A DNA stretch of 64,000 nucleotides from an uncultured Novosphingobium sp. (GTDB taxonomy: Bacteria; Pseudomonadota; Alphaproteobacteria; Sphingomonadales; Sphingomonadaceae): assembly GCA_964529505.1 (NCBI GenBank), contig CAZGWR010000014.1:1966-65965 (forward strand). Reading direction: 5' to 3'. Below the pieces are notes generated by a model that worked only from the letters and a program-made list of their open reading frames with translations, had not been told where the DNA came from and did not search any database. Made by a program: the position numbers and the translations under genes. Numbering within the stretch: position 1 is the stretch's first letter; each line of letters opens with the position of its first letter. Below, piece after piece: positions 1 through 64,000 of this stretch.

Positions 1-353
1 TCGCTTTCGGGCATGCCGATCGTGTCGAGCAGGTGGCTGTAGGCGGCGATGTGCACCGTCTCCATGTTGGAGAAGGCGGCGAGCATCATCTTGATCTCGG
101 TCGGTTTGAACACGCGGCCGTATTTGTCGTGGTAGCAATCCTGCACCTCGATATCGGCCTGGGTGAAGAAGCGGAAAATCTGGGTGAGCAGATTGCGCTC
201 GTGGTCGCTGATCTTCTGCGCCCAATCGCGGCAATCTTCGCCCAGGGGCACTTCCTCGGGCATCCAGTGGATCTGCTGCTGACGCTTCCAGAACTCGTAA
301 GCCCAGGGATATTCGAACGGCTTGTAGGAGTTGCGGGCTTCGAGAAGAGACAT
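1..353 (-). CDS. nrdB: Ribonucleoside-diphosphate reductase beta (R2) subunit, N-terminal 117 codons only; gene continues past the left edge
   Basis: Absent from the ORF track because no stop lies in the window. My reverse-strand translation from the ATG (353-351) gives MSLLEARNSYKPFEYPWAYEFWKRQQQIHWMPEEVPLGEDCRDWAQKISDHERNLLTQIFRFFTQADIEVQDCYHDKYGRVFKPTEIKMMLAAFSNMETVHIAAYSHLLDTIGMPES, recognisable as a class I RNR small-subunit N-terminus. Confidence 0.85.
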   Translation of the reverse strand, partial: MSLLEARNSYKPFEYPWAYEFWKRQQQIHWMPEEVPLGEDCRDWAQKISDHERNLLTQIFRFFTQADIEVQDCYHDKYGRVFKPTEIKMMLAAFSNMETVHIAAYSHLLDTIGMPES

Positions 354-542
354 CGGTTTCAGGTCCTGTTGGGCGGGGGCTTGATATAGGGACTATGCGG
401 CGGCGCGGGTAGCTGTGCCATGGGGCGAAGGTGTGGACGAAGGTGTGGAGCGTTTTCTCGGCCGCGCGGAACGGGCGGGCGGATGGAGCGTTGTCAGCCG
501 GTGAGCACGCGCCATTTCGGCGCTGTGCCCGGGAGACACAGC

Positions 543-803
543 ATGACCTCTGAAATCGCCGCGCAGATCCGCGAGCATATGGAAGTGATCGGCGCCGACG
601 GCGTGCATGTGGGCGTGGTCGACCATGTCGACGGCGACCGGATCAAGCTGACCAAGCGCAGCAGCGGCGCCGGGCTGCAGGGCGAAACCCACGCGGGGCA
701 TCATCACTATCTCTCGCTCGGCCTCGTGGCCGAAGTGGAGGGCGACAAGGTGCGCCTTTCGGCCAATGGCGACGTTGCCTATGCGATGGAAGAAGAGAAG
801 TAG
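543..803 (+). CDS. DUF2171-family small protein
   Basis: C-terminal 86 aa of ORF 420..803 from an internal ATG (MTSEIAAQIREHMEVIGADGVHVGVVDHVDGDRIKLTK...). The pattern matches my memory of DUF2171. The upstream Arg/Gly-rich codons look non-coding. Confidence 0.65.
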   Translation: MTSEIAAQIREHMEVIGADGVHVGVVDHVDGDRIKLTKRSSGAGLQGETHAGHHHYLSLGLVAEVEGDKVRLSANGDVAYAMEEEK

Positions 804-850
804 GTTTCTGGCGTTCCCGGTCGTTTGCCTGCAGGCGGCCGGGGCGCGGC

Positions 851-1237
851 CTATTTCCAAAACCAGCCGGGCTTGAGCTGGCGCGCATTTCGATTGCGCC
901 ACATCTGGATGTAGAGCCACAGGCCCGAGCCGCTGAAGAAGATCATGGCAAAGCCCGCGAGCAGGCTGATCGCCACGCCTATCGGGCCGAACGTCTCGCC
1001 CGAATGGAGATGGTGCAGCAGGCCGACCAGCGCGCGCGGATCGCCCGGTTTCGGTTTGGGGCGGCAGGTATAGTCCGGCGGGCAGACGAAAGCGGGTTTG
1101 GCGGCGATTTGCGCAGCTTTTGGCTTGCCCTCTCCGCTGCCCAGCAGCGGGACGATCTGACTGAGCACCCCGGTCACTGCGATCCAGAGCAGGAAGACCG
1201 CGAAGAAAACCGAGAGCCAGCGGTGCCATTTGCGCAT
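851..1237 (-). CDS. PepSY-associated transmembrane-helix protein (small membrane protein)
   Basis: ORF 851..1333 trimmed to the ATG at 1237 (MRKWHRWLSVFFAVFLLWIAVTGVLSQI...LHHLHSGETFGPIGVAISLLAGFAMIFFSGSGLWLYIQMWRNR). The KWHRW start, the LH-LHSG motif and two TM helices are typical of PepSY_TM-like proteins. Confidence 0.6.
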   Translation of the reverse strand: MRKWHRWLSVFFAVFLLWIAVTGVLSQIVPLLGSGEGKPKAAQIAAKPAFVCPPDYTCRPKPKPGDPRALVGLLHHLHSGETFGPIGVAISLLAGFAMIFFSGSGLWLYIQMWRNRNARQLKPGWFWK

Positions 1238-1357
1238 GGGAGAAGCCTTGTTGCTGTTGAGAATTACTCGCAACACTAAGCAGAAGCGGCTTTTGCGCAC
1301 AAGCGGGATGATTGTCGCCGATTGTCGCGGCATGACGGGAAGGAGGCGAACATCCGA

Positions 1358-1681
1358 TCATGATGCAGCGGCGCCTGCAGATTTGAACCAGAATTCGATT
1401 TCTGCAGTTTCGCTGTCGAAACGTGCCGCATGGGGAACGCCGGCGCGCACTTCGTACCAGTCACCCGGGCCGTAGCGCGTGATTTCGCCCGCCATGGTGA
1501 GCAGCAGCGCGCCTTTGGTGATGACGCCCCAGTTGTCGGTATCGTGGGTGTGCTCCTCGATCACGGTTCCGGCGGGGTAGCTGGCGAACAGCACCTCGCA
1601 GCCTTCCGCTGCCAGCCGATTGGCTTGGAAGCGCCCGACATAGACCGGCAGCGAAGCGACGAAATCGGGAAATGACGGCAT
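1358..1681 (-). CDS. Cupin-domain protein
   Basis: 107-aa ORF. GTVIEEHTHDTDNWGVITKG...GDWYEVRAGVPHAARF fits the two-motif cupin signature. Confidence 0.7.
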   Translation of the reverse strand: MPSFPDFVASLPVYVGRFQANRLAAEGCEVLFASYPAGTVIEEHTHDTDNWGVITKGALLLTMAGEITRYGPGDWYEVRAGVPHAARFDSETAEIEFWFKSAGAAAS

Positions 1682-1720
1682 CGACGACCCGCTCCTGCAT
1701 CTGCCTTGGAAGCCATACCA

Positions 1721-3796
1721 TTACTGGCAGGCGAGGCATTCCTCGTAATCGGTGGCGGCGGCGAGTTCGATCACGGGGGCGGCGGCGGTGTTGTCCGCCT
1801 CTACCCCGCCGGCAAACCCGGCCCGCTGGACCGATTTCGAGCGGAGGTAGTAGAGCGACTTGATGCCCTTTTCCCACGCCTGGAAATGCAGCATCATCAG
1901 ATCCCACTTGTCGACATCGGCGGGGATATAGAGATTGAGCGACTGCGCCTGATCGATGAACGGGGTGCGGTCGGCGGCGAATTCGAGCAGCCAGCGCTGG
2001 TCGATCTCGAAGCTGGTCTTGTAGATCGCCTTTTCCTCGAGGCTGAGGAAATCGAGATGCTGGACCGAGCCGCCGCGCTCGAGGATCGAATTCCACACAT
2101 TGGTGGAATCCTTCGATTTGGCCTGGAGCAGCTTTTCGAGATAGGGGTTCTTGACCACGAAGCTGCCCGAGAGCGTCTTGTGGGTGTAGATGTTCGCCGG
2201 GATCGGCTCGATGCAGGCGGAGGTGCCGCCGCAGATGATCGAGATCGAAGCGGTCGGCGCGATCGCCATCTTGCACGAAAAGCGCTGCATCACGCCCATG
2301 TCGGCGGCATCGGGGCACGGCCCGCGCTCCTGCGCGAGCATCAGCGAGGCCTCGTCCGCCGCTTGCGCGATATGGCGGAACATCTTGAGATTCCATGCCT
2401 TGGCCATCGCGGTTTCGAAACCGATGCCCTTCAACTGCAGGAACGAGTGGAAGCCCATCACGCCCATGCCGACAGAGCGCTCGCGCATCGCCGAATACTT
2501 GGCGCGCGCCATTTCGGCCGGCGCGCGGTCGATATAATCTTGCAGCACATTGTCGAGGAAGCGCAGCACGTCTTCGATGAACAGGCGGTCGCCGTGCCAC
2601 TCGTCCCAGGTTTCGAGATTGAGCGAGGACAGGCAGCACACCGCAGTGCGATCGTTGCCGAGATGGTCGCGGCCCGTGGGCAGCGTGATTTCGGAACACA
2701 AGTTCGAGGTCGAGACCTTGAGCCCCAGATCGCGGTGATGCTTGGGCATGGTGCGGTTCACCGTGTCGGAAAACACGATGTAGGGCTCGCCGGTGGCGAG
2801 GCGGGTCTCGACGAGCTTCTGGAACAGCGAACGGGCATCGACCGTGCCCCGGACCGAGCCATCCTTGGGGCTGCGCAAGTGGAATTCGGCGCCGTCGCGC
2901 ACCGCTTCCATGAACTCGTCGGTGAGCAGCACGCCGTGGTGGAGATTGAGCGCCTTGCGGTTGAAATCGCCCGAAGGCTTGCGGATTTCGAGGAACTCCT
3001 CGATTTCGGGGTGCGCCACATCGAGATAGCACGCCGCCGAGCCGCGCCGCAGCGAGCCCTGCGAAATCGCCAGCGTGAGGCTGTCCATCACGCGCACGAA
3101 CGGGATGATGCCGCTGGTCTTGCCATTGAGGCCGACGCTTTCGCCGATGCCGCGCACTTTGCCCCAATAGGTGCCGATGCCGCCGCCGCGCGAGGCGAGC
3201 CAGACGTTTTCGTTCCACGTGCCGACGATGCCCTCGAGGCTGTCGTCGACCGAATTCAGGTAGCACGAAATCGGCAGGCCGCGCCCGGTGCCGCCGTTCG
3301 ACAGGACGGGGGTGGCAGGCATGAACCACAGCCTGGAGATATAGTCGTAGAGCCGCTGCGCGTGCGCCTGGTTATCGGCATAGGCATCGGCGACGCGGGC
3401 GAAGAGATCCTGATAGGTTTCGCCCGGCAGGAGATAGCGATCGTCGAGCGTGTCCTTGCCGAACACGGTGAGCAGCGCATCGCGCGCGGGATCGGTGACG
3501 ATCGCAAAGCGGCGCGCGTTGACGGTTTTGGAATCCGAAACAGGCGCGGGCATGGCAGCCGCAGTGCTGGCCATCACCGCCAGAAGCGCTTCGCTGCCGG
3601 GGTCTTGCGCAGTCATGTCCATTGCCTTTTGCTCAGAGGCCGGGCGGACCGGGGCAATATCGCCAAGGCCGCCATCCAGCGTCAACTCATCCTGCGCCAG
3701 GGCGCTGTCTTCGATTCTGAAATCCACGCTAAAATCCCCAATTCTGACAGGCCGGCTGGCCATTTGGCCGTTGCTCCTGCTTGCCCAAGCCATCAC
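1721..3796 (-). CDS. nrdA: Ribonucleoside-diphosphate reductase alpha (R1) subunit
   Basis: 691-aa ORF with RNR large-subunit hallmarks (FMPATPVLSNGG, NLCSEITLPT, C-terminal YEECLACQ tail). The start is uncertain, with in-frame Met codons at 3796, 3763 and 3622. Confidence 0.9.
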   Translation of the reverse strand: MMAWASRSNGQMASRPVRIGDFSVDFRIEDSALAQDELTLDGGLGDIAPVRPASEQKAMDMTAQDPGSEALLAVMASTAAAMPAPVSDSKTVNARRFAIVTDPARDALLTVFGKDTLDDRYLLPGETYQDLFARVADAYADNQAHAQRLYDYISRLWFMPATPVLSNGGTGRGLPISCYLNSVDDSLEGIVGTWNENVWLASRGGGIGTYWGKVRGIGESVGLNGKTSGIIPFVRVMDSLTLAISQGSLRRGSAACYLDVAHPEIEEFLEIRKPSGDFNRKALNLHHGVLLTDEFMEAVRDGAEFHLRSPKDGSVRGTVDARSLFQKLVETRLATGEPYIVFSDTVNRTMPKHHRDLGLKVSTSNLCSEITLPTGRDHLGNDRTAVCCLSSLNLETWDEWHGDRLFIEDVLRFLDNVLQDYIDRAPAEMARAKYSAMRERSVGMGVMGFHSFLQLKGIGFETAMAKAWNLKMFRHIAQAADEASLMLAQERGPCPDAADMGVMQRFSCKMAIAPTASISIICGGTSACIEPIPANIYTHKTLSGSFVVKNPYLEKLLQAKSKDSTNVWNSILERGGSVQHLDFLSLEEKAIYKTSFEIDQRWLLEFAADRTPFIDQAQSLNLYIPADVDKWDLMMLHFQAWEKGIKSLYYLRSKSVQRAGFAGGVEADNTAAAPVIELAAATDYEECLACQ

Positions 3797-3993
3797 GGAC
3801 CGCCGCGACTCATGGACACTTTCAAATCCTACAAGAAATAGAACAAAAGGGGAATGAATTTCCCACCCGCCCCGTTCGCCCAGTGCTCCTCTGGCAAAAA
3901 ACGAAGCCGCCGACCCGACCCGTCAACAATGCGCACGAGACGTCGCCCGCGTATGAAGTTGAACTAGGGTTAGAGGTTGGCGGCTTGTCCAGC

Positions 3994-4007
3994 CACTATC
4001 CATAGTG
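3994..4007. promoter_or_regulatory. NrdR-box-like palindrome CACTATCCATAGTG upstream of nrdA
   Basis: A 14-bp palindrome (6+2+6) resembling the NrdR operator consensus acaCwAtATaTwGtgt as I remember it. It lies about 200 bp upstream of the longest nrdA start. No clear second box is seen at the usual spacing of about 31 bp. Confidence 0.35.
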
Positions 4008-4049
4008 CCCCAACGCGATTCTGACGCAAGAGGGTAAACACGTGTTAAC

Positions 4050-4085
4050 CGATTCGCTTCGTCGTAAATGCGATTCGCTTCGTCG
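4050..4085. repeat. Perfect 15-bp direct repeat CGATTCGCTTCGTCG x2 with 21-bp period
   Basis: Copies at 4050-4064 and 4071-4085, read directly. They lie in the divergent region between nrdA and the GlsB-like gene. The 21-bp spacing equals two helical turns. Confidence 0.8.
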
Positions 4086-4247
4086 CTGGGACGACCATGC
4101 GACAGCGCGCGACGCGTGCGCGGAGCGGCAGTTCAAGTGCTGATATGAGCCCGCGCAAATTTATTTCAAATGCGCGACGATCTTGTGGACAAGCAGGCTG
4201 TCCAGACCCCATCTCCGCGATGTCCGCAAATTTTTGGGAGCGCGCGC

Positions 4248-4496
4248 GTGTTCAATCTCATTTCCATCGTGCTGAGCGGCCTGATCGTGGGCTTCGCGGC
4301 GCGGTTTTTCTATCCCGGCGCGGTCGAGATGGGGCTGGGGCGGACGATCCTGCTCGGCATCGGCGGCGCGCTGGTGGCGGGCCTCGCCGCGAGCTGGAGC
4401 GGGAAGCGCTCGTTCAGCGAGGGGGTGAACCGCGCGGGGTGCATCGCCTCGGTGCTTGGGGCGATGCTGCTGATCTTCATCGGACGGAATTTGTGA
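4248..4496 (+). CDS. GlsB/YeaQ/YmgE-family (transglycosylase-associated) stress membrane protein
   Basis: ORF 4170..4496 trimmed to the GTG at 4248, which is preceded by GGGAG 8 nt upstream. VFNLISIVLSGLIVGFAARFFYPG...LGIGGALVAGL...VLGAMLLIFIGRNL is a typical Gly-rich three-TM protein of this family. Confidence 0.75.
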   Translation: MFNLISIVLSGLIVGFAARFFYPGAVEMGLGRTILLGIGGALVAGLAASWSGKRSFSEGVNRAGCIASVLGAMLLIFIGRNL

Positions 4497-4542
4497 GGGC
4501 GCTGCGGCGGGGTTCGGTTTGCGGCGAAGAAAGAAGAAGGGG

Positions 4543-4684
4543 TTCGCGCAGAGCCCGCCGAGATCGCAGGGAAGTTTGGTCCCCCGGCGAAGCCGGTTTG
4601 CTCCTGCGGCGCGGGGACTGCAGCGTTTGAGCGGCCTTTGGCCGGGCGCCACATCTTCTGCGTTCTTTGCGGGCTCTGCGCGAA
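4543..4684. repeat. MITE/REP-like intergenic element, copy 1 (TIR TTCGCGCAGAG...CTCTGCGCGAA)
   Basis: About 142 bp bounded by inverted TTCGCGCAGAG / CTCTGCGCGAA, with an internal CGGCGAAGCCGG core. Related copies lie at 7906-8064 and 21128-21277. Confidence 0.7.
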
Positions 4685-4708
4685 CCGGATTCTTAGCTAC
4701 CCCTCCGT

Positions 4709-4759
4709 CAGCCCTTCGGGCTGCCACCTCCCCATTTGCAATTCGTGAAAATGGGGAGG
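4709..4759 (-). terminator. Two stem-loops immediately downstream of nadB (possible terminator)
   Basis: CAGCCC-TTCG-GGGCTG (4709-4723) and CCTCCCCATT...AATGGGGAGG (4727-4759). No clean U-run follows, so intrinsic-terminator status is uncertain. Confidence 0.3.
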
Positions 4760-4765
4760 ATCCGG

Positions 4766-6481
4766 TTAGTTCGGGACCAGGATCGTGTCTCTAGCAGCGG
4801 GCTGGGTTTGCGGATAGTCTTCGTTGTAGTGCAGCCCGCGGCTTTCGCGGCGGGCGCGGGCGCTTTTGACGATGAGTTCTGCGGTCTGGAGCAGGTTGCG
4901 GAGCTCGATCAGGTCCGAGGTCAGGCGGAAATTGCTGTAGTAGTCGTTGACCTCATTCTTGAGCAGCTTGATCCGGTGCGCGGCGCGTTCGAGGCGCTTG
5001 TTGGTGCGCACGATGCCGACATAGTTCCACATGAAGCGGCGGATCTCGGTCCAGTTCTGCTTGATCACCACTTCCTCGTCGGAATCGGCGACGCGGCTGG
5101 CATCCCATTCGCGCAAGGGCGGCGGCGCGGCGAAGCTGTCCCAGCGCTCCAGAATATCGTTGGCGGCGGCATCGCCGAACACGAAGCATTCGAGCAGCGA
5201 ATTGGAGGCGAGGCGATTGGCGCCGTGCAGCCCGCTTTCCGAGCATTCGCCCACGGCATAGAGCCCGGCCAGATCGGTGCGCCCGGCCATGTCGATCAGC
5301 ACGCCGCCGCAGGTGTAGTGCTGCGCGGGGACGACCGGGATCGGCTCTTTGGTCATGTCGATGCCGAGGCCGAGCAGCCGTTCGTAGATATTGGGGAAAT
5401 GGCCGCGGATGAATTCGGGATCGCGGTGGCTGATATCGAGATGCACATAATCGAGGCCGAGCCGCTTGATCTCATGATCGATCGCGCGCGCCACGACATC
5501 GCGCGGGGCGAGTTCTTCTCTGGGGTCGAAGCGCGGCATGAAGCGCTCGCCGCCGCCGGGGACACCGGGGGGAAGCTTGAGATGGCCGCCCTCGCCGCGC
5601 ACCGCCTCGGTGATCAGGAAATTCTTGACTTCGAGATTGTAAAGGCAGGTCGGGTGGAACTGCATGAATTCCATGTTGGACACGCGGCAGCCGGCGCGCC
5701 AGGCCATCGCGATGCCATCGCCGGTCGCGCCGCGCGGGGCGGTGCTGAACAGATAGGTGCGCCCCGCGCCGCCGGTGGCGAGGATCGTGGCGCGCGCGGC
5801 GAAGCATTCGACCCGCCCGGTCTGCGCATCGAGCGCATAGACGCCCCAGACCTGCTGGCTGCCGGACGCGGGGCCGTCGGTGCGCCGCAGGGGTTCGATC
5901 CGGTGGCGATCGGTGACCAGATCGACCGCGACCATATCGGGGCGCAGCGTGATGTTGGGATGCGCCTTCGCCGCGGTGATCAGCGCCTGCTGCACCGCCC
6001 AGCCGGTGGCATCATCGACATGGACGATGCGCCGATGCGAATGGCCGCCTTCGCGGGTGAGATGGAGCGCGCCCGCCGCCGCGCCGGTCGCCTCCGCATT
6101 GAACGGCACGCCGAGATCGGCCAGCCGCTGGATCGCCTCGGGCGCATGCTCGATCACGAATTCGACCGTCTCGCGGCGATTGAGCCCAGCCCCGGCGATC
6201 ATCGTGTCGTTGATATGGTCTTCGAAGGTATCGCCCGAATCGAGCACCGCAGCGATCCCGCCCTGCGCCCACGCGGTGGAGCCGCCATCGAGCGCGCCTT
6301 TGGCCAGCACGAGCACCCGGCAGCGTTCGGCCAGCACCAGCGCGGCGGTGAGCCCGGCGGCCCCCGAACCGACGATAATCACATCCGGGATTACATCGGG
6401 AATGGCATGGTTTTGCGCATCGGTGGCACCTTCGGGCGCACTGGATCGGTTATTTTTCACGAGACTGTCTTGCCTGTGCAA
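4766..6481 (-). CDS. nadB: L-aspartate oxidase
   Basis: 571-aa ORF. It has the FAD-binding DVIIVGSGAAGLTAAL motif and a succinate-dehydrogenase/fumarate-reductase-like flavoprotein body (HYTCGGV, RGEGG). There is no ATG near the 5' end, so the start is TTG at 6481 or GTG at 6463. Confidence 0.9.
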   Translation of the reverse strand: MHRQDSLVKNNRSSAPEGATDAQNHAIPDVIPDVIIVGSGAAGLTAALVLAERCRVLVLAKGALDGGSTAWAQGGIAAVLDSGDTFEDHINDTMIAGAGLNRRETVEFVIEHAPEAIQRLADLGVPFNAEATGAAAGALHLTREGGHSHRRIVHVDDATGWAVQQALITAAKAHPNITLRPDMVAVDLVTDRHRIEPLRRTDGPASGSQQVWGVYALDAQTGRVECFAARATILATGGAGRTYLFSTAPRGATGDGIAMAWRAGCRVSNMEFMQFHPTCLYNLEVKNFLITEAVRGEGGHLKLPPGVPGGGERFMPRFDPREELAPRDVVARAIDHEIKRLGLDYVHLDISHRDPEFIRGHFPNIYERLLGLGIDMTKEPIPVVPAQHYTCGGVLIDMAGRTDLAGLYAVGECSESGLHGANRLASNSLLECFVFGDAAANDILERWDSFAAPPPLREWDASRVADSDEEVVIKQNWTEIRRFMWNYVGIVRTNKRLERAAHRIKLLKNEVNDYYSNFRLTSDLIELRNLLQTAELIVKSARARRESRGLHYNEDYPQTQPAARDTILVPN

Positions 6482-6637
6482 CGCGGATTTGAAAAGGAGC
6501 GATCGTAAATTCTCACCTCGGGCGGGGGCTTTGCGGGTGGTTTTTGCAGCTCAGTAACGACGGCCAGCAATGGCTTGCCGCGTGCAATTGCAATATGTTA
6601 CGGGCCATTTTTCATACAACCAAAGTGGATGTAGATC

Positions 6638-6832
6638 ATGTCTTGGCGACGAATCCTGTGTCTAATCAACCGGCACCAGGCGGACATCAAAGGCATCCGC
6701 TGGGACGGCGCGATGCATGTGAGCACGTGCAGCGAATGCCGGTGCCAGATCCGCCTTTCGTCCAAGGGTTACTGGAAGCGCACTGCTGCGGCGACCATCT
6801 CGACGAACGCCGCCGACGGGACGCACCCCTGA
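6638..6832 (+). CDS. Hypothetical small Cys-containing protein (64 aa)
   Basis: An ATG ORF in a locally AT-richer pocket: MSWRRILCLINRHQADIKGIRWDGAMHVSTCSECRCQIRLSSKGYWKR. It resembles short basic CxxC proteins I recall from sphingomonads. I have no homology proof. Confidence 0.4.
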   Translation: MSWRRILCLINRHQADIKGIRWDGAMHVSTCSECRCQIRLSSKGYWKRTAAATISTNAADGTHP

Positions 6833-6848
6833 TCGGCGGCGCAAAAGG

Positions 6849-7802
6849 TCATGCCTCGATCAGCGGCGTGCTCGTCAGCTTGACGAACACATCCTCCAGA
6901 TCGGCCTCGTCGGTCGATACATCGATGATGCCGTAGCCCAGCCCCTGCACCAGGGCGAGCACTTCGCCCGCATTCATGCGGTCCTTGCTATAGGTGATGC
7001 GGACCTCGCATTCGCCCGAGATCTGGCTTTTCAGGAACATCGCATGCTGCGGCGGCGCGGTGATCGCCCGGTCTAGCGTGAGCACGACGATTTTCTCGCG
7101 CATCATGTCGACCATCTCGCGCGTCGGCTTGTCCACGATCAGCCGGCCATGGTTGATGATCGCGATGCGGTCGCACAGCTGCTCGGCCTCTTCGAGATAA
7201 TGCGTGGTGAGCACCACGGTCAGCCCTTGCGCGTTGAGCTCGGCGACCAGCTCCCACAGCAGGCGCCGCAGCTCGACATCGACCCCGGCGGTGGGTTCAT
7301 CGAGCACGAGCACCGGCGGCGAATGAACCATCGCCTTGGCAATCAGCAGGCGGCGCTTCATCCCGCCCGACAGCGAGCGGGCATAGGCATGCGCCTTGTC
7401 GTCGAGATGGACCGACTGCAGCAGCTCCATGGTGCGGCGCGCGGCCTTGTTCACCCCGTAAAGCCCGGCCTGGATATCGAGCACTTCGAACGGCGTGAAG
7501 AACGGATCGAACACCACTTCCTGCGGCACGATGCCGATCGAGGCCTTGGCATTGCGGCCATCGCGGTCGATGTCGTGGCCCCAGATCTCGACCTGGCCGG
7601 AGGTTTTCATGACGAGACCGGCCAGAGTGTTGATGATCGTCGATTTGCCCGCGCCGTTGGGGCCGAGCAGGCCGAAGATCTGCCCTTGCGGCACATCGAA
7701 GCTGACCCCGGCGAGCGCGAGCTTGCCTTCACCTGCATCTTTGCCGGCGGGCGCATAGCGTTTGACGAGGTCGCGGATCTTGATGGCGGGGGTCTGGTCC
7801 AT
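6849..7802 (-). CDS. ABC transporter ATP-binding protein (ABC-2/DrrA-like)
   Basis: ORF 6849..8111 trimmed to the ATG at 7802 ([16 protein letters not shown]...). It has Walker [10 protein letters not shown], signature LSGGMKRR and Walker B VLVLDEPT. The upstream 103 codons overlap a repeat element and look non-coding. Confidence 0.9.
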
Positions 7803-7905
7803 GCGTTCCCTCCTGCCTTGCAGGCGCGCGCGCGTAAAGAGGAAGGTCTGTGTGCGGCGATAACGGGACGGTTTCGGGCCAGAGCACGCGCATTTCGAAA
7901 TTTGT

Positions 7906-8064
7906 TTCGCGCAGAGACGCTGAGGAGGCGGAGAGCGCAGACATGTTGCCTTGGGCCGCAGGATGATTCTTGTGTGGCAACCGCGAAAGAACCGGTTGCC
8001 CAGCGGCCTTGCCGCAAGCCAGGCCTCTTCGCGTCCTTCCTCGTCCTCTGCGTCGCTGCGCGAA
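7906..8064. repeat. MITE/REP-like intergenic element, copy 2
   Basis: TTCGCGCAGAGACGC...CTCTGCGTCGCTGCGCGAA. It has the same terminal inverted repeats as 4543-4684 and 21128-21277. Confidence 0.65.
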
Positions 8065-8153
8065 CTGCCGTGCCCGAGGACAAAGCCGATTGCCGAGAGG
8101 TTCGCGCCCATCCGTCTTGCCGGACCAGCGCGGCTTTGCTAGCGGTTCCGGCC

Positions 8154-8348
8154 ATGATCCAGCCTCCTGAAACGATCACGACCGAAAGCCACCGGGTGAA
8201 ATGCGACGGGGCCACCGGCATTCGCGGCGGCGCGGCGCTGGGCCATCCGCGTGTTTGGCTCGAGATCGACGAGCGCGGCTATGCCGAATGCGGCTATTGC
8301 GACCGCCGGTTCGTGCTGAAGGGCGGCCCGGCGGACACCGGAAGCTGA
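8154..8348 (+). CDS. Zinc-finger (zf-CHCC / NDUFS6-like) small protein
   Basis: The last 64 codons of ORF 7149..8348, from the ATG at 8154: [19 protein letters not shown]...[28 protein letters not shown]. The rest of that ORF is antisense to the ABC ATPase. Confidence 0.75.
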
Positions 8349-8396
8349 TGCAATCTTGAGTAGCGGGAATGGCAATCGCTTCCTATATCCTGCGCC

Positions 8397-9824
8397 ATGA
8401 CCCAAACCTCCGACACGCGCGCGCTGCTCTATCGACCCGGATTGCTTACCCCCGATGACGCGCAGCGGCTGACCGCCGCCGCGCTGGGGGCGTGCGACGA
8501 CGGCGAGCTTTATCTGCAATTCGTCGCCAGCGAGAGCTTTGGCTTTGACGACGGGCGGCTCAAAACCGCCGACTATTCGCGCGATGCCGGGTTCGGACTG
8601 CGCGGGGTTTCGGGCGAGATGACCGGCTTTGCCCATGGCAACGAGATTTCCGCCGCTGCGATCACCAGCGCGGGCGCAACCTTGCAGTTGCTCGATCCGG
8701 CGAAGAACGCGCCCGCGCCGCCGCCGCGCCAGAACAACCGGCACCTTTATACCGATGCCTCGCCGCTCGATGCGGTGCCGTTCGAGGCCAAAGTGCGCCT
8801 GCTGGAAAGCATCGATGCGGCGGCGCGCGCGCGCGATCCGCGTGTGGCGCAAGTTTCGGCCAGCCTCGCGGCCAGTTGGTCGGTGGTCGAGATCGTGCGC
8901 GCCGATGGTTTTGTGGCGCACGATGTGCGCCCGCTGGTGCGGCTCAATGTTTCGATCGTGGCCGAATCGGGCGGGCGGCGCGAGACCGGATCGTTCGGCA
9001 TGGGCGGGCGGCGGCTCTATGACGACCTGTTCGAACCCGCCACGTGGAACCGCGCGATCGACGAGGCGCTGGCGCAGGCGCTGACCAATCTGGAATCGGT
9101 GCCTGCGCCGGCGGGCGAGATGACCGTGCTGCTCGGCCCCGGCTGGCCCGGGGTGCTGCTGCACGAAGCGGTCGGCCATGGGCTCGAAGGCGATTTCAAC
9201 CGCAAGGGCACCAGCGCGTTTTCGGGGCGGATCGGCGAGCGCGTTGCGGCCCCCGGCGTCACCGTGATCGACGATGGCTCAATCCCCGGACGGCGCGGCT
9301 CGCTGACCATCGATGACGAGGGCACGCCAACGCAGGAGAACGTGCTGATCGAGGACGGCATCCTCAAGGGCTATATCCACGACCGGCTCAACGCGCGGCT
9401 GATGGGCGTTGCCCCCACCGGCAACGGGCGGCGCGAAAGCTATGCCCATGCGCCGATGCCGCGCATGACCAACACGTTCATGCGCAGCGGCAGCGATGAT
9501 CCGGCCGAGCTGCTGAGCCGGGTGAAGAACGGCATTTTCGCCAAGGCGTTCGGCGGCGGGCAGGTCGATATCACCAGCGGCAAGTTCGTTTTTTCGTGCA
9601 CCGAGGCGTACCGCGTCGAGAACGGAAAGCTGGGCGCGCCGATCAAGGGCGCGACCCTGATCGGCGACGGGCCGAGCGTGCTGACGCGGGTGCGCGGCAT
9701 CGGCAACGACATGGCGCTCGACGAAGGCGTCGGCGTGTGCGGCAAGGGCGGGCAGAGCGTGCCCGCGGGCGTGGGCCAGCCGACCCTGCTGGTGGACGGG
9801 TTGACCGTGGGCGGGACCGCCTGA
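8397..9824 (+). CDS. tldD: Metalloprotease TldD
   Basis: 475-aa ORF with the LLHEAVGHGLEGDFNRKGTSAF motif and a TldD/PmbA-type C-terminus. Confidence 0.9.
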   Translation: MTQTSDTRALLYRPGLLTPDDAQRLTAAALGACDDGELYLQFVASESFGFDDGRLKTADYSRDAGFGLRGVSGEMTGFAHGNEISAAAITSAGATLQLLDPAKNAPAPPPRQNNRHLYTDASPLDAVPFEAKVRLLESIDAAARARDPRVAQVSASLAASWSVVEIVRADGFVAHDVRPLVRLNVSIVAESGGRRETGSFGMGGRRLYDDLFEPATWNRAIDEALAQALTNLESVPAPAGEMTVLLGPGWPGVLLHEAVGHGLEGDFNRKGTSAFSGRIGERVAAPGVTVIDDGSIPGRRGSLTIDDEGTPTQENVLIEDGILKGYIHDRLNARLMGVAPTGNGRRESYAHAPMPRMTNTFMRSGSDDPAELLSRVKNGIFAKAFGGGQVDITSGKFVFSCTEAYRVENGKLGAPIKGATLIGDGPSVLTRVRGIGNDMALDEGVGVCGKGGQSVPAGVGQPTLLVDGLTVGGTA

Positions 9825-9928
9825 GGCAGGCGCGAAGGATTGCCGGACACCCCGCGTTGATCGTCAGCCAGGGTTAAGCTGGAATGGCTCAACCTGCGGT
9901 CTGGTTAGACTCGGGAAGGATTCTGGTC

Positions 9929-10354
9929 ATGGCTAAGTTCCTGCATGCGATTGGGTTTGTTTTGGCGGCTGGTACGATGCTGGGCGCGCCGCTCGCCGCC
10001 GAGGCCAAGCCCCGGCTTTCCGGCGAAGAGCAGCTGGCCAAGGCGCTCGAAGGCCGCGTGGCGGGCAAGCCGGTGAATTGCATCAACCCTGCGTATTATT
10101 CATCCGTGCGCATCTTCGACAAGACCGCGATCGTTTATGAAACGGGGCGCACGATGTATGTCCAGCGGCCCCGCAGCGGCGCAAGTTCGCTCGACCAGAA
10201 CGCGGTGCTGGTGACGAATATCCGCGGCTCGCAGCTGTGCAGCGTCGATATCGTGCGGCTGCAGGATCGCACCACGTTCTTTTATCGCGGCTTTGTCGGA
10301 CTGGGCGAATTCGTGCCCTATACCCGGCCGGCCAAAGTCGCCCTGGCCGACTGA
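9929..10354 (+). CDS. Hypothetical exported protein
   Basis: ORF 9884..10354 trimmed to MAKFLHAIGFVLAAGTMLGAPLAAEA (signal-peptide-like). No family recognised. Confidence 0.55.
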   Translation: MAKFLHAIGFVLAAGTMLGAPLAAEAKPRLSGEEQLAKALEGRVAGKPVNCINPAYYSSVRIFDKTAIVYETGRTMYVQRPRSGASSLDQNAVLVTNIRGSQLCSVDIVRLQDRTTFFYRGFVGLGEFVPYTRPAKVALAD

Positions 10355-10395
10355 GCCAGCACACGGCGCAGTTGGCAGCGCGCGATCGGGGCGGT

Positions 10396-10923
10396 ATGGC
10401 GCTGGGCATGACCCTTCGCCTCGCCACCCCCGCCGATGCCCTGCCCCTCGCCGACCTTGGTCGCCGCGCGATTGCCGCCAAATTCGAGCATCTTTACAAA
10501 CCCGAAGACTTTGCCGCGTTCAGGGAAAAATCGCATAGCGACGCCACCTTGCAGCGCGAGCTTGCCGATCCGGGCATGCGCATCGCGGTGATCGAGGAGG
10601 ATGGTGCGCTCGCGGCGTTCTGCAAGCTGGTGTTGGACAGCACGCTGCCGCGCGAATTCAGCAATCCGCGCGCGCCGCTCGAGCTCAAGCAGCTGTATAC
10701 CGATCCGGCGCGGATCGGCGGCGGCATGGGGTCGCGGCTGCTGGCATGGGCGATCGACGAAGCGCGCGGCCTGGGTTCGGACGAAGTGCAGCTCACCGTT
10801 TACAGCGAAAACCATGACGCGCAGCGGTTTTACGAGCGCCACGGCTTTGCCAAGATCGCCGATATCGAATTCTGGGTGGGCAACCACTGCGACCCGGAAT
10901 TCCTCTTTGCGCGGCGGCTATAA
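10396..10923 (+). CDS. GNAT-family N-acetyltransferase
   Basis: C-terminal part of ORF 10237..10923 from MALGMTLRLATPADALPLADLGRR. The acetyl-CoA motif is GGGMGSRLLAWAIDEAR...RFYERHGF. The start could also be 10408. Confidence 0.8.
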   Translation: MALGMTLRLATPADALPLADLGRRAIAAKFEHLYKPEDFAAFREKSHSDATLQRELADPGMRIAVIEEDGALAAFCKLVLDSTLPREFSNPRAPLELKQLYTDPARIGGGMGSRLLAWAIDEARGLGSDEVQLTVYSENHDAQRFYERHGFAKIADIEFWVGNHCDPEFLFARRL

Positions 10924-10963
10924 CTTGTAGCGCGGGCCCGGCGCGGCGGCTATAAGCACGGCC

Positions 10964-12118
10964 ATGACATCCATTCGCCCCTGGCGCGATATCGCGCGCC
11001 GCACCTCGCGCCAGATCATGGTCGGTTCCGTTCCCGTGGGCGGCGACGCGCCGATCACGGTGCAGACGATGACCAACACGCTGACCAGCGATCCGGTCGC
11101 CACGATCAACCAGATCCGGCGCTGCGAGGATGCCGGGGCCGATATCATCCGGGTGTCGTGCCCCGATGTGGAAAGCACCGCCGCGCTGGGCAAGATCGTG
11201 CGCGCGGCGCGCATCCCGATCGTCGCCGACATCCATTTCCACTATCAGCGCGCGCTGGAAGCTGCGGACGCGGGCGCGGCCTGCCTGCGCATCAATCCGG
11301 GCAATATCGGCAGCAACGCGCGCGTCGCCGAAGTGGTGCGCGCGGCCAAGGCCAATGGCTGCGCGATCCGCATCGGCGTGAACGCGGGCAGCCTCGAGAG
11401 GGACTTGCTCGAAAAATACGGCGAGCCCTGCCCCGAAGCGCTGATCGAGAGCGCGCTCGATCATATCAAGCTGCTGCAGGATCACGATTTCCACGAATAC
11501 AAAGTGGCGGTGAAAGCCAGCGACGTGTTCCTCGCGGTCGCGGCCTATATGGGCCTTGCCGAGGCGGTCGATTGCCCGCTGCATCTGGGCATAACCGAGG
11601 CGGGCGGATTGATCGGCGGCACGGTGAAATCGGCGATCGGCCTCGGCAATCTGCTGTGGGCGGGGATCGGCGACACGATCCGCGTCTCGCTCTCGGCCGA
11701 GCCCGAAGAGGAAGTGCGCGTCGGCTTTGAAATCCTGAAATCATTGGGCCTGCGTACGCGCGGGGTGCGCGTGGTCTCGTGCCCGAGCTGCGCGCGGCAG
11801 GGCTTCGACGTGATCCGCACGGTCGAAGCGCTCGAAAGCCGCCTCAGCCACATCAAGACCCCGCTCTCGCTCTCGGTGCTGGGCTGCGTGGTCAATGGCC
11901 CCGGCGAAGCGCGCGAGACCGACATCGGCCTGACCGGCGGCGGCAACGGCAAGCACATGGTCTACCTCTCGGGCGTGACCGACCATACCGTGCAGAGCGA
12001 GGACATGCTCGAGCACATCGTCGCGCTGGTTGAAGCCAAAGCGGCGGAGATGGAAGCGGCGGCGGATGCGGCCGCGGGCCAGAGCGACGCGGGCAAGGTG
12101 ACCGAAGCGGCGGAATAA
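10964..12118 (+). CDS. ispG: 4-hydroxy-3-methylbut-2-en-1-yl diphosphate synthase
   Basis: 384-aa ORF with [20 protein letters not shown] and [11 protein letters not shown] Fe-S motifs. Confidence 0.92.
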
Positions 12119-12188
12119 CCTTTGTGCTAGACGGGCAGCGGGCGTTCTTCGCAATTTGCTAATCACTTTGCGGCAAGGATGAGGCGGC

Positions 12189-12734
12189 ATGCTGCGCGTT
12201 TTGATCTTTGCCTGGGTGGTCATTGGCCTTGCCGTGGTGGTCGGGCCGATGCTCGATGTCGGCTCTGCAGGCAGACCGGGCGTGATGCCGGCCAGTTCGG
12301 GCGCGGCGACCAAGCCCAGCCGCAAGACCGACCTGTTTGGCAAGGACGAGCCGGGAACGGAATCGCAAGGGGACGTCACCGTGATCCGGCGCGATTCGAC
12401 CGGCCAGTTTCATCTCGAGGTCGATGTGGGCGGCGCAGAGATAACGTTCCTGATCGATACCGGGGCCGATGTCGTCGCGCTGACCGAGGACGATGCGCAG
12501 ACGCTGGGGATCACCCCCGATGCCGACAGTTTCCGCCCGATCCTGCGCACCGCATCGGGCACCGGGATGGGCGCGCCCGTCCAGCTAGAGCGGATGACCG
12601 TTGCCGGGCATGAATTGGAAAATGTGTCGGCGGTGGTGGTGCCCGATCTGCCGGTGAGCCTGCTCGGCCAATCGGCGCTGCGGCGGCTGGGCAGCGTGAC
12701 CCTGCAAGGCGACCGGTTGATCATCACGGGGTGA
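12189..12734 (+). CDS. Retropepsin-like (clan AA, TIGR02281-type) aspartic protease, membrane anchored
   Basis: 181-aa ORF with an N-terminal TM helix and the FLIDTGADVVALT active-site motif. Confidence 0.75.
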   Translation: MLRVLIFAWVVIGLAVVVGPMLDVGSAGRPGVMPASSGAATKPSRKTDLFGKDEPGTESQGDVTVIRRDSTGQFHLEVDVGGAEITFLIDTGADVVALTEDDAQTLGITPDADSFRPILRTASGTGMGAPVQLERMTVAGHELENVSAVVVPDLPVSLLGQSALRRLGSVTLQGDRLIITG

Positions 12735-12794
12735 GTAGTCAGACCTTGTGCGCGGTCAGGTCCTGAATTAACACTGGGACCCAAGGAGTCCTTT

Positions 12795-13079
12795 ATGTCC
12801 CATCATGCCAAACTTATCAAAGGCGGCAAAGTGGTCATTCCTGCCGATCTGCGCCGCGAATTCGGGTTTGAGGACGGCGATACGCTTGTCTTTGAGCGGG
12901 GGGAGAATGGCCTCGTCATCAAGACTTATGTGCAAGTCGTGCGCGAGGTCCAAGCTCAGTTCAAGGCGATGCTGGGAGATGGAGCTGGTTCGCTTGTCGA
13001 TGAGCTGATCGCGGAACGGCGCGCCGAAGCAAGAGCCGAAACATTGGCCGAAACGTCGTCCGAACTTGGGCACGAATGA
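12795..13079 (+). CDS. vapB: AbrB/MazE/SpoVT-type antitoxin (VapB-like)
   Basis: 94-aa ORF. MSHHAKLIKGGKVVIPADLRREFGFEDGDTLVFE is a SpoVT-AbrB swapped-hairpin motif. It overlaps the downstream PIN gene by 4 nt. Confidence 0.8.
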   Translation: MSHHAKLIKGGKVVIPADLRREFGFEDGDTLVFERGENGLVIKTYVQVVREVQAQFKAMLGDGAGSLVDELIAERRAEARAETLAETSSELGHE

Positions 13080-13456
13080 GCGTCATTCTCGATGCCTCCG
13101 CCATGTTGGCGCTGTTGCAGGATGAACCCGGTGCCGACACCGTACTTCCGCTTGCCCAAGGTAGCCGACTGTTATCAGTCAATTTTTGCGAGGTGCTGCA
13201 ACGCATTCTTGCAAAGGGCGGAACAGCGGCGCTGGCAGATAAGGCACTTGATCGCCTTGAGATCGCGGTAGTCCCGTTCGATCAACCGCTTGCACGCATT
13301 GCTGCCGACCTGCGCGAACCCACCCGTTTCATGGGCGCATCGTTGGCAGACCGGGCCTGCCTCGCACTCGGCGTCGCCACTGGCTTACCGATCCTGTCAG
13401 GCGATCGCGAGTGGGCCAAGCTTGAACTCGGCATTGATATCAGGATGATCCGATGA
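13076..13456 (+). CDS. vapC: PIN-domain toxin VapC
   Basis: 126-aa ORF with MSVILDASAMLALLQDEPG at the start and later ADRACLALG...PILSGDREW, matching the acidic PIN residues. Confidence 0.85.
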   Translation: MSVILDASAMLALLQDEPGADTVLPLAQGSRLLSVNFCEVLQRILAKGGTAALADKALDRLEIAVVPFDQPLARIAADLREPTRFMGASLADRACLALGVATGLPILSGDREWAKLELGIDIRMIR

Positions 13457-13953
13457 CCGCCAAACTCTCCATCCGCCCCGCACTCCCCGCCGATCTGCAG
13501 CTTATCGCCGAGCTGATCCGCGCGCTCGCTGACTATGAGCAGCTGGCCCAGGAGGTGCGCTTTGACGAGGCGGTGCTGGGGGAGCGGCTTTTTGGCGCGC
13601 GGCCTTATGCCGAGGTGCTGATCGGCGAGGTGGATGGCGCGGCGCAGGGGTTTGCGCTGTTCTTTCATAACTTTTCGACCTTCGAGGGGCGGCCTGGGAT
13701 CTATCTGGAAGACCTGTTCGTGCGGCCCGAAGCGCGCGGCAGCGGGCTGGGCAAGGCGCTGCTGGCGAAGCTTGCGGCGCTGACGGTGGAGCGCGATTGC
13801 GCGCGGCTGGAATGGTCGGTGCTCGATTGGAACGAGCCGGCAATCGGCTTTTACCGGGGCCTCGGCGCGCGGATGATGGATGCGTGGACGATGATGCGGG
13901 TCGATGGGGCGGCGCTCGCCAAATTGGGCGCAGAGGCTGTAAAAACCGCGTGA
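13453..13953 (+). CDS. GNAT-family N-acetyltransferase (diamine/SSAT-like)
   Basis: 166-aa ORF with the IYLEDLFVRPEARGSGLGKALL...GFYRGLGA motif. Its ATG overlaps the vapC stop (ATGA). Confidence 0.85.
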   Translation: MTAKLSIRPALPADLQLIAELIRALADYEQLAQEVRFDEAVLGERLFGARPYAEVLIGEVDGAAQGFALFFHNFSTFEGRPGIYLEDLFVRPEARGSGLGKALLAKLAALTVERDCARLEWSVLDWNEPAIGFYRGLGARMMDAWTMMRVDGAALAKLGAEAVKTA

Positions 13954-13998
13954 GCGCTGATAGACTGTGTTCATCGCATGGGCAGTAATGTGCGGACG

Positions 13999-14625
13999 AT
14001 GAGCAAGGCCAAGACCACAAGACGCGAACTGATCGCAGGGATGGGGGCGGGCGCGGCTGCGCTGGCCCTGCCGCCGCGCGTCTTTGCGCAAGCCTTTTCG
14101 ATCAGCGAGCAACATCGCCGCGTGCTGGGCGTGGCGCGCGAGCAAGTGGCGCGGATGGCGGGTCGGCTGTGGCGCACCGATATCGCGGGAATCGCGGACT
14201 TTTCGCTGCCATCCTCATTGCCGCGCTTTCACTTCGCCGATCTGGAAAAGGGCACGGTGCGCTCGTTTCTGGTGGCGCACGGCAAGGGATCGGACCCCGA
14301 ACACGACGGGTTCCTGAAAGCGTTTTCCAACGAGGTCGGCAGCCTCGCCACCTCGCGCGGGGCCTATATCACCAACGAGTGGTATGTCGGCCGCTATGGC
14401 ACCTCGATTCGCCTCGTCGGGGCCGATCCGGACAATACCAATGTGCTCGAACGCGCGATCGTGCTGCACAAGGCTTGGTATGCCAATCCGGCGATGCTCG
14501 AAAAATGGGGCAAGCTCGGCCGTAGCGACGGATGCTTCGCGATGGGCGAGGCCGATTTCAACGAGGCGCTGTGGCACCTTTCGGGCGGGCGGCTGATCTA
14601 TGCCGACCGGCTAGGGCTTAGCTAA
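13999..14625 (+). CDS. Murein L,D-transpeptidase catalytic-domain family protein (YkuD_2-like), Tat-exported
   Basis: ORF 13978..14625. It has a twin-arginine signal (MSKAKTTRRELIAGMGAGAAALAL) and a C-terminal GRSDGCFAM catalytic-Cys context. Confidence 0.7.
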   Translation: MSKAKTTRRELIAGMGAGAAALALPPRVFAQAFSISEQHRRVLGVAREQVARMAGRLWRTDIAGIADFSLPSSLPRFHFADLEKGTVRSFLVAHGKGSDPEHDGFLKAFSNEVGSLATSRGAYITNEWYVGRYGTSIRLVGADPDNTNVLERAIVLHKAWYANPAMLEKWGKLGRSDGCFAMGEADFNEALWHLSGGRLIYADRLGLS

Positions 14626-14637
14626 GCAGGGCGCATT

Positions 14638-15069
14638 TCAGGCGGTGGCCATAGCCGCCGGCGAGCCCGCGACGAACCGGTCGACCAGTTCGCGGGCCAG
14701 CCGCGCCGGACGCAAGGTGACCGCATCGAGGCAGCACCAGCTCGATTTGACTTCTGCCAAAACAACTTCGCCGCGCTTGATGATCGTTTCATAGAACGCG
14801 CGCGCGCCGTGCACTTTTTCGAGCAGCACGTGCGCGATCACCACATCTTCGAGGAACGTGGGGCGGCGATAGGTGATGTTGTGATTGGTCGCGACCCAGA
14901 CATGCCCGGAAACGGCCTCAGCAGGCGCAAGCGCGCGCCAGTGATCGACGACGGCGTCCTGCACCCATTTGAGGTATGACGCGTTGTTGACATGCCCCAT
15001 GAAGTCGATGTCGACAGGATCGATCGCGATGGCGAACTGATGCGGGATGAAACTGCTCACAATGACCAA
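14638..15069 (-). CDS. Acyl-CoA thioesterase (4HBT/YbgC-like hotdog fold)
   Basis: 143-aa ORF. VDIDFMGHVNNASYLKWVQDA is typical of 4HBT thioesterases. Confidence 0.8.
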   Translation of the reverse strand: MVIVSSFIPHQFAIAIDPVDIDFMGHVNNASYLKWVQDAVVDHWRALAPAEAVSGHVWVATNHNITYRRPTFLEDVVIAHVLLEKVHGARAFYETIIKRGEVVLAEVKSSWCCLDAVTLRPARLARELVDRFVAGSPAAMATA

Positions 15070-15111
15070 AGTAACACTTGCTGGTTCGATTCGGTAGTGC
15101 GCGTGCCGAGT

Positions 15112-15462
15112 TTAATTTGCCAGTGCGCGGGTCCATTCCTGAACATTGAAGCCGATCAGCAGCCCGCCGGGATATTCGGCGATGGGCCGCTTGATCAGCG
15201 ACGGCTGGTCGGCCATCAGCGCAATTGCCTTTGCCGCATCGAGATCGGCCTTTTGCGCCTCATCGAGCTTGCGGAAGGTGGTTCCGGCGCGATTGAGCAC
15301 TTTGTCGAGACCGGCCCCCGCGATCCACCGCGCGAGCTGCGCCGGATCGGCCCCGGCCTTCTTGTAGTCATGGAAAGCATAGGCGATGCCTTGCGCATCA
15401 AGCCACGCCCGCGCCTTTTTGACCGTGTCGCAATTGGGGATGCCGTAGATCGTGATGGTCAT
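15112..15462 (-). CDS. ArsC/Spx/YffB-family reductase-like protein
   Basis: 116-aa ORF with [28 protein letters not shown]...LIKRPI. Confidence 0.85.
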   Translation of the reverse strand: MTITIYGIPNCDTVKKARAWLDAQGIAYAFHDYKKAGADPAQLARWIAGAGLDKVLNRAGTTFRKLDEAQKADLDAAKAIALMADQPSLIKRPIAEYPGGLLIGFNVQEWTRALAN

Positions 15463-15770
15463 GCCTCGTCCCGTTTGAAATGATGAACCCGGCTCGGCGT
15501 TCCGGCAAACAAGGTGTAGTTCTCATAGTACTCGGTGCGCCCCTTGCCCTGCATTTGCGCATGCGATGCCACACGCCGCCATGCAAGCGCGGCCGCCTCG
15601 TCCACCCATTCGCTGATCGCCACGACTTCGCCGTCCTGGGCAGTATAGCTTTTGAACGAGAGGTAACCGGGCTGCGCTTTGGCCAGCCGCCACATGGCAT
15701 CGGCATCGTGCGCATAAGCGGCGCTGTCGATGTCGGCGCGCTTGCGGTTGCGAAAGACGACGAGAAACAT
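15459..15770 (-). CDS. Antibiotic-biosynthesis-monooxygenase (ABM) family protein
   Basis: ORF 15459..15824 trimmed to [15 protein letters not shown]...[21 protein letters not shown]. Its stop overlaps the ArsC-like start. Confidence 0.7.
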
Positions 15771-15844
15771 GGCGGCCTGATAGCGCGCACGGCGCGGTGC
15801 CGGAAGGTGGACATTTGCGCCCATTCGCGATTAAGCCCTCGGCC

Positions 15845-16927
15845 ATGAGCTTCAACAGTTTCGGACATGTGTTTCGCTTCACCACCTGGGGGGAAAGCCA
15901 CGGGCCTGCGCTGGGCGCGGTGGTCGATGGGTGCCCGCCGGGGCTTGTGCTGAGCGAGGGCGACATTCAGCCCTTTCTTGACGCGCGCCGCCCCGGCCAA
16001 TCGCGCTTTACCACGCAGCGGCAGGAGCCCGATGCGGTGCGCATCCTTTCGGGCGTGTTCGCCAGCCCAGATGGAATCCAACGCACCACCGGCACGCCGA
16101 TTTCGCTGATGATCGAGAACGTCGATCAGCGCTCGAAGGACTATTCCGAGGTCGCCAAGGCCTATCGCCCCGGGCATGCCGACTATGCCTATGACGCGAA
16201 GTACGGCTTTCGCGACTATCGCGGCGGCGGGCGCTCTTCGGCGCGCGAGACCGCGGCGCGGGTCGCGGCGGGCGGCGTGGCGCGGCTGGTCATCCCCGAA
16301 GTGACAATCACCGGATGGGTCAGCGCAATCGGCGGCGACGCGATCGACATGGCCAATTTCGATTCGGCCGAAATCGCGCGCAATCCGTTTTTCTGCCCCG
16401 ACGCGGCGGCAGCCGCGCGCTGGGAAGCGCTGGTCGATGGCGCGCGCAAGGCGGGGTCTTCATTGGGCGCGGTGGTGGAATGCGCGGCAGAGGGCGTGCC
16501 CGCCGGTTGGGGCGCGCCGCTTTATGCCAAGCTCGATGCCGAGCTGGCGCACGCGATGATGGGGATAAATGCGGTAAAAGGTGTGGAGATCGGCGATGGC
16601 TTTGCCGCCGCGCGCGGCACCGGCGAAAGCAATGCCGATGCGATGCGCCCCGGCAGCGACGGCCCGGCGTTCCTCGCGAACCATGCCGGCGGGATCGCGG
16701 GCGGCATTTCGACCGGGCAGCCGGTGCTGGTGCGGGTGGCGTTCAAGCCGACCTCGTCGATCCTGACCCCGGTGGAGACGGTGACGCGCGAGGGCGCGGC
16801 GACCGAACTGATGACCAAGGGGCGGCATGACCCCTGCGTCGGCATTCGCGGGGTGCCGGTCGTCGAGGCGATGATGGCGCTGGTGCTGGCGGATCAGAAG
16901 CTGCTGCACCGGGCGCAGTGTGGGTGA
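15845..16927 (+). CDS. aroC: Chorismate synthase
   Basis: ORF 15797..16927 trimmed to [24 protein letters not shown], with GRHDPCVG later in the protein. Confidence 0.93.
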
Positions 16928-16961
16928 ATTTAGGCATTGCTTGAAGAAGGCCCACCCCCAA

Positions 16962-17072
16962 CCCCTCCCGCAAGCGGGAGGGGAGCAGGATGGGGCAACC
17001 CCTCCCGCAAGCGGGAGGGGAGAAGGATGGGGCAGCCCCTCCCGCAAACGGGAGGGGGGCAGGAGGGCGGCG
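16962..17072. repeat. Tandem 37-bp repeat x3, each unit carrying the hairpin CCCCTCCCGCAAGCGGGAGGGG
   Basis: Units start at 16962, 16999 and 17036 (read directly). Each has a stem of about 9 bp with a GCAA loop. The array lies between aroC and the symporter gene. Confidence 0.9.
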
Positions 17073-17160
17073 GTCTGAGGCCACGGCCTGCGCCGGGGCG
17101 CGGGTTGCCTAATGGCCGCGTGCCGCTAGTCTGGCTGGACCATCACGGGAGCCACGCATT

Positions 17161-18471
17161 TTGGGCAAGCGACTGACACTCTATATCGTGATCGCGATGA
17201 TCGCGGGCATCCTCACAGGATATGTGCTCAATCGCGCCTATCCGGCGGACAGCCCGACCTTGTTGTCGATCGCCGATACGCTCAAGCTGCTGCCCGATGT
17301 GTTCCTGCACCTGATCAAGATGATCATCGCGCCGCTGATTCTGGCGACTTTGGTGACCGGGATTGCCAGCATGGGCGACAGCGCTGCGCTCGGCCGGATC
17401 GGCGGGCGGGCGCTGGCGTGGTTCATCACCGCCAGCCTGATCTCGATCTCGCTCGGGCTGCTCCTCGTCAATCTGTTTCAGCCCGGCGTCGGCCTGCAAT
17501 TCACCGCCGCCGCGCCGGTGGAAGCGCTGGCGACGGGCGAGTTCACACTGCGCCATTTCGTGCTCGAGGTGTTCCCGACAAGCGCGCTCGACGCGATGGC
17601 GAAGAACAATGTGCTCCAGATCCTGATCTTCTCGCTGTTTGCCGGGGTGGCGCTGGCCGCGATCGGCGAGGAAGGCGCGCCATTGGTGCGCGGGGCCGAG
17701 GCGCTTGCCACCTTGATGCTGACGATCACCGACTATGTCATGCGCTTTGCGCCGTTTGCCGTGTTCGGCGCGCTGGCTTCGGTGATCGCCACGCGCGGGG
17801 TCGGGATCATCGTGACGTACGGCGTGTTTGTCGGCGAGTTCTACTTTGCCTTGCTCTTGCTATGGGTCTTGCTGCTCGGCATGGGCGGGATCTTCCTCGG
17901 CAAGCGCGTGCTGCTCTTGGCGCGCTATATCCGCGAGCCGCTGCTGCTGGCGTTCTCCACCGCGAGCTCGGAAAGCGCGCTGCCCAAACTGTTCGAGCAG
18001 CTCGACCGGTTCGGCGTGCCGCGCCGGATCTCTGGCTTCGTGCTGCCGCTGGGCTACAGCTTCAATCTCGACGGATCGATGATCTACACCAGCTTTGCCA
18101 CGCTGTTCATCGCGCAGGCTTACGGGATTCAGCTGAGCGCGGGGCAACAGATTGCCATGCTGCTCACGCTGATGATCACCTCGAAGGGTATCGCCGGGGT
18201 GCCGCGCGCCAGCCTGGTGGTGATCGCGGCGACGCTCACGCAATTCGGCCTGCCGGTGGAGGGCATCGCGCTGCTGCTGGGGGTGGATACCTTCCTCGAC
18301 ATGGGCCGCACCGCGACCAATGTGGTGGGCAATGCGGTCGCGACCACCGTGATCACCAAGTGGGAGGGCATGCTCCAGCCGCCGATGGACCCCGATGCGA
18401 CCGCGCCCCTGCCGCCGTTCGACACGCCCGAGCATGGGCGGCGGGGGCTGAATCTGGACCCGGATCAGTAG
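17161..18471 (+). CDS. Dicarboxylate/amino acid:cation symporter (DAACS, DctA/GltP-like)
   Basis: 436-aa ORF with a TTG start. It is multi-TM and has SSESALP and GVPRASLVVIAATL motifs typical of the family. Confidence 0.88.
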   Translation: MGKRLTLYIVIAMIAGILTGYVLNRAYPADSPTLLSIADTLKLLPDVFLHLIKMIIAPLILATLVTGIASMGDSAALGRIGGRALAWFITASLISISLGLLLVNLFQPGVGLQFTAAAPVEALATGEFTLRHFVLEVFPTSALDAMAKNNVLQILIFSLFAGVALAAIGEEGAPLVRGAEALATLMLTITDYVMRFAPFAVFGALASVIATRGVGIIVTYGVFVGEFYFALLLLWVLLLGMGGIFLGKRVLLLARYIREPLLLAFSTASSESALPKLFEQLDRFGVPRRISGFVLPLGYSFNLDGSMIYTSFATLFIAQAYGIQLSAGQQIAMLLTLMITSKGIAGVPRASLVVIAATLTQFGLPVEGIALLLGVDTFLDMGRTATNVVGNAVATTVITKWEGMLQPPMDPDATAPLPPFDTPEHGRRGLNLDPDQ

Positions 18472-18494
18472 AAGATCGGTTCGCGCGGAGGTCC

Positions 18495-18926
18495 TTACTT
18501 CACAAGTTCGACAGGCTGGAACTGGCCAAGGCCGCACGAGCCGCGCGGGCCGCCGTTGCCGCTTTGCTGGAACACGGTGATGATGTCCTGGCTGCACAGC
18601 TGGGCGATCGAGGTGTTGTAGGTAAACGCGCGCTCGAAGCCGAGGCCGTTGCAGCGATAGGGCAGGACCGAGCGATACCACAGCTTGCCGCCCGCCTTGA
18701 AATCGATGGTCCAGTCATCGCGCACCCGGCTTTCGCGGACCGTTGCCAGCGGAATGCAGCTGACCGAAGGGCCCACCGACTTGGCCGCCGGGAGATTGGC
18801 GGCATGGCCGTTCAGATTGCTGCTGGCGCTTTGTGCGCCGCCGGTGGCAGCGGGATTGGCGCAGGCGGCCAGCGCGAGCACGGCGGCGGCGCAAGCGAGA
18901 GATTTCAAACGGATCGGGGCGTTCAT
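18495..18926 (-). CDS. Hypothetical lipoprotein
   Basis: ORF 18495..19010 trimmed to MNAPIRLKSLACAAAVLALAACANP (lipobox LAAC). No family recognised. Confidence 0.6.
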   Translation of the reverse strand: MNAPIRLKSLACAAAVLALAACANPAATGGAQSASSNLNGHAANLPAAKSVGPSVSCIPLATVRESRVRDDWTIDFKAGGKLWYRSVLPYRCNGLGFERAFTYNTSIAQLCSQDIITVFQQSGNGGPRGSCGLGQFQPVELVK

Positions 18927-19615
18927 GCCAAGCGTTCCTTCTTTGCTCGTGGCGCTTTTGGAGTCGCCGGTTTTGCCCCCGGTGCCATTACTTTCGCCTT
19001 GTAGTCGCAAAGGTCAAGCACCGGACAACGCCAGCATTCTGGCGTACGCGCCTTGCAGACATAGCGCCCGTGCAGGATCATCCAGTGATGCGAGCCGACG
19101 CGGAACGGCGCGGGCACTTTCTTTTCCAGCCCCAGTTCAACGGCGAGCGGGGTTTTTCCCTTCGCCATCCCGGTGCGATTGCCGACGCGGAAGATATGCG
19201 TATCGACTGCGAAGGTTTCCGCGCCGAACGCGCAGTTCATCACCACATTGGCGGTCTTGCGGCCCACTCCCGGCAGCGCGACCAGCGCATCGCGGTCTTG
19301 CGGCACTTCGCCGCCATGATCGCGCACGAGCATCTCGGAGAGCGCGATGACGTTCTTGGCCTTGGCATTGAACAGGCCGATGGTCTTGATGTGCTCCTTG
19401 AGCCCTTCCTCGCCCAGCGCGACCATCTGCGCCGGGGTCTGAACCACGCGGAACAGCGCGCGGGTTGCCTTGTTCACGCCCACATCGGTCGATTGCGCCG
19501 AGAGCACCACCGCGACAAGCAGCTGATAGGTGTTGCCATAAGCGAGCTCGGTTTCGGGCGCGGGATTGGCCTCGGCGAGACGGCGGAAGAATTCGAAGAT
19601 CGCCGCCTTGTTCAA
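18923..19615 (-). CDS. nth: Endonuclease III
   Basis: It has the HhH-GPD motif LPGVGRKTANVV and the 4Fe-4S cluster CKARTPECWRCPVLDLC. I prefer the TTG at 19615 (LNKAAIFEFF aligns with E. coli MNKAKRLEIL). The ORF track's longest start at 19669 would overlap dapB by 58 nt. Confidence 0.88.
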   Translation of the reverse strand: MNKAAIFEFFRRLAEANPAPETELAYGNTYQLLVAVVLSAQSTDVGVNKATRALFRVVQTPAQMVALGEEGLKEHIKTIGLFNAKAKNVIALSEMLVRDHGGEVPQDRDALVALPGVGRKTANVVMNCAFGAETFAVDTHIFRVGNRTGMAKGKTPLAVELGLEKKVPAPFRVGSHHWMILHGRYVCKARTPECWRCPVLDLCDYKAKVMAPGAKPATPKAPRAKKERLA

Positions 19616-20358
19616 AGACCAAGCACCTCGGCCATGGTATAGCGCCCCGGCGGCTGGCCGATCAGCCATTCGCCCGCGCGCACCGCACCGCGCGCGAAGA
19701 TCGACCGGTTTTCGGCCACGTGGGTGAAGCTCAGCCGCTCGTTGTCGGCGAGAAAATGCACTGTGTGATCGCCCGCGACGCTGCCGCCGCGCAAGGCCGC
19801 AAAGCCGATCGTGCCGGGCGCGCGCGCGCCGGTCAGGCCATCGCGGCCGCGCACGGCCTCCTGCGCCAGATGGACCCCGCGTCCGGCAGCGGCGGCTTCG
19901 CCGAGCAGGAGCGCGGTGCCCGAGGGGGCATCCACTTTCATGCGGTGGTGCGTCTCGGCGATCTCGATATCCCAGTCCTCGCCCAGCCGCTGCGCCGCCT
20001 CTTTCACCAGATGCGCAAGCAGAGTGACGCCGAGCGAGGTATTGCCGGTTTGCAGCACGGGAATGCTGACCGCAGCGGCATCGATTAGCCAGTGATGGCG
20101 CTCGGCGAGCCCGGTGGTGCCGATGACGATGGGCGTGCGCGCATGGATCGCGGCGTCGAGCGTGAATTCGAGCGCGGCGGGTGCGGAGAAATCGACCAGC
20201 ACGTCGCTCGCCTGCGCCAGTGCCAGCGGATCGCCGCCGCCCTTATCGCTTTGGTCGATACCGCCCGCCAGCCCATGGCCCGCCGCAACGATCGCCTCGC
20301 GCAGCGCCGCGCCCATCCGTCCTGCGCTGCCGATGATGCCGATGCTTGCCATTGCCAC
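19612..20358 (-). CDS. dapB: 4-hydroxy-tetrahydrodipicolinate reductase
   Basis: 248-aa ORF with IGIIGSAGRMG and ETHHRMKVDAPSGTA motifs. Confidence 0.92.
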   Translation of the reverse strand: MAMASIGIIGSAGRMGAALREAIVAAGHGLAGGIDQSDKGGGDPLALAQASDVLVDFSAPAALEFTLDAAIHARTPIVIGTTGLAERHHWLIDAAAVSIPVLQTGNTSLGVTLLAHLVKEAAQRLGEDWDIEIAETHHRMKVDAPSGTALLLGEAAAAGRGVHLAQEAVRGRDGLTGARAPGTIGFAALRGGSVAGDHTVHFLADNERLSFTHVAENRSIFARGAVRAGEWLIGQPPGRYTMAEVLGL

Positions 20359-20378
20359 TCCCGCCTGTGCTGTGCTTC

Positions 20379-21104
20379 ATGGCCTTGATGAACCAATATC
20401 GCAACATCGTGATCCTGACCGGTGCGGGGGTGTCGGCCGAGAGCGGCATCGATACCTTTCGCAGCGCGGGCGGCCTGTGGGAGCAGCACCGGGTGGAGGA
20501 TGTCGCGACGCCCGAGGGATTTGCCCGCGATCCCGATCTCGTGCTGCGGTTTTACGACATGCGGCGCGCGGCGATCCAGACCAAGGTGCCCAATGCCGCG
20601 CATATCGCGCTGGCCAGGCTCGACCGCGCTTGGGCGGCGCGCAGCGGCGGCGGCGAGGTGCTGATCGTGACGCAGAACGTGGATGATCTGCACGAGCGCG
20701 CCGGGGCTCTCAACGTGCTGCACATGCACGGCGAGCATCTCAATGTGTGGTGCACCGCCTGCGACACGCGCCGCCGCTGGACCGGCCCGCTGATCGAGCG
20801 GCCTCCCTGCCCCGCGTGCGGCGCGCAGGCGCTGCGGCCCGACGTGGTATGGTTCGGCGAGATTCCCTACAGGATGGACGAGATCACCGCGGCTTTGGCA
20901 CGCGCCGACCTGTTCGTTTCGATCGGCACCTCGGGCGCGGTCTATCCCGCCGCAGGCTTTGTGCGGCTGGCGCGCGAGCTCGGCGCGGACACGCTCGAGC
21001 TCAATCTCGAACGCTCGCAAGGCTCGGCGTGGTTCGACGAGACGCGGCTGGGCGCGGCGAGCGTTCTGGTTCCGGAATGGGTCGAGGAGTTGCTCGGCGA
21101 CTGA
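20379..21104 (+). CDS. cobB: NAD-dependent protein deacylase (Sir2 family)
   Basis: ORF 20346..21104 trimmed to MALMNQYRNIVILTGAGVSAESGIDTFR. The zinc ribbon is CTACD...CPACG. Confidence 0.88.
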   Translation: MALMNQYRNIVILTGAGVSAESGIDTFRSAGGLWEQHRVEDVATPEGFARDPDLVLRFYDMRRAAIQTKVPNAAHIALARLDRAWAARSGGGEVLIVTQNVDDLHERAGALNVLHMHGEHLNVWCTACDTRRRWTGPLIERPPCPACGAQALRPDVVWFGEIPYRMDEITAALARADLFVSIGTSGAVYPAAGFVRLARELGADTLELNLERSQGSAWFDETRLGAASVLVPEWVEELLGD

Positions 21105-21127
21105 TTGGGGGGCGAAGGAAAAAGGGT

Positions 21128-21277
21128 TTCGCGCAGCGATCGCAGAGGCCGCAGAGAAAGAGGGAGGTAAGAAAAGCGCCTTCGGCGAAGCCGCCCCTCC
21201 GACAGGACGGCGAACCAAAAGCACGGCGGCGAGTTCGAGACGCGAGTCCTCTGCGTTGTCTGCGAACTCTGCGCGAA
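21128..21277. repeat. MITE/REP-like intergenic element, copy 3
   Basis: TTCGCGCAGCG...CGGCGAAGCCG...CTCTGCGTTGTCTGCGAACTCTGCGCGAA. It has the same termini and core as copies 1 and 2. Confidence 0.65.
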
Positions 21278-21308
21278 TGAAACTTTCTATGGCGTCGAGC
21301 GAAGCGGA

Positions 21309-22070
21309 TCAGCCATGGCACCCCGAACACTCCGGGTCCTTGGTAATCCGCATCGTGCGCAAGCTCGGCTTGAGTCCGTCGAGCACATGGACCTGGCCCC
21401 ACTGCGGATCGCCCAGGGTCGAGACGCCTTCCAGCAGCACACGCAGCGCCGCCATCGCGCCGAACGCGCCGACCATGCCGACCATCGCGCCCAGCACGCC
21501 CTGATCGGCGCAGGTATCGCAATCCTCGGCGTCGAACGCATCGCCGACGAAGCAGCGGTAGCAGGCCTGATCGGCATGGTGCCCGGCAAAGTTCGCCACC
21601 TGCCCCTGAAACCGCCCGAGCGCCGCGCTGGTGAGCGGCACTCCAGCCCGCACGCAGGCATCCGATACCGCCAGCCGCGTGGCGAAGTTGTCGCTGCCAT
21701 CGAGCACGACGTCGGCGCCCGCGATGAATTCGGCGGCGTTGTCCCTGGTCAGCCGGGAGATATGCGCCGTGCCAATGAGTTCCGGGTCAAATGCTGCCAG
21801 CCAATGCGCTGCAGCCGACGCCTTGGGCTTCCCGATGTCCTCGGTGCGAAAGATGGTCTGGCGCTGGAGGTTCGAGGCCTCGACCACGTCATCGTCGATC
21901 AACGTCAGCTGCCCCACCCCAGCACCGGCGAGATACTGCAAGGCCGGGCTGCCGATCCCGCCAAGCCCGACGAGCACGACATGGCTTTTCACGAGCCTGG
22001 CCTGTCCGGCACCGCCGACCTCGGGGAGGACGATGTGGCGGGCGAAGCGATCGAGGCGGTCGGGCGTCAT
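21309..22070 (-). CDS. HesA/MoeB/ThiF-family adenylyltransferase
   Basis: 253-aa ORF with RFARHIVLPEVGGAGQ, the nucleotide loop VLVGLGGIGSP, and C-terminal CxxC pairs (CYRC, CSGC). Confidence 0.85.
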   Translation of the reverse strand: MTPDRLDRFARHIVLPEVGGAGQARLVKSHVVLVGLGGIGSPALQYLAGAGVGQLTLIDDDVVEASNLQRQTIFRTEDIGKPKASAAAHWLAAFDPELIGTAHISRLTRDNAAEFIAGADVVLDGSDNFATRLAVSDACVRAGVPLTSAALGRFQGQVANFAGHHADQACYRCFVGDAFDAEDCDTCADQGVLGAMVGMVGAFGAMAALRVLLEGVSTLGDPQWGQVHVLDGLKPSLRTMRITKDPECSGCHG

Positions 22071-22101
22071 GAAGAGGAGTTAGGGAGAAGAAGGAGAGAA
22101 T

Positions 22102-22256
22102 GCGAGGGCTATTGCCCTCGCGCTCCCGGGAATGGGTGCCTTGCCGATGGGTTGGGCGCACCGGCGAAGCCGGAGCATACAGCCGCTTTGCGGATGGCCC
22201 TCGACGGCCGCGGTTGCGCACCAAACACCCGGGAGCGCGAGGGCAATGGCCCTCGC
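22102..22256. repeat. 155-bp element with about 29-bp terminal inverted repeats (GCGAGGGCTATTGCCCTCGCGCTCCCGGG / CCCGGGAGCGCGAGGGCAATGGCCCTCGC)
   Basis: Read directly. Each terminus is itself a hairpin. The internal CGGCGAAGCCGG core is shared with the 4543/21128 elements. It sits between the ThiF-like gene start and the dnaA stop. Confidence 0.8.
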
Positions 22257-22264
22257 ACCTTCGC

Positions 22265-23758
22265 TCAATCCTCCAATTGCCGCAGCAAAGTCCGCACATC
22301 GCCGTCCATATCGGCATCGCGGGTGCGCAGTTCCTCGATCAGGCGGACGGCGTGGATCACGGTGGAGTGGTCGCGTCCGCCGAATTTGCGGCCGATCTCG
22401 GGGTATGAGCGCGGGGTGAGCACTTTGGCGAGGTACATCGCCACCTGGCGCGGGCGCACGACCGCGCGGGCGCGGCGCTTGGAGCCCATCTCGGTGCGAT
22501 CGACGCGGTAGAACTGGCAGACGGTACGCTGGATTTCGTCGATGGTGATGCGGCGGCGGTTGGCCGAGAGGATGTCGGTCAGCTGTTCTTCGGCGAGCGC
22601 GAGCGAGACCGGCTGGCCGGTGAGCTGGGCGAAGGCGATCAGTTTGTTGAGCCCGCCGACCAGCTCGCGGACATTGCGGTTGATCGTGCGCGAGAGGAAT
22701 TCGATGACTTCAGGCGGCACCTGGGTGCTGGTGAAGCGCATCAGGCGCTGTTCGAGGATCTTGCGGCGCAGCTCGATATCGGCGGGCTGGATATCCGCAA
22801 CGAGGCCCATCGAGAGGCGCGAGAGCAGGCGTTGCTCGACCCCGTCGAGCGCTTGAGGCGCGCGATCGGCGGCGACGACAAGGCGCTTGCCGGCGGTCAT
22901 CAGGGCATCGATGGTGTGGAGGAATTCTTCCTGCGTCGACGATTTGCCGATGATGAACTGGATATCATCGACCAGCAGAAGATCGAAGCCGCGCAGCCGC
23001 GCCTTGAACTCGATCATCTCGTTCGAGCGCATAGCCTGGACGAATTCGATCATGAACCGTTCGGCCGAGCAATAGAAGATCCGCGCGCCGGGCCGGGCGG
23101 CGGCATAGGCATGGCCAATGGCGTGGAGCAGGTGGGTCTTGCCCTGCCCGGTCGAGCCTTTGAGATAGAGCGGCGAGAACTGCGGCTGTTCGAGCGCGGC
23201 CATGCGCTGCGCGGCGTTGACCGCGAGCACGTTGGCGGTGCCCGAGACGAATTCGGCGAAAGTGAGCGAGGGATCAAGGCCGGTGATCGCGGCATCGGCG
23301 CTCATCGGCACGGCGGCGAGGCGCTGCGCGGCGTGGCCTGCGCCGAGATCGTTGGCGGCGATGCTGCCGAGGCGCAGTTCGGGCATGGTGCGGCGGCGCG
23401 GATGGACGGTGATGCGCACCTGGTTGACTTCGGGGCGCGCGATCTTCCACGCGAGCGACAGGCGGTCGGCAAACCGGTCCGCCACCCAGTTGGCGGAGAA
23501 CTCGGTCGGCAGGAACAGGTCGAGCGTGCCGGTCTCCTTGCAGAACGAGCCCAGTTGAATCGGCTTGATCCACTGGCTGTGCAGCTGCGGGCCGAGGTCC
23601 TTTTTCAGGCCCTGGCTGATATCCGCCCAATCGGCGGCAAGATCGAGCGCATCCTGGTCCTCGACCACCGCGCCCTCACGCGATCGTTTGCCGGGCGATA
23701 CATCGGAGTAGCTTCTGCTTGCGCCGCGGACACTGCCGCCGTTGCCGAATTCATCCAT
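22265..23758 (-). CDS. dnaA: Chromosomal replication initiator protein DnaA
   Basis: ORF 22265..23845 trimmed to MDEFGNGG. It has Walker A GSTGQGKTHLLHAIG, LLLVDDIQF, and the C-terminal DNA-binding motif RPRQVAMYLAKVLT...GGRDHSTVIHA. Confidence 0.93.
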   Translation of the reverse strand: MDEFGNGGSVRGASRSYSDVSPGKRSREGAVVEDQDALDLAADWADISQGLKKDLGPQLHSQWIKPIQLGSFCKETGTLDLFLPTEFSANWVADRFADRLSLAWKIARPEVNQVRITVHPRRRTMPELRLGSIAANDLGAGHAAQRLAAVPMSADAAITGLDPSLTFAEFVSGTANVLAVNAAQRMAALEQPQFSPLYLKGSTGQGKTHLLHAIGHAYAAARPGARIFYCSAERFMIEFVQAMRSNEMIEFKARLRGFDLLLVDDIQFIIGKSSTQEEFLHTIDALMTAGKRLVVAADRAPQALDGVEQRLLSRLSMGLVADIQPADIELRRKILEQRLMRFTSTQVPPEVIEFLSRTINRNVRELVGGLNKLIAFAQLTGQPVSLALAEEQLTDILSANRRRITIDEIQRTVCQFYRVDRTEMGSKRRARAVVRPRQVAMYLAKVLTPRSYPEIGRKFGGRDHSTVIHAVRLIEELRTRDADMDGDVRTLLRQLED

Positions 23759-24132
23759 CTTCAAGCCAATCCGCCTTGCCCCTTGCGCCCGCGACCGCAC
23801 CCGCCGCAGACAAAATCCATCCCGTCGCGAAAAGCGCGAATTCACGCCTTCAACGCACGTTTCATGCGATGTTCGAAGTACCGGCTAGAAACCGCCGCCG
23901 CTGGAACGGTGACGTCATCGTTGCTGGGAGACCATCTCTATTGGGGGATGGGATAGATTCGCAAGCTCGTGAGCGCAAAAAAACTGAAATAAATCGCCTT
24001 GACTCTGCGACACCCGCAGAAATCAAGCAAGTTATTGAAATATAAACGCTTTTACTTCCGAAGGTGCGAATCGCGTGAATTCCGTGACTTGCATCGTCCG
24101 CGCTTTGTCACACAGACCGTAACACCACTGAA

Positions 24133-24159
24133 ACAAAAAGGGGCCGGACCTTGCGGCCC
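24133..24159 (-). terminator. Rho-independent terminator downstream of rpsT
   Basis: On the minus strand, GGGCCG-CAAGGTC-CGGCCC is followed by CTTTTTGTTT. Confidence 0.7.
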
Positions 24160-24261
24160 GACCACGATCGATCGGTTTGGTCATCATTATGCCATCGGGG
24201 GGTGCCGGGCGCGAATCGCCTCGGCCAATCGCGGTGCCGGGGGTGTGCCCCGGGCTGCGAC

Positions 24262-24522
24262 TCAGAGCGCGGAAACGCGCTTCGTCAGGCGCGACATCTT
24301 GCGCGCCACGGTATTCTTGTGCAGCACGCCGCGTGCCACGCCGCGCGCCAGCTCGGGCTGCGCCGCGTGCAAAGCTTCGGCCGCAGCCGCCTTGTCGCCG
24401 CCGGCGATCGCAGTCTCGACCTTTTTCACGAATGTGCGGATCCGCGACAGGCGGTTACCATTGATTTCGGCGCGGACTGCGTTGCGGCGGATGCGCTTTT
24501 TGGCTTGCGGCGTATTGGCCAT
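24262..24522 (-). CDS. rpsT: 30S ribosomal protein S20
   Basis: ORF 24262..24609 trimmed to [36 protein letters not shown]. Confidence 0.93.
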
Positions 24523-24701
24523 GTTTGTCCTGTTTCTCGATGCCTGGCGCCCCGCCGAAACGGAGCGCAATAACGGATTGCAATGGGCGCACAGGGTTCC
24601 CGGGCCCACCGGAAGACGGCGCTAGTATCGCCGGGCTGGCGAATCGTCAACTGATTCAGCGGAGCATACGCGTTCAAACCCCGGTGCGGCACGATGACCG
24701 C

Positions 24702-26099
24702 TCAAGAGAGCGGTCGCAAGATCACTTGCAACCCGTCGCGTGGCTTGGGGATGGGCCAGGCCTGCCAGGCCGGTTCATAGCCCGGCGCGGCGCTGATTTC
24801 GTAGCGCGTGAGGATGTGGTGCACGAGCACTTTGACCTGCATATAGGCAAAGTGGAGGCCCAGGCACATGTGCGCGCCGCCGCCAAACGGCACCCACGCG
24901 TACTTGTGGCGTTTGGCAACCTCTTCGGGCGTGAAGCGCAGCGGATCGAACCGCGCCGGATCGGGCCAGTGCGCCGGATCGGCATGGATCGAAGCCGCGC
25001 TGATCCCCACGCCGGTGCCGGCCGGGATGCGAAAGCCGCCGAACGTGAACTCGCGCAGCGCCCGGCGCGGCGTGGCGGGCACCGGGGGCAGGATGCGCAG
25101 CGCCTCCTTGAACGCCATTTCGGTGAGCACCAGCTGCCCCAGCGCCTCGAACGGCAAAGGCCGGGCATCGCCGCCGGCCGCCGCGCGCGCTTCGCCGCGC
25201 AGCTTTTCCTGCCATTCAGGGTGCCGTGCCAGTTGCCAGATCAGACCGGTCATCGACGAGGTGATCGTGTCGTGCGCCGCCATCATCAGGAAGATCATGT
25301 GATCGACCACCAGATCTTCGGGCAGCAGCGCGCCATCGTCGCGCGTCGCCAGCGCGAACTGGCTGAACATGTCCTGCCCGGGACTCGCGCGGCGCTGGCG
25401 CAGCAGCTGGGTGAAATAGGCGACCATCAGCTTGCGCCCGGCAACGCCCTTGCCCATCCTGGTGAAGGGCAGCGGGCGGCGCACCGGCGCGATCGAGGCC
25501 TGCACCATATCGACAAAGGCGCGGTTCAGCCGGTCCGCCTCGGGCCCCAGCGGCAGCCCGAGGAAGCTGGTCGCGGCGGTCTCGAGCGTCAGCGCCTTGA
25601 TCGCGGGATAGAACGCCATTGGTCCCGCACCCCAGCTTTGCGTGCCGCGCGCGATATCGGCATTGAGCAGGCCGCAATAATTGCGCATCGGCTCGGGCTT
25701 GAACGCGGCGGAAAGCGCGCGCCGATCGAGCCGGTGCACATCGAAATCGAGCAGCATCAGCCCGCGCGGAAACAGCAGATTGAGCAGAGGGCCCCAGCCC
25801 TGCTCGGACGAGAAATTGCGGTCGCGATCGAACAGCACCAGCTCGTTCGCATCGGCCCCGACCAGATTGACCATGCGCCGCCCGAAGCTGCGCGTGCGGT
25901 ACACCGGGCCATAGCGCGCCGCCATGCGCGCGGCGAACCCGAGCGGATCCGCCAGCTGGGTGATCGTGGTGCCGACCACCGGCCAGCCGTCGGTGCCCGG
26001 GATATGATCGAGCGCGTGTTCCTGCGGCGGGTGGGTCCAGTGGGGATTGCCGCGCTCGTTCTGGATATCGTGCGGTCTGCCCGGTGCGATGCTCGCCAT
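24702..26099 (-). CDS. Cytochrome P450
   Basis: Part of ORF 24702..26510, from the ATG at 26099 (MASIAPGRPHD). It has the heme-Cys motif FGGGAHMCLGLHFA and the I-helix MMAAHDTITSS. Confidence 0.9.
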   Translation of the reverse strand: MASIAPGRPHDIQNERGNPHWTHPPQEHALDHIPGTDGWPVVGTTITQLADPLGFAARMAARYGPVYRTRSFGRRMVNLVGADANELVLFDRDRNFSSEQGWGPLLNLLFPRGLMLLDFDVHRLDRRALSAAFKPEPMRNYCGLLNADIARGTQSWGAGPMAFYPAIKALTLETAATSFLGLPLGPEADRLNRAFVDMVQASIAPVRRPLPFTRMGKGVAGRKLMVAYFTQLLRQRRASPGQDMFSQFALATRDDGALLPEDLVVDHMIFLMMAAHDTITSSMTGLIWQLARHPEWQEKLRGEARAAAGGDARPLPFEALGQLVLTEMAFKEALRILPPVPATPRRALREFTFGGFRIPAGTGVGISAASIHADPAHWPDPARFDPLRFTPEEVAKRHKYAWVPFGGGAHMCLGLHFAYMQVKVLVHHILTRYEISAAPGYEPAWQAWPIPKPRDGLQVILRPLS

Positions 26100-26158
26100 G
26101 AAACGTCCTTGGTTGTTTGGCCGCGCCTGCCACGATCCCGCGCGCGCGCCAAGTCCGG

Positions 26159-27295
26159 CTAGATCCAGCCTGCCAGTTCGCGCCGGATCAGCGCCTCGAT
26201 CATGCCCATGCCTTCCTCCCCGGCATTGAGGCAGGTGAGCGCGGCGAAATGCGTGCCCCCGGCGGCGATGAAATCCTCGCGCCCGCGAATGCCGAGCTCC
26301 TCGATCGTCTCGAGGCAATCGGCCGAGAAACCCGGCGCCGCGACCGCGACCCGGCGCGTGCCCTTGCCCGCTTCTTCGAGCAGGACCGTGTCGGTCGCCG
26401 GTTCGAGCCACTTGGCCCGCCCGAAGCGCGACTGGAAGCTGGTGACGATGCGCATGGCCGGATAGGTCGCGCCGAGCGCTTCCCCCAGCAGCCGCGCGGT
26501 CTTGTGGCAATGGCAGTGATAGGGATCGCCCAGATGCAAGGTGCGCTCGGGCATCCCATGAAAGCTGAGCAAGAGCAGCTCGGGCGCAAAATCGAGCGCG
26601 CCGATCTGGCGCGCGATATCGCGTGCCAATGCGCCGATCGCGAGCGGATCGTCGTGATAGGGCGGCAAGGTGCGCAGGGCCGGCAGGCGGCGGCTAGCCT
26701 TGATCCAATCGGCCATGGCATCGAGCACGCTGGCGGTGGTCGCCCCGGCATATTGCGGATAGAGCGGCGCGACCAGAATGCGCTCGCAGCCTGCCGCCAG
26801 GAGCGCATCGAGCTGTTTGGCCACGGCGGGATTGCCATAGCGCATCGCCCAATCGACCACCACGCCCTCGCCAAGCCGCGCCTGCAGCGCGCGCGCCTGC
26901 GCGGCGGTGTTGGCCGCGAGCGGCGAGCCGTCCTTGGTCCAGACCTGCTGATAGGCATGCGCCGATTTGGCCGGACGCGTGCGCAGCACGAACCCGCGCA
27001 GGATCGGCTGCCAGATGAGCCACGGGATTTCGACAACGCGGCGATCGGAGAGGAACTGCCCGAGGTAGCGCTTGACCGAGCCCGCATCGGGCGCATCGGG
27101 GGTGCCGAGATTGACCAGCAGGACGCCGACTTTGCCGGTGAGGATTGCAGGATGGTCTGTAGGCTTGGCCAGCGCGGGCGCGCGCGCCTGGAGCGGGGGG
27201 GTCGGCGCGGAATTCGTCGCAGGATTCGTCGGGGGTGTCACGCTCTCGGCCGGTATCGTGATTTTCGATGGCAATACAGTCGTCATCGGCGTCAC
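26159..27295 (-). CDS. hemH: Ferrochelatase
   Basis: 378-aa ORF with VGVLLVNLGTPDAPD...VKRYLGQFLSDRRVVE. A Pro/Thr-rich N-terminal extension of about 45 aa makes the start uncertain. Confidence 0.9.
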   Translation of the reverse strand: MTPMTTVLPSKITIPAESVTPPTNPATNSAPTPPLQARAPALAKPTDHPAILTGKVGVLLVNLGTPDAPDAGSVKRYLGQFLSDRRVVEIPWLIWQPILRGFVLRTRPAKSAHAYQQVWTKDGSPLAANTAAQARALQARLGEGVVVDWAMRYGNPAVAKQLDALLAAGCERILVAPLYPQYAGATTASVLDAMADWIKASRRLPALRTLPPYHDDPLAIGALARDIARQIGALDFAPELLLLSFHGMPERTLHLGDPYHCHCHKTARLLGEALGATYPAMRIVTSFQSRFGRAKWLEPATDTVLLEEAGKGTRRVAVAAPGFSADCLETIEELGIRGREDFIAAGGTHFAALTCLNAGEEGMGMIEALIRRELAGWI

Positions 27296-29619
27296 AGGCC
27301 CTCAGAAAGCAGGGGAAGCCGCCGAAAGCGGAGCCCGGTGGCGGAAAACAGCGCATTGGCGATGGCGGGGGCAACCGCGATCGTGGCCAGCTCGCCCGGG
27401 TCGAAGGGTTGCTCGCTCGATTCGGCAAAGGCAATATCGATTTTGGGGCAATCGGCAAGCAGCGGCAGGCCCAGCTGCGCCAGCCGTCCGGCGGTGGGCA
27501 GGCCCGCGCTGTAGCCGGTGGACCCGCCGATCGCCTGCGCCAGCCCGAAGACCAGCCCGCCTTCGACCTGCTGGCGCGCCACATCCATATTCACGATCCG
27601 GCCGATGTCGACATAGGCCGAGAGCTGCTCGACCCGCACCGCGCCCGCTTCCTGGCGCGCGGTGGCGACCACCGCGATGAAGCCGCTGCGCTGCCCTTCG
27701 GAGGCGGCCAGATCCATGCGGTGGCAGGCGATGCCCTGCCCCGAGGCATCGGCGCCCCCGCCCCACATCGCCAGCCGTGCCGCGCCGGTGAGGCAGGCGG
27801 CGAGGCGCGGCTGCCCGCCAAGCATGCCGACCCGGAACGACATCGGCTCGCGCCCCGCAAAATGCGCGCATTCGTCGATGAAGCATTCGGTGATGAACGC
27901 GTTGTAGCCATGCGCATTGCCGCGATAGCGCGCGGTGGGCAGCGCGAGCGCGGCGGGCACATGATCCACCGCGCGTTCGGGAATGGCATAGAGCGGAAAC
28001 GCGCCGGCGCAGGCGAGAATATCGGCCTTGCCGCGCACCGCCGCCAGCGCATCGGCGGCGGAGCTTTCGCCCAGCAGCCGGGCCCCGGCTTCGAGCGCGG
28101 TGGGGGGCAGCGCCAGGCGGGTGCGCCAGCCGAGCAATTGCTGCTTGCCCGGGCCGAACGCCGCCGAGGCCAGCGCGGCCGCCGGCGCGCGGGGATAGCT
28201 GGCGAGCGATTCCTGCCAGCGCGACCACATGACCTGCACCGGACGGCCGGTCGCTTTGGCCAGCGCCGCAGCTTCGCCCGCGATCCGCACATCGAGCCGC
28301 GCATCGAAGCTGCCGCCCGCGTGCATCGGATAGACCACCACATCGCCGCGGCGCACCCCCGCCGCGCGCGCCGCCACGCGCCGCGCCAGCTCGGGCGCCT
28401 GGGTTGCGATCCACAGCTCGAGCTTGCCGCCGCGCAGCCGCGCGGTCGCCGTCGCGGTTTCGAGCGGGGCATGGAGCGCGGGCGCTATGTCGTAGCGGGC
28501 GGTGAGCGTGAGCGCGGCGGGGCCAGCGGCGGCGAGCAAGGCATCGGGATTGCCATCCGCCGCAACCCGGACCGCCGCACCCTTGCGCAGCGCCAGATCG
28601 AGCCGGCGCTCGATCGCGCTGGTATCTGCGATCCGCCCCGCCGCCTTGAAGCGCGGCTCCATCGCCGCAACCGCTTTGGCGGCCGCGTGCCAAGTGGTCG
28701 CCACCGCCGCCAGCCAGCGCCGGGTGTGGACCACGCGCACCAGGCCCGTGACTTTGGCCGCGGCCTGCGCATCATAGCTCGCGAGCACGCAATCGCCCTG
28801 CGGCCCATGCGCGACCGCCGCAAAGACCATATCGGGCAGGCGCACGTCGCCCGCGAAGACGAAGCTGCCATCCACTTTCGCGGGCAGATCGAGCCGGGGA
28901 AAGCGCGGGCGCGCGCCTTCGGGAAACTGGCCCGGCTTTTCCGCCGCCGGAAGCGCGCGCAGCACCGGCGGATCGGGCGGATCAAACCGCAGAAGCTCGG
29001 GCAGCAGCGCGGCGAACGCGAGCTTGCGCCCGCCGTTGACGACGCAGTGCGCCGCGGTGTCGCACGTTTCCCACGCCACGCCCCACTGCGCCGCCGCCGC
29101 CTGCATGAGCAGCGCGCGCAGCGAGGCGGCGGCGGCGCGCAAGGGCGCCTCGAACGCGGCGAGCGCGGTGCCTTCGGCCGTGATCATCAGCGGTTCGCGC
29201 TCGGCCTCCCCGCGCGCGAGCGATGTGTCCGGTGTATCGGCCAGCGCGGGCACAAACGGCAGCCACCCCGGTGCCCACAGCGCGGCCCAGCGCGCAGCCA
29301 GCACCGGATCGCCATACTGGCGCGCGATCGGCGCGGGCTCGGTGCCCATTCGCCGCCAATCCGCGCCGAGTTCCACCGCGACGATCTGCGCGGCAAGCGT
29401 GGTGATGCCCTGCCCCATTTCGCAGACCGGCACCGCCACGCTGATGGAGCCGTCCTTGGCGATGCGGATGAAGCTGTCGAACACATGCTCGCCCGGGCCC
29501 GCCACCAGCGCGCTGGCATGGCGGCGCGGCAACAGCTGAAACCCCACGACAAGCCCGCCGGCCGCGCCCGCGCCGATCAGCAGGCCTCTTCGCGTCAATC
29601 CGGGCAAAGCGCGCGCCAA
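27292..29619 (-). CDS. Molybdopterin-binding oxidoreductase subunit (xanthine dehydrogenase family, IorB/aldehyde-oxidase beta-like), Tat signal
   Basis: 775-aa ORF with an N-terminal twin-arginine signal (LTRRGLLIGAGAAGG). EMGQGITTLAAQIVAVELG is typical of the family. Its stop overlaps the hemH start by 4 nt. Confidence 0.8.
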   Translation of the reverse strand: MARALPGLTRRGLLIGAGAAGGLVVGFQLLPRRHASALVAGPGEHVFDSFIRIAKDGSISVAVPVCEMGQGITTLAAQIVAVELGADWRRMGTEPAPIARQYGDPVLAARWAALWAPGWLPFVPALADTPDTSLARGEAEREPLMITAEGTALAAFEAPLRAAAASLRALLMQAAAAQWGVAWETCDTAAHCVVNGGRKLAFAALLPELLRFDPPDPPVLRALPAAEKPGQFPEGARPRFPRLDLPAKVDGSFVFAGDVRLPDMVFAAVAHGPQGDCVLASYDAQAAAKVTGLVRVVHTRRWLAAVATTWHAAAKAVAAMEPRFKAAGRIADTSAIERRLDLALRKGAAVRVAADGNPDALLAAAGPAALTLTARYDIAPALHAPLETATATARLRGGKLELWIATQAPELARRVAARAAGVRRGDVVVYPMHAGGSFDARLDVRIAGEAAALAKATGRPVQVMWSRWQESLASYPRAPAAALASAAFGPGKQQLLGWRTRLALPPTALEAGARLLGESSAADALAAVRGKADILACAGAFPLYAIPERAVDHVPAALALPTARYRGNAHGYNAFITECFIDECAHFAGREPMSFRVGMLGGQPRLAACLTGAARLAMWGGGADASGQGIACHRMDLAASEGQRSGFIAVVATARQEAGAVRVEQLSAYVDIGRIVNMDVARQQVEGGLVFGLAQAIGGSTGYSAGLPTAGRLAQLGLPLLADCPKIDIAFAESSEQPFDPGELATIAVAPAIANALFSATGLRFRRLPLLSEGL

Positions 29620-29623
29620 GGCC

Positions 29624-30592
29624 TCAGCGCGGCGTATCGAGCCAGGCGAGCACCGCGCGGGCGATGCTCAGGAATGCCTCGCCCGGTGCGCCGCCGCCCG
29701 CCGCCGGGGGGTGGCCGGCGTCGCTTTCGCGGCGGATCGCGAGATCGAGCGGCACGCGGCCGAGGAACGGCAGGCCCATCGCCATCGCCGTGGTCTCCGC
29801 GCCGCCCATGCCGAAGGGATCGCTGGCCTCGCCGCAATGCGGGCAAATGTAGCCCGCCATGTTTTCGACCATGCCGATGATCGGCACCGCGCCTTGTTCG
29901 AACAGGCCAATCGCACGGGTGGCATCCATCAGCGCCAGATCCTGCGGGGTGGAGACGATCACCGCGCCGACCGGCTTGTATTTCGAGAGCATGGTGAGCT
30001 GCACATCGCCGGTGCCGGGCGGCAGATCGACCACCAGGAGCTCCGTGTCGCCCCACTGTGCGTCGATCAACTGGTCGAGCGCCTTGCCCAGCATCGGTCC
30101 GCGCCAGGCGACCGCTTGCCCCGCCTTGACCAGATGGCCCATCGACAGCATCGGCACACCGAACGGGCTTTGCACCGGAATCAGCTTTTGCCCTTCGGCC
30201 TCGGGACGGCGGCCTTCGGTGGCCATGAGCCGGGGCTGCGAAGGGCCATAGATGTCGGCATCGACCAGCCCGACCTTGCGGCCGAGCCGCGCCATCGCCA
30301 CGGCCAGATTGGCCGCGAGCGTGGATTTGCCCACCCCGCCCTTGCCCGAGCCGACCGCGATGATCGCCCGCGCGCGCTTCTCGGCGGTCATCGCCACGCG
30401 CACGTCCTTGGCGCCCGCTTGCCGCGCCGCATCGCGCACCGCCATTTCCAGCTTGTCGCGGGCCAGGCGGTCGAGCCCGCCAACCTCGATCACCAGCACC
30501 GCAGCGCCGTCTTCGGCGACGCGCACTTGCGCGGCGCGGCTCCCGGCCACGGCCCGCACCGCCTGCTCCAGCGTGCTTTGGTCCACACTCAC
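29624..30592 (-). CDS. apbC: Mrp/NBP35-family Fe-S cluster carrier ATPase
   Basis: 322-aa ORF with the deviant Walker A GSGKGGVGKST and the CPHCG motif. Confidence 0.9.
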   Translation of the reverse strand: MSVDQSTLEQAVRAVAGSRAAQVRVAEDGAAVLVIEVGGLDRLARDKLEMAVRDAARQAGAKDVRVAMTAEKRARAIIAVGSGKGGVGKSTLAANLAVAMARLGRKVGLVDADIYGPSQPRLMATEGRRPEAEGQKLIPVQSPFGVPMLSMGHLVKAGQAVAWRGPMLGKALDQLIDAQWGDTELLVVDLPPGTGDVQLTMLSKYKPVGAVIVSTPQDLALMDATRAIGLFEQGAVPIIGMVENMAGYICPHCGEASDPFGMGGAETTAMAMGLPFLGRVPLDLAIRRESDAGHPPAAGGGAPGEAFLSIARAVLAWLDTPR

Positions 30593-30744
30593 TTCCGCGT
30601 CCTCATATGGGGCGCAATTTGCCCCTTCGGACCGAGCCCTAGCAGAGGAAAATTGGCAGCGAGACCCTGTTTTTCGGGCGCGCTCGTCCCTATAAGCGGA
30701 TTATGAACAATTTCGGTGGACGTTTGTCGTGGATCGGCCTTGCG

Positions 30745-31893
30745 ATGGCCGGCAAGAAAAGCCCTTGGGGCGGCGCAAGTTCAGGCGGCGAAAGCCCGCC
30801 GGATGACGCTGGAGAAGGCCATGACGAACCCGCCGGTTCGCCCGACCGGCCTTCATCAGACCGGCCATCGTCCGACCGGCCATCGTCCGACCGTCCGGCG
30901 CGCGCCGAGGGCCAGGGCGGCCCGCGCAACCCGTGGCTGCCGCCCGCCTCGCCCGAACGGCGGCGCGCACCCAATATCGAGGATCTGTTTCGCAAGCGCG
31001 GCGGCGGCGGGGGCGGCGGCGGGCCGATCCCCTCGTTCAACCTGCCTCAGCGCCCCGGCGGCGGTTCGTGGGTGCCGGTGGGCGTCGGTGTGGCGATCCT
31101 GCTGTGGCTGGGCGCTTCGATGGTGCACCGCATCGCACCGCAGGAAAAGGGCATCGTCACCACCTTCGGGGCCTATTCGAGCACGCTGTCTTCGGGCGTG
31201 ACCTTCACGCTGCCGTGGCCGATTCAGTCGGTCACGGTGAAGGACGTCACCTCGATCCGCCGCGAGTCGATCCCCGAGGGCGAAGGCGAGAAGCTGATGC
31301 TCACCAGCGACCAGAATTTGGTCGACCTGACTTATCTGGTGCGCTGGAACATCAAGGACTTGAAGCTCTACACGTTCCAGTTGGCCGAACCCGAGCAGAC
31401 CGTGCGCGAAGTGGCCGAGGCATCGATGCGCCAGTCGCTCGCCGAGGTTTCGCTCAACGATGCGATGGGTTCGGGCCGCGCCACGATCGAGCAGAATGTG
31501 CGCGAGCGGATGCAGCAAGTGCTCGATGCCTATCGCTCGGGGGTGAAGATCCAGGGTGTGGAGATCAAGAAGACCGATCCCCCGGCCAAGGTGGTCGATG
31601 CATTTAAGGACGTGTTAGCAGCGCAACAGGACGCACAGAGCGAGGTGAACCGCGCCGAAGCCTGGGCGCAGCAGCTGACCGCGCGCGCCGAGGGCGAATC
31701 CACTGCCTTCGACAAAGTCTACAACCAGTACAAGCTGGCCCCCGAAGTCACGCGGCGGCGCATGTATTATGAAACCATGGAGCGGGTGCTGAGCCAGACC
31801 GACAAGGTGATCATGGAGGCGCCCGGCGTGGTGCCCTATCTGCCGCTGCCGCAAATCAAGCCGTCTACGCCGACGCCGACGCAGGGACGCTGA
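30745..31893 (+). CDS. hflK: FtsH protease modulator HflK
   Basis: ORF 30703..31893. I prefer MAGKKSPWGG at 30745 (HflK-like N-terminus), with 30703 as an alternative. It has an SPFH domain and is followed directly by hflC. Confidence 0.88.
   Translation: MAGKKSPWGGASSGGESPPDDAGEGHDEPAGSPDRPSSDRPSSDRPSSDRPARAEGQGGPRNPWLPPASPERRRAPNIEDLFRKRGGGGGGGGPIPSFNLPQRPGGGSWVPVGVGVAILLWLGASMVHRIAPQEKGIVTTFGAYSSTLSSGVTFTLPWPIQSVTVKDVTSIRRESIPEGEGEKLMLTSDQNLVDLTYLVRWNIKDLKLYTFQLAEPEQTVREVAEASMRQSLAEVSLNDAMGSGRATIEQNVRERMQQVLDAYRSGVKIQGVEIKKTDPPAKVVDAFKDVLAAQQDAQSEVNRAEAWAQQLTARAEGESTAFDKVYNQYKLAPEVTRRRMYYETMERVLSQTDKVIMEAPGVVPYLPLPQIKPSTPTPTQGR
30844..30903 (+). repeat. In-frame 15-bp tandem repeat (GACCGGCCATCGTCC-like x4) inside hflK
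   Basis: It encodes DRPSSDRPSSDRPSSDRPAR in the low-complexity N-terminal tail. Read directly. Confidence 0.85.
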
Positions 31894-31895
31894 AG

Positions 31896-32738
31896 ATGGA
31901 ACAGATCTGGGATACCTATCGCAACGCGATCATCGTCGCGGGCATCGCGCTGGTGGCGCTGCTCAGCTGCCTGACCGTGGTGGGCGAGGCCGAACAGGCG
32001 GTGATCGTGCGGCTGGGCGAGCCCAACCGCGTGGTAAACCGCTTCCGCCCCAACGCCGATTTCGGCCAGACCGGGGCAGGCATCGTGCTGACCCTGCCGT
32101 TTATCGAGCAGGTCGTGCGGATCGACAAGCGCGTGCTCGATGTCGATCTCGAACGCCAGCAGGTGACCTCGGCCGATCAGCGGCGGCTCGAAGTCGATGC
32201 CTATGCGCGGTTTCGCGTGATCGATCCGGTCAAGATGTACGAGACCGCAGGATCAGTCGGCAAAGTGGCCGAGCAATTGCAGCCGATCCTCAACTCGGTG
32301 CTGCGTCAGGAACTGGGCAAGCGCACGTTTGCCTCGCTGCTCACCGCCGATCGCGGGCAGGCGATGATCAATATCCGCAAGGGGCTGGACACCGAGGCGC
32401 GCGAATATGGCGCGCAAGTGATCGATGTGCGGATCAAGCGGGCCGATCTGCCCGACGGCGCACCGCTTGAATCGGCGTTTACCCGGATGGCCTCCGCGCG
32501 CCAGCAGGAAGCCGCCACCGTGCGCGCCAAGGGCCTCAAGAACGCGCAGATCATCCGTGCGCAGGCCGAGGCCAACGCGGCCAAGACTTATGCCGCCAGC
32601 TTTGGCCAGGATCCACAGTTCTATGATTTCTACCGCGCCATGCAAAGCTATGACGTGACCTTCGCGCAGAAGGGCAGCAACACCTCGCTCGTGCTTTCGC
32701 CCGACAACGAATATCTCAAGCAATTCAAGGGTAAGTAA
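31896..32738 (+). CDS. hflC: FtsH protease modulator HflC
   Basis: 280-aa ORF with an N-terminal TM helix and an SPFH domain, starting 3 nt after the hflK stop. Confidence 0.9.
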   Translation: MEQIWDTYRNAIIVAGIALVALLSCLTVVGEAEQAVIVRLGEPNRVVNRFRPNADFGQTGAGIVLTLPFIEQVVRIDKRVLDVDLERQQVTSADQRRLEVDAYARFRVIDPVKMYETAGSVGKVAEQLQPILNSVLRQELGKRTFASLLTADRGQAMINIRKGLDTEAREYGAQVIDVRIKRADLPDGAPLESAFTRMASARQQEAATVRAKGLKNAQIIRAQAEANAAKTYAASFGQDPQFYDFYRAMQSYDVTFAQKGSNTSLVLSPDNEYLKQFKGK

Positions 32739-32854
32739 CCGGGTCTGCGCATCCATTCAAACCCGGTTCATGCATATTCGGGTGAACTGGCACCCGATCG
32801 GGAACGGGGCTTTTGGGCCGATATCATCACGAATTTCGAAAGAGGAACAGCAAC

Positions 32855-34390
32855 GTGCGATATGCATACGGATTGACAACGGCGATGTTGCTCGCAGGCA
32901 GCGTGGTGACTTTGGCAACGGGCTTTGCGGCAGGCGCGCAAGTGGCGCAGAACGAGCCAGCGCAAATGCAGACGGCGGTGCCGCGCAGCGGAGCCCCGGC
33001 CAGTTTCGCCGATCTCACCCAGCAATTGCAGCCGGCGGTGGTCAATATCTCGACCCGCCAGCGCATCAAGGTTCAGACGAACAATCCGTTTGCCGGCACG
33101 CCGTTCGGTGATCTGTTCGGCGGCGGCCAGGGCGGGCCGCAGACGCGCGAGGCGCAGTCGCTGGGTTCGGGTTTCGTCATTTCGGCCGACGGCTATGTCG
33201 TGACCAACAACCACGTGATCACTGCCGAGGGGCAGGGCGAGATCGAATCGATCACCGTGACGATGACCGACGGCGTGGACTATGCCGCCAAGCTGATCGG
33301 GCGCGATGCCGCATCGGATCTGGCCGTGCTCAAGATCACCGGCACCAAGCCCTTTCCCTTCGTGAAATTCGGCGATTCGCATAACGCCCGCGTGGGCGAC
33401 TGGGTGATCGCGATCGGCAATCCGTTCGGGCTTGGCGGCACGGTCACCGCCGGGATCATTTCGGCGGTCTACCGCAACACCGGCACCGGCTCGGCCTACG
33501 ACCGCTATCTGCAAACCGACGCCTCGATCAACCGGGGCAATTCGGGCGGTCCGATGTTCGACATGGCGGGCAACGTGATCGGCATCAACAATGCGATCTT
33601 CTCGCCCACCGGCGGCAGCGTGGGCATCGGCTTTGCCATCCCGGCAGAGATCGCTGCACCGATCGTCGACAAGCTGCGGAGAGGTCAAGCGATCGAGCGC
33701 GGCTATCTGGGCGTGCGCATCCAGTCGCTGTCGGAAGATCTGGCCGCCAGCCTTGGCCTGCCCAAGAAGCGCGGTGAATTCATCCAGTCGGTCGAACCGG
33801 GTCAGGGCGCGGCCAAGGCCGGGCTCGAGGCGGGCGACGTAGTGGTGCGCGTCGATGGCAAGGACGTCACCCCCGAGCAGACCCTGTCGTTCATCGTGGC
33901 CAACACCGCGCCAGGCAGGCGCATCCCGATCGAGCTGATCCGCAACGGCCAGCGCATGACCGTGCAGGCGGTGGTGGGCAAGCGGCCGAGCGAGGAAGCG
34001 CTGGCGAAATCGCAGAATTTCGATCCCGACCAGCAAGGCGAAGACGGCGGCATGCCCGGCCCCGGCGCCGACAAGCAGACCGGCCAGATCATGCAGCAAT
34101 CGCTCGGCCTCGCCGCGATCCCGCTGACGCCGCAGATCGCGCGCCAGCTTGGCGCGAGCGAGAACACCCGCGGCGTGGTGATCACCGCGGTGGACGATGC
34201 CGCCGATGCCGCGACCAAGGGCCTGCAACGCGGCGACATCGTGCTCTCGGCAAACTACAAGCTGCTCGTGACGGTGGCCGATCTCGAAGCCGTGGTGAAG
34301 CAGGCCAAGGCCGAGAACCGCGAAGCAGTGCTCCTGCGCGTCCAGCGCCGGGGTCTCCCGGCAAGCTATGTGCCGGTCCGGCTGCGGTAA
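32855..34390 (+). CDS. degP: Do/DegP/HtrA-family periplasmic serine endoprotease (two PDZ domains)
   Basis: ORF 32813..34390. I prefer the GTG at 32855 because AGAGGA lies 8 nt upstream. The catalytic motifs are VTNNHV and TDASINRGNSGGPMF. Confidence 0.9.
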   Translation: MRYAYGLTTAMLLAGSVVTLATGFAAGAQVAQNEPAQMQTAVPRSGAPASFADLTQQLQPAVVNISTRQRIKVQTNNPFAGTPFGDLFGGGQGGPQTREAQSLGSGFVISADGYVVTNNHVITAEGQGEIESITVTMTDGVDYAAKLIGRDAASDLAVLKITGTKPFPFVKFGDSHNARVGDWVIAIGNPFGLGGTVTAGIISAVYRNTGTGSAYDRYLQTDASINRGNSGGPMFDMAGNVIGINNAIFSPTGGSVGIGFAIPAEIAAPIVDKLRRGQAIERGYLGVRIQSLSEDLAASLGLPKKRGEFIQSVEPGQGAAKAGLEAGDVVVRVDGKDVTPEQTLSFIVANTAPGRRIPIELIRNGQRMTVQAVVGKRPSEEALAKSQNFDPDQQGEDGGMPGPGADKQTGQIMQQSLGLAAIPLTPQIARQLGASENTRGVVITAVDDAADAATKGLQRGDIVLSANYKLLVTVADLEAVVKQAKAENREAVLLRVQRRGLPASYVPVRLR

Positions 34391-34428
34391 GCGCCGTCCT
34401 GCTCGCACGGGCAGGTGCCGGAAACGAG

Positions 34429-34454
34429 AGAGGGCCCGTGTTGGGCCCTCTTTT
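34429..34454 (+). terminator. Rho-independent terminator of degP
   Basis: AGAGGGCCC-GTGTT-GGGCCCTCT (9-bp stem) followed by TTT. Confidence 0.75.
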
Positions 34455-34587
34455 GGATAAAGTGTTGCTCTGAAGCACGACGCCGGAATGACGGGCATCG
34501 GTGGAAAGCGATGGGGCGAACTTTGGCTCGCAAATTTCGCGTGGCGGCCCTCCGATCGTGCCACACGGCATCAGAGCCCTTTTAGTA

Positions 34588-35319
34588 TCAATTGCTAATG
34601 TTAGCGGAGCACCATATGCGGACAGCCTCGCTACTTGAACGAGCCGACATTTTAGCCATCATCTTCATCCGGTGAATCTCGACTGTCCTCGGGCTGATCT
34701 CGAGGGTCCGGGCCATTTCTTTGTTGCTTAGGCCATCAACGACCATTTCGAGCACTTGCCGTTCGCGATTGGTTAAGCACATGACGCGTTGATGCGCAGC
34801 ATCGACCTTGCTTCGGCGATCTCGGTTAGACTTTATTTTTACGGCGACGGTTTCGAGTACTTCTCGTATTCCCGTCTCGAAGATTTCGATTGGAAGGAAG
34901 TCGACAGCTCTTGCTCGCATGGCAGCGATGACATTGTCGATGGTGGGCTGATCACGATAAGCGATAACCGGCATAACTAGACGCGCATTGGCGAGCATTT
35001 CGATCACAACAGCGACACCACGCGCATCTATTGAGTCATTTACAAAAATTACCCCATCATCGGGCGCATAACTGAGAAATTCCGCGGCATTTGCGAATAT
35101 TTCGACATGGAAGCCGTTGGCGAGGATCAATCTTGCTAACTTGGCGCGGAGAGCACTGTCAGGCTCGATCAAATACACGCTAACAAGGTGGGCAGGACCA
35201 ACACCTTCTTCAGGCGCGCGGTCACCGCAAACTGCCGAAGGATGCGCGGTATGCGCCTCAAGGAAGGGCATTGCCGGATGCACTGCGGTTTTGGTTAAGG
35301 CCTGGGTGGGGCTCGACAT
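34588..35319 (-). CDS. FixJ/NarL(LuxR)-type regulator with degenerate pseudo-receiver domain (island copy 1)
   Basis: ORF 34588..35583 trimmed to the ATG at 35319, which has GGAG about 7 nt upstream. The C-terminal HTH is LTNRERQVLEMVVDGLSNKEMARTLEISPRTVEIHRMKMMAKM. The receiver-like region lacks the consensus acidic pair (IEPD), Thr (VIAYRDQ) and Lys (DFLPIE). Confidence 0.8.
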   Translation of the reverse strand: MSSPTQALTKTAVHPAMPFLEAHTAHPSAVCGDRAPEEGVGPAHLVSVYLIEPDSALRAKLARLILANGFHVEIFANAAEFLSYAPDDGVIFVNDSIDARGVAVVIEMLANARLVMPVIAYRDQPTIDNVIAAMRARAVDFLPIEIFETGIREVLETVAVKIKSNRDRRSKVDAAHQRVMCLTNRERQVLEMVVDGLSNKEMARTLEISPRTVEIHRMKMMAKMSARSSSEAVRIWCSANISN

Positions 35320-35477
35320 GTTTAACTCCAAGTAACTCTGTTTCCGACAGGAGCTTTTTGGGCTTTTGCGGTTAACCACGCAGGAAGAGTTCGTATGGGG
35401 CAATCCCTGAGTATAACTACGTGTTGCCGGTTCCAAGGCTGTCTCTCTTGGACATGCACGCAGTCGTCCCACCCCGG

Positions 35478-35508
35478 AAAAATCGCCTTTTGCGCTCGCA
35501 AGGGCGAC
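35478..35508 (-). terminator. Rho-independent terminator between the wHTH gene and pseudo-receiver gene 1
   Basis: On the minus strand, TCGCCCTT-GCGAGCGCA-AAAGGCGA is followed by TTTTT. Confidence 0.55.
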
Positions 35509-35760
35509 CCGGTGGGAGGGAGGGAAAATGGCCTGCATGGCGGTGATGCATTGGGGCGGAAACGGCCGGACAAGCGATTTCAAGCAGTGAGCAGGCCGAA
35601 AGCTGGACTCAGCCTATCATCGGACAAGTGTGGATCACCTTGACCGCGTCAGGAAGGCCGCTCGCAAGGAACGGCGCGCAGCAGCGGAAGCGCCGTACGA
35701 TCAACACCGCGCAATCCAGATTGCCCGGAAAGCGCGCCAGTGCCGCGACCTTGGAACAAT

Positions 35761-36150
35761 TCACTCAGGAACAAGTCCCGCGTCACGAAAAGCCATTCTG
35801 AGCCTTTCGCGAGCTGTGCGGGAAAGGACGAAGGAATTGGCATTCGGCCACGGTGCAACGACGATGCCCTTAGCAGCCAGCAATTTCAGATACCGCTGCA
35901 GGACATCGGGCGAGATATCCAGCGTGTCGAGAATCTGGGCAAATGACAAGGGAATGTCAGCGCCATCTTCGGCGAGCAGCAATTGAACGATTTCCCAAGC
36001 GGGATCACCAAACAGCCCGGTGCCGAAGTGTCGATTTCTTGCGCGGTAGAGGCGTTGTCCGATCAAAGCGATAGCGCGCATGATGCGGGACTCATCCAAG
36101 CGGATGATTGGGGGATCCGGCAACCCCGAAGGCGGCAATCGCTTGCCCAT
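35761..36150 (-). CDS. Small winged-helix (MarR-like) DNA-binding protein (island copy 1)
   Basis: 129-aa ORF with ...LFGDPAWEIVQLLLAEDGADIPLSFAQILDTLDISPDVLQRYLKLLAAKGIVV. It is a paralog of 37757..38221. An alternative ATG lies at 36081. Confidence 0.7.
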   Translation of the reverse strand: MGKRLPPSGLPDPPIIRLDESRIMRAIALIGQRLYRARNRHFGTGLFGDPAWEIVQLLLAEDGADIPLSFAQILDTLDISPDVLQRYLKLLAAKGIVVAPWPNANSFVLSRTARERLRMAFRDAGLVPE

Positions 36151-36690
36151 ACGCTTCCCACTTGAGCCAGCAGTTGCCCACGTCGACTATACGAATCAGG
36201 AGGAGCTCAAGGCCTTGATGTTACTGCGCTATGAATCAGGGTCAATTGAAGTTAGTTCCAATTTCGATTGGACGCGTCGGTCTTGAAAGTTTGCGCATCC
36301 TGGTTCTGCGATTGCAGCTCGCTACAATCGGCAGTCTCGTCGTCTTTCAGACCACGCGGCATCGTGCGCTCATTTTTGAGTTTGCTGGCGTCGGCCCGCG
36401 CACAGTCATCGCGAATGAAAACTCCGCGCTGGATGGCGCGAGGAATTATGCGTTGCCATTCAATTATCGATGAGGGGTGCTCGCCCTTCTGACGGTGCAC
36501 AAGATCCTAGCCTGCGCCAGCGAGCAGCCCATCTGAGGCCTTGATGCTTGGTCCATGGCTGAAGCAGTTACAAAAATCATTGAACTCCTGGTCTTCATGC
36601 TCAGGATCAGACCAGTGAAAGACTGCCGAATGATTGCAGCAACTTCGATCGAGCCAAAACTCGGATCACCGGCCCAATATGGCCCGGGTT

Positions 36691-36894
36691 TCAATTCTGG
36701 TTGGCAGTTAGGCGAGCAAGGCTCCGGGCAATCCGCGCTTCGATGTCTGACGGTGCATCGATCGAGGTCTCAAGGTAATCGCCCTGAATAGAGCAGTTGG
36801 CGCACTCCGCCTTTACAGACATATCGACCGCACCGACTTGAATCGGGGCCGCACTGTTTAAATCCTTGGCTCTATCCATGATCGGTCGGTTCAC
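36691..36894 (-). CDS. Hypothetical 67-aa protein
   Basis: GTG start with GGGAGG 8 nt upstream. VNRPIMDRAKDLNSAAPIQVGAVDMSVKAECANCSIQGDYLETSIDAPSDIEARIARSLARLTANQN. No family recognised. Confidence 0.45.
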   Translation of the reverse strand: MNRPIMDRAKDLNSAAPIQVGAVDMSVKAECANCSIQGDYLETSIDAPSDIEARIARSLARLTANQN

Positions 36895-37011
36895 GACAAC
36901 AACCTCCCATCAATGATCGCAATCGAGCCGGTCGCCTATACCTGGCCAGCACCTTTGTCAAAAGACAAGGGAGTGCATCTGCGAGACGCGTCTGTCGCGC
37001 TCGTCAGCGAG

Positions 37012-37209
37012 TTAGTTCAAAGTCGCTCCGACTTCTGAGGATTTGTCGACGCCTGGCGGCAGCCCAACCACTGTGCGCTCTTCCAGTGCGCTCTCAATGG
37101 CTTCAATTGCACGAGCCACACGGATCGCCGGCAGGTGCAATTCCTGTTGATCCAGTTCGGCAAGCACGCGCACCAATTCAACTGCTATGTCGGTCAATCG
37201 TTGAGGCAT
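37012..37209 (-). CDS. Hypothetical 65-aa helical protein (island family S, copy 1)
   Basis: ORF 37012..37272 trimmed to the ATG at 37209, with AGGA 6 nt upstream. MPQRLTDIAVELVRVLAELDQQELHLPAIRVARAIEAIESAL. It is about 37% identical over 38 aa to 38359..38550. Confidence 0.6.
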   Translation of the reverse strand: MPQRLTDIAVELVRVLAELDQQELHLPAIRVARAIEAIESALEERTVVGLPPGVDKSSEVGATLN

Positions 37210-37756
37210 TTTTTTCCTATGACCCATGTGACGCGCGCTGCGGCACTTTATGCAAGTTTCAGACCTGTTCAACTTAAATATGGGTCATGCCAAAATTGGA
37301 TAATCACATCTCAATAGCTTCTGCCGCAGCAGATGCATACGCATGGTATCGATTTTGCCAACACGTTGATATTGCCCTCAAAGCGTGACGTTTTCAGGTT
37401 GCAACTACCAATTCAATGGTACATGGCGACGCCAAATCCATAGCCTAGAACGCTGCTCTACCCCACGTTGCTACATAAGCAGCATACAAGGTCTTCGCAG
37501 CCAGAACAGCTGCCGATTTGTGTTTTGGTCCGCGCTTTACCAGCGCCCTGTGACGCCGCCTTGCTCCCAGCGAGCACTGCTTCGGGTGCCAGGCAGAAGA
37601 GACCTCGAAGTGTCAGAACAGCCGGATTATCCAGACACTCGGCGGTGAAACTTGGAAAGCTTCCCATCGCCCGTTACCCAAAAAGCGTACTTTTATCAAA
37701 ATTATGTATAGCCCACTCGTCACAAAAGTGTCTATGTTACGGTGCGTTGCGATAAC

Positions 37757-38221
37757 ATGCGGGATATCGCAAGGGGGGCCACAGTTTTGACCGACGTAGA
37801 GTCAGATCGGATCTCGGCATTTGCCTCAACGAATTTTGAACTCGGCGAGGAGGCGCCGTTTGACCACAACGGACAAGCTGATACTAGTCGAAACCGATTG
37901 TTGTTCGTTGCCCGTGCGGAAGCAGCACGACGACGTGATCGCCGGGAATTGCTCGGCGAGTTTGGTATCCTCAGTGACCCCGCCTGGGACATTTTACTCG
38001 AACTTTACATATCCGATGCAACGGGAAGCCAGATCTATGCGTCGCTGATCGGCTCCGAGACAGGAATTCCGCAATCGACCGCCCTGCGCTGGCTCGCTGT
38101 GCTCGAAAAATCCGGCCTCGTGCGCCGGCGCATCGATGTGTTTGACAAAAGACGTCAATGGGTTGGCCTGACACCACGTGCACGGACGATTTTGCAGAAG
38201 CATTTCTCTCGATCGCGCTAA
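37757..38221 (+). CDS. Small winged-helix (MarR-like) DNA-binding protein (island copy 2)
   Basis: ORF 37742..38221 (GTG), or from the ATG at 37757. ...ILSDPAWDILLELYISDATGSQIYASLIGSETGIPQSTALRWLAVLEKSGLVRRR. It is a paralog of 35761..36150. Confidence 0.7.
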   Translation: MRDIARGATVLTDVESDRISAFASTNFELGEEAPFDHNGQADTSRNRLLFVARAEAARRRDRRELLGEFGILSDPAWDILLELYISDATGSQIYASLIGSETGIPQSTALRWLAVLEKSGLVRRRIDVFDKRRQWVGLTPRARTILQKHFSRSR

Positions 38222-38358
38222 CCGTGCAAGGGGCAACGCTGCAAAGTTGCCCCCGCTATGCATCCCACGGCAATCAATGCTGGGAGAATGCCCGTTGAAG
38301 CGAGCATCTCAGAAGCAAGCAGTCTGCTTAGAAATTGTGCTTTGTCAGGCTTGGCTTC

Positions 38359-38550
38359 TTACAGATCCCCGAAACCCGGCCAGTCTCGATCGGTTGGTTT
38401 CTGGATCTGCCACGCGCGCAAATCCGCGAGCGCACTTGCTACATGCACACCTGCCAGATGCACGCCCATCGCATCGAGTTCAGCCAACATGGCTTCCAAC
38501 TCCGCGATCAAGGTAGGCAACCTGTCCTGCAAAAATCGACGCTGCTTCAC
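38359..38550 (-). CDS. Hypothetical 63-aa helical protein (island family S, copy 2)
   Basis: GTG-start ORF: MKQRRFLQDRLPTLIAELEAMLAELDAMGVHLAGVHVASALADLRAW. It shares the RL...EL...LAELD....HL...V.A.A pattern with 37012..37209. Confidence 0.55.
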   Translation of the reverse strand: MKQRRFLQDRLPTLIAELEAMLAELDAMGVHLAGVHVASALADLRAWQIQKPTDRDWPGFGDL

Positions 38551-38936
38551 TGCCTGTCTCAGTCGAAATTTCGGCCATCGGCGATGACTTCTTATGCGGT
38601 CATATAATGGTGAGACATTAAGCCAGCGTTAGCCACCGCTGGTATGCAACCCTTAACGTAGGAGCGTTCAGCGGATGCGCGCCTTGATATCTCGAGCGCG
38701 CACATATTTTCGTCATCGGCCGGAATATGGCCAGTGCAATCAGGTTCTGCTGAGATTGGTGAGCACTTCAATCGGCGACACATGGCACCTTTGGCGCGGC
38801 GGCGTTGCTGTCCACGGATCAATCACCAAATATCGAGCAGTTTCGCTCAATATTCGCCAAACTTAAGTTCTTGTTTTTGGCCCGTAGATTGCGATAGCGC
38901 TCACAGACAGTTTTAATCAAATATCTGCAGCAAGCA

Positions 38937-39551
38937 TCATGCCGCAAGATTATTATCAAGAAGAAAATAATATTTTACGACATCGGCAACGCTGCGCGCG
39001 CCTAACTTGCCCATCATTTTCATCCGATGGATCTCGACTGTTCTCGGGCTGATCTCAAGATCACGGGCAATCATTTTGTTGGTGTGCCCCAAAGCCAGGT
39101 GATCGAGCACCTGCTTTTCCCGGCAGGATAGGCAAGCGATCTTCGAACGTACTTCGGCAAAGGTCCTTCTTTTTGCGCGCTGTGCCTCGGCATCAGGGAG
39201 AACCTGATTGATCAAGGTATTGATTTCGGCCGCCGTCTGCGGAGTTGTGACATAGTCGATGGCTCCTGACTTGATGACACGCACCACGTCGGCCAAGCGC
39301 GGCTGATCACAGAAAGCAATGAGCGGCAGCCACTGGCCGTGAGAGGCCATACTGTCGATGACTTTGTTGACGTATGTTCCGTCGGCCCCGGCGTCGACCA
39401 AGCCTATTCCGCTCGTCTGCGCCGAGGAAACGAGCTCATCGACGCTGGAGTAAATCTCCGCGTGATGCTTCGCATCGAAGACAAGTCGGGCAATCCGTCC
39501 ACGCTCGGCGGCGTCGAGGGACACGATGTGGATAAGGGCGCGCGTGTTCAT
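38937..39551 (-). CDS. FixJ/NarL(LuxR)-type regulator with degenerate pseudo-receiver domain (island copy 2)
   Basis: ORF 38937..39692 trimmed to the ATG at 39551 (MNTRALIHIVSLD). The HTH is LSCREKQVLDHLALGHTNKMIARDLEISPRTVEIHRMKMMGKL. The receiver-like region lacks the acidic pair (VSLD), Thr (LIAFCDQ) and Lys (DYVTTP). The upstream 47 in-frame codons are very AT-rich and look like promoter DNA. Confidence 0.78.
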   Translation of the reverse strand: MNTRALIHIVSLDAAERGRIARLVFDAKHHAEIYSSVDELVSSAQTSGIGLVDAGADGTYVNKVIDSMASHGQWLPLIAFCDQPRLADVVRVIKSGAIDYVTTPQTAAEINTLINQVLPDAEAQRAKRRTFAEVRSKIACLSCREKQVLDHLALGHTNKMIARDLEISPRTVEIHRMKMMGKLGARSVADVVKYYFLLDNNLAA

Positions 39552-39934
39552 GCCGAAGAAATGAGCCACAAACGCAAAGTAGGCTACGATAACAAGCCCC
39601 GTCTTGAAGCGCCATTTTGGCGAAACTTCGATAAGTATATGATTTATAAATGAAATAATGTAGCCAGAGTGATTCATAATCGCGCTGGCCACCTAAGGAG
39701 TTGCACGCAGCGCTCTCACTTAGCAAAAGTTCGCATCGCTCTTTCCCTTGGTCACGGCGAAGTGCCACGCGGCGATCCAAGAAGCCTGCGGCGGGCGAAC
39801 CACGGGACGGGCGGCTAGGGGTGCCGGTTCTGTGGGTCTGTCGAAATGGGCCGACTTCGCCGCATATTGGATCGGGCGGCAAGCTGCCCCCGGCTGCGGA
39901 TTGCAGTCCGGACACTCAGACAAGGAAGACCGCG

Positions 39935-40297
39935 ATGCAGTACGTCATGCTGTTCAACGAAACTAAGTCCGAACGTGACAAGCGCGATGATCCGGTGGCT
40001 GCTGGACCTTATTGGGGCGGCTGGACTGCCTATATGGGCGCACTTGCCCAATCCGGGGCCATGGTCAGCGGCAATGGCCTGCAGCCCCCTGAGACAGGCA
40101 CTGTGCTTCGGGTTGAGAACGGCACGCGCCATGTTGCCGATGGGCCATTCGCCGATACCAAGGAGGCCCTTGGCGGCTATGTCGTGATCGAGGTGCCCGA
40201 CCTTGATGCGGCGCTGGAATGGGCGGCCAGGGCGCCTTGCGCGGTCGCCGGCTCGGTCGAGATCCGCCCCGTCATGCCGCCTCCGCCTTCCGCCTGA
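39935..40297 (+). CDS. YciI-family (DGPF-domain) protein
   Basis: Last 120 codons of ORF 39701..40297, from the ATG at 39935 with AAGGAAG upstream. MQYVMLFNE...ADGPFADTKEALGGYVVIEV. Confidence 0.85.
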   Translation: MQYVMLFNETKSERDKRDDPVAAGPYWGGWTAYMGALAQSGAMVSGNGLQPPETGTVLRVENGTRHVADGPFADTKEALGGYVVIEVPDLDAALEWAARAPCAVAGSVEIRPVMPPPPSA

Positions 40298-40300
40298 ACC

Positions 40301-41527
40301 GTGGACACCGCGCGCCATCCCGCCGCCGACATGGCCGAACGGACGGCGCGCGCGTCCTATGGGCGCCTGCTGTCGGTACTGGCCTCGCGCACCCGCGACA
40401 TCGCCGCAGCCGAGGATGCCTTGGCCGATGCCTTTGCCTCGGCAGTCACCCAGTGGCCGCGCGATGGCGTCCCCGCCAACCCCGAAGGATGGCTGATCAC
40501 GGTCGCGCGGCGCAGCATCGGCCGGCGTGCCGTTCGCGGGGGTGTGGCCGATCGAGCGGTCGAGGTCCTCATCATGCTGGAAGAGGAACGGGCTCGGGAT
40601 TCGGCTTGCCCCCTCGGGGACGAGCGTCTGGCGCTGCTGTTCGTTTGCACCCACCCGGCGATTGATCACGAGGTCCAGGCGCCGCTCATGATGCAGACGG
40701 TCCTGGGGCTCGACGCCAATCGGATCGCCGCCGCTTTTCTGGTCGGAGGGGCGACGATGGGGCAGCGTCTGGTTCGCGCCAAACGCAAGATCCGCGATGC
40801 GGGCATCGCCTTTGCCGTGCCGGATCTGGCCGAAGTCCCCGTCCGCGTCGAGGGCGTGCTCGCTGCCATCTACGCGGCTTACGGGACAGCGTGGGACGAC
40901 GTGCTGGGAGCCGATGCCAAGCTCGTCGGCCTGCGCGACGAGACCCTGTTCCTGGCTCGGCTGCTGGCCGAGCTGCTGCCGGACGAGCCCGAGGTTTTGG
41001 GGCTGCTGGCGCTGATCTTGTACTGCGAGGCCCGCCGCGATGCCAGGCGCGATGCCGCCGGAACCTTCGTTCCACTCCACGTCCAGGACCCGGGCTGCTG
41101 GTCAGGCCCCCTGATCCTTGAAGCCGAACAGGCGCTGCGGCGGGCCGCCGCACGCAATGCCCCTGGCCGCTATCAGACCGAAGCGGCCATCCAGTCGCTG
41201 CACGCCCATCAGCGGATAACCGGCGAGCGCTTCGCTGGACCGTTGGCCAAGCTCTATGACGTGCTCGCCGATCAGGCGCCCACCCTGGGCGTGCTGGTCG
41301 CGCGGGCGGTCGCCCATGCCGAAGCCGGGGCGGCCGAGGCTGGCCTGGCCCAACTCGAGGCGCTGTGCGATACCCGCGGCTATCAACCCTGGTGGGCGGC
41401 GATGGCCCGGGTGGCTTGGCTGGTTGGCGAGACAGACCGGGCGGCCAAGGCAGCGGAGGCCGCTGCGGGCCTCAGCGCCGATCCTTCCATTCGGTCCTTC
41501 CTGCTTACGGGTGGATACGCCCATTGA
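40301..41527 (+). CDS. ECF-type RNA polymerase sigma factor with long C-terminal extension (YciI-associated type)
   Basis: 408-aa GTG ORF starting 4 nt after the YciI stop. Region 2 (PEGWLITVARR) and region 4 (MGQRLVRAKRKI) are recognisable, followed by a helical C-terminal domain of about 230 aa. Confidence 0.8.
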   Translation: MDTARHPAADMAERTARASYGRLLSVLASRTRDIAAAEDALADAFASAVTQWPRDGVPANPEGWLITVARRSIGRRAVRGGVADRAVEVLIMLEEERARDSACPLGDERLALLFVCTHPAIDHEVQAPLMMQTVLGLDANRIAAAFLVGGATMGQRLVRAKRKIRDAGIAFAVPDLAEVPVRVEGVLAAIYAAYGTAWDDVLGADAKLVGLRDETLFLARLLAELLPDEPEVLGLLALILYCEARRDARRDAAGTFVPLHVQDPGCWSGPLILEAEQALRRAAARNAPGRYQTEAAIQSLHAHQRITGERFAGPLAKLYDVLADQAPTLGVLVARAVAHAEAGAAEAGLAQLEALCDTRGYQPWWAAMARVAWLVGETDRAAKAAEAAAGLSADPSIRSFLLTGGYAH

Positions 41528-41781
41528 GGTGCCCCGCATAGCATATCCCAAGCGGGCATTGATTGCCAACGACCGCTTCTGGCAAAAGTACCCGCCCCTC
41601 TGCGCGTCGTGCAGGAAAGACAGAAAAGTTCCGGAGGTCGCCATGCGAAATTGTGTGAACGCGCTTCGATGGCGAAGGTTGGGGCGACAACGGCCGTCAT
41701 GCTGCCCTGCGTTGAAAAACAGTATAAACTCTTTCGTTGTCAGGGGTGCCTGCAACGCATCGCCCGATTTGTCCCGCTTTC

Positions 41782-43848
41782 CTACTGCCCGGTCGCCTGA
41801 TTGAGAAAATCGTTGTTCGCGGCGGGTGGGCCTTCGGGGACGGTTATGCCTTGCTCGCCCGGGGGCGGGCCGTCGGGTCCGGGGCGTCTCGCCGCGCCGG
41901 GTTCGACAATCCTGCCATCGGGATCGACATAGAAATAGTCGTCCGGATTGGCCTGCATGCTCTCGTCGTCAGGCTCCAATTGCCATTGCGGCAGCTTGAG
42001 CTCGGTCTGGAAAGCCTCGACCGGGCGTTTGAGCGTTGCGATCCGCATGTAGGAGGCGAAGGCGCGGGCCGGCGCGGTGCCGCCTTGCAGGCCGGGAACG
42101 GCGCGCGCATCGTCGCGGCCCATCCACACGCCGGTGGTGATCCCGCTCGAAAAGCCGAGGAACCAGCCGTCCTTGTTGGAGCTGGTCGTGCCGGTCTTGC
42201 CCGCCACCGGCCGCCCGATCTGCGCCGCGCGGCCGGTGCCGGTGCTGACGGCGGTCTGCAACAGATCGGTGATCCCTGCCGCGACATAGGGCGGCACCAG
42301 CTGTTGCGGCGCGTCTTCGCGGTGGCTGTAAAGCACCTCGCCATCGACGCTGGTGATCTTGCGGATGCCATAGGGCGCGATCGCCATGCCCTTGGCCTGC
42401 ACTTCGGCAAAGGCGCGGACCATGTCGATCACCCGCACGTCGGACGTGCCCAGCACCATCGAGGGCAGCGTGTTGATCGGGGTGGTGATGCCGAAGCGGC
42501 GCGCCATGCCCGCCACCGCGCTGAAGCCGACTTCGTTGCCGAGCTGCGCCGCGACGGTGTTTTTCGAGTAGGCAAAGGCAGTGCGCACATCGATCGGCCC
42601 GGCGAACGTGCCGCCGGAATTGCGCGGGCTCCAGCCGTTGATGGTCACCGGCTCGTCGACCACGCGGTTGTCTGGCGTGTAGCCCGCCTCGAGCGCGGCG
42701 AGATAGACGAACAGCTTCCACGCCGAGCCGGGCTGGCGCACCGCGTTGACCGCGCGGTTATAATTCGAGGTGACATAGTCGGTGCCGCCGACCATCGCCA
42801 GCACTGCGCCGTCGCGGTCGACGCTGACCAGCGCGCCTTGCGAACCTTTGGGCACATTGGCGATGATCGCGGCGGTGGCGGCGTGCTGCGCGGCGGGATC
42901 GAGCGTGGTCCACACCTCGATCGGCTGATCGTTATCGGGCAACAGCAGATCGAGCTGCGGCAGCACCCAATCGGTGAAATAGCGCGCCGAGTTCTGGCCC
43001 TGCTCCTGCGCGAGCTTGACCCCCTTGAGATCGACGGCATCGGCCTCGGCGGGGGTCAGCACCCCGGTATCCTGCATGGTCTGGATCACCACCCGCGCGC
43101 GGCCGATCGCGGCGGCGGCATCGGCGGTGGGCGAATAGTTCGAGGGTGCCTTGACCAGGCCGGCAATGATCGCCGCCTCGGCCAGGCTGAGCCGGTCGCC
43201 GCCATGGCCGAAGAATTTGCGCGCGGCGGAATCGATGCCATAGGCCCCGCCGCCGAAATAGACCTTGTTGAGATAGAGCTCGAGGATCTGCGACTTGGTG
43301 AATTTGGTTTCGAGCGCCATCGCGAGCAGCGCCTCGCGCACTTTGCGATCGATCGTGCGGCTGTTGTTAAGGAACACATTGCGCGCGAGCTGCTGGGTGA
43401 TGGTCGAGCCGCCCTGCCGCCACCGACCGCTTTGCAGGCGCACCCACAGCGAGCGCACGATGCCGACCGGATCGACCCCCCAATGATCGCGAAAGCGCCG
43501 GTCCTCGACCGAGATGATCGCCGCTTTCATGATGTCGGGAATGCGCTCGTCGGCGATCCAGCGGCCATAGCTCGGCCCCAGGGTGACCATCTCGGACCCG
43601 TCGCTGGCGCGGACCACGATGATCTGCCCGGTCTGCGTCGATTTCAGCCCTTCGTAGCTCGGCAGCGACCGCGCGGTGACGAAGACCGCGCCAGCGAGCG
43701 CAAGCCCGCCCAGCAGCGCGAAGCCGATACCCCAGACGAACAGGCGGCGCAGCCAGCGGCCGATGGCCGAGCTTTCGCCGGAGGACCGCTCACCGCGCGA
43801 AGAGGAGCGGCCCGGTTCGGGGCGCCGGGGAATGTCCCGTCTGGCCAT
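41782..43848 (-). CDS. Class A penicillin-binding protein (PBP1A family transglycosylase/transpeptidase)
   Basis: 688-aa ORF with GT51 motifs (EDRRFRDHWGVD, RKVREA) and transpeptidase motifs (SAWK, SKN, KTGT). Confidence 0.9.
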   Translation of the reverse strand: MARRDIPRRPEPGRSSSRGERSSGESSAIGRWLRRLFVWGIGFALLGGLALAGAVFVTARSLPSYEGLKSTQTGQIIVVRASDGSEMVTLGPSYGRWIADERIPDIMKAAIISVEDRRFRDHWGVDPVGIVRSLWVRLQSGRWRQGGSTITQQLARNVFLNNSRTIDRKVREALLAMALETKFTKSQILELYLNKVYFGGGAYGIDSAARKFFGHGGDRLSLAEAAIIAGLVKAPSNYSPTADAAAAIGRARVVIQTMQDTGVLTPAEADAVDLKGVKLAQEQGQNSARYFTDWVLPQLDLLLPDNDQPIEVWTTLDPAAQHAATAAIIANVPKGSQGALVSVDRDGAVLAMVGGTDYVTSNYNRAVNAVRQPGSAWKLFVYLAALEAGYTPDNRVVDEPVTINGWSPRNSGGTFAGPIDVRTAFAYSKNTVAAQLGNEVGFSAVAGMARRFGITTPINTLPSMVLGTSDVRVIDMVRAFAEVQAKGMAIAPYGIRKITSVDGEVLYSHREDAPQQLVPPYVAAGITDLLQTAVSTGTGRAAQIGRPVAGKTGTTSSNKDGWFLGFSSGITTGVWMGRDDARAVPGLQGGTAPARAFASYMRIATLKRPVEAFQTELKLPQWQLEPDDESMQANPDDYFYVDPDGRIVEPGAARRPGPDGPPPGEQGITVPEGPPAANNDFLNQATGQ

Positions 43849-43944
43849 TAGTGAGGTCCGGCTCCCTGAAAACTTCGCCGCATCGCGTGCGGTCGGGTGG
43901 CGCTATGCGCAAGGCACTTGGAACGCAGGATTAATCGCGCGGGT

Positions 43945-44343
43945 TCATTCCGCAGGTTTGAAATCGAGGCTGGCGCTGTTCATGCAATAGCGCTGCCCCT
44001 CGGGTCCCGGGCCATCGGGAAAGACGTGGCCGAGGTGGCCGTCGCAGCGCGCACAGCGCACTTCGACCCGGACCATGCCATGCGAGACATCGCGGACATT
44101 CTCGACCGCGTCGCTTTCGATCGGCGCGGTGAAGCTGGGCCAGCCCGAGCCGCTGTCGTACTTCGTGTCCGAAGTGAACAGCGGTGCGCCGCAGCCCGCG
44201 CACATATAGGCACCGGTCGCCTTGTTGCGATCATACTTGCCGGTGAACGCGCGCTCGGTGCCCGCCTCGCGGAGCACGTGATACTGCTCGGGGCTCAGCC
44301 GCTCGCGCCATTCGGCTTCGGTCAGGTTCATCTTGTCAGGCAT
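43945..44343 (-). CDS. msrB: Peptide-methionine (R)-S-oxide reductase
   Basis: 132-aa ORF with CAGC...GWPSF...[12 protein letters not shown]. Confidence 0.92.
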
Positions 44344-44407
44344 CCCGGGTCTCCTTTGCTGCCCATGAAGCGGCCCTGTTGCCGCATCCTTTCAGGGCAA
44401 TATGGGA

Positions 44408-44839
44408 TCAGTTCAAGTGCTCGACAATGAGCACGGTGCCATGATGCCCGGTTATCCGCATGCGCGTGCCCGGCTGCGCGTCGGGACCTTGCGCCAGCCA
44501 TTCGGTATCGCCGTGGCGGACCCGCCCGGTGCCGCCCTCGATGACATGGCTGACCACGCCGGTTTCACCCACCAGCTGCCCGCCGCGATCATTGAGCATG
44601 GGATCGGGCGAGACGAGCGGATTGCGCCTGAGCCAGCGCCGTGCCGCGCCGAGCATTAGCGCACAAAGGATCGCAAAGAGCAACACTTGCACGGTGAGAT
44701 CGACCGGCATGGCCGAGGCGACGACCCCGGTGACCAGCGCCGCCGCGGCCAGCCAGATCAGGAAATAGCCCGGCGCGACGAGCTCGGCGATGGCAAGCGC
44801 GACGCCGAGCGCCATCCAGCCCCATTGCAGGCCGAACAT
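44408..44839 (-). CDS. NfeD-family membrane protein
   Basis: ORF 44408..44968 trimmed to MFGLQWGWMALGVALAIAELV. It has TM helices plus a C-terminal OB-like domain, and lies directly downstream of an SPFH gene. Confidence 0.8.
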   Translation of the reverse strand: MFGLQWGWMALGVALAIAELVAPGYFLIWLAAAALVTGVVASAMPVDLTVQVLLFAILCALMLGAARRWLRRNPLVSPDPMLNDRGGQLVGETGVVSHVIEGGTGRVRHGDTEWLAQGPDAQPGTRMRITGHHGTVLIVEHLN

Positions 44840-44861
44840 CTGGGTGAGCCACTCCACTGGC

Positions 44862-45857
44862 CTAGCCCTGCCCGCCGAACGAGCCCGACGGCGGGCCGGG
44901 CACACGCGGCGGCCGGGGGCTGGACGGCGGCGCACCGGGCTGGGTGCCCGGCGCCGGGCGCAGCGCATCGTTGATCAGCTCGCCGATCCCGCCGAGCGAG
45001 CCGACCAGCTGGGTCGCCTCGACAGGGAACAGGATCGTCTTGGCGTTGGGCGAATTGGCAAACTGGCCGATCGCCTCGACATATTTTTGCGCGATGAAGT
45101 AATTGAGTGCCTGCGTGCCCGAAGTCTCGATCGCTTCGGAAACCACCCGCGTGGCCTGCGCTTCGGCCTGCGCCGAGCGTTCGCGCGCCTCGGCATCGCG
45201 GAAAGCGGCTTCCTTGCGCCCTTCGGATTCGAGGATCTGGCCCTGCTTCTGGCCCTCGGCCTTGAGGATCTCGGAGGCGCGCGAGCCTTCGGCTTCGAGG
45301 ATCTGCGCGCGCTTCTCGCGTTCGGCCTTCATCTGGCGGGCCATCGCATTGGAAATGTCGGCGGGCGGGCGGATATCCTTGATCTCCACGCGCACGATCT
45401 TGAGCCCCCACGGCGAGGTCGCGTGATCGACCACGGCGAGCAGCCGCCCGTTGATATCGTCGCGCCGCGAAAGCGTTTCATCGAGGTCCATCGAGCCCAT
45501 CACGGTGCGCAGATTGGTGGTGGTGAGTTGCATGATCGCCTGGTAGAGATTGGACACCTCGTAAGCCGCCTTCCCGGCATCGAGCACCTGGAAGAATACG
45601 ACCGCATCGACCCCGACCATGGCATTGTCGCGCGTGATGATTTCCTGCCCGGGGATTTCGAGCACTTGCTCCATCATGTTGATCTTGTGGCCCACCCGGT
45701 CGATGAACGGCAGGATGAAATGGAGCCCGGGCTGCGCGGCAAGCGAGAATTTGCCCAGCCGCTCAATGGTATAGACATGGCCCTGGCGCACCACGCGGAT
45801 GCCGGTGGCCAGATAGACAATCACCAGGCCAACAAGCAGAATGAGCACAGCTTCCAT
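44862..45857 (-). CDS. SPFH/Band 7 (stomatin-like) protein
   Basis: 331-aa ORF with an N-terminal TM helix, an SPFH core (IITRDNAMVGVDAVVFFQV...LRTVMGSMDLDE) and a coiled-coil tail. Confidence 0.9.
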   Translation of the reverse strand: MEAVLILLVGLVIVYLATGIRVVRQGHVYTIERLGKFSLAAQPGLHFILPFIDRVGHKINMMEQVLEIPGQEIITRDNAMVGVDAVVFFQVLDAGKAAYEVSNLYQAIMQLTTTNLRTVMGSMDLDETLSRRDDINGRLLAVVDHATSPWGLKIVRVEIKDIRPPADISNAMARQMKAEREKRAQILEAEGSRASEILKAEGQKQGQILESEGRKEAAFRDAEARERSAQAEAQATRVVSEAIETSGTQALNYFIAQKYVEAIGQFANSPNAKTILFPVEATQLVGSLGGIGELINDALRPAPGTQPGAPPSSPRPPRVPGPPSGSFGGQG

Positions 45858-45954
45858 CGATTTCGCCCCCTTATTGCCGCCATGATCGCCGCGCCGCGCA
45901 ACCTAGCCGATTGCGCGGCGCATCAGTAGTGCGATTTTGCGTGCCGCCGCGCGC

Positions 45955-46350
45955 TCAGGTGCCGGGCGGAACCACTGCATCGAGCCGGGCAAGACAGGGC
46001 TGCGCCTGCGCCGGCAGCGTCTGCTCGGGTTCGGCGGCGGCGCGGCGTTGAATCGCAGCCGCATCGGCGGCCAGCAGATCGCGCACGGCTTCGCGCGTCA
46101 ACGCCGCTTCGTCCATCGCGCGCGCGCCGATGATCGCAAAGAAGCGCTTGCCCCGTTCGGCCAACGCCGGGAGCGCGCGCGCGGCGGGGTTGCCGCGTTG
46201 CTGCTCGGCCGAGGTCAGCGCCAGAACCGCCGCGCAGTGCAGCGCATCGCGCAAGTCCGGCGCCAACGCGTCCGTGCTGTCGGTGGCTGCAGCGTAGGCA
46301 GGAAGCGCGAGCAGCGCCAGCGGAGCGGCGAGATAGGCGAAGCGGCGCAT
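45955..46350 (-). CDS. Hypothetical exported protein
   Basis: 131-aa ORF with a signal peptide (MRRFAYLAAPLALLALPAYAAA). No family recognised. Confidence 0.55.
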   Translation of the reverse strand: MRRFAYLAAPLALLALPAYAAATDSTDALAPDLRDALHCAAVLALTSAEQQRGNPAARALPALAERGKRFFAIIGARAMDEAALTREAVRDLLAADAAAIQRRAAAEPEQTLPAQAQPCLARLDAVVPPGT

Positions 46351-46479
46351 GGCTCGCTATAGGACCAAGCGGCGGGAAGGTCACCCACGATCGCATGGGT
46401 GTTGGCCGGCGCAGCGACACCGCGGCGACTCGCTTGCGCGTCGTGCCAACGGCAGGGCTGAAACTGCGCGAAAGGCGGT

Positions 46480-46519
46480 AAAAAAGGGACCGCGAGCAGC
46501 CAGGGACTGGTCGCGGTCC
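46480..46519 (-). terminator. Rho-independent terminator
   Basis: On the minus strand, GGACCGCGA-(15 nt loop)-TCGCGGTCC is followed by CTTTTTTAC. It lies downstream of gene 46573-46923. Confidence 0.65.
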
Positions 46520-46572
46520 GTGAGGTCAGCCGCATTTGCCGGGTGTCGGGCAAACGCCTGCTGGAGAGAGGA

Positions 46573-46923
46573 TTATGACGCGGAGGTGTTGCACCGCGCA
46601 AGGTCTTCGGCAGACAATTCGCCGTTTGGCGTTGCAAACCGCGCGACTTTTCCGACTTTGCGGGCAAGGCGCGTGCAGACGAACACCGGACGCGCCGTAT
46701 CGCGCGCCGCCGAGCATTCGCTGCCGGCGCAGGACCAAACCGTTTCACCTTCGAGCATGCGGGCGGGAGCGGCGAGCGGCGCGGCGAGCGTGACGGAGTA
46801 GAATGCGCCCGGCGCGGCAGCGCGGACGGGGCTGGCGGTCAGGCCGAAGCTGGCGGCGGTGCCGGCAAGCGCAAGGAGCGCGGGAAGCAGCGGGCGGAGC
46901 GTGTCGTTGCGAAGCGTGAACAT
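46573..46923 (-). CDS. Hypothetical exported Cys-containing protein
   Basis: ORF 46573..47070 trimmed to MFTLRNDTLRPLLPALLALAGTAASFG (signal peptide). Four Cys residues in the mature part. Confidence 0.6.
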   Translation of the reverse strand: MFTLRNDTLRPLLPALLALAGTAASFGLTASPVRAAAPGAFYSVTLAAPLAAPARMLEGETVWSCAGSECSAARDTARPVFVCTRLARKVGKVARFATPNGELSAEDLARCNTSAS

Positions 46924-47087
46924 TGGTGGTCCCCTTTTGAAACTGAAACCGGTGGCGGTCTCACATGCGTCTGCGGCGGAACCAGCGATGCAGACCGTCT
47001 GAACGACCGGGTGACCCGGGGCTTGCCAGAGCGTTCCTGGAGAGGCGGCGCTATTTCCGTTGCGAATCACTACCTATCTGAATGGGT

Positions 47088-47105
47088 TTTTAGTTGCAAC
47101 TAGAA
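47088..47105. promoter_or_regulatory. Palindromic candidate operator TAGTTGCAACTA upstream of the HxlR-family gene
   Basis: A perfect 12-bp palindrome at 47091-47102 (18 bp imperfect), about 30 bp upstream of the ATG at 47132. Confidence 0.4.
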
Positions 47106-47131
47106 ACTTACATTGACGCAGCATTTTTGTT

Positions 47132-47659
47132 ATGGCACTCAGCGTCATGGACAAACTTCGCGAACCCCTTGCCGACATTGCCCAATGCGGGCTCCCCTGC
47201 GCTCTCGAAGCGATGGGCGAGCGATGGTCGTTCATGATCCTGCGTGCTGCATTCAATGGCATCTGCCATTTCGAGGAATTCCTCGAAGTGCTGGGCATCG
47301 CTCGCAATATCCTTTCGAATCGGCTTTCGCGGCTGGTCGAGGCCGGTATTCTCAAGCGCGAACATTGCGCCGAAGACCGCCGCCGCATCGAATACCGGCT
47401 GACGCCGCGCGGCCATGATCTGCTCCCCGCCATGCTCGCGCTGCGCCAGTGGGGCGAAAAGTGGGTGATGGATACCCCGGCCAATCCGGTGCTGTGCGAT
47501 CAGCGCGACGGCAAGCCGATCGCCCCGATCACAGTGCGCGCGCACGACGACCGGGTGCTGGGCTGGGAGGATCTGACCTGGCGCGACACTGCGCAAGTCG
47601 CGCACGACGCTGCGCAAGAGGCTCCGGTGCACGCTTCAGCTGTCCAAGCGATTCGCTAA
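47132..47659 (+). CDS. HxlR-family winged-helix transcriptional regulator
   Basis: 175-aa ORF with CALEAMGERWSFMILRAAFNGICHFEEFLEVLGIARNILSNRLSRLVEAGIL...EYRLTPRGHDL. Confidence 0.88.
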   Translation: MALSVMDKLREPLADIAQCGLPCALEAMGERWSFMILRAAFNGICHFEEFLEVLGIARNILSNRLSRLVEAGILKREHCAEDRRRIEYRLTPRGHDLLPAMLALRQWGEKWVMDTPANPVLCDQRDGKPIAPITVRAHDDRVLGWEDLTWRDTAQVAHDAAQEAPVHASAVQAIR

Positions 47660-47731
47660 GCCCCGCCGAACGTTCGGCCTGGCCCATCGGGGATTGACCT
47701 GCCGCCGCGCCTGGGGAATGCCTGCAACGCC

Positions 47732-48484
47732 ATGGCCCGCCTGTTTCACATCAGCGATCTGCACTTCGGACTCGAAGATCGGCTCGCGCTCGATTGGCTG
47801 GCCGGCCGCGTGCACGCCGAACAGCCCGACGCTGTGGTCATCACCGGCGATCTGACCATGCGTGCGCGGCTCCACGAATTCGCCGCCGCGACGCTCTGGA
47901 TCAAGTCGCTAGGCGTTCCCGTGATCATCGAGCCGGGCAACCACGATCTGCCCTACTTCAATCTGCGCGAGCGGTTCACCGACCCTTATGGCCGGTTTCG
48001 TGCGTTCGAAGCGCAATTCGAGCGGCCGCTCCAGCTTGCCAAAGCGATGCCCGGCGCGGCCTTCGTGCCGTTGAAAACCACCGCGCGTGCGCAGTTGCGG
48101 CTTGATTGGTCAAAAGGGCGCGTGGGAACGCGGGCGCTTGCCGCGACGCTGGCGGCGATCGATGCGCTGCCCGCCGGGACCCGCGCAGTGGTCACCTGCC
48201 ACCACCCGCTGACCGAAGCGGGCACGCATGGCAAGGCGCTGACCCACGGCGGCACGCGGGCGCTGGCGGCATTGGCCCAGCGCCGGGTTCTGACGGTGCT
48301 CTCAGGGCACGTCCACGACCCGTTCGACATTCAGCACCCGACCATCCACGGCCCGGTGCGCATGATCGGCGCAGGCACGCTGTCCGAGCGTGTGCGCGAC
48401 ACCCCGCCGAGCTTCAACGAGCTGTCGTTCAACGGCGGCGAACTCGGCCTGACCGTGCGCGCCATGCCGCCCGGCCCGCGCTGA
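47732..48484 (+). CDS. Metallophosphoesterase
   Basis: 250-aa ORF with FHISDLHFG, ITGDLT, GNHD and SGHVH motifs. Confidence 0.88.
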   Translation: MARLFHISDLHFGLEDRLALDWLAGRVHAEQPDAVVITGDLTMRARLHEFAAATLWIKSLGVPVIIEPGNHDLPYFNLRERFTDPYGRFRAFEAQFERPLQLAKAMPGAAFVPLKTTARAQLRLDWSKGRVGTRALAATLAAIDALPAGTRAVVTCHHPLTEAGTHGKALTHGGTRALAALAQRRVLTVLSGHVHDPFDIQHPTIHGPVRMIGAGTLSERVRDTPPSFNELSFNGGELGLTVRAMPPGPR

Positions 48485-48502
48485 ACCTTGTTCTAAAACG
48501 CC

Positions 48503-49147
48503 TTATTGGGCAGCAGGCGCGGACGCGGCGGCCGCAGGCGCTTCCGCTGCGGGAGCGCCAGCAGCAGCCGGGGCACCTTCAGCCGGGGCGGCGGGGGCGG
48601 CGGCGGCAGCCTCAGCGGCGGGGAGCGGCATGTTGGCACCCATCGAATTGAGATAGAGAATGACATCGGCGCGCTGCTGCGGATCGGTGATCCCGGCGAA
48701 CGACATCTTGGTGCCGGTGGCATACTTTGCCGGGCTGGTCAGCCATTCGTCGAGGCTGTTGAAATCCCAGTTCCCGCCCTTGCTCTTCAGCGCATCGGAA
48801 TAGGCGAAGCCGCGCGCCGCCGAAGCCTTGGCCGCGCCCACGATCGCCCAGAGATTGGGGCCGATGCCGTTCGCGCCGCCCTGCGCGACCGAATGGCAGG
48901 CTTTGCACTTGGCGAATGTCGCCTCACCCTTGGCCATCTGGGCGACCGACAGCCGGTTCGCCATCGGCGCGACCGCAGCAGCGCCTTCGCCGCCCGCCGC
49001 TTCGACGCCTTCGATCACATAGCCCATCTTTTCCGGGCGATGATCCTTGTCGGCCATGAAGTAATGGCTGGAAAGGCTGGACAGCCCGAGCGCCATGACG
49101 CCGCCGAACAAAGTCCAGCCAGCGATGGTATTGAAACTGTCGTCCAT
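48503..49147 (-). CDS. Membrane-anchored c-type cytochrome with Ala/Pro-rich C-terminal tail
   Basis: ORF 48503..49405 trimmed to the ATG at 49147 (MDDSFNTIAGWTLFGGVMALGL). It has the heme motif CKACH and a distal Met in TKMSF. Confidence 0.85.
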   Translation of the reverse strand: MDDSFNTIAGWTLFGGVMALGLSSLSSHYFMADKDHRPEKMGYVIEGVEAAGGEGAAAVAPMANRLSVAQMAKGEATFAKCKACHSVAQGGANGIGPNLWAIVGAAKASAARGFAYSDALKSKGGNWDFNSLDEWLTSPAKYATGTKMSFAGITDPQQRADVILYLNSMGANMPLPAAEAAAAAPAAPAEGAPAAAGAPAAEAPAAAASAPAAQ

Positions 49148-49272
49148 GGTGCACCTCATAACAGGAGCGCGTATGCTGCGACGCGCAAATTTGCGCCCGA
49201 TTAGTCGGCACCCCGCGCTTGCGCAAGTGCGTATCGAACGACCTGTAGGGCACAATCCGCCGCGATGCCCGG

Positions 49273-49290
49273 CAAAATGCCGCTTGTCGC
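49273..49290 (+). promoter_or_regulatory. Shared 17/18-nt motif CAAAAT(G)CCGCTTGTCGC, copy upstream of pheA
   Basis: It is nearly identical to 50229-50245 and lies 30 bp upstream of the pheA ATG. Confidence 0.3.
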
Positions 49291-49320
49291 ACCGGGGAAC
49301 GCGGCCTAAGCCGCGCGGCC

Positions 49321-50211
49321 ATGCACAGTTATCCCGCTCCCGCCCAGCGGCTCGTCGAAACCATGGTCGCCGCCGCCGCTGCCGATCCCGATCGCGCGGT
49401 TGCATTCCAGGGCGCTCCGGGTGCCAATTCGCACCGCGCCGCGCTCGAAGCCTTGCCCGATTGCCTGCCGCTGCCCTGCTTTTCGTTCGAGGATGCGCTC
49501 GACGCGGTGCACGAAGGGCGGGCCGGCCGCGCGATCATTCCTATCGAAAATTCGCAGCACGGGCGCGTCGCCGATATCCACTTCCTGCTCCCCGAAAGCG
49601 AGCTGTCGATCGTGGGCGAGCATTTCCTCGCGATCCACGCCAGCCTGATGAGCACCGGTCCCGGCCCGTTCACCAGCGCATTCAGCCATCCGCAAGCGCT
49701 CGGCCAGTCGCGCTTCTATCTGCGCGAGCGGGGCATCGTGCCGATGTCCTATGCCGATACGGCGGGCGCTGCGGCCTATGTTGCGGAGCTGGGTGATCCG
49801 GCGATCGCCGCGCTCGCGCCGACGATTGCCGCAGAGCTTTATGGGCTGAACGTGATCGAGGAGCATGTCGAGGACGCGGCGGACAACATGACCCGGTTCG
49901 TGCTGCTTGCCCGCGCGCCGCTCGATCCGGCCGAGCTGCGAGGCCCGGCAATCACCACGTTCGTGTTCGAAGTGCGCAATATTCCCGCCGCGCTGTACAA
50001 GGCGATGGGCGGGTTTGCCACCAATGGCGTCAACATGACCAAGCTCGAAAGCTACCAGCGCGGCGCCAGCTTTGCCGCGACTGCGTTCTATGCCGATATC
50101 GTCGGCAAGCCCGGCGAGCCGGCGGTGGACCGCGCGCTCGAGGAATTGGCGTATTTCGCCAAGGATTTGCGCCTGCTGGGCACTTATCTGCAGACCCGCG
50201 AGCGCGGCTAG
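49321..50211 (+). CDS. pheA: Prephenate dehydratase
   Basis: 296-aa ORF with AFQGAPGANSH, a TRF motif (NMTRFVLL) and a C-terminal ACT domain. Confidence 0.9.
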   Translation: MHSYPAPAQRLVETMVAAAAADPDRAVAFQGAPGANSHRAALEALPDCLPLPCFSFEDALDAVHEGRAGRAIIPIENSQHGRVADIHFLLPESELSIVGEHFLAIHASLMSTGPGPFTSAFSHPQALGQSRFYLRERGIVPMSYADTAGAAAYVAELGDPAIAALAPTIAAELYGLNVIEEHVEDAADNMTRFVLLARAPLDPAELRGPAITTFVFEVRNIPAALYKAMGGFATNGVNMTKLESYQRGASFAATAFYADIVGKPGEPAVDRALEELAYFAKDLRLLGTYLQTRERG

Positions 50212-50228
50212 CGGGGCAATAAGGGCGA

Positions 50229-50245
50229 CAAAATCCGCTTGTCGC
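50229..50245 (+). promoter_or_regulatory. Shared motif CAAAATCCGCTTGTCGC, copy at the head of the MoxR operon
   Basis: This is the second copy of the 49273-49290 motif. It forms part of a GCGACAA/TTGTCGC hairpin. Confidence 0.3.
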
Positions 50246-50928
50246 GGCGCGGTGTGCATGCAACCAATCGGCGCGTGACAACTGCAGCGGCACCCGACAG
50301 CGCGGAGACAGGCGCGCGCGCATGGCAGGCCGCGCGCGAGATGCGCGACATCCAGTTCGCGCCGGTCCCCGATGTCACTACCCCCGAACCGCAGCCGCCC
50401 GAATGGCTGCTCGCCATCATGCGCTTTCTGGCCAAGCTGTTCGAGCCGTTGGGCAAATGGCTGGGGCAAGGCTGGGGGGCAGTCGAAGTTGTGCTGATCG
50501 TGCTGACGGCATGCGCCGCGCTGTGGCTCGCCTGGACGCTGCTCTGGCCGCTCTGGCGCGATCGGCGCAGGGCCGCAGCCGCTGCGCCGGATTGGGCCCC
50601 GGAGCGCGGGGCGGCGCTCGCGCTGCTCGAGGATGCCGATCGGCTGGCCGCCGAGGGGCGCTTCGACGAGGCGGCGCGTCTTCTGCTCACGCGCAGCATT
50701 CACCAGATCGCCAGCGCACGCCCGCAATGGCTGACACCATCGAGCACCGCGCGCGAGATCGGCTTGATCCCCGCAATGCCCGCGCCGGCCAAACGCGCCT
50801 TCGCCGAAATCGCGCAAGTCGTCGAGCGCAGCCTCTATGCGCTGCAGCGCCTCGCCGCCGACGACTGGACCCGGGCGCGTGCGGCCTATGCCGAATTCGC
50901 GCTCGCCGATCTCAAGGCAGCGGCATGA
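50239..50928 (+). CDS. DUF4129-like membrane protein (first gene of MoxR operon)
   Basis: 229-aa ORF with one TM helix (VEVVLIVLTACAALWLAWTLLWPLW) and a helical C-terminal domain (SSTAREI...VERSLYA) that fits my memory of DUF4129. The start is ambiguous (TTG 50239, GTG 50275, ATG 50341). Confidence 0.65.
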   Translation: MSRRGVHATNRRVTTAAAPDSAETGARAWQAAREMRDIQFAPVPDVTTPEPQPPEWLLAIMRFLAKLFEPLGKWLGQGWGAVEVVLIVLTACAALWLAWTLLWPLWRDRRRAAAAAPDWAPERGAALALLEDADRLAAEGRFDEAARLLLTRSIHQIASARPQWLTPSSTAREIGLIPAMPAPAKRAFAEIAQVVERSLYALQRLAADDWTRARAAYAEFALADLKAAA

Positions 50929-52202
50929 ACGGAGCGGCCTTTTCGCGCGGGACGGCGCTGGGCATGGTGCTGATCGGCGCGCTGGCGTTCGTCGGCCTGC
51001 TCTATTGGTTGGGCAACAGCGGCGGCCCGGCAAACAACGGCGGCGGCCATGCCGGCGGGCGCGGTCTCAATGGCTTTGCCGCGCTCGCCGCGATGCTGGA
51101 AGCGGACGGGTTCGAAGTGCGCCGCGCGCGCGGGAAGGACGGGCTGACCCGCGCGGGGCTGCTGATCCTGACCCCGCCCGCAAACGCCAAAGGGAGCGAG
51201 ATCGAGGCCATCGTCGCCGCGCACCGCACCGCCGGACCGACCATGGTGATCGCGCCCAAATGGGAGGCCATCGCGGTGCGGCGCAATCCCAAGGCCAAGC
51301 GCGGCTGGACCAAGATCGTCGGCACCGCCGCGCCCGAATGGCCGGGTTTTCGCGACGATATCCGCGTCGACATCGGCAAGGTGCCGGCGCGCGGCTGGCA
51401 AGGCGGCGGGGCGCGTGGGCGCTTGCCGCGCACGGATCAGGTTCTTTCGGGCGAAGGGGCCGGGCTGGTGCCGCTGGTGACGAGCGGCGACGGGCGCGTG
51501 CTCGCGGCGTTCGATGAAGGGCACGGCGATTATCCCGCGCTCGATGCGTTCGCCGATGTGCCCCGCCGGGCAAAGCTCAGCAGCGATGCGGATGCGCCGC
51601 AGGTCTATCCGCTGGTCTTCGTGTTCGAGCCCGATCTGCTCGACAACTGGGGGCTGGCGGACCGCGCGACCGGGCTCATGGCGCACCGGCTGGTGCTGGC
51701 GGCAGCGGGTGGACGCGATGAACAGGTGACATTCGACCTCACGCTCAACGGGCTGGGCGCGGCGCGCAATCTGCTCACGCTGGCGTTCGAGCCGCCGTTT
51801 GTCGCGGCCACGGCATGCTTGCTGATGGCGATGCTGGCGATCGGCTGGCGCGGGTTCAACCGGTTTGGCCCCGCTTGGCAGCAAGGCCGCGAGATCGCGC
51901 TGGGCAAGACCATGTTGGTGCGCAACAGCGCCGGCCTTGTCCGCCGCGCTGGGCGGCTGCACCTGATCGCGCAGCCCTATGCCGAGGCAGCGCGCGAGCG
52001 GCTGGTCGCCGCGCTGGGCCTGCCGCGCGGGCGCCCGATGGACGAGACCGACCGGGCGATCGATCACGCGCAGACCCGGCGCGGTATCGCGGGCGCGCCA
52101 TTTTCGCAGGCGGCGGCGCGGCTGAGCGCGGCCCGCCGTGCGCACGAAGTGGTGCGCACGGCGGCGGATGTACAGCATATCGAAAAGGAACTGATGCCGT
52201 GA
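50925..52202 (+). CDS. DUF4350-like membrane protein
   Basis: In-frame part of ORF 50322..52202 from the ATG at 50925, which overlaps the upstream stop (ATGA). It has N-terminal and near-C-terminal TM helices. The family name comes from operon context and memory and is not verified. Confidence 0.6.
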
Positions 52203-53155
52203 ATCTGGACAATGTGCGCGAACTGGCCGACACGATCCGCGCCGAAGTGGCCAAGGCGGTGGTGGGTCAGGACGCGATCGTCGATCATTTGCTGATCGCG
52301 CTGTTCGCGGGCGGCCATGTCCTGCTCGAAGGCCCGCCGGGCACCGCCAAGACCTTTCTCGCGCAGTGCTTCGCCGCCGCTCTGGGGCTCGATTTCGGGC
52401 GCATTCAGTTCACCCCCGATCTGATGCCGGGCGATATTCTCGGCTCCAACCTGTTCAATTTCCAGACCAGCCAGTTCACCCTGACCCGCGGCCCGATTTT
52501 CTGCGAGCTGCTGCTGGCCGACGAAATCAACCGGACCCCGCCCAAGACCCAGGCCGCGCTGCTCGAAGCCATGCAGGAACGGCGCGTAACCCTGGACGGC
52601 GAGACGTATCCGCTGTCCGACCGGTTCATGGTCGTCGCCACACAAAACCCGATCGAGAATCAGGGGGTCTATCCGCTGCCCGAAGCGCAGCTCGACCGTT
52701 TCCTGTTCAAGCTGCTCGTGGCCTATCCCTCGGCGGAGGAGGAAACGCAGATTGTCATGCGCTTTGGCAGCGGGCGCGGAGCGCCCCGCCTGGCCGAGCT
52801 GGGAGTCGGCGCGGTAACCGGCGCTGCCGCGATCGCGGCCGCCAATGCGGCGGTGGCCACGGTGACGCTGGCCGAAACGGTGATCGACTATGTGGTGCGG
52901 CTGGTGCGCGCGACGCGTGAGAGCGCCGATCTGGTCGCGGGGGCGAGCCCGCGCGCGGCGGTTCTGCTCGCAGGCGCGGCGCGGGCGCGCGCTGCGCTCG
53001 ACGGGCGCGATTATGTCGTACCCGATGATGTGAAAATGCTGGCCACCGCCGTGCTGCGCCACCGCATGCTGCTCAGCCCCGTTGCCGAGATCGAAGGGCG
53101 GCAGGTGGAAGCCATCGTCGCCGATCTGGTCGAACGGACCGAGGCCCCGCGCTGA
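52199..53155 (+). CDS. MoxR-family AAA+ ATPase
   Basis: The GTG at 52199 overlaps the upstream stop (GTGA). It has Walker A GPPGTAKT, Walker B LLADEINR and the VVATQNPIE...LPEAQLDRF motif. Confidence 0.92.
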
Positions 53156-53177
53156 TGCCGGCGCCCCTGCTCTGGGC

Positions 53178-54527
53178 ATGACCTTGCCCGTGTTCTATCC
53201 GAGCGCGCGCGCGGTGCTCTTGCTGGGCTTGGCCGCGCCGTTGGCGCTGGTTCTGGCGGCGGTGCTGCCGGGCGCATGGGTTGTTGCCCCGGCGCTGGGC
53301 GGCACGCTGCTGGTGATGGTCGTGCTCGATGCGCTGTTCGCCGGACAGGCGCTCGATCTGCGGGTGATCGCGCCCGCCGATTGCGAGGTGGGCCAGCCGC
53401 TTACGCTCACCGTGCTCGCCGATCTCGCGCGCGCCGCGCCGGGCGCCAAGCCGGTGGCGGCGCTGGCGCTCGATCCCCGGCTTGCCGCGGGCGGGCGCTT
53501 GCTGCAACCGCTGACCACTACGCCGGATGCGCCACTGGGCGTATGGAGCGCGGCGATCACGACAGTGCCGAGCAGGCGCGGGACCGGCGCGATCGCGCGG
53601 GTATGGCTGCGCTGGCAAGGCCCGCTGGGGCTCGCCCATCGCCAGATCGAGCGGCCGGTGGACGCGCACGTGCGCGTCTGGCCGGATATTGCTCCGGTCC
53701 GCAGCCCGGGCTTGCAGATTTTCCTGCGCGATGCGCAATTCGGCATGGTGGCGCGGCGGATCAGGGGCGAAGGCAGCGAATTCGAAGCACTGGCCGAGTA
53801 CGAGCCGGGCATGGACCGGCGGCGGATCGACTGGAAAAGCTCGGCCCGCCATGCGCGGCTCTATGCCAAGGAGTTCGAGACCGAGCGCAACAACCAGATC
53901 GTGTTCGCCTTCGATTGCGGGCAAACGATGTGCGAGCCGGTCGATGGACGCGGCGGCAGCACTTCACGGATCGACCGCGCGGTGACCGCTGCGCTGACCA
54001 CGGCATGGGTCGCGCTGAAAGCGCAGGACCGGGTCGCGCTCTATGGCTTTGCCGCAAGGCCGCAAGTGCTGAGCGCGTTCGTGACCGAGCCGCGCGATTT
54101 CCAGCGCTTGCAGCGCGCCGCCGCCGCGCTCGATTATACCGCAGAGGAAGCCAATTTCACGCTCGCGCTTTCCTCGCTCACCGCGCGGCTGCGGCGGCGC
54201 TCGCTGATCGTGGTGTTTTCCGACTTTACCGATCCGACCAGCGCGGAGCTGATGATCGAGAACCTCGCGCGGCTGACCCGGCGGCATGTGGTGATGTTCG
54301 TGGTCATGGCCGATGCCGAACTAGGCGGGATTATCGATGCGCCGGTCACCGATCTGCAGGATGCGGCAATGGCGGTGACAGCCAGCGCACTGCTGCGCCA
54401 GCGCGCGCTGGTGCTGCAACGGCTGCGCCGCTGCGGCGTCGATGTGATCGAAGCGCCGCATGCGCTCATTGGCACCCGGCTGCTCGATGCCTATCTGGCG
54501 GTGAAGCGCAAGGGGAGCATCGGATGA
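53178..54527 (+). CDS. DUF58-family protein (vWA-like, MoxR partner)
   Basis: ORF 53082..54527 trimmed to MTLPVFYP. It has two N-terminal TM helices and the signature GEGSEFEALAEYEPGMDRRRIDWKSSAR. Confidence 0.88.
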   Translation: MTLPVFYPSARAVLLLGLAAPLALVLAAVLPGAWVVAPALGGTLLVMVVLDALFAGQALDLRVIAPADCEVGQPLTLTVLADLARAAPGAKPVAALALDPRLAAGGRLLQPLTTTPDAPLGVWSAAITTVPSRRGTGAIARVWLRWQGPLGLAHRQIERPVDAHVRVWPDIAPVRSPGLQIFLRDAQFGMVARRIRGEGSEFEALAEYEPGMDRRRIDWKSSARHARLYAKEFETERNNQIVFAFDCGQTMCEPVDGRGGSTSRIDRAVTAALTTAWVALKAQDRVALYGFAARPQVLSAFVTEPRDFQRLQRAAAALDYTAEEANFTLALSSLTARLRRRSLIVVFSDFTDPTSAELMIENLARLTRRHVVMFVVMADAELGGIIDAPVTDLQDAAMAVTASALLRQRALVLQRLRRCGVDVIEAPHALIGTRLLDAYLAVKRKGSIG

Positions 54528-55603
54528 GCGCGGATGCGCCCGGGTTTGGTGCCGGCCTCGCGCGGCGGGTCAGCGGCTGGATGGGGCGCAGCACCGCGCA
54601 GGCGGTCGCCGCCACCGAAAGCGCCGCGCTGCGCTCGGACCGGTTCCGGCTCGAGCGCGAGGCCGACTGGCGGCGGCTGGAAGCCATCGTCGTGCGGATC
54701 GAGGCCGGCCGGCTGCGCGCGGTTTCGGACGACGATCTGCAAGCCCTGCCCGTGCTTTACCGCAATCTCGCCTCCAGCCTTTCGGTCGCGCGCGAGACCT
54801 CGCTCGACCGCGCGACGCTGTCGTGGCTCGAGGCGCTGGTGCAGCGCGCGTGGTTCATCGTCTATGGCCCGCGCGAGGGCTTGCGCAGCTGGCTGGGCCG
54901 CTTTCTCGGCGGCGGGTGGAGCGCGGCGGTGCGCCGGCTGGGCATCGATCTGGCAATCTCCCTCGGCATCATGGTCACCGGCACGGTGGTGGGCTGGCTG
55001 ATGGTGGCCAGCGATCCGGACTGGTTCTATGCGATCATGCCGGGCGGCGGCGGCGATGTGCGCGTGCCCGGCGCCAGCCGCGCGGCGCTCTATGCCACCT
55101 TGTTCGGCAATCAGGACCAGAATGGGCTGGGCGCGTTCGCCGCTTTCCTGTTCAGCAACAACGCGCAGGTGTCGATCCTCGCCTATGCGCTTGGCTTTGC
55201 GTTCGGCGTGCCCTCGATCCTGCTGCTCATCCACAACACCACCGGGCTGGGCGCGCTGCTCTGGCTCTATCATGGCCAGGGGCTGACGTGGGAGCTGATC
55301 GGCTGGCTTGCGGTGCACGGCACGACCGAACTGTTCGCGATCCTGCTCGCGGGTGCATCGGGCATCCATATCGGCCGCGCGATGGCCTTTCCGGGGCAGA
55401 TGGCGGTGCTCGATGCAGCGGCCATCGCTGGGCGGCGTACCGCGCTGGTGATGGCCGGGGTGGTGCTGATGCTGATCGCGGCGGGGCTGCTCGAAGGTTT
55501 TGCCCGGCAATTGATCGACAACACCGGCGGGCGGCTGGCCATCGGCGGGTTCATGCTGGCGTTCTGGTGCGTCTACTTCTTCGCATGGCGGCCAAAAGCA
55601 TGA
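54524..55603 (+). CDS. SpoIIM/DUF95-like integral membrane protein
   Basis: The ATG at 54524 overlaps the upstream stop. It is multi-TM, with the AVHGTTELFAILLAGASG motif characteristic of stage II sporulation protein M-like proteins. Confidence 0.75.
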   Translation: MSADAPGFGAGLARRVSGWMGRSTAQAVAATESAALRSDRFRLEREADWRRLEAIVVRIEAGRLRAVSDDDLQALPVLYRNLASSLSVARETSLDRATLSWLEALVQRAWFIVYGPREGLRSWLGRFLGGGWSAAVRRLGIDLAISLGIMVTGTVVGWLMVASDPDWFYAIMPGGGGDVRVPGASRAALYATLFGNQDQNGLGAFAAFLFSNNAQVSILAYALGFAFGVPSILLLIHNTTGLGALLWLYHGQGLTWELIGWLAVHGTTELFAILLAGASGIHIGRAMAFPGQMAVLDAAAIAGRRTALVMAGVVLMLIAAGLLEGFARQLIDNTGGRLAIGGFMLAFWCVYFFAWRPKA

Positions 55604-56619
55604 GCGCGGCGACGGGGCTGGCGCGCGGGTGGAGCCGGATGCGCGGGCGGGCGGCAGCGGTGCCCGGCGCGCCCGTGCTATCCGATGAGGAACGCCGCGC
55701 GCGCACCGTGATCACGCCCGAAGGGGTGCGCCTGCCCGTCACATTGGCCAGCCGGGGCGCGCGCGCCGCGGCGCTGATGATCGATCTGTTCCTGATCGGC
55801 TTCACCATGACCGCGACCACGTTCGTGCTGGTGTGGATGGCGGGCGGGATCGGCATTTCGGAGCGCGATCTGAACACCGGCACGGCGCGCGCGAGCGCGC
55901 TCCAGGCACTGGTGGTGATCTGGCTCATCGCCATGTTCCTGTTTCGCAACGCGTGGTTTCTCTCGTTCGAACTTGGCCCGCGCGGGGCGACGCCGGGCAA
56001 GCGCATGCTGGGCATCCGGGTTGCGGCGCGCGGCGGCGGGATAGGCGCTGAAGCGGGTGGGGGGCGGCTGACCACCGAGGCGGTGATCGCGCGCAATCTG
56101 ATGCGCGACATCGAGCTGTTCATGCCGCTGGTGTTCATCGGCGGCGCGATCGAGGCAGGCAGCGACACCGAACTGGCCGGATGGTCGGGCGCGGTGTGGT
56201 TTGCGGTGTTCGTGCTGTTTCCGTTTCTCAACCGGGATGCCTTGCGCTGCGGCGATGTGATCGCGGGCACCTGGGTGATCGAGGCGCCGCGCCGCAAGCT
56301 GGAGCAGGCGCTCTCGCTGGCCGCCGCCGCGCGCGGCACCAGCGCGGAAACCGGCGCGCAGTACCGCTTTGGCGAGGCGGAACTTGCGGTCTACGGCGAA
56401 TACGAACTGCAAGTGCTCGAGCGCGTGCTGCGCGACAACCGGCCCGAGGCCATGAGCGAAGTGGCCGAGATGATCTGCGCCAAGATCGGCTGGACCGGCG
56501 GCAAAGGCGATGAACGCGCCTTCCTCGAAGCCTACTACACCCAGCTGCGCGCGCGCCTCGAACAAGGCATGCGTTTTGGCCGGCGCAAGGCCAACAAGCA
56601 TACCCCGGGGGGCGGATGA
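55600..56619 (+). CDS. RDD-family membrane protein
   Basis: The ATG at 55600 overlaps the upstream stop. It has TM helices flanking R/D motifs (NLMRDIELF, LNRDALRCGDVIAGTWV) and a soluble C-terminal domain of about 100 aa. Confidence 0.75.
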   Translation: MSAATGLARGWSRMRGRAAAVPGAPVLSDEERRARTVITPEGVRLPVTLASRGARAAALMIDLFLIGFTMTATTFVLVWMAGGIGISERDLNTGTARASALQALVVIWLIAMFLFRNAWFLSFELGPRGATPGKRMLGIRVAARGGGIGAEAGGGRLTTEAVIARNLMRDIELFMPLVFIGGAIEAGSDTELAGWSGAVWFAVFVLFPFLNRDALRCGDVIAGTWVIEAPRRKLEQALSLAAAARGTSAETGAQYRFGEAELAVYGEYELQVLERVLRDNRPEAMSEVAEMICAKIGWTGGKGDERAFLEAYYTQLRARLEQGMRFGRRKANKHTPGGG

Positions 56620-57083
56620 TCGCGGGCTTGGAGATCGCGGAAGACGACCTTTCGGGCGATGACATCCGCGCGCTGGTGGCGCTGCACCTTGCCGGCATGC
56701 ATGCCGAAAGCCCCGCCGACAAAGTCCACGCCCTGCCCTTGGACAAACTGCGCCAGCCCGGTGTGACCTTCTATGCCGCGCGCGTGCACGGCGAAGTGGC
56801 GGCCATGGGCGCGATCAAACACCTCGATGAAACCCACGGCGAACTCAAATCCATGCGCGCCGCCCCGGCATGGCGGGGCAAAGGCGTGGGCGAGGCGATG
56901 CTGGTGCACTTGCTCGCGGTGGCGCGAGAGCGGGGGTATGCGCGCGTGAGTTTGGAGACGGGCCGGACCGAGGCGTTTGCGGCGGCGGCGGGGCTGTATC
57001 GCAAGTACGGCTTTGTGGAGTGCGAGGCGTTTGCGGACTATGTGGTCGATGAATTCAGCAGGTGCATGACGCTCGCGCTCTAA
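56616..57083 (+). CDS. GNAT-family N-acetyltransferase
   Basis: 155-aa ORF whose ATG overlaps the RDD stop (ATGA). WRGKGVGEAMLVHLLAVARERGY...LYRKYGF. Confidence 0.85.
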   Translation: MIAGLEIAEDDLSGDDIRALVALHLAGMHAESPADKVHALPLDKLRQPGVTFYAARVHGEVAAMGAIKHLDETHGELKSMRAAPAWRGKGVGEAMLVHLLAVARERGYARVSLETGRTEAFAAAAGLYRKYGFVECEAFADYVVDEFSRCMTLAL

Positions 57084-57165
57084 ATAATGCAGCTGGGGGA
57101 AAATGACTTTGCGTTGTTAAACCGTAATTTTTGTAGTGTGTAAATATTTCCTCACGGTCAAGTCA

Positions 57166-58077
57166 CTAACGGCTTGAACCTTTATCGACAAGCGACGGCA
57201 CTAATGTTAGTTTGGAATCGGCGTTAGGGACAATATATATTGAAGTTTCTTCATTTTCTTCTCGGACCATTACGATTCGGCCATGGAAATCACCTGTTCC
57301 AAACTCAGCCGTGGCAAAGTCGTACCCCCTGAGGTTCCCAGCGTAGCGATGGAGAGTGAGTGGGATAACTTGCTTCTGGCCAGTAAATTGAAGGCGGGCT
57401 TCCACCAGCGATACGGAATGAATCGCCCCATCATCAGCCTTCATTGTCCAACCAGGCGTTTGCATCGAAAGACGAAAGTTGCGGGTGACTCCAACTGCGG
57501 CCTCAGGATCGGGTGCTAAAGGAACGTAGGACTGCGCGATCATTGAAAGACGCTGCAGCGAAATAGAATTGCCGGACTCATCGAACAAAGCACCAACGTT
57601 GTCGGTGGGTTCACCTTCCAGAATGACTAGCAAGTCGATGGCATCGTAGAGTCGGCCATATTGGATGACCTCCCCCATTTCCAACCACGGGAATGAAGCT
57701 ATGTCCTCCAGCCCCATGCATTGTATGGAGAGGCTTTCGGCTTTTGCGCGGGCCGACTGCGTGAAGCCCGTAGATGAGACCAATACTCCGTGGTGGACGC
57801 CGGTCGCGCTGCACTTGTGCGCAAAGGCTTCAACAGCAGGCACACCGACAGGACGACTCCTATCCCTACATTCAAGCGCTGTCAGAGTGCGGTGGTGCCC
57901 TCGGTCCCAAGTGATGACGATGTCATGTTCACGTGACCTGCCAGTATCTCTGTCGCGGAGCCGTCGACAGGGAGCTTCAATCTGCACATTACCGCCTCCT
58001 CCCCACAGCGCCTTTTCAAGCGCAGCGACAATCTGCTCTAGTTGTTTCCCCGGCTTCGTCATAATTAAAGCTAACAT
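57166..58077 (-). CDS. PD-(D/E)xK (Mrr_cat-like restriction-endonuclease fold) N-terminal domain fused to an unknown ~180-aa C-terminal domain
   Basis: 303-aa ORF in a low-G+C pocket. The N-terminus is KPGKQLEQIVAALEKAL...REHDIVITW...LTALECRDRSRPVGVPAVEAFAHKC...GVLVSSTGFTQSARAKAESLSI, matching the E...D...ExK(R) core and the characteristic S-x-GFT helper motif. The C-terminal half is unrecognised. Confidence 0.65.
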   Translation of the reverse strand: MLALIMTKPGKQLEQIVAALEKALWGGGGNVQIEAPCRRLRDRDTGRSREHDIVITWDRGHHRTLTALECRDRSRPVGVPAVEAFAHKCSATGVHHGVLVSSTGFTQSARAKAESLSIQCMGLEDIASFPWLEMGEVIQYGRLYDAIDLLVILEGEPTDNVGALFDESGNSISLQRLSMIAQSYVPLAPDPEAAVGVTRNFRLSMQTPGWTMKADDGAIHSVSLVEARLQFTGQKQVIPLTLHRYAGNLRGYDFATAEFGTGDFHGRIVMVREENEETSIYIVPNADSKLTLVPSLVDKGSSR

Positions 58078-58186
58078 GGGGATTTCAAATCACCCAGTGG
58101 GACACGGTGGAGAATCCGCAACTCTGAATTCGCGAAGATAGAGATGGCTGGGATGCAAGGGCGATGGCCCTTGCCTGCCGGAGGCA

Positions 58187-58219
58187 AAAACAAAAAAGGC
58201 CCCGCCGGGGCAGGGCCTT
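58187..58219 (-). terminator. Rho-independent terminator of etfA
   Basis: On the minus strand, AAGGCCC-(loop)-GGGCCTT is followed by TTTTGTTTTTG. Confidence 0.7.
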
Positions 58220-58245
58220 CTTGTATTCCATGGCAAACAGTCAGC

Positions 58246-59178
58246 TCAAAGCGCCCCGGTCAGCTCCGGCACCAGCGTGAACAGGTCGCCGACGAGGCCG
58301 ATGTCGGCCACCTGGAAGATCGGGGCGTCTTCGTCCTTGTTGATGGCGATGATGGTCTTGCTGTCCTTCATGCCCGCGAGGTGCTGGATCGCGCCCGAGA
58401 TGCCGACCGCGATGTAGACTTGCGGCGCGACGATCTTGCCGGTCTGGCCGACCTGGTAGTCGTTGGGCACAAAGCCCGCGTCAACCGCCGCGCGGCTCGC
58501 GCCGATGCCCGCGCCCAGCTTGTCGGCGAGCGGGGTGATGACCGAAGCGAAGGTTTCGGCATCCTTGAGCGCGCGGCCGCCCGAGACGATGATCTTCGCG
58601 CTGGTGAGTTCGGGGCGCTCGCTCTTGGCGATTTCAGAGCCCACGAAAGTGCTCAGGCCCGAATCGGCATGGACGCCGACCGTTTCGATCGGGGCCGAAC
58701 CGCCGGTGGCCGCGGCCTTGGCAAAGGCGGTGCCGCGCACGGTGATGACCAGCTTGGCATCGCTCGATTCGACCGTGGCGATAGCGTTGCCGGCATAGAT
58801 CGGGCGGGTGAAAGTCTTGGGCCCTTCGACCGAAAGGATATCCGAGACCTGCATCACATCAAGCAGCGCGGCGACGCGCGGGGCGATGTTCTTGCCCGAA
58901 GTGGTGGCGGGCACAACGAACGCGTCGTAATCGGCCATCAGCCCTGCGACGAGCGGCGCGATGTTTTCGGCCAGCGCATGGGCATAGGCGGCATCGTCGG
59001 CCTTGAGCACTTTGCTCACGCCTTCGATCTGCGCTGCGGCAGCGGCGGCGCCGTCGCAGCCGGACCCGGCAACGAGCGCGGTGACTTCGCCGATCGCGGC
59101 GGCGGCAGTGACCACGGCAAGCGTGGCATCCTTGACCGAGGTGTTATCGTGCTCGACCAGAACAAGTGTCTTTGACAT
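58246..59178 (-). CDS. etfA: Electron transfer flavoprotein alpha subunit
   Basis: 310-aa ORF with [12 protein letters not shown] at the start and the FAD-binding C-terminus [33 protein letters not shown]. Confidence 0.93.
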
Positions 59179-59211
59179 GGATTTTATCCTTTTGAACGAG
59201 GCACATCGCGC

Positions 59212-59961
59212 TCAGGCGACGACACCCATTTCCTTGAGCTTGGCGACCAGCGTGGCAACATCGGGAACCTTGATCCCGGCGCTGCGCACCGGCGGTTCGG
59301 TCACTTTGAGCGTCTTGAGGCGCGGCGCGGTATCGACGCCATAATCCGCCGGGGTCTTGTTCGCGAGCGGCTTCGACTTGGCCTTCATGATATTGGGCAG
59401 CGAGGCGTAGCGCGGCTCATTGATCCGCAGATCGACAGTGACGATCGCCGGGAGCGCAAGCTTCACGGTCTCGAGCCCGCCATCGATATCGCGCTTCACC
59501 ACGATCGAATCGCCTTCGACGGTCACTTCGCTGGCAAAAGTGCCTTGCGGGCGGCCGAGCAGCGCGGCGACCATCTGACCAACCTGGTTGCTGTCGTCAT
59601 CGATCGCCTGCTTGCCGGTGATGATCAGCCCGAGGGCCTCTTCGCCCGCGATGGCAGCGATGATCTTGGCCACGGCGAGCGGCTCGACCGTGTCGTCGGT
59701 CATCACCAGGATCGCGCGGTCTGCGCCCATGGCAAGCGCGGTGCGCAAGGTTTCCTGCGCCTTCTGCGGGCCGACCGACACAGCCACGATTTCGGTCACC
59801 ACGCCCTTTTCCTTCAGGCGAATGGCTTCTTCGACCGCGATCTCGTCGAACGGGTTCATGCTCATTTTCACATTGGCGAGATCGACGCCCGTGCCATCCG
59901 CCTTCACGCGCGGCTTCACGTTGTAATCGATCACGCGCTTCACGCAGACCAGAGCTTTCAT
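59212..59961 (-). CDS. etfB: Electron transfer flavoprotein beta subunit
   Basis: ORF 59212..59985 trimmed to [20 protein letters not shown]. Confidence 0.93.
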
Positions 59962-60041
59962 CAGGGTGGGCCTTTCCTCAACCAACTAGGGCGCGCTTAA
60001 TTCACGCTTACGTTAACGTCAACATCACAACTGCTAATCCG

Positions 60042-62063
60042 TCATGCCATTTCGAGGATGATGGCATCAACCGCAAGGCTGTCACCTGCCTTTGCGTTCA
60101 CTGCCTTCACCGTACCCGATTTTTCGGCGCGGAGGATGTTTTCCATCTTCATCGCCTCGACCACCGCGAGCGGTTGCCCGGCCTCGACCGTGTCGCCCTC
60201 GCCGACATGGAGCGCGACCAAAAGGCCGGGCATCGGGCAGATCAGATACTTCGAGAGATCCGGCGGGATCTTTTCGATCATGTGCGCGGTGAGCGGCGCG
60301 ATACGCGCGGGCAGGACATGCACTTCGTGGATATGGCCGCGCGTGGTCAGCTTGAAGCCGGTGCGCCACGCCTCGACTTTGACCGTGAGCGGCTTGCCAT
60401 CGACTTCGGCCATCACGACGCGGTCGCCGGGCGTGTATTCTAGCGCGAGATCGATGAATTCGCCATCGACGGTGATGTCATCCTCGTCGACCGAGACGGC
60501 ATAGGCGTGCCCGGCGATGCGCACCGACCAGTCGGCGGGCGGAGCGAGCTCGGCGCCCAATTGCCCATCGACCCGGCGCGCGCGGTCCGAGCGCGCGGCC
60601 GAGAGAAAGCCCGCGAGCGCAGCCAGCGAGCGCAGGAGTTCGGGCGATGTCGCCGCGCCGTGGAATCCGTCGGGGTATTCTTCGGCGATGAAGCCGGTGG
60701 TGAGCTCGCCAGAGCGGAAGCGCGGGTGCTGCATGATTGCCGAAACGAAATCGATATTGTGGCCCAGCCCCTCGATCTCGAAGGCATCGAGCGCCTCGAT
60801 CTGCTTGTCCGCCGCTTCGCCCCGCGTCGCGCCCCAGGTCACCAGCTTGGCGATCATCGGGTCGTAAAACATCGAAACCTCGCCGCCTTCGTAGACGCCG
60901 TCGTCCACGCGCACGCCGTCGACACCGCGCCGCCCATTGGCCGCGCCATCGTCGGTCCAGCCTTCCACCGGGGGATCATAGCGCACCAGCCGCCCGGTGC
61001 TCGGCAGGAACCCGCGGTAGGGGTCTTCGGCATAGACGCGGTTTTCGATCGCCCAGCCGTCGATGCCGATATCGGCTTGCGTGAACGCCAGCTTCTCGCC
61101 CGCCGCGACGCGGATCATCTGCTCGACCAGATCGATGCCGGTGATCGCCTCGGTGACAGGGTGCTCCACCTGCAGGCGGGTGTTCATTTCGAGGAAATAG
61201 AAGCTCTCGCCCGTGGGGTCCGCTCCGCTGACGATCAGTTCCACCGTGCCCGCCGAGTAGTATCCCACCGCGCGGGAGAGCGCGACGCACTGCTCGCCCA
61301 TGGCCTTGCGCATCTTGGGCGTGACGAACGGCGAGGGCGCTTCCTCCACCACCTTCTGGTGGCGGCGCTGGATCGAGCATTCGCGCTCGTTGAGGTAGAG
61401 GATGTTGCCGTGCTGATCGCCGAGAATCTGGATCTCGATGTGGCGCGGGTTCAGAATGAACTTCTCGATGAACACGCGGTCGTCGCCGAACGAGTTCAGC
61501 CCCTCGCGCTTGGTCGCCTCGAAGCCTTCGCGCACATCCTTTTCCGAGTACGCCAGCCGCATGCCTTTGCCGCCGCCGCCCGCCGAGGCCTTCATCATCA
61601 CCGGATAGCCGATTTCTTCCGAAATCCGCACCGCATGCTCGGTATCCTCGATCTCGCCGACAAAGCCGGGGACGACATTGACGCCGGCCTTGAGCGCCAG
61701 CTTCTTCGATTCGATCTTGTCGCCCATCGCGGCAATCGCGTTCACCGGTGGGCCGACAAAGGCGATGCCCTCGGCGGCCAGCGCCTCGGCAAAGGAGGTG
61801 CGCTCCGAGAGGAAGCCATAGCCCGGATGCACCGCATCAGCCCCGGTGGCCTTGCACGCCGCGATGATCTTGTCGGCCAGCAGATAGCTCTGCGCGGCAG
61901 GCGCCGGGCCGATATGCACCGCCTCATCCGCCATGCGCACAAACGGCGCACGCGCATCGGCATCGGAATAGACCGCCACCGTGGCAATACCCATCCGGCG
62001 CGCAGTCTTGATCACCCGGCAAGCAATTTCGCCGCGATTGGCGATGAGAATTTTCTTGAACAT
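60042..62063 (-). CDS. pccA: Propionyl-CoA carboxylase alpha (biotin carboxylase plus BCCP) subunit
   Basis: 673-aa ORF with MFKKILIANRGEIACRVIKTARRMGI at the start, an ATP-grasp body and the C-terminal biotinylation motif EAMKMEN. It is close to the alphaproteobacterial PccA sequences I remember. MccA cannot be formally excluded. Confidence 0.85.
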   Translation of the reverse strand: MFKKILIANRGEIACRVIKTARRMGIATVAVYSDADARAPFVRMADEAVHIGPAPAAQSYLLADKIIAACKATGADAVHPGYGFLSERTSFAEALAAEGIAFVGPPVNAIAAMGDKIESKKLALKAGVNVVPGFVGEIEDTEHAVRISEEIGYPVMMKASAGGGGKGMRLAYSEKDVREGFEATKREGLNSFGDDRVFIEKFILNPRHIEIQILGDQHGNILYLNERECSIQRRHQKVVEEAPSPFVTPKMRKAMGEQCVALSRAVGYYSAGTVELIVSGADPTGESFYFLEMNTRLQVEHPVTEAITGIDLVEQMIRVAAGEKLAFTQADIGIDGWAIENRVYAEDPYRGFLPSTGRLVRYDPPVEGWTDDGAANGRRGVDGVRVDDGVYEGGEVSMFYDPMIAKLVTWGATRGEAADKQIEALDAFEIEGLGHNIDFVSAIMQHPRFRSGELTTGFIAEEYPDGFHGAATSPELLRSLAALAGFLSAARSDRARRVDGQLGAELAPPADWSVRIAGHAYAVSVDEDDITVDGEFIDLALEYTPGDRVVMAEVDGKPLTVKVEAWRTGFKLTTRGHIHEVHVLPARIAPLTAHMIEKIPPDLSKYLICPMPGLLVALHVGEGDTVEAGQPLAVVEAMKMENILRAEKSGTVKAVNAKAGDSLAVDAIILEMA

Positions 62064-62065
62064 TC

Positions 62066-62317
62066 TTATTCCTTCTCAGGCTTTGCTGCCCGCAGCACCG
62101 AAGCAATCCGGATCAGGTCGATAGTAAAGATCAGCACAAACAGTCCGAGATAAATCTGGGCGGCTGGAGCGAAGCATTCTGCCCACAAGCCAGAGCGTGA
62201 TTCCTGCAGCTTGCAGCTCGTTTCCAGCGCGTTGAGCAATGACCAGAGTGTTGCTCCCAGAAGAACCCACATCAGCAGGCTGGTCAAAATGAACGACATG
62301 CGACGACGCCCGCTCAT
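62066..62317 (-). CDS. Hypothetical small membrane protein
   Basis: 83-aa ORF (or 77 aa from MSFILTS at 62299) with two predicted TM helices. G+C is lower than in the flanks. Its stop lies 2 nt upstream of the pccA start. Confidence 0.5.
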   Translation of the reverse strand: MSGRRRMSFILTSLLMWVLLGATLWSLLNALETSCKLQESRSGLWAECFAPAAQIYLGLFVLIFTIDLIRIASVLRAAKPEKE

Positions 62318-62326
62318 GCCCCCGAA

Positions 62327-62429
62327 CCTTCACCCTTCGTCGCCCCGGACTTGATCCGGGGCTTGGCTTCTTGCCGCCAGCCAAAGGCAGCCGAACCCCG
62401 GGTCAAGCCCGGGGTGACGGTGAGGAAGG
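62327..62429. repeat. Inverted-repeat element with GCCCCGGACTTGATCCGGGGC-type hairpins
   Basis: CCTTCACCCTTCGTCGCCCCGGACTTGATCCGGGG faces CCCCGGGTCAAGCCCGGGGTGACGGTGAGGAAGG. Each arm is itself a hairpin. Confidence 0.75.
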
Positions 62430-62449
62430 ATGGGCGAGCGAGACACATC

Positions 62450-62845
62450 CTAGCCCACCACTCTCGCCAGTCCGGCATGAGCGAAATCGTCGCCCTTGTA
62501 GAGTAGCGGCTCGCGGCGCTCCATCGCGAGGGCATAGGCGAAGCAATCGCCGAAGTTGAGCCTGGCCGGGTGGCCGCTGCCCTTGCCGAAATCGCGGTAG
62601 GCTTGCCGGGCCATGCGGGCGTGCGAGGCTGTGACGGCGGCAATGTCGATTTCGAGTTCTAGTAGCAAGGAATCAAGTTCCGCGCTGAGCACGGGATCCC
62701 GATCACCGTCGATAACGATACCCGCTTCAAGATAGTTTGCAGCGGACACGGCTGCTCTGCCCGCAGAATAAATCTCATTGGCAAAGGCTTCCGCCTCCGG
62801 CTCCCCCCACAGCATGGCTACGATTGCGGACGTATCGACGATCAC
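62450..62845 (-). CDS. vapC: PIN-domain toxin VapC
   Basis: 131-aa ORF with MIVDTSAIVAMLWGEPEA...NFGDCFAYALA. Confidence 0.88.
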   Translation of the reverse strand: MIVDTSAIVAMLWGEPEAEAFANEIYSAGRAAVSAANYLEAGIVIDGDRDPVLSAELDSLLLELEIDIAAVTASHARMARQAYRDFGKGSGHPARLNFGDCFAYALAMERREPLLYKGDDFAHAGLARVVG

Positions 62846-63081
62846 TTGGGCAAGCCCAATTCATCGTATAGGAGTTCGCCATGGTCGATTGCGCGCAGTT
62901 CGGGGCTCATCCGCGCCGCCGTATTTCGGCAGATCGCCATGACTTTAGCTATCTTCGCCTCTCGGCCAAACTCTCTCTGCCGCGCACGCAAGGCTTCAAG
63001 CACGACCTGCGTCACGCTGGTGCCTTCCATTTTCGCCAGCTCCGCAGCAATCGCAGCAGCCTCTGCGTTCTTGATGTTCAT
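62842..63081 (-). CDS. vapB: VapB-family antitoxin (FitA/RHH-like)
   Basis: ORF 62842..63093 trimmed to MNIKNAEAAAIAAELAKMEGTSVTQVVLEALRAR. It overlaps vapC by 4 nt. Confidence 0.8.
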   Translation of the reverse strand: MNIKNAEAAAIAAELAKMEGTSVTQVVLEALRARQREFGREAKIAKVMAICRNTAARMSPELRAIDHGELLYDELGLPK

Positions 63082-63100
63082 CTGCGCGCCCATGAGCCTA

Positions 63101-63135
63101 CCTTTCTACCACGCGGGCGCATGATAGTAGAAAGG
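63101..63135. promoter_or_regulatory. 9-bp inverted repeat CCTTTCTAC...GTAGAAAGG upstream of vapB (candidate operator)
   Basis: Read directly. It lies 20-55 bp upstream of the vapB start and also just downstream of metY. Confidence 0.3.
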
Positions 63136-63180
63136 CCCCAGCTCCGCAATCAACGGTCACAATAGCCAGCCGCCCGATCC

Positions 63181-64000
63181 TCACACCTGCTCCAGCGCCT
63201 GCGCCAAGTCGGCGATGATGTCGTCGATGTGCTCGATGCCGACCGAAACGCGGACCACATCCGGCCCTGCGCCTGCTTCGAGTTGCTCGGCTTCATCGAG
63301 CTGGCGGTGGGTGGTCGAGCTCGGGTGGATGATCAGCGAGCGGGTATCGCCGATATTGGCGAGGTGGCTGAACAGCTTGACCGCGGAAACCAGCTTCACG
63401 CCTGCGCCGTAGCCGCCGTGCACGCCGAAAGTGAACACCGCGCCACCCTTGCCGCCCAGATATTGCTGTGCCAGCGCGTTGTAGGGATTGCCCGGCAGTC
63501 CGGCATAATTGACCCACGCCACTTTGGGATGCGCTTGAAGCCATTGCGCCAGCGCGAGCGCATTCGCGCAGTGCCGCTCCATCCGCAGCACCAAGGTTTC
63601 CATGCCGGTGAGCGCCAGAAACGCGTTCATCGGCGCAAGCGCGGGGCCAAGATCGCGCAGGCCGAGCGCGCGGCAGGCGAGGATGAAAGCGAGCGGGCCG
63701 AACGCCTCGGTGAAGACTTTGCCGTGATACGACGGATTGGGCTGCGAGAGATAGGGGAACTTGCCCGAGGCCGCCCAGTCGAACTTGCCCGCATCGACGA
63801 TCACGCCGGCAATCGAATTGCCATGGCCATTGAGGAATTTGGTCGCCGAATGGACGACGATGTCCGCGCCGTGCTCGATCGGGCGGCACAGCACCGGCGT
63901 TGCCATCGTATTGTCCACGATCAGAGGCACGCCCGCGTCATGCGCCACGGCGGCAATCGCGGCGATATCTTGCACCACGCCGCCGGGGTTCGCGAGGCTT
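63181..64000 (-). CDS. metY: O-acetylhomoserine aminocarboxypropyltransferase/sulfhydrylase, C-terminal part; gene continues past the right edge
   Basis: It has the PLP-Lys motif VVHSATKFLNGHGNS and C-terminal IIHPSSTTHRQL. The reading frame stays open to position 64000. Confidence 0.88.
   Translation of the reverse strand, partial: SLANPGGVVQDIAAIAAVAHDAGVPLIVDNTMATPVLCRPIEHGADIVVHSATKFLNGHGNSIAGVIVDAGKFDWAASGKFPYLSQPNPSYHGKVFTEAFGPLAFILACRALGLRDLGPALAPMNAFLALTGMETLVLRMERHCANALALAQWLQAHPKVAWVNYAGLPGNPYNALAQQYLGGKGGAVFTFGVHGGYGAGVKLVSAVKLFSHLANIGDTRSLIIHPSSTTHRQLDEAEQLEAGAGPDVVRVSVGIEHIDDIIADLAQALEQV

Follow-up and report, generated by a model that had tools for sequence, protein, structure and literature searches.

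What kind of element is a low-G+C island that holds pairs of regulator genes and no kinase, and which of its products work together? The island lies in a window of 64 kb, by which we mean the whole stretch of DNA analyzed, and its flanks in this window are housekeeping genes (dnaA, hemH, hflKC-like, degP, PBP and msrB-like).

Composition, limits and gene content of the island

The G+C content of the island is 54.4%, compared with 65.7% in the remainder of the window. Calculated per 400 nt, it ranges from 0.485 to 0.595 over positions 34400-39900 and from 0.63 to 0.77 in the flanks, and GC3 is 0.56-0.63 for the island ORFs and at least 0.80 for the flanking genes. Windowed G+C and GC3 thus bear out the break described in the original prediction and show it to be sharp; the estimate of roughly 50 percent given there was slightly low. 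A coding density of about one half, also predicted, was found as well: the six ORFs account for 2562 nt of the 5471-nt island (46.8%), and the value is 50.6% if the additional gene orf67 is included. The island is 100% identical across three independent Logan assemblies.

On the degP side the island is limited by a hairpin located after degP (GAGAGGGCCC-GTGTT-GGGCCCTC followed by TTTT, 34428-34456). On the other side the YCII gene starts at 39935 and the ECF sigma gene at 40301; this DUF6596-type ECF sigma factor and YCII form a separate cassette, which is present elsewhere without the island. As predicted, the island contains no kinase, enzyme or integrase gene and no tRNA, the absence of a kinase extending to the adjoining genes, and no Rfam RNA was matched. 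Direct repeats bounding the island were not found, a Pfam search of ten spacer ORFs gave no matches, and no operator motif was definable in the spacers. Surface-polysaccharide or other plausible target genes are absent from the window.

BLASTP established that the three predicted pairs are real paralogues, with 34% identity over 189 aa for RR1 and RR2 (E 4e-40), 28% over 53 aa for wH1 and wH2 (E 7e-5) and 39% over 41 aa for mini1 and mini2 (E 4e-7). The inventory of six ORFs had to be revised in two other respects, the addition of orf67 as a seventh gene and a new start for wH2 (Table 1). The gene orf67 is real and, according to its codon differences, its tail is under purifying selection: 14 tail codons show eight synonymous and two non-synonymous differences. 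This C-terminal tail is conserved (RIARSLARLT[AS]N[QE]N), the gene has a syntenic counterpart in L005/L132, and GGGAGG is located 5' of its GTG start.

Table 1. Features of the island, with positions in the window.
Feature	Position	Strand	Basis
Low-G+C regulator island, whole	34460..39930		G+C, GC3, identity in Logan assemblies
RR1, FixJ/NarL-type, aspartate-less pseudo-receiver, RR1-type clade	34588..35319	-	GerE, FixJ model, pocket residues, orthologues
wH1, divergent MarR-like winged-helix protein, 129 aa (alternative 106-aa form, start 36081)	35761..36150	-	motif, BLASTP to wH2
orf67, extra small gene 3' of mini1	36691..36894	-	conserved tail, synteny, codon differences
mini1, 65-aa two-helix hairpin protein, island-type subgroup of mini family	37012..37209	-	BLASTP, synteny, jackhmmer, AF2
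mini1/wH2 divergent intergenic region	37210..37786		lowest G+C of the island, about 0.51
wH2, shortened MarR-family winged-helix regulator, 144 aa from TTG (most likely start)	37787..38221	+	MarR_2, homologues, AF2, Foldseek
mini2, 63-aa two-helix mini-protein, nearest core-type family	38359..38550	-	family profile
RR2, FixJ/NarL-type, degenerate receiver, RR2-type clade, 204 aa	38937..39551	-	GerE, FixJ alignment

RR1 and RR2 belong to a family of pseudo-receivers

The GerE/LuxR HTH is recognized in RR1 with 72.6 bits and in RR2 with 63.8 bits. The Response_reg model gives 18.3 bits for RR1, which is under its cut-off of 30.2, and no match for RR2; with the NCBIfam FixJ model RR1 reaches 123 bits (cut-off 255). 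The conserved part of RR1 starts near residue 46, and GGAG is found 5' of its ATG. Its pocket has EP, N, R and I in place of DD, D, T and K. RR2 aligns over its full length with Bradyrhizobium japonicum FixJ (5xso, E 2e-18), the DD being replaced by SL, the T by C and the K by T, while the Asp is kept. A complete phospho-acceptor pocket is retained in none of the island RR copies. Among 122 family members, 116 have Q, H or E in place of the phospho-Asp; A predominates at the T position, and V, T, M, I or L occurs at the K position. These residues uphold the earlier view of both island receivers as pseudo-receivers and extend it to the whole family.

Of the 526 relatives of RR2 at E<=1e-10, nearly all come from Novosphingobium and have GerE as their sole Pfam match. 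Judged from these sequences, the FixJ-like proteins make up a large family of Novosphingobium, and the loss of the phospho-acceptor pocket is family-wide. Since the receivers have lost this pocket, RR1 and RR2 must act without a kinase. Each island carries one RR1-type and one RR2-type copy (the window, L132, L131, L133 and L003), and the RR1 orthologues in L005/L132 show 60% identity.

The mini-protein genes are paired with genes for shortened MarR-like proteins

No known domain family was matched by mini1 or mini2. The AF2 model of mini1 (pLDDT 82) has helices at residues 2-21 and 25-48, and AGGA lies 5' of its ATG. Syntenic ORFs are 52% (L004) and 47% (L005) identical to it. With jackhmmer the whole mini family is reached; a profile of core-type members only gives no match, and mini1 is joined to the core family only via mini2 and intermediate sequences. 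A family profile from which the window sequences had been left out gives mini2 33.5 bits (E 1.5e-12), and gene calls of other assemblies include an identical 63-aa product (P0164). As the original hypothesis requires, the mini-ORFs belong to a conserved protein family, which comprises 246 clusters from Sphingomonadales that are all annotated as hypothetical and lack Pfam matches.

The original prediction had proposed the pseudo-receiver as partner of the mini-protein, which is probably wrong. In about 45 genomes the mini gene stands just 5' of one for a shortened MarR-like winged-helix protein, in most cases at a site flanked by ribH and eno, and none of these genomes has a pseudo-receiver within 10 kb of it. 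Of 84 loci fetched by winged-helix similarity alone, 57 contain the mini family, in 46 cases at a short distance upstream and in the same orientation; the median distance between the stop codon of the mini gene and the point where the winged-helix domain match begins is 314 nt. Because the mini gene recurs 5' of the MarR-like gene, we regard the winged-helix protein, not the pseudo-receiver, as the evolutionary partner, and the conserved partner of the mini-protein is probably this MarR-like protein.

The MarR_2 model (cut-off 27) matches wH2 with 30.6 bits and wH1 with only 19.5 bits, below threshold. wH1 carries the motif GDPAWEIVQLL and scores 16.1 bits with a family profile built without it. 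A close orthologue of wH1 was not found in 1.84 billion representatives, the best non-self match having an E value of 3e-9 and 30% identity; wH1 may be undergoing decay. The profile of wH2 finds HucR in the PDB (7e-10), and its fold gives MarR-family matches at a probability of 1.0 (Foldseek). The AF2 model of wH2 (pLDDT 79) shows a long N-terminal helix, the wHTH, the wing and a single short C-terminal helix. Its start is most likely the TTG at 37787 and not 37757, since 144-aa homologues begin at the equivalent residue. The longer wH2 ORF begins at 37742 or 37757.

The genes mini1 and wH2 are divergently arranged, and the region between them is presumed to be a shared control region. The same divergent mini/wH2 layout is present in L001, L005/L132, L134 and L135. 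An inverted repeat in this region (37212-37227 / 37280-37295) is without statistical support.

The three families recur together on plasmids and islands

All three families were found together in at least seven further low-G+C loci, so that their predicted association extends beyond the window. Two of these loci are on conjugative plasmids, p2 (Novosphingobium sp. ES2-1) and pTHN (strain THN1); the others are chromosomal or metagenomic (L001/L002, L004, L005/L132, L131, L133). RR1, RR2 and wH2 are also present in L003, where a mini gene is not detectable. The gene order is shuffled from locus to locus, which fits a functional link, not a fixed operon logic. Elsewhere, homologous cassettes are carried by conjugative plasmids or have IS or RadC genes as neighbors. 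The most plausible view of the island is that of accessory DNA which has spread horizontally. The earlier statement that it is not a recognizable mobile element is correct for the window copy and does not hold for these homologues.

Proposed function and alternative explanations

Taken together, composition, paralogy, family membership, pocket loss, mini/winged-helix synteny and the repeated occurrence of all three families on plasmids and islands point, with a probability of about 0.55, to a horizontally spread, phosphorylation-independent regulator cassette of Novosphingobium-like sphingomonads, in which the three families cooperate. What follows on protein-protein contacts, DNA targets and physiological output is inferred, as is any xenogeneic silencing of the kind suggested in the original prediction. 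RR1 and RR2 would be constitutive dimers, perhaps an RR1/RR2 heterodimer, whose activity would depend on how strongly they are expressed or on the binding of a partner or ligand. The mini-protein would bind or otherwise modulate the shortened MarR protein, as a co-factor, an antagonist or a missing dimerization element. The long AT-rich spacers would serve as control regions of a multi-promoter circuit. The targets would lie outside the island; analogy with related loci makes genes for cell-surface polysaccharides or adhesins possible candidates.

Alternatively, the island could be what is left of a plasmid or ICE, stranded and largely inert after the loss of the cargo that its regulators once controlled (e.g., a polysaccharide cluster), with genes that are silenced or drifting. 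We consider this unlikely: all seven ORFs are intact, residues conserved in their families are retained in RR1, RR2, wH2 and the minis, whose identity to syntenic orthologues is 47-60%, and the orf67 tail is under purifying selection, although the atypical composition, the orphan wH1 without close relatives and the non-coding half of the island would fit a remnant. Related cassettes that are borne by conjugative plasmids or adjoin IS or RadC genes, and the separation of the window copy from any cargo, would fit it too; however, no pseudogene fragments were detected in the island spacers, and no integration signature (integrase, att, IS scars) was found at the island.

The original proposal of a self-contained switch, in which the mini-protein and not phosphorylation binds and controls the pseudo-receivers, appears decidedly unlikely. 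The pairing of mini with a winged-helix gene in about 45 genomes lacking a nearby pseudo-receiver argues against it, as does the abundant core-type Novosphingobium pseudo-receiver, which is solitary, without a mini or winged-helix neighbor. Likeness to known receiver-binding proteins in sequence or fold is also below significance. In favor of the proposal, the receivers are degenerate, a kinase is absent and small helical hairpins are able to act on receiver domains; Spo0E-like folds are among the Foldseek neighbors, none of them significant. A mini/RR contact is conceivable, as the RR2-type gene has a mini gene as its direct neighbor at four of the island loci (those of the window, L004, L131 and L133). 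Very unlikely, finally, is the formation of mixed complexes between island paralogues and putative core copies in the host (the mini/winged-helix pair located between ribH and eno, and the core pseudo-receiver, an orphan), by which incoming DNA would rewire or titrate core circuits. In Sphingomonadales every island family is matched by a conserved counterpart in the core genome, the RR2-type clade is the sister of the core-type clade, and in the SecR precedent chromosomal and plasmid paralogues act on the same targets (PMC13199381), all of which would be consistent with such complexes.

Comparison with known systems

The favored reading, a phosphorylation-independent cassette, involves known kinds of components, but neither the cassette nor the pairing of mini-protein and MarR has been described before. 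A published system matching the three-family set was not found in the literature, in line with the original prediction. Atypical regulators of the NarL-FixJ class include the kinase-independent, constitutively dimeric SecR proteins of Aminobacter, with chromosomal and plasmid paralogues (PMC13199381), the BldM-WhiI heterodimer of Streptomyces (PMC4125116) and the aspartate-less response regulators with ALR domains (PMC4395418). RR1 and RR2 share with these a FixJ-homologous REC-like N-terminus, a LuxR/GerE HTH, a degenerate pocket and the lack of a cognate kinase, and as a pair they recall SecR1/SecR2 (chromosome plus plasmid) and BldM-WhiI. They differ in being a FixJ-like and not an RcsB-like clade, in being essentially confined to Novosphingobium and in having no adjacent target pathway. 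Unlike ALR, SecR and BldM-WhiI, the island forms are accompanied by MarR-like and mini-protein genes (the mini being undetectable in L003), and their dimerization and DNA binding are predicted.

By sequence, wH2 is nearest to the urate-responsive HucR/MftR branch of MarR proteins (PDB 5dd8, 2fbk, 8ylm, 8ylg). It shares the winged helix-turn-helix core and wing with HucR, and its helix-2 W-D-[IL]-L-L aligns with GWDLLLTLY. In contrast to the MarR family, wH2 stops about 14 residues past the wing without the alpha5/alpha6 dimerization helices, has a long Arg-rich N-terminal helix behind a disordered tail, is genomically paired with a two-helix mini-protein, and has no ligand or efflux/catabolic gene as neighbor.

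As in the PhyR-NepR-EcfG partner switch known from Alphaproteobacteria, an ECF sigma factor gene lies in the neighborhood of genes for a regulator with a receiver and for a helical protein of only ~60 aa. However, the island minis match no NepR model, the receivers are fused to a LuxR HTH and not to sigma-like domains, and the adjoining sigma factor is the DUF6596-type ECF of the separate YCII cassette.

A similar layout is known from rmpADC of hypervirulent Klebsiella and RcsA-type systems, where an AT-rich plasmid or ICE locus encodes LuxR-type regulators without functional receiver and a very small protein. rmpADC controls capsule or exopolysaccharide; RmpD targets the Wzc polymerization machinery, not a transcription factor, and the rmp locus contains no MarR-type gene. 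The likeness to the island is one of layout, with no sequence relationship shown, and the polysaccharide link is by neighborhood in a few relatives. Cassettes beside polysaccharide or adhesin clusters are found in two or three lineages only. Neighbors in L003/L086 are a giant RTX-like protein, a glycosyltransferase, a flippase and a UDP-glucose dehydrogenase, those in L134 are galE, a sugar transferase, an O-antigen ligase and polysaccharide export, and a HemolysinCabind protein is encoded next to the cassette in L132.

Composition and gene content of the island

The island between the degP terminator and the YCII gene (34460-39930) has a G+C content of 54.4%, compared with 65.7% for the remainder of the 64-kb window. 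In windows of 400 nt, the G+C content is 0.485-0.595 from ~34400 to 39900 and 0.63-0.77 in both flanks; the GC3 values are 0.56-0.63 for the island ORFs and at least 0.80 for flanking genes. The deviation from the host thus amounts to 11 points in G+C and 20-30 points in GC3, showing that the drop estimated by eye in the original prediction is real and extends to codon composition. Its estimate that about half of the island is coding was borne out, with six ORFs making up 46.8% of the island length. Pairwise comparisons showed that these six ORFs are indeed three pairs of paralogues: RR1 and RR2, FixJ/NarL-type regulators (E 4e-40), wH1 and wH2, winged-helix proteins (E 7e-5, alignment centred on a DPAW-[ED]-I motif), and mini1 and mini2, two-helix mini-proteins (E 4e-7). 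Three independent public assemblies contain the island sequence at 100% identity, which excludes an assembly artefact.

Features of the island and its surroundings in the 64-kb window
Feature	Position	Strand	Remark
dnaA	22265-23845	-	~11 kb left of the island
degP terminator	34428-34456		left edge of the island; clear hairpin and T-run
RR1	34588-35319	-	pseudo-receiver regulator
wH1	35761-36150	-	winged-helix protein
orf67	36691-36894	-	directly downstream of mini1; absent from the original prediction
mini1	37012-37209	-	mini-protein
Inverted repeat	37212-37227 / 37280-37295		operator candidate
wH2	37787-38221	+	winged-helix protein
mini2	38359-38550	-	mini-protein
RR2	38937-39551	-	pseudo-receiver regulator
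YCII/ECF-sigma segment	39836-41628	+	segment shared with the closest metagenome relative
YCII gene start	39935		right edge of the island; domain search
ECF sigma gene start	40301		right of YCII; DUF6596 domain; domain search
155-aa ORF	56616-57083		beside the Mrr_cat gene
Second low-G+C islet	57001-58000		G+C 0.524
Mrr_cat gene	57166-58077	-	303 aa; restriction-endonuclease domain
310-aa ORF	58246-59178		beside the Mrr_cat gene

The spacers were searched for hidden pseudogenes by tblastx against related islands and by Pfam searches on ten spacer ORFs; none of the ten contains a Pfam domain, and orf67 was the only gene recovered. This gene has a GGGAGG 5' of its GTG start and a syntenic counterpart in the related loci L005/L132, with which it shares a 14-residue C-terminal tail (RIARSLARLT[AS]N[QE]N). 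The 14 codons of this tail differ at eight synonymous and two non-synonymous positions, which is a coding signature; judged by it, orf67 is a genuine gene, the seventh in the island. Scans for promoters and terminators returned no more sites than in shuffled sequences. Neither an integrase or transposase, nor a tRNA gene or target, nor bounding direct repeats were found for the island, and the Rfam search gave no RNA family.

Housekeeping genes flank the island: to the left dnaA, ferrochelatase, a Mrp/NBP35-type ATPase, two Band_7 (hflKC-like) genes and degP, and to the right genes for a class A PBP, for SelR (msrB-like) and for NfeD/Band_7 proteins. The distance to dnaA places the island near the presumed replication origin region. 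An empty-site search with the ECF sigma factor yielded no informative relative: the nearest one from metagenomes (L092/L127, sigma factor 89% identical) shares only the YCII/ECF-sigma segment, at 84% nucleotide identity and in a different context. The pair is found there without the island and looks like a separate, self-contained two-gene cassette outside the low-G+C region.

RR1 and RR2 belong to a pseudo-receiver family

Both regulators carry a GerE/LuxR HTH (PF00196; 72.6 bits for RR1 and 63.8 bits for RR2, cut-off 23.5), and match the NCBIfam FixJ model over its full length with 123 and 111 bits, respectively, missing the equivalog cut-off of 255. A full-length match to the FixJ structure 5xso was also obtained (E 2e-18). 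The receiver halves of both proteins stay below the Pfam Response_reg threshold, and neither has an intact phospho-acceptor pocket (DD, D, T/S, K). Compared with FixJ, the acidic pair of RR2 is replaced by SL, the Asp is kept, T is changed to C and K to T; RR1 has EP, N, R and I in place of DD, D, T and K.

A search with RR2 detected 526 relatives at E<=1e-10, nearly all from Novosphingobium, with 204-207 aa and GerE as sole Pfam match. An alignment of 122 of these relatives has Q, H or E at the phospho-acceptor site in 116 sequences; the T site is mostly occupied by A, and the K site by V, T, M, I or L. The pocket has therefore been lost across the family, and its absence from RR1 and RR2 does not reflect decay of these two copies. 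No kinase domain was found in the island ORFs or the annotated flanks. Judged from the pocket residues, RR1 and RR2 are unable to use the canonical phospho-switch, and they have no kinase. As both pocket and kinase are lacking, they are by definition not true two-component regulators, in agreement with the original prediction that this is not a classical two-component locus. The LuxR/GerE HTH and the FixJ-homologous N-terminal receiver are common to RR1, RR2 and the phosphorylatable NarL/FixJ regulators, but the latter have an intact pocket and a nearby cognate kinase. The REC-like fold, degenerate pocket and orphan status are those of aspartate-less or atypical receiver regulators, although RR2 retains the Asp without the acidic pair, T and K. 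RR1 and RR2 are thus new members of this known atypical NarL/FixJ class, for whose growing kinase-independent membership the family provides a large taxon-specific example.

The common, core-type pseudo-receiver is solitary among housekeeping genes. In a neighbour-joining tree, RR1-type and RR2-type sequences fall into separate clades, and the core type forms a third group, sister to the RR2-type. Five island loci (the window, L132, L131, L133 and L003) each carry one RR1-type and one RR2-type gene, which speaks for a maintained pair.

The winged-helix proteins are shortened MarR-family members

The Pfam model MarR_2 matched wH2 with 30.6 bits (cut-off 27) and wH1 with only 19.5 bits; against a family profile built without it, wH1 scored 16.1 bits. 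Close relatives of wH2 are rare, with only 27 among 5.8 billion protein clusters, nearly all from Novosphingobium, and among 1.84 billion representatives no orthologue of wH1 exceeds 30% identity. The source is a sphingomonad and, since close relatives of both RR2 and wH2 come almost entirely from this genus, probably a Novosphingobium-like one. The wider family was collected with the pattern [PW]AWDILL[ED]L across bacteria, using one genome per species. This gave at least 600 pattern matches, 584 of them confirmed; the best 80 loci, which were retained, are almost all from Sphingomonadales, and distant members occur in Acetobacteraceae and Azospirillum.

The family profile matched HucR and other MarR structures (7e-10). 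Homologues place the start of wH2 at a TTG, giving a protein of 144 aa. Its AF2 model (pLDDT 79) begins with a disordered N-terminus and a 32-residue helix, followed by the wHTH (H-H-H-beta-beta) with its wing and by a single 14-residue helix C-terminal to the wing; Foldseek retrieved MarR-family structures at probability 1.0. The canonical dimerisation helices alpha5 and alpha6 are absent, as the alignment extends only as far as residue 146 of the 181 in HucR. The winged helix-turn-helix core of wH2 is common to the MarR family, but the N- and C-terminal helices that form the dimer interface there (alpha1, alpha5, alpha6) are not those of the proteins found here. Fold and sequence together show that the winged-helix proteins are MarR-family members, which lack the canonical C-terminal dimer helices.

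The only operator candidate seen was the inverted repeat 5' of mini1, the repeat word of which is not enriched. A hairpin sequestering the ribosome binding site of mini1 was rejected, because the RNA fold is no better than in shuffles (z = -0.53) and the repeat word is not enriched.

Mini-protein genes are paired with winged-helix genes at a core locus

The mini family was defined with jackhmmer, seeded with mini1 and mini2 and run against all stop-to-stop ORFs of loci fetched by winged-helix similarity alone. The search converged on ~60 ORFs in 57 loci; 46 loci have the mini ORF on the strand of the winged-helix gene, close to it and on its upstream side. This placement is an independent check on the family. 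A median of 314 nt separates the stop codon of the mini gene from the point where the winged-helix domain match begins. Whether the mini ORFs are conserved at all had been left open in the original prediction; they are, as 5.8 billion clusters searched with a profile contained 246 members (41-106 aa) from Erythrobacter, Novosphingobium and relatives, all annotated as hypothetical and without a Pfam domain. Their conserved core is L..LE..L..LD..GAGIAAIHV[DN]AAI.QLR. Against a profile built without window sequences mini2 scored 33.5 bits and mini1 gave no match; mini1 belongs to an island-specific subgroup (52% and 47% identity to the syntenic ORFs of L004 and L005, respectively), which is linked to the family via mini2 and intermediate sequences. 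The AF2 model is a two-helix hairpin (helices 2-21 and 25-48, pLDDT 82), for which fold and sequence searches of the PDB returned only generic hairpins (Rop, the UvrB C-terminal domain, Spo0E-like; E > 0.8). Homology of the mini-protein to a part of the winged-helix protein was rejected (hhalign probability 0.1%).

A common housekeeping context was seen in about 45 of the fetched loci: ribBA, ribH, mini, the winged-helix gene and, in convergent orientation, eno; greA and carB are close by. These core copies have mostly normal G+C (median -1.5 points relative to the surroundings) and no pseudo-receiver within 10 kb. Because of this common context, composition and lack of a pseudo-receiver, the mini/winged-helix pair is, as read from gene neighbourhoods, a two-gene module that Sphingomonadales have long kept by vertical inheritance. 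Here the original prediction, in which a partner protein controls the pseudo-receivers, probably needs its main correction: the conserved genomic partner of the mini-protein is the MarR-like protein. The mini-protein, which has no Pfam family, keeps strictly to a shortened MarR partner at a housekeeping locus across dozens of genera and offers a concrete, testable protein-protein hypothesis.

Core loci also contain a conserved non-coding block between the mini and winged-helix genes, ACCTGCGTATT-N3-CC[CG]TAAAGCCA, located 20-60 nt beyond the stop codon of the mini gene (in L010, e.g. ~9760-9800, L013, L037 and ~20 other core loci). The word TAAAGCCA is present in 20 of 43 core spacers, compared with a maximum of 6 in shuffles. 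A core spacer searched against Rfam has no match, and the CC[CG]TAAAGCCA motif is absent from the island. The block may act as promoter or operator of the winged-helix gene.

The complete cassette recurs as an accessory element

HMM scans for RR, winged-helix and mini genes detected the full trio in the accessory form only. It was found at no fewer than seven other loci (L001/L002, L004, L005/L132, L131, L133, p2 and pTHN), so that the three families do occur together elsewhere, as the original prediction of a three-family cassette implied.

Accessory loci related to the island
Locus	Source	Genes	Remark
L001/L002	Novosphingobium sp. SL115	2 RR, 4 wH, 2 mini	plus IS
L003	N. cyanobacteriorum	RR1-type, RR2-type, wH2-type	no detectable mini gene (HMM scan)
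L004		1 RR, 1 wH, 1 mini	adjoins RadC
L005/L132		2 RR, 1 wH, 1 mini	order and orientation as in the window: RR2, inverted wH2, mini1-type, orf67-like, RR1
L131		2 RR, 2 wH, 1 mini
L133		2 RR, 3 wH, 3 mini	adjoins RadC
L134	conjugative plasmid p2, Novosphingobium sp. ES2-1	RR, winged-helix, mini
L135	conjugative megaplasmid pTHN, strain THN1	RR, winged-helix, mini

Between loci the gene order is shuffled and the content is kept; the window, L001, L132, L134 and L135 all have a mini/wH2 pair in divergent orientation. IS or RadC neighbours are present at L001/L002, L004 and L133. Among the loci whose flanks permit a comparison, L003 and L004 have a lower G+C content than their surroundings; the whole L005 contig has a low G+C content, and L134 and L135 contain low-G+C stretches. 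These locations show a cassette that evidently travels on plasmids and islands. The statement that the island is no recognisable mobile element therefore stands for this copy, which has no integrase, transposase, tRNA or repeats, but not for the cassette as such, since homologues reside on conjugative plasmids.

A conserved block lies beside two of the island-type cassettes (L004 12436-14579, L133 12586-14771) and comprises genes for a wHTH-like protein of 112-120 aa, for RadC and for a short protein of 171-177 aa with GerE only, together with two small genes. Among the matches of the winged-helix query, several on sphingomonad plasmids fall under 'JAB domain-containing protein' annotations. 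Together, these observations suggest a winged-helix/RadC module borne on a plasmid or ICE.

In the literature searched, we found no description of the cassette or of the mini/MarR-like pairing, in line with the original prediction. The cassette is real, recurrent and undescribed, and its parts are recognisable regulator types. Three uncharacterised, well-populated regulator families of Sphingomonadales are thereby defined and shown to travel together.

Possible output and working of the cassette

In N. cyanobacteriorum, the genes around the cassette encode a protein of >6600 aa and a HemolysinCabind protein, as well as a UDP-glucose dehydrogenase, a glycosyltransferase and a flippase. Its direct neighbours on plasmid p2 are galE and genes for a sugar transferase, for an O-antigen ligase and for polysaccharide export, and L132 carries a HemolysinCabind protein. 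These neighbourhoods in relatives hint at surface-polymer genes as the output. The 64-kb window contains no genes of surface-polysaccharide or adhesin type; targets of the island, if any, would lie outside the window, or this copy is stranded. Should the cassette control the exopolysaccharide or adhesin clusters carried by plasmids, this would bear on biofilm formation and aggregation of bioremediation Novosphingobium; should it be inert in this strain, it would still clearly exemplify stranded regulatory cargo close to the replication origin.

In N. cyanobacteriorum-type loci (L003 1-6596, L086 2-3703), the giant ORF is accompanied by an acyl-carrier/AMP-ligase/SDR/hexapeptide-transferase set beside the cassette, which may be an adhesin-modification cluster. 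A Metallophos gene resembling PPP-type Ser/Thr phosphatases (254 aa; orthologues with 45% identity) borders the cassette in L001 (2364-3128) and L003 (19191-19955). It was rejected as a conserved neighbour, being present in these two loci only and unrelated to the Metallophos gene of the window.

RcsA-type auxiliary regulators are a precedent for output set by partner or abundance, and BldM-WhiI is reportedly one for dimers or heterodimers of response-regulator type with such output. Constitutive NarL-class dimers have a precedent in SecR1/SecR2 (PMC13199381). Because of these three precedents, we propose that RR1 and RR2 would act as constitutive homodimers or heterodimers, with abundance or a partner setting their output. 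The mini-protein would modulate or complete the shortened MarR protein, and the long AT-rich spacers would contain its promoters and operators, with nucleoid proteins possibly exerting silencing there. We consider it rather doubtful, at a rough probability of one in five, that mini-protein and shortened MarR-like protein are the two subunits of a hitherto unrecognised transcription factor, a 'split MarR', which, with the kinase-free RR1/RR2 pair, forms a portable surface-polysaccharide/adhesin circuit. If true, the winged-helix subunit would obtain its absent dimerisation surface from a helical hairpin of 45 residues, or the hairpin would gate this surface. The ribH-eno pair would then be a core Sphingomonadales regulator, of which accessory copies travel with the RR1/RR2 heterodimer on plasmids and islands.

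Other systems were compared with the island. A PhyR-NepR-EcfG-type system would combine small proteins, response regulators and a sigma factor; the mini-proteins match no NepR model, the RRs have GerE and not sigma-like domains, and the sigma factor next to the island is of the DUF6596 type. The YCII/ECF-sigma pair does not form such a system with the mini-proteins. Biofilm regulators of the VpsT/CsgD type share only the HTH, to which the NCBIfam CsgD model is confined (34 and 26 bits, cut-off 250), and by inspection the c-di-GMP-binding motif of VpsT, W[FLM][TS]R, is absent from both RR translations. MucR silencing of AT-rich DNA is reported from other Alphaproteobacteria (PMC9410896) and is not known from Sphingomonadales; what the island shows of a possible MucR/H-NS-type target is its AT-richness. 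Anti-phage defence was rejected, as PADLOC returned only generic HTH matches to CARF/Csa3 models and no defence system. An invertible switch was rejected as well, since wH2 has no flanking inverted repeats and keeps a single orientation in the three identical assemblies.

The window contains a second low-G+C islet, which consists of the single Mrr_cat gene located between the 155-aa and the 310-aa ORF.
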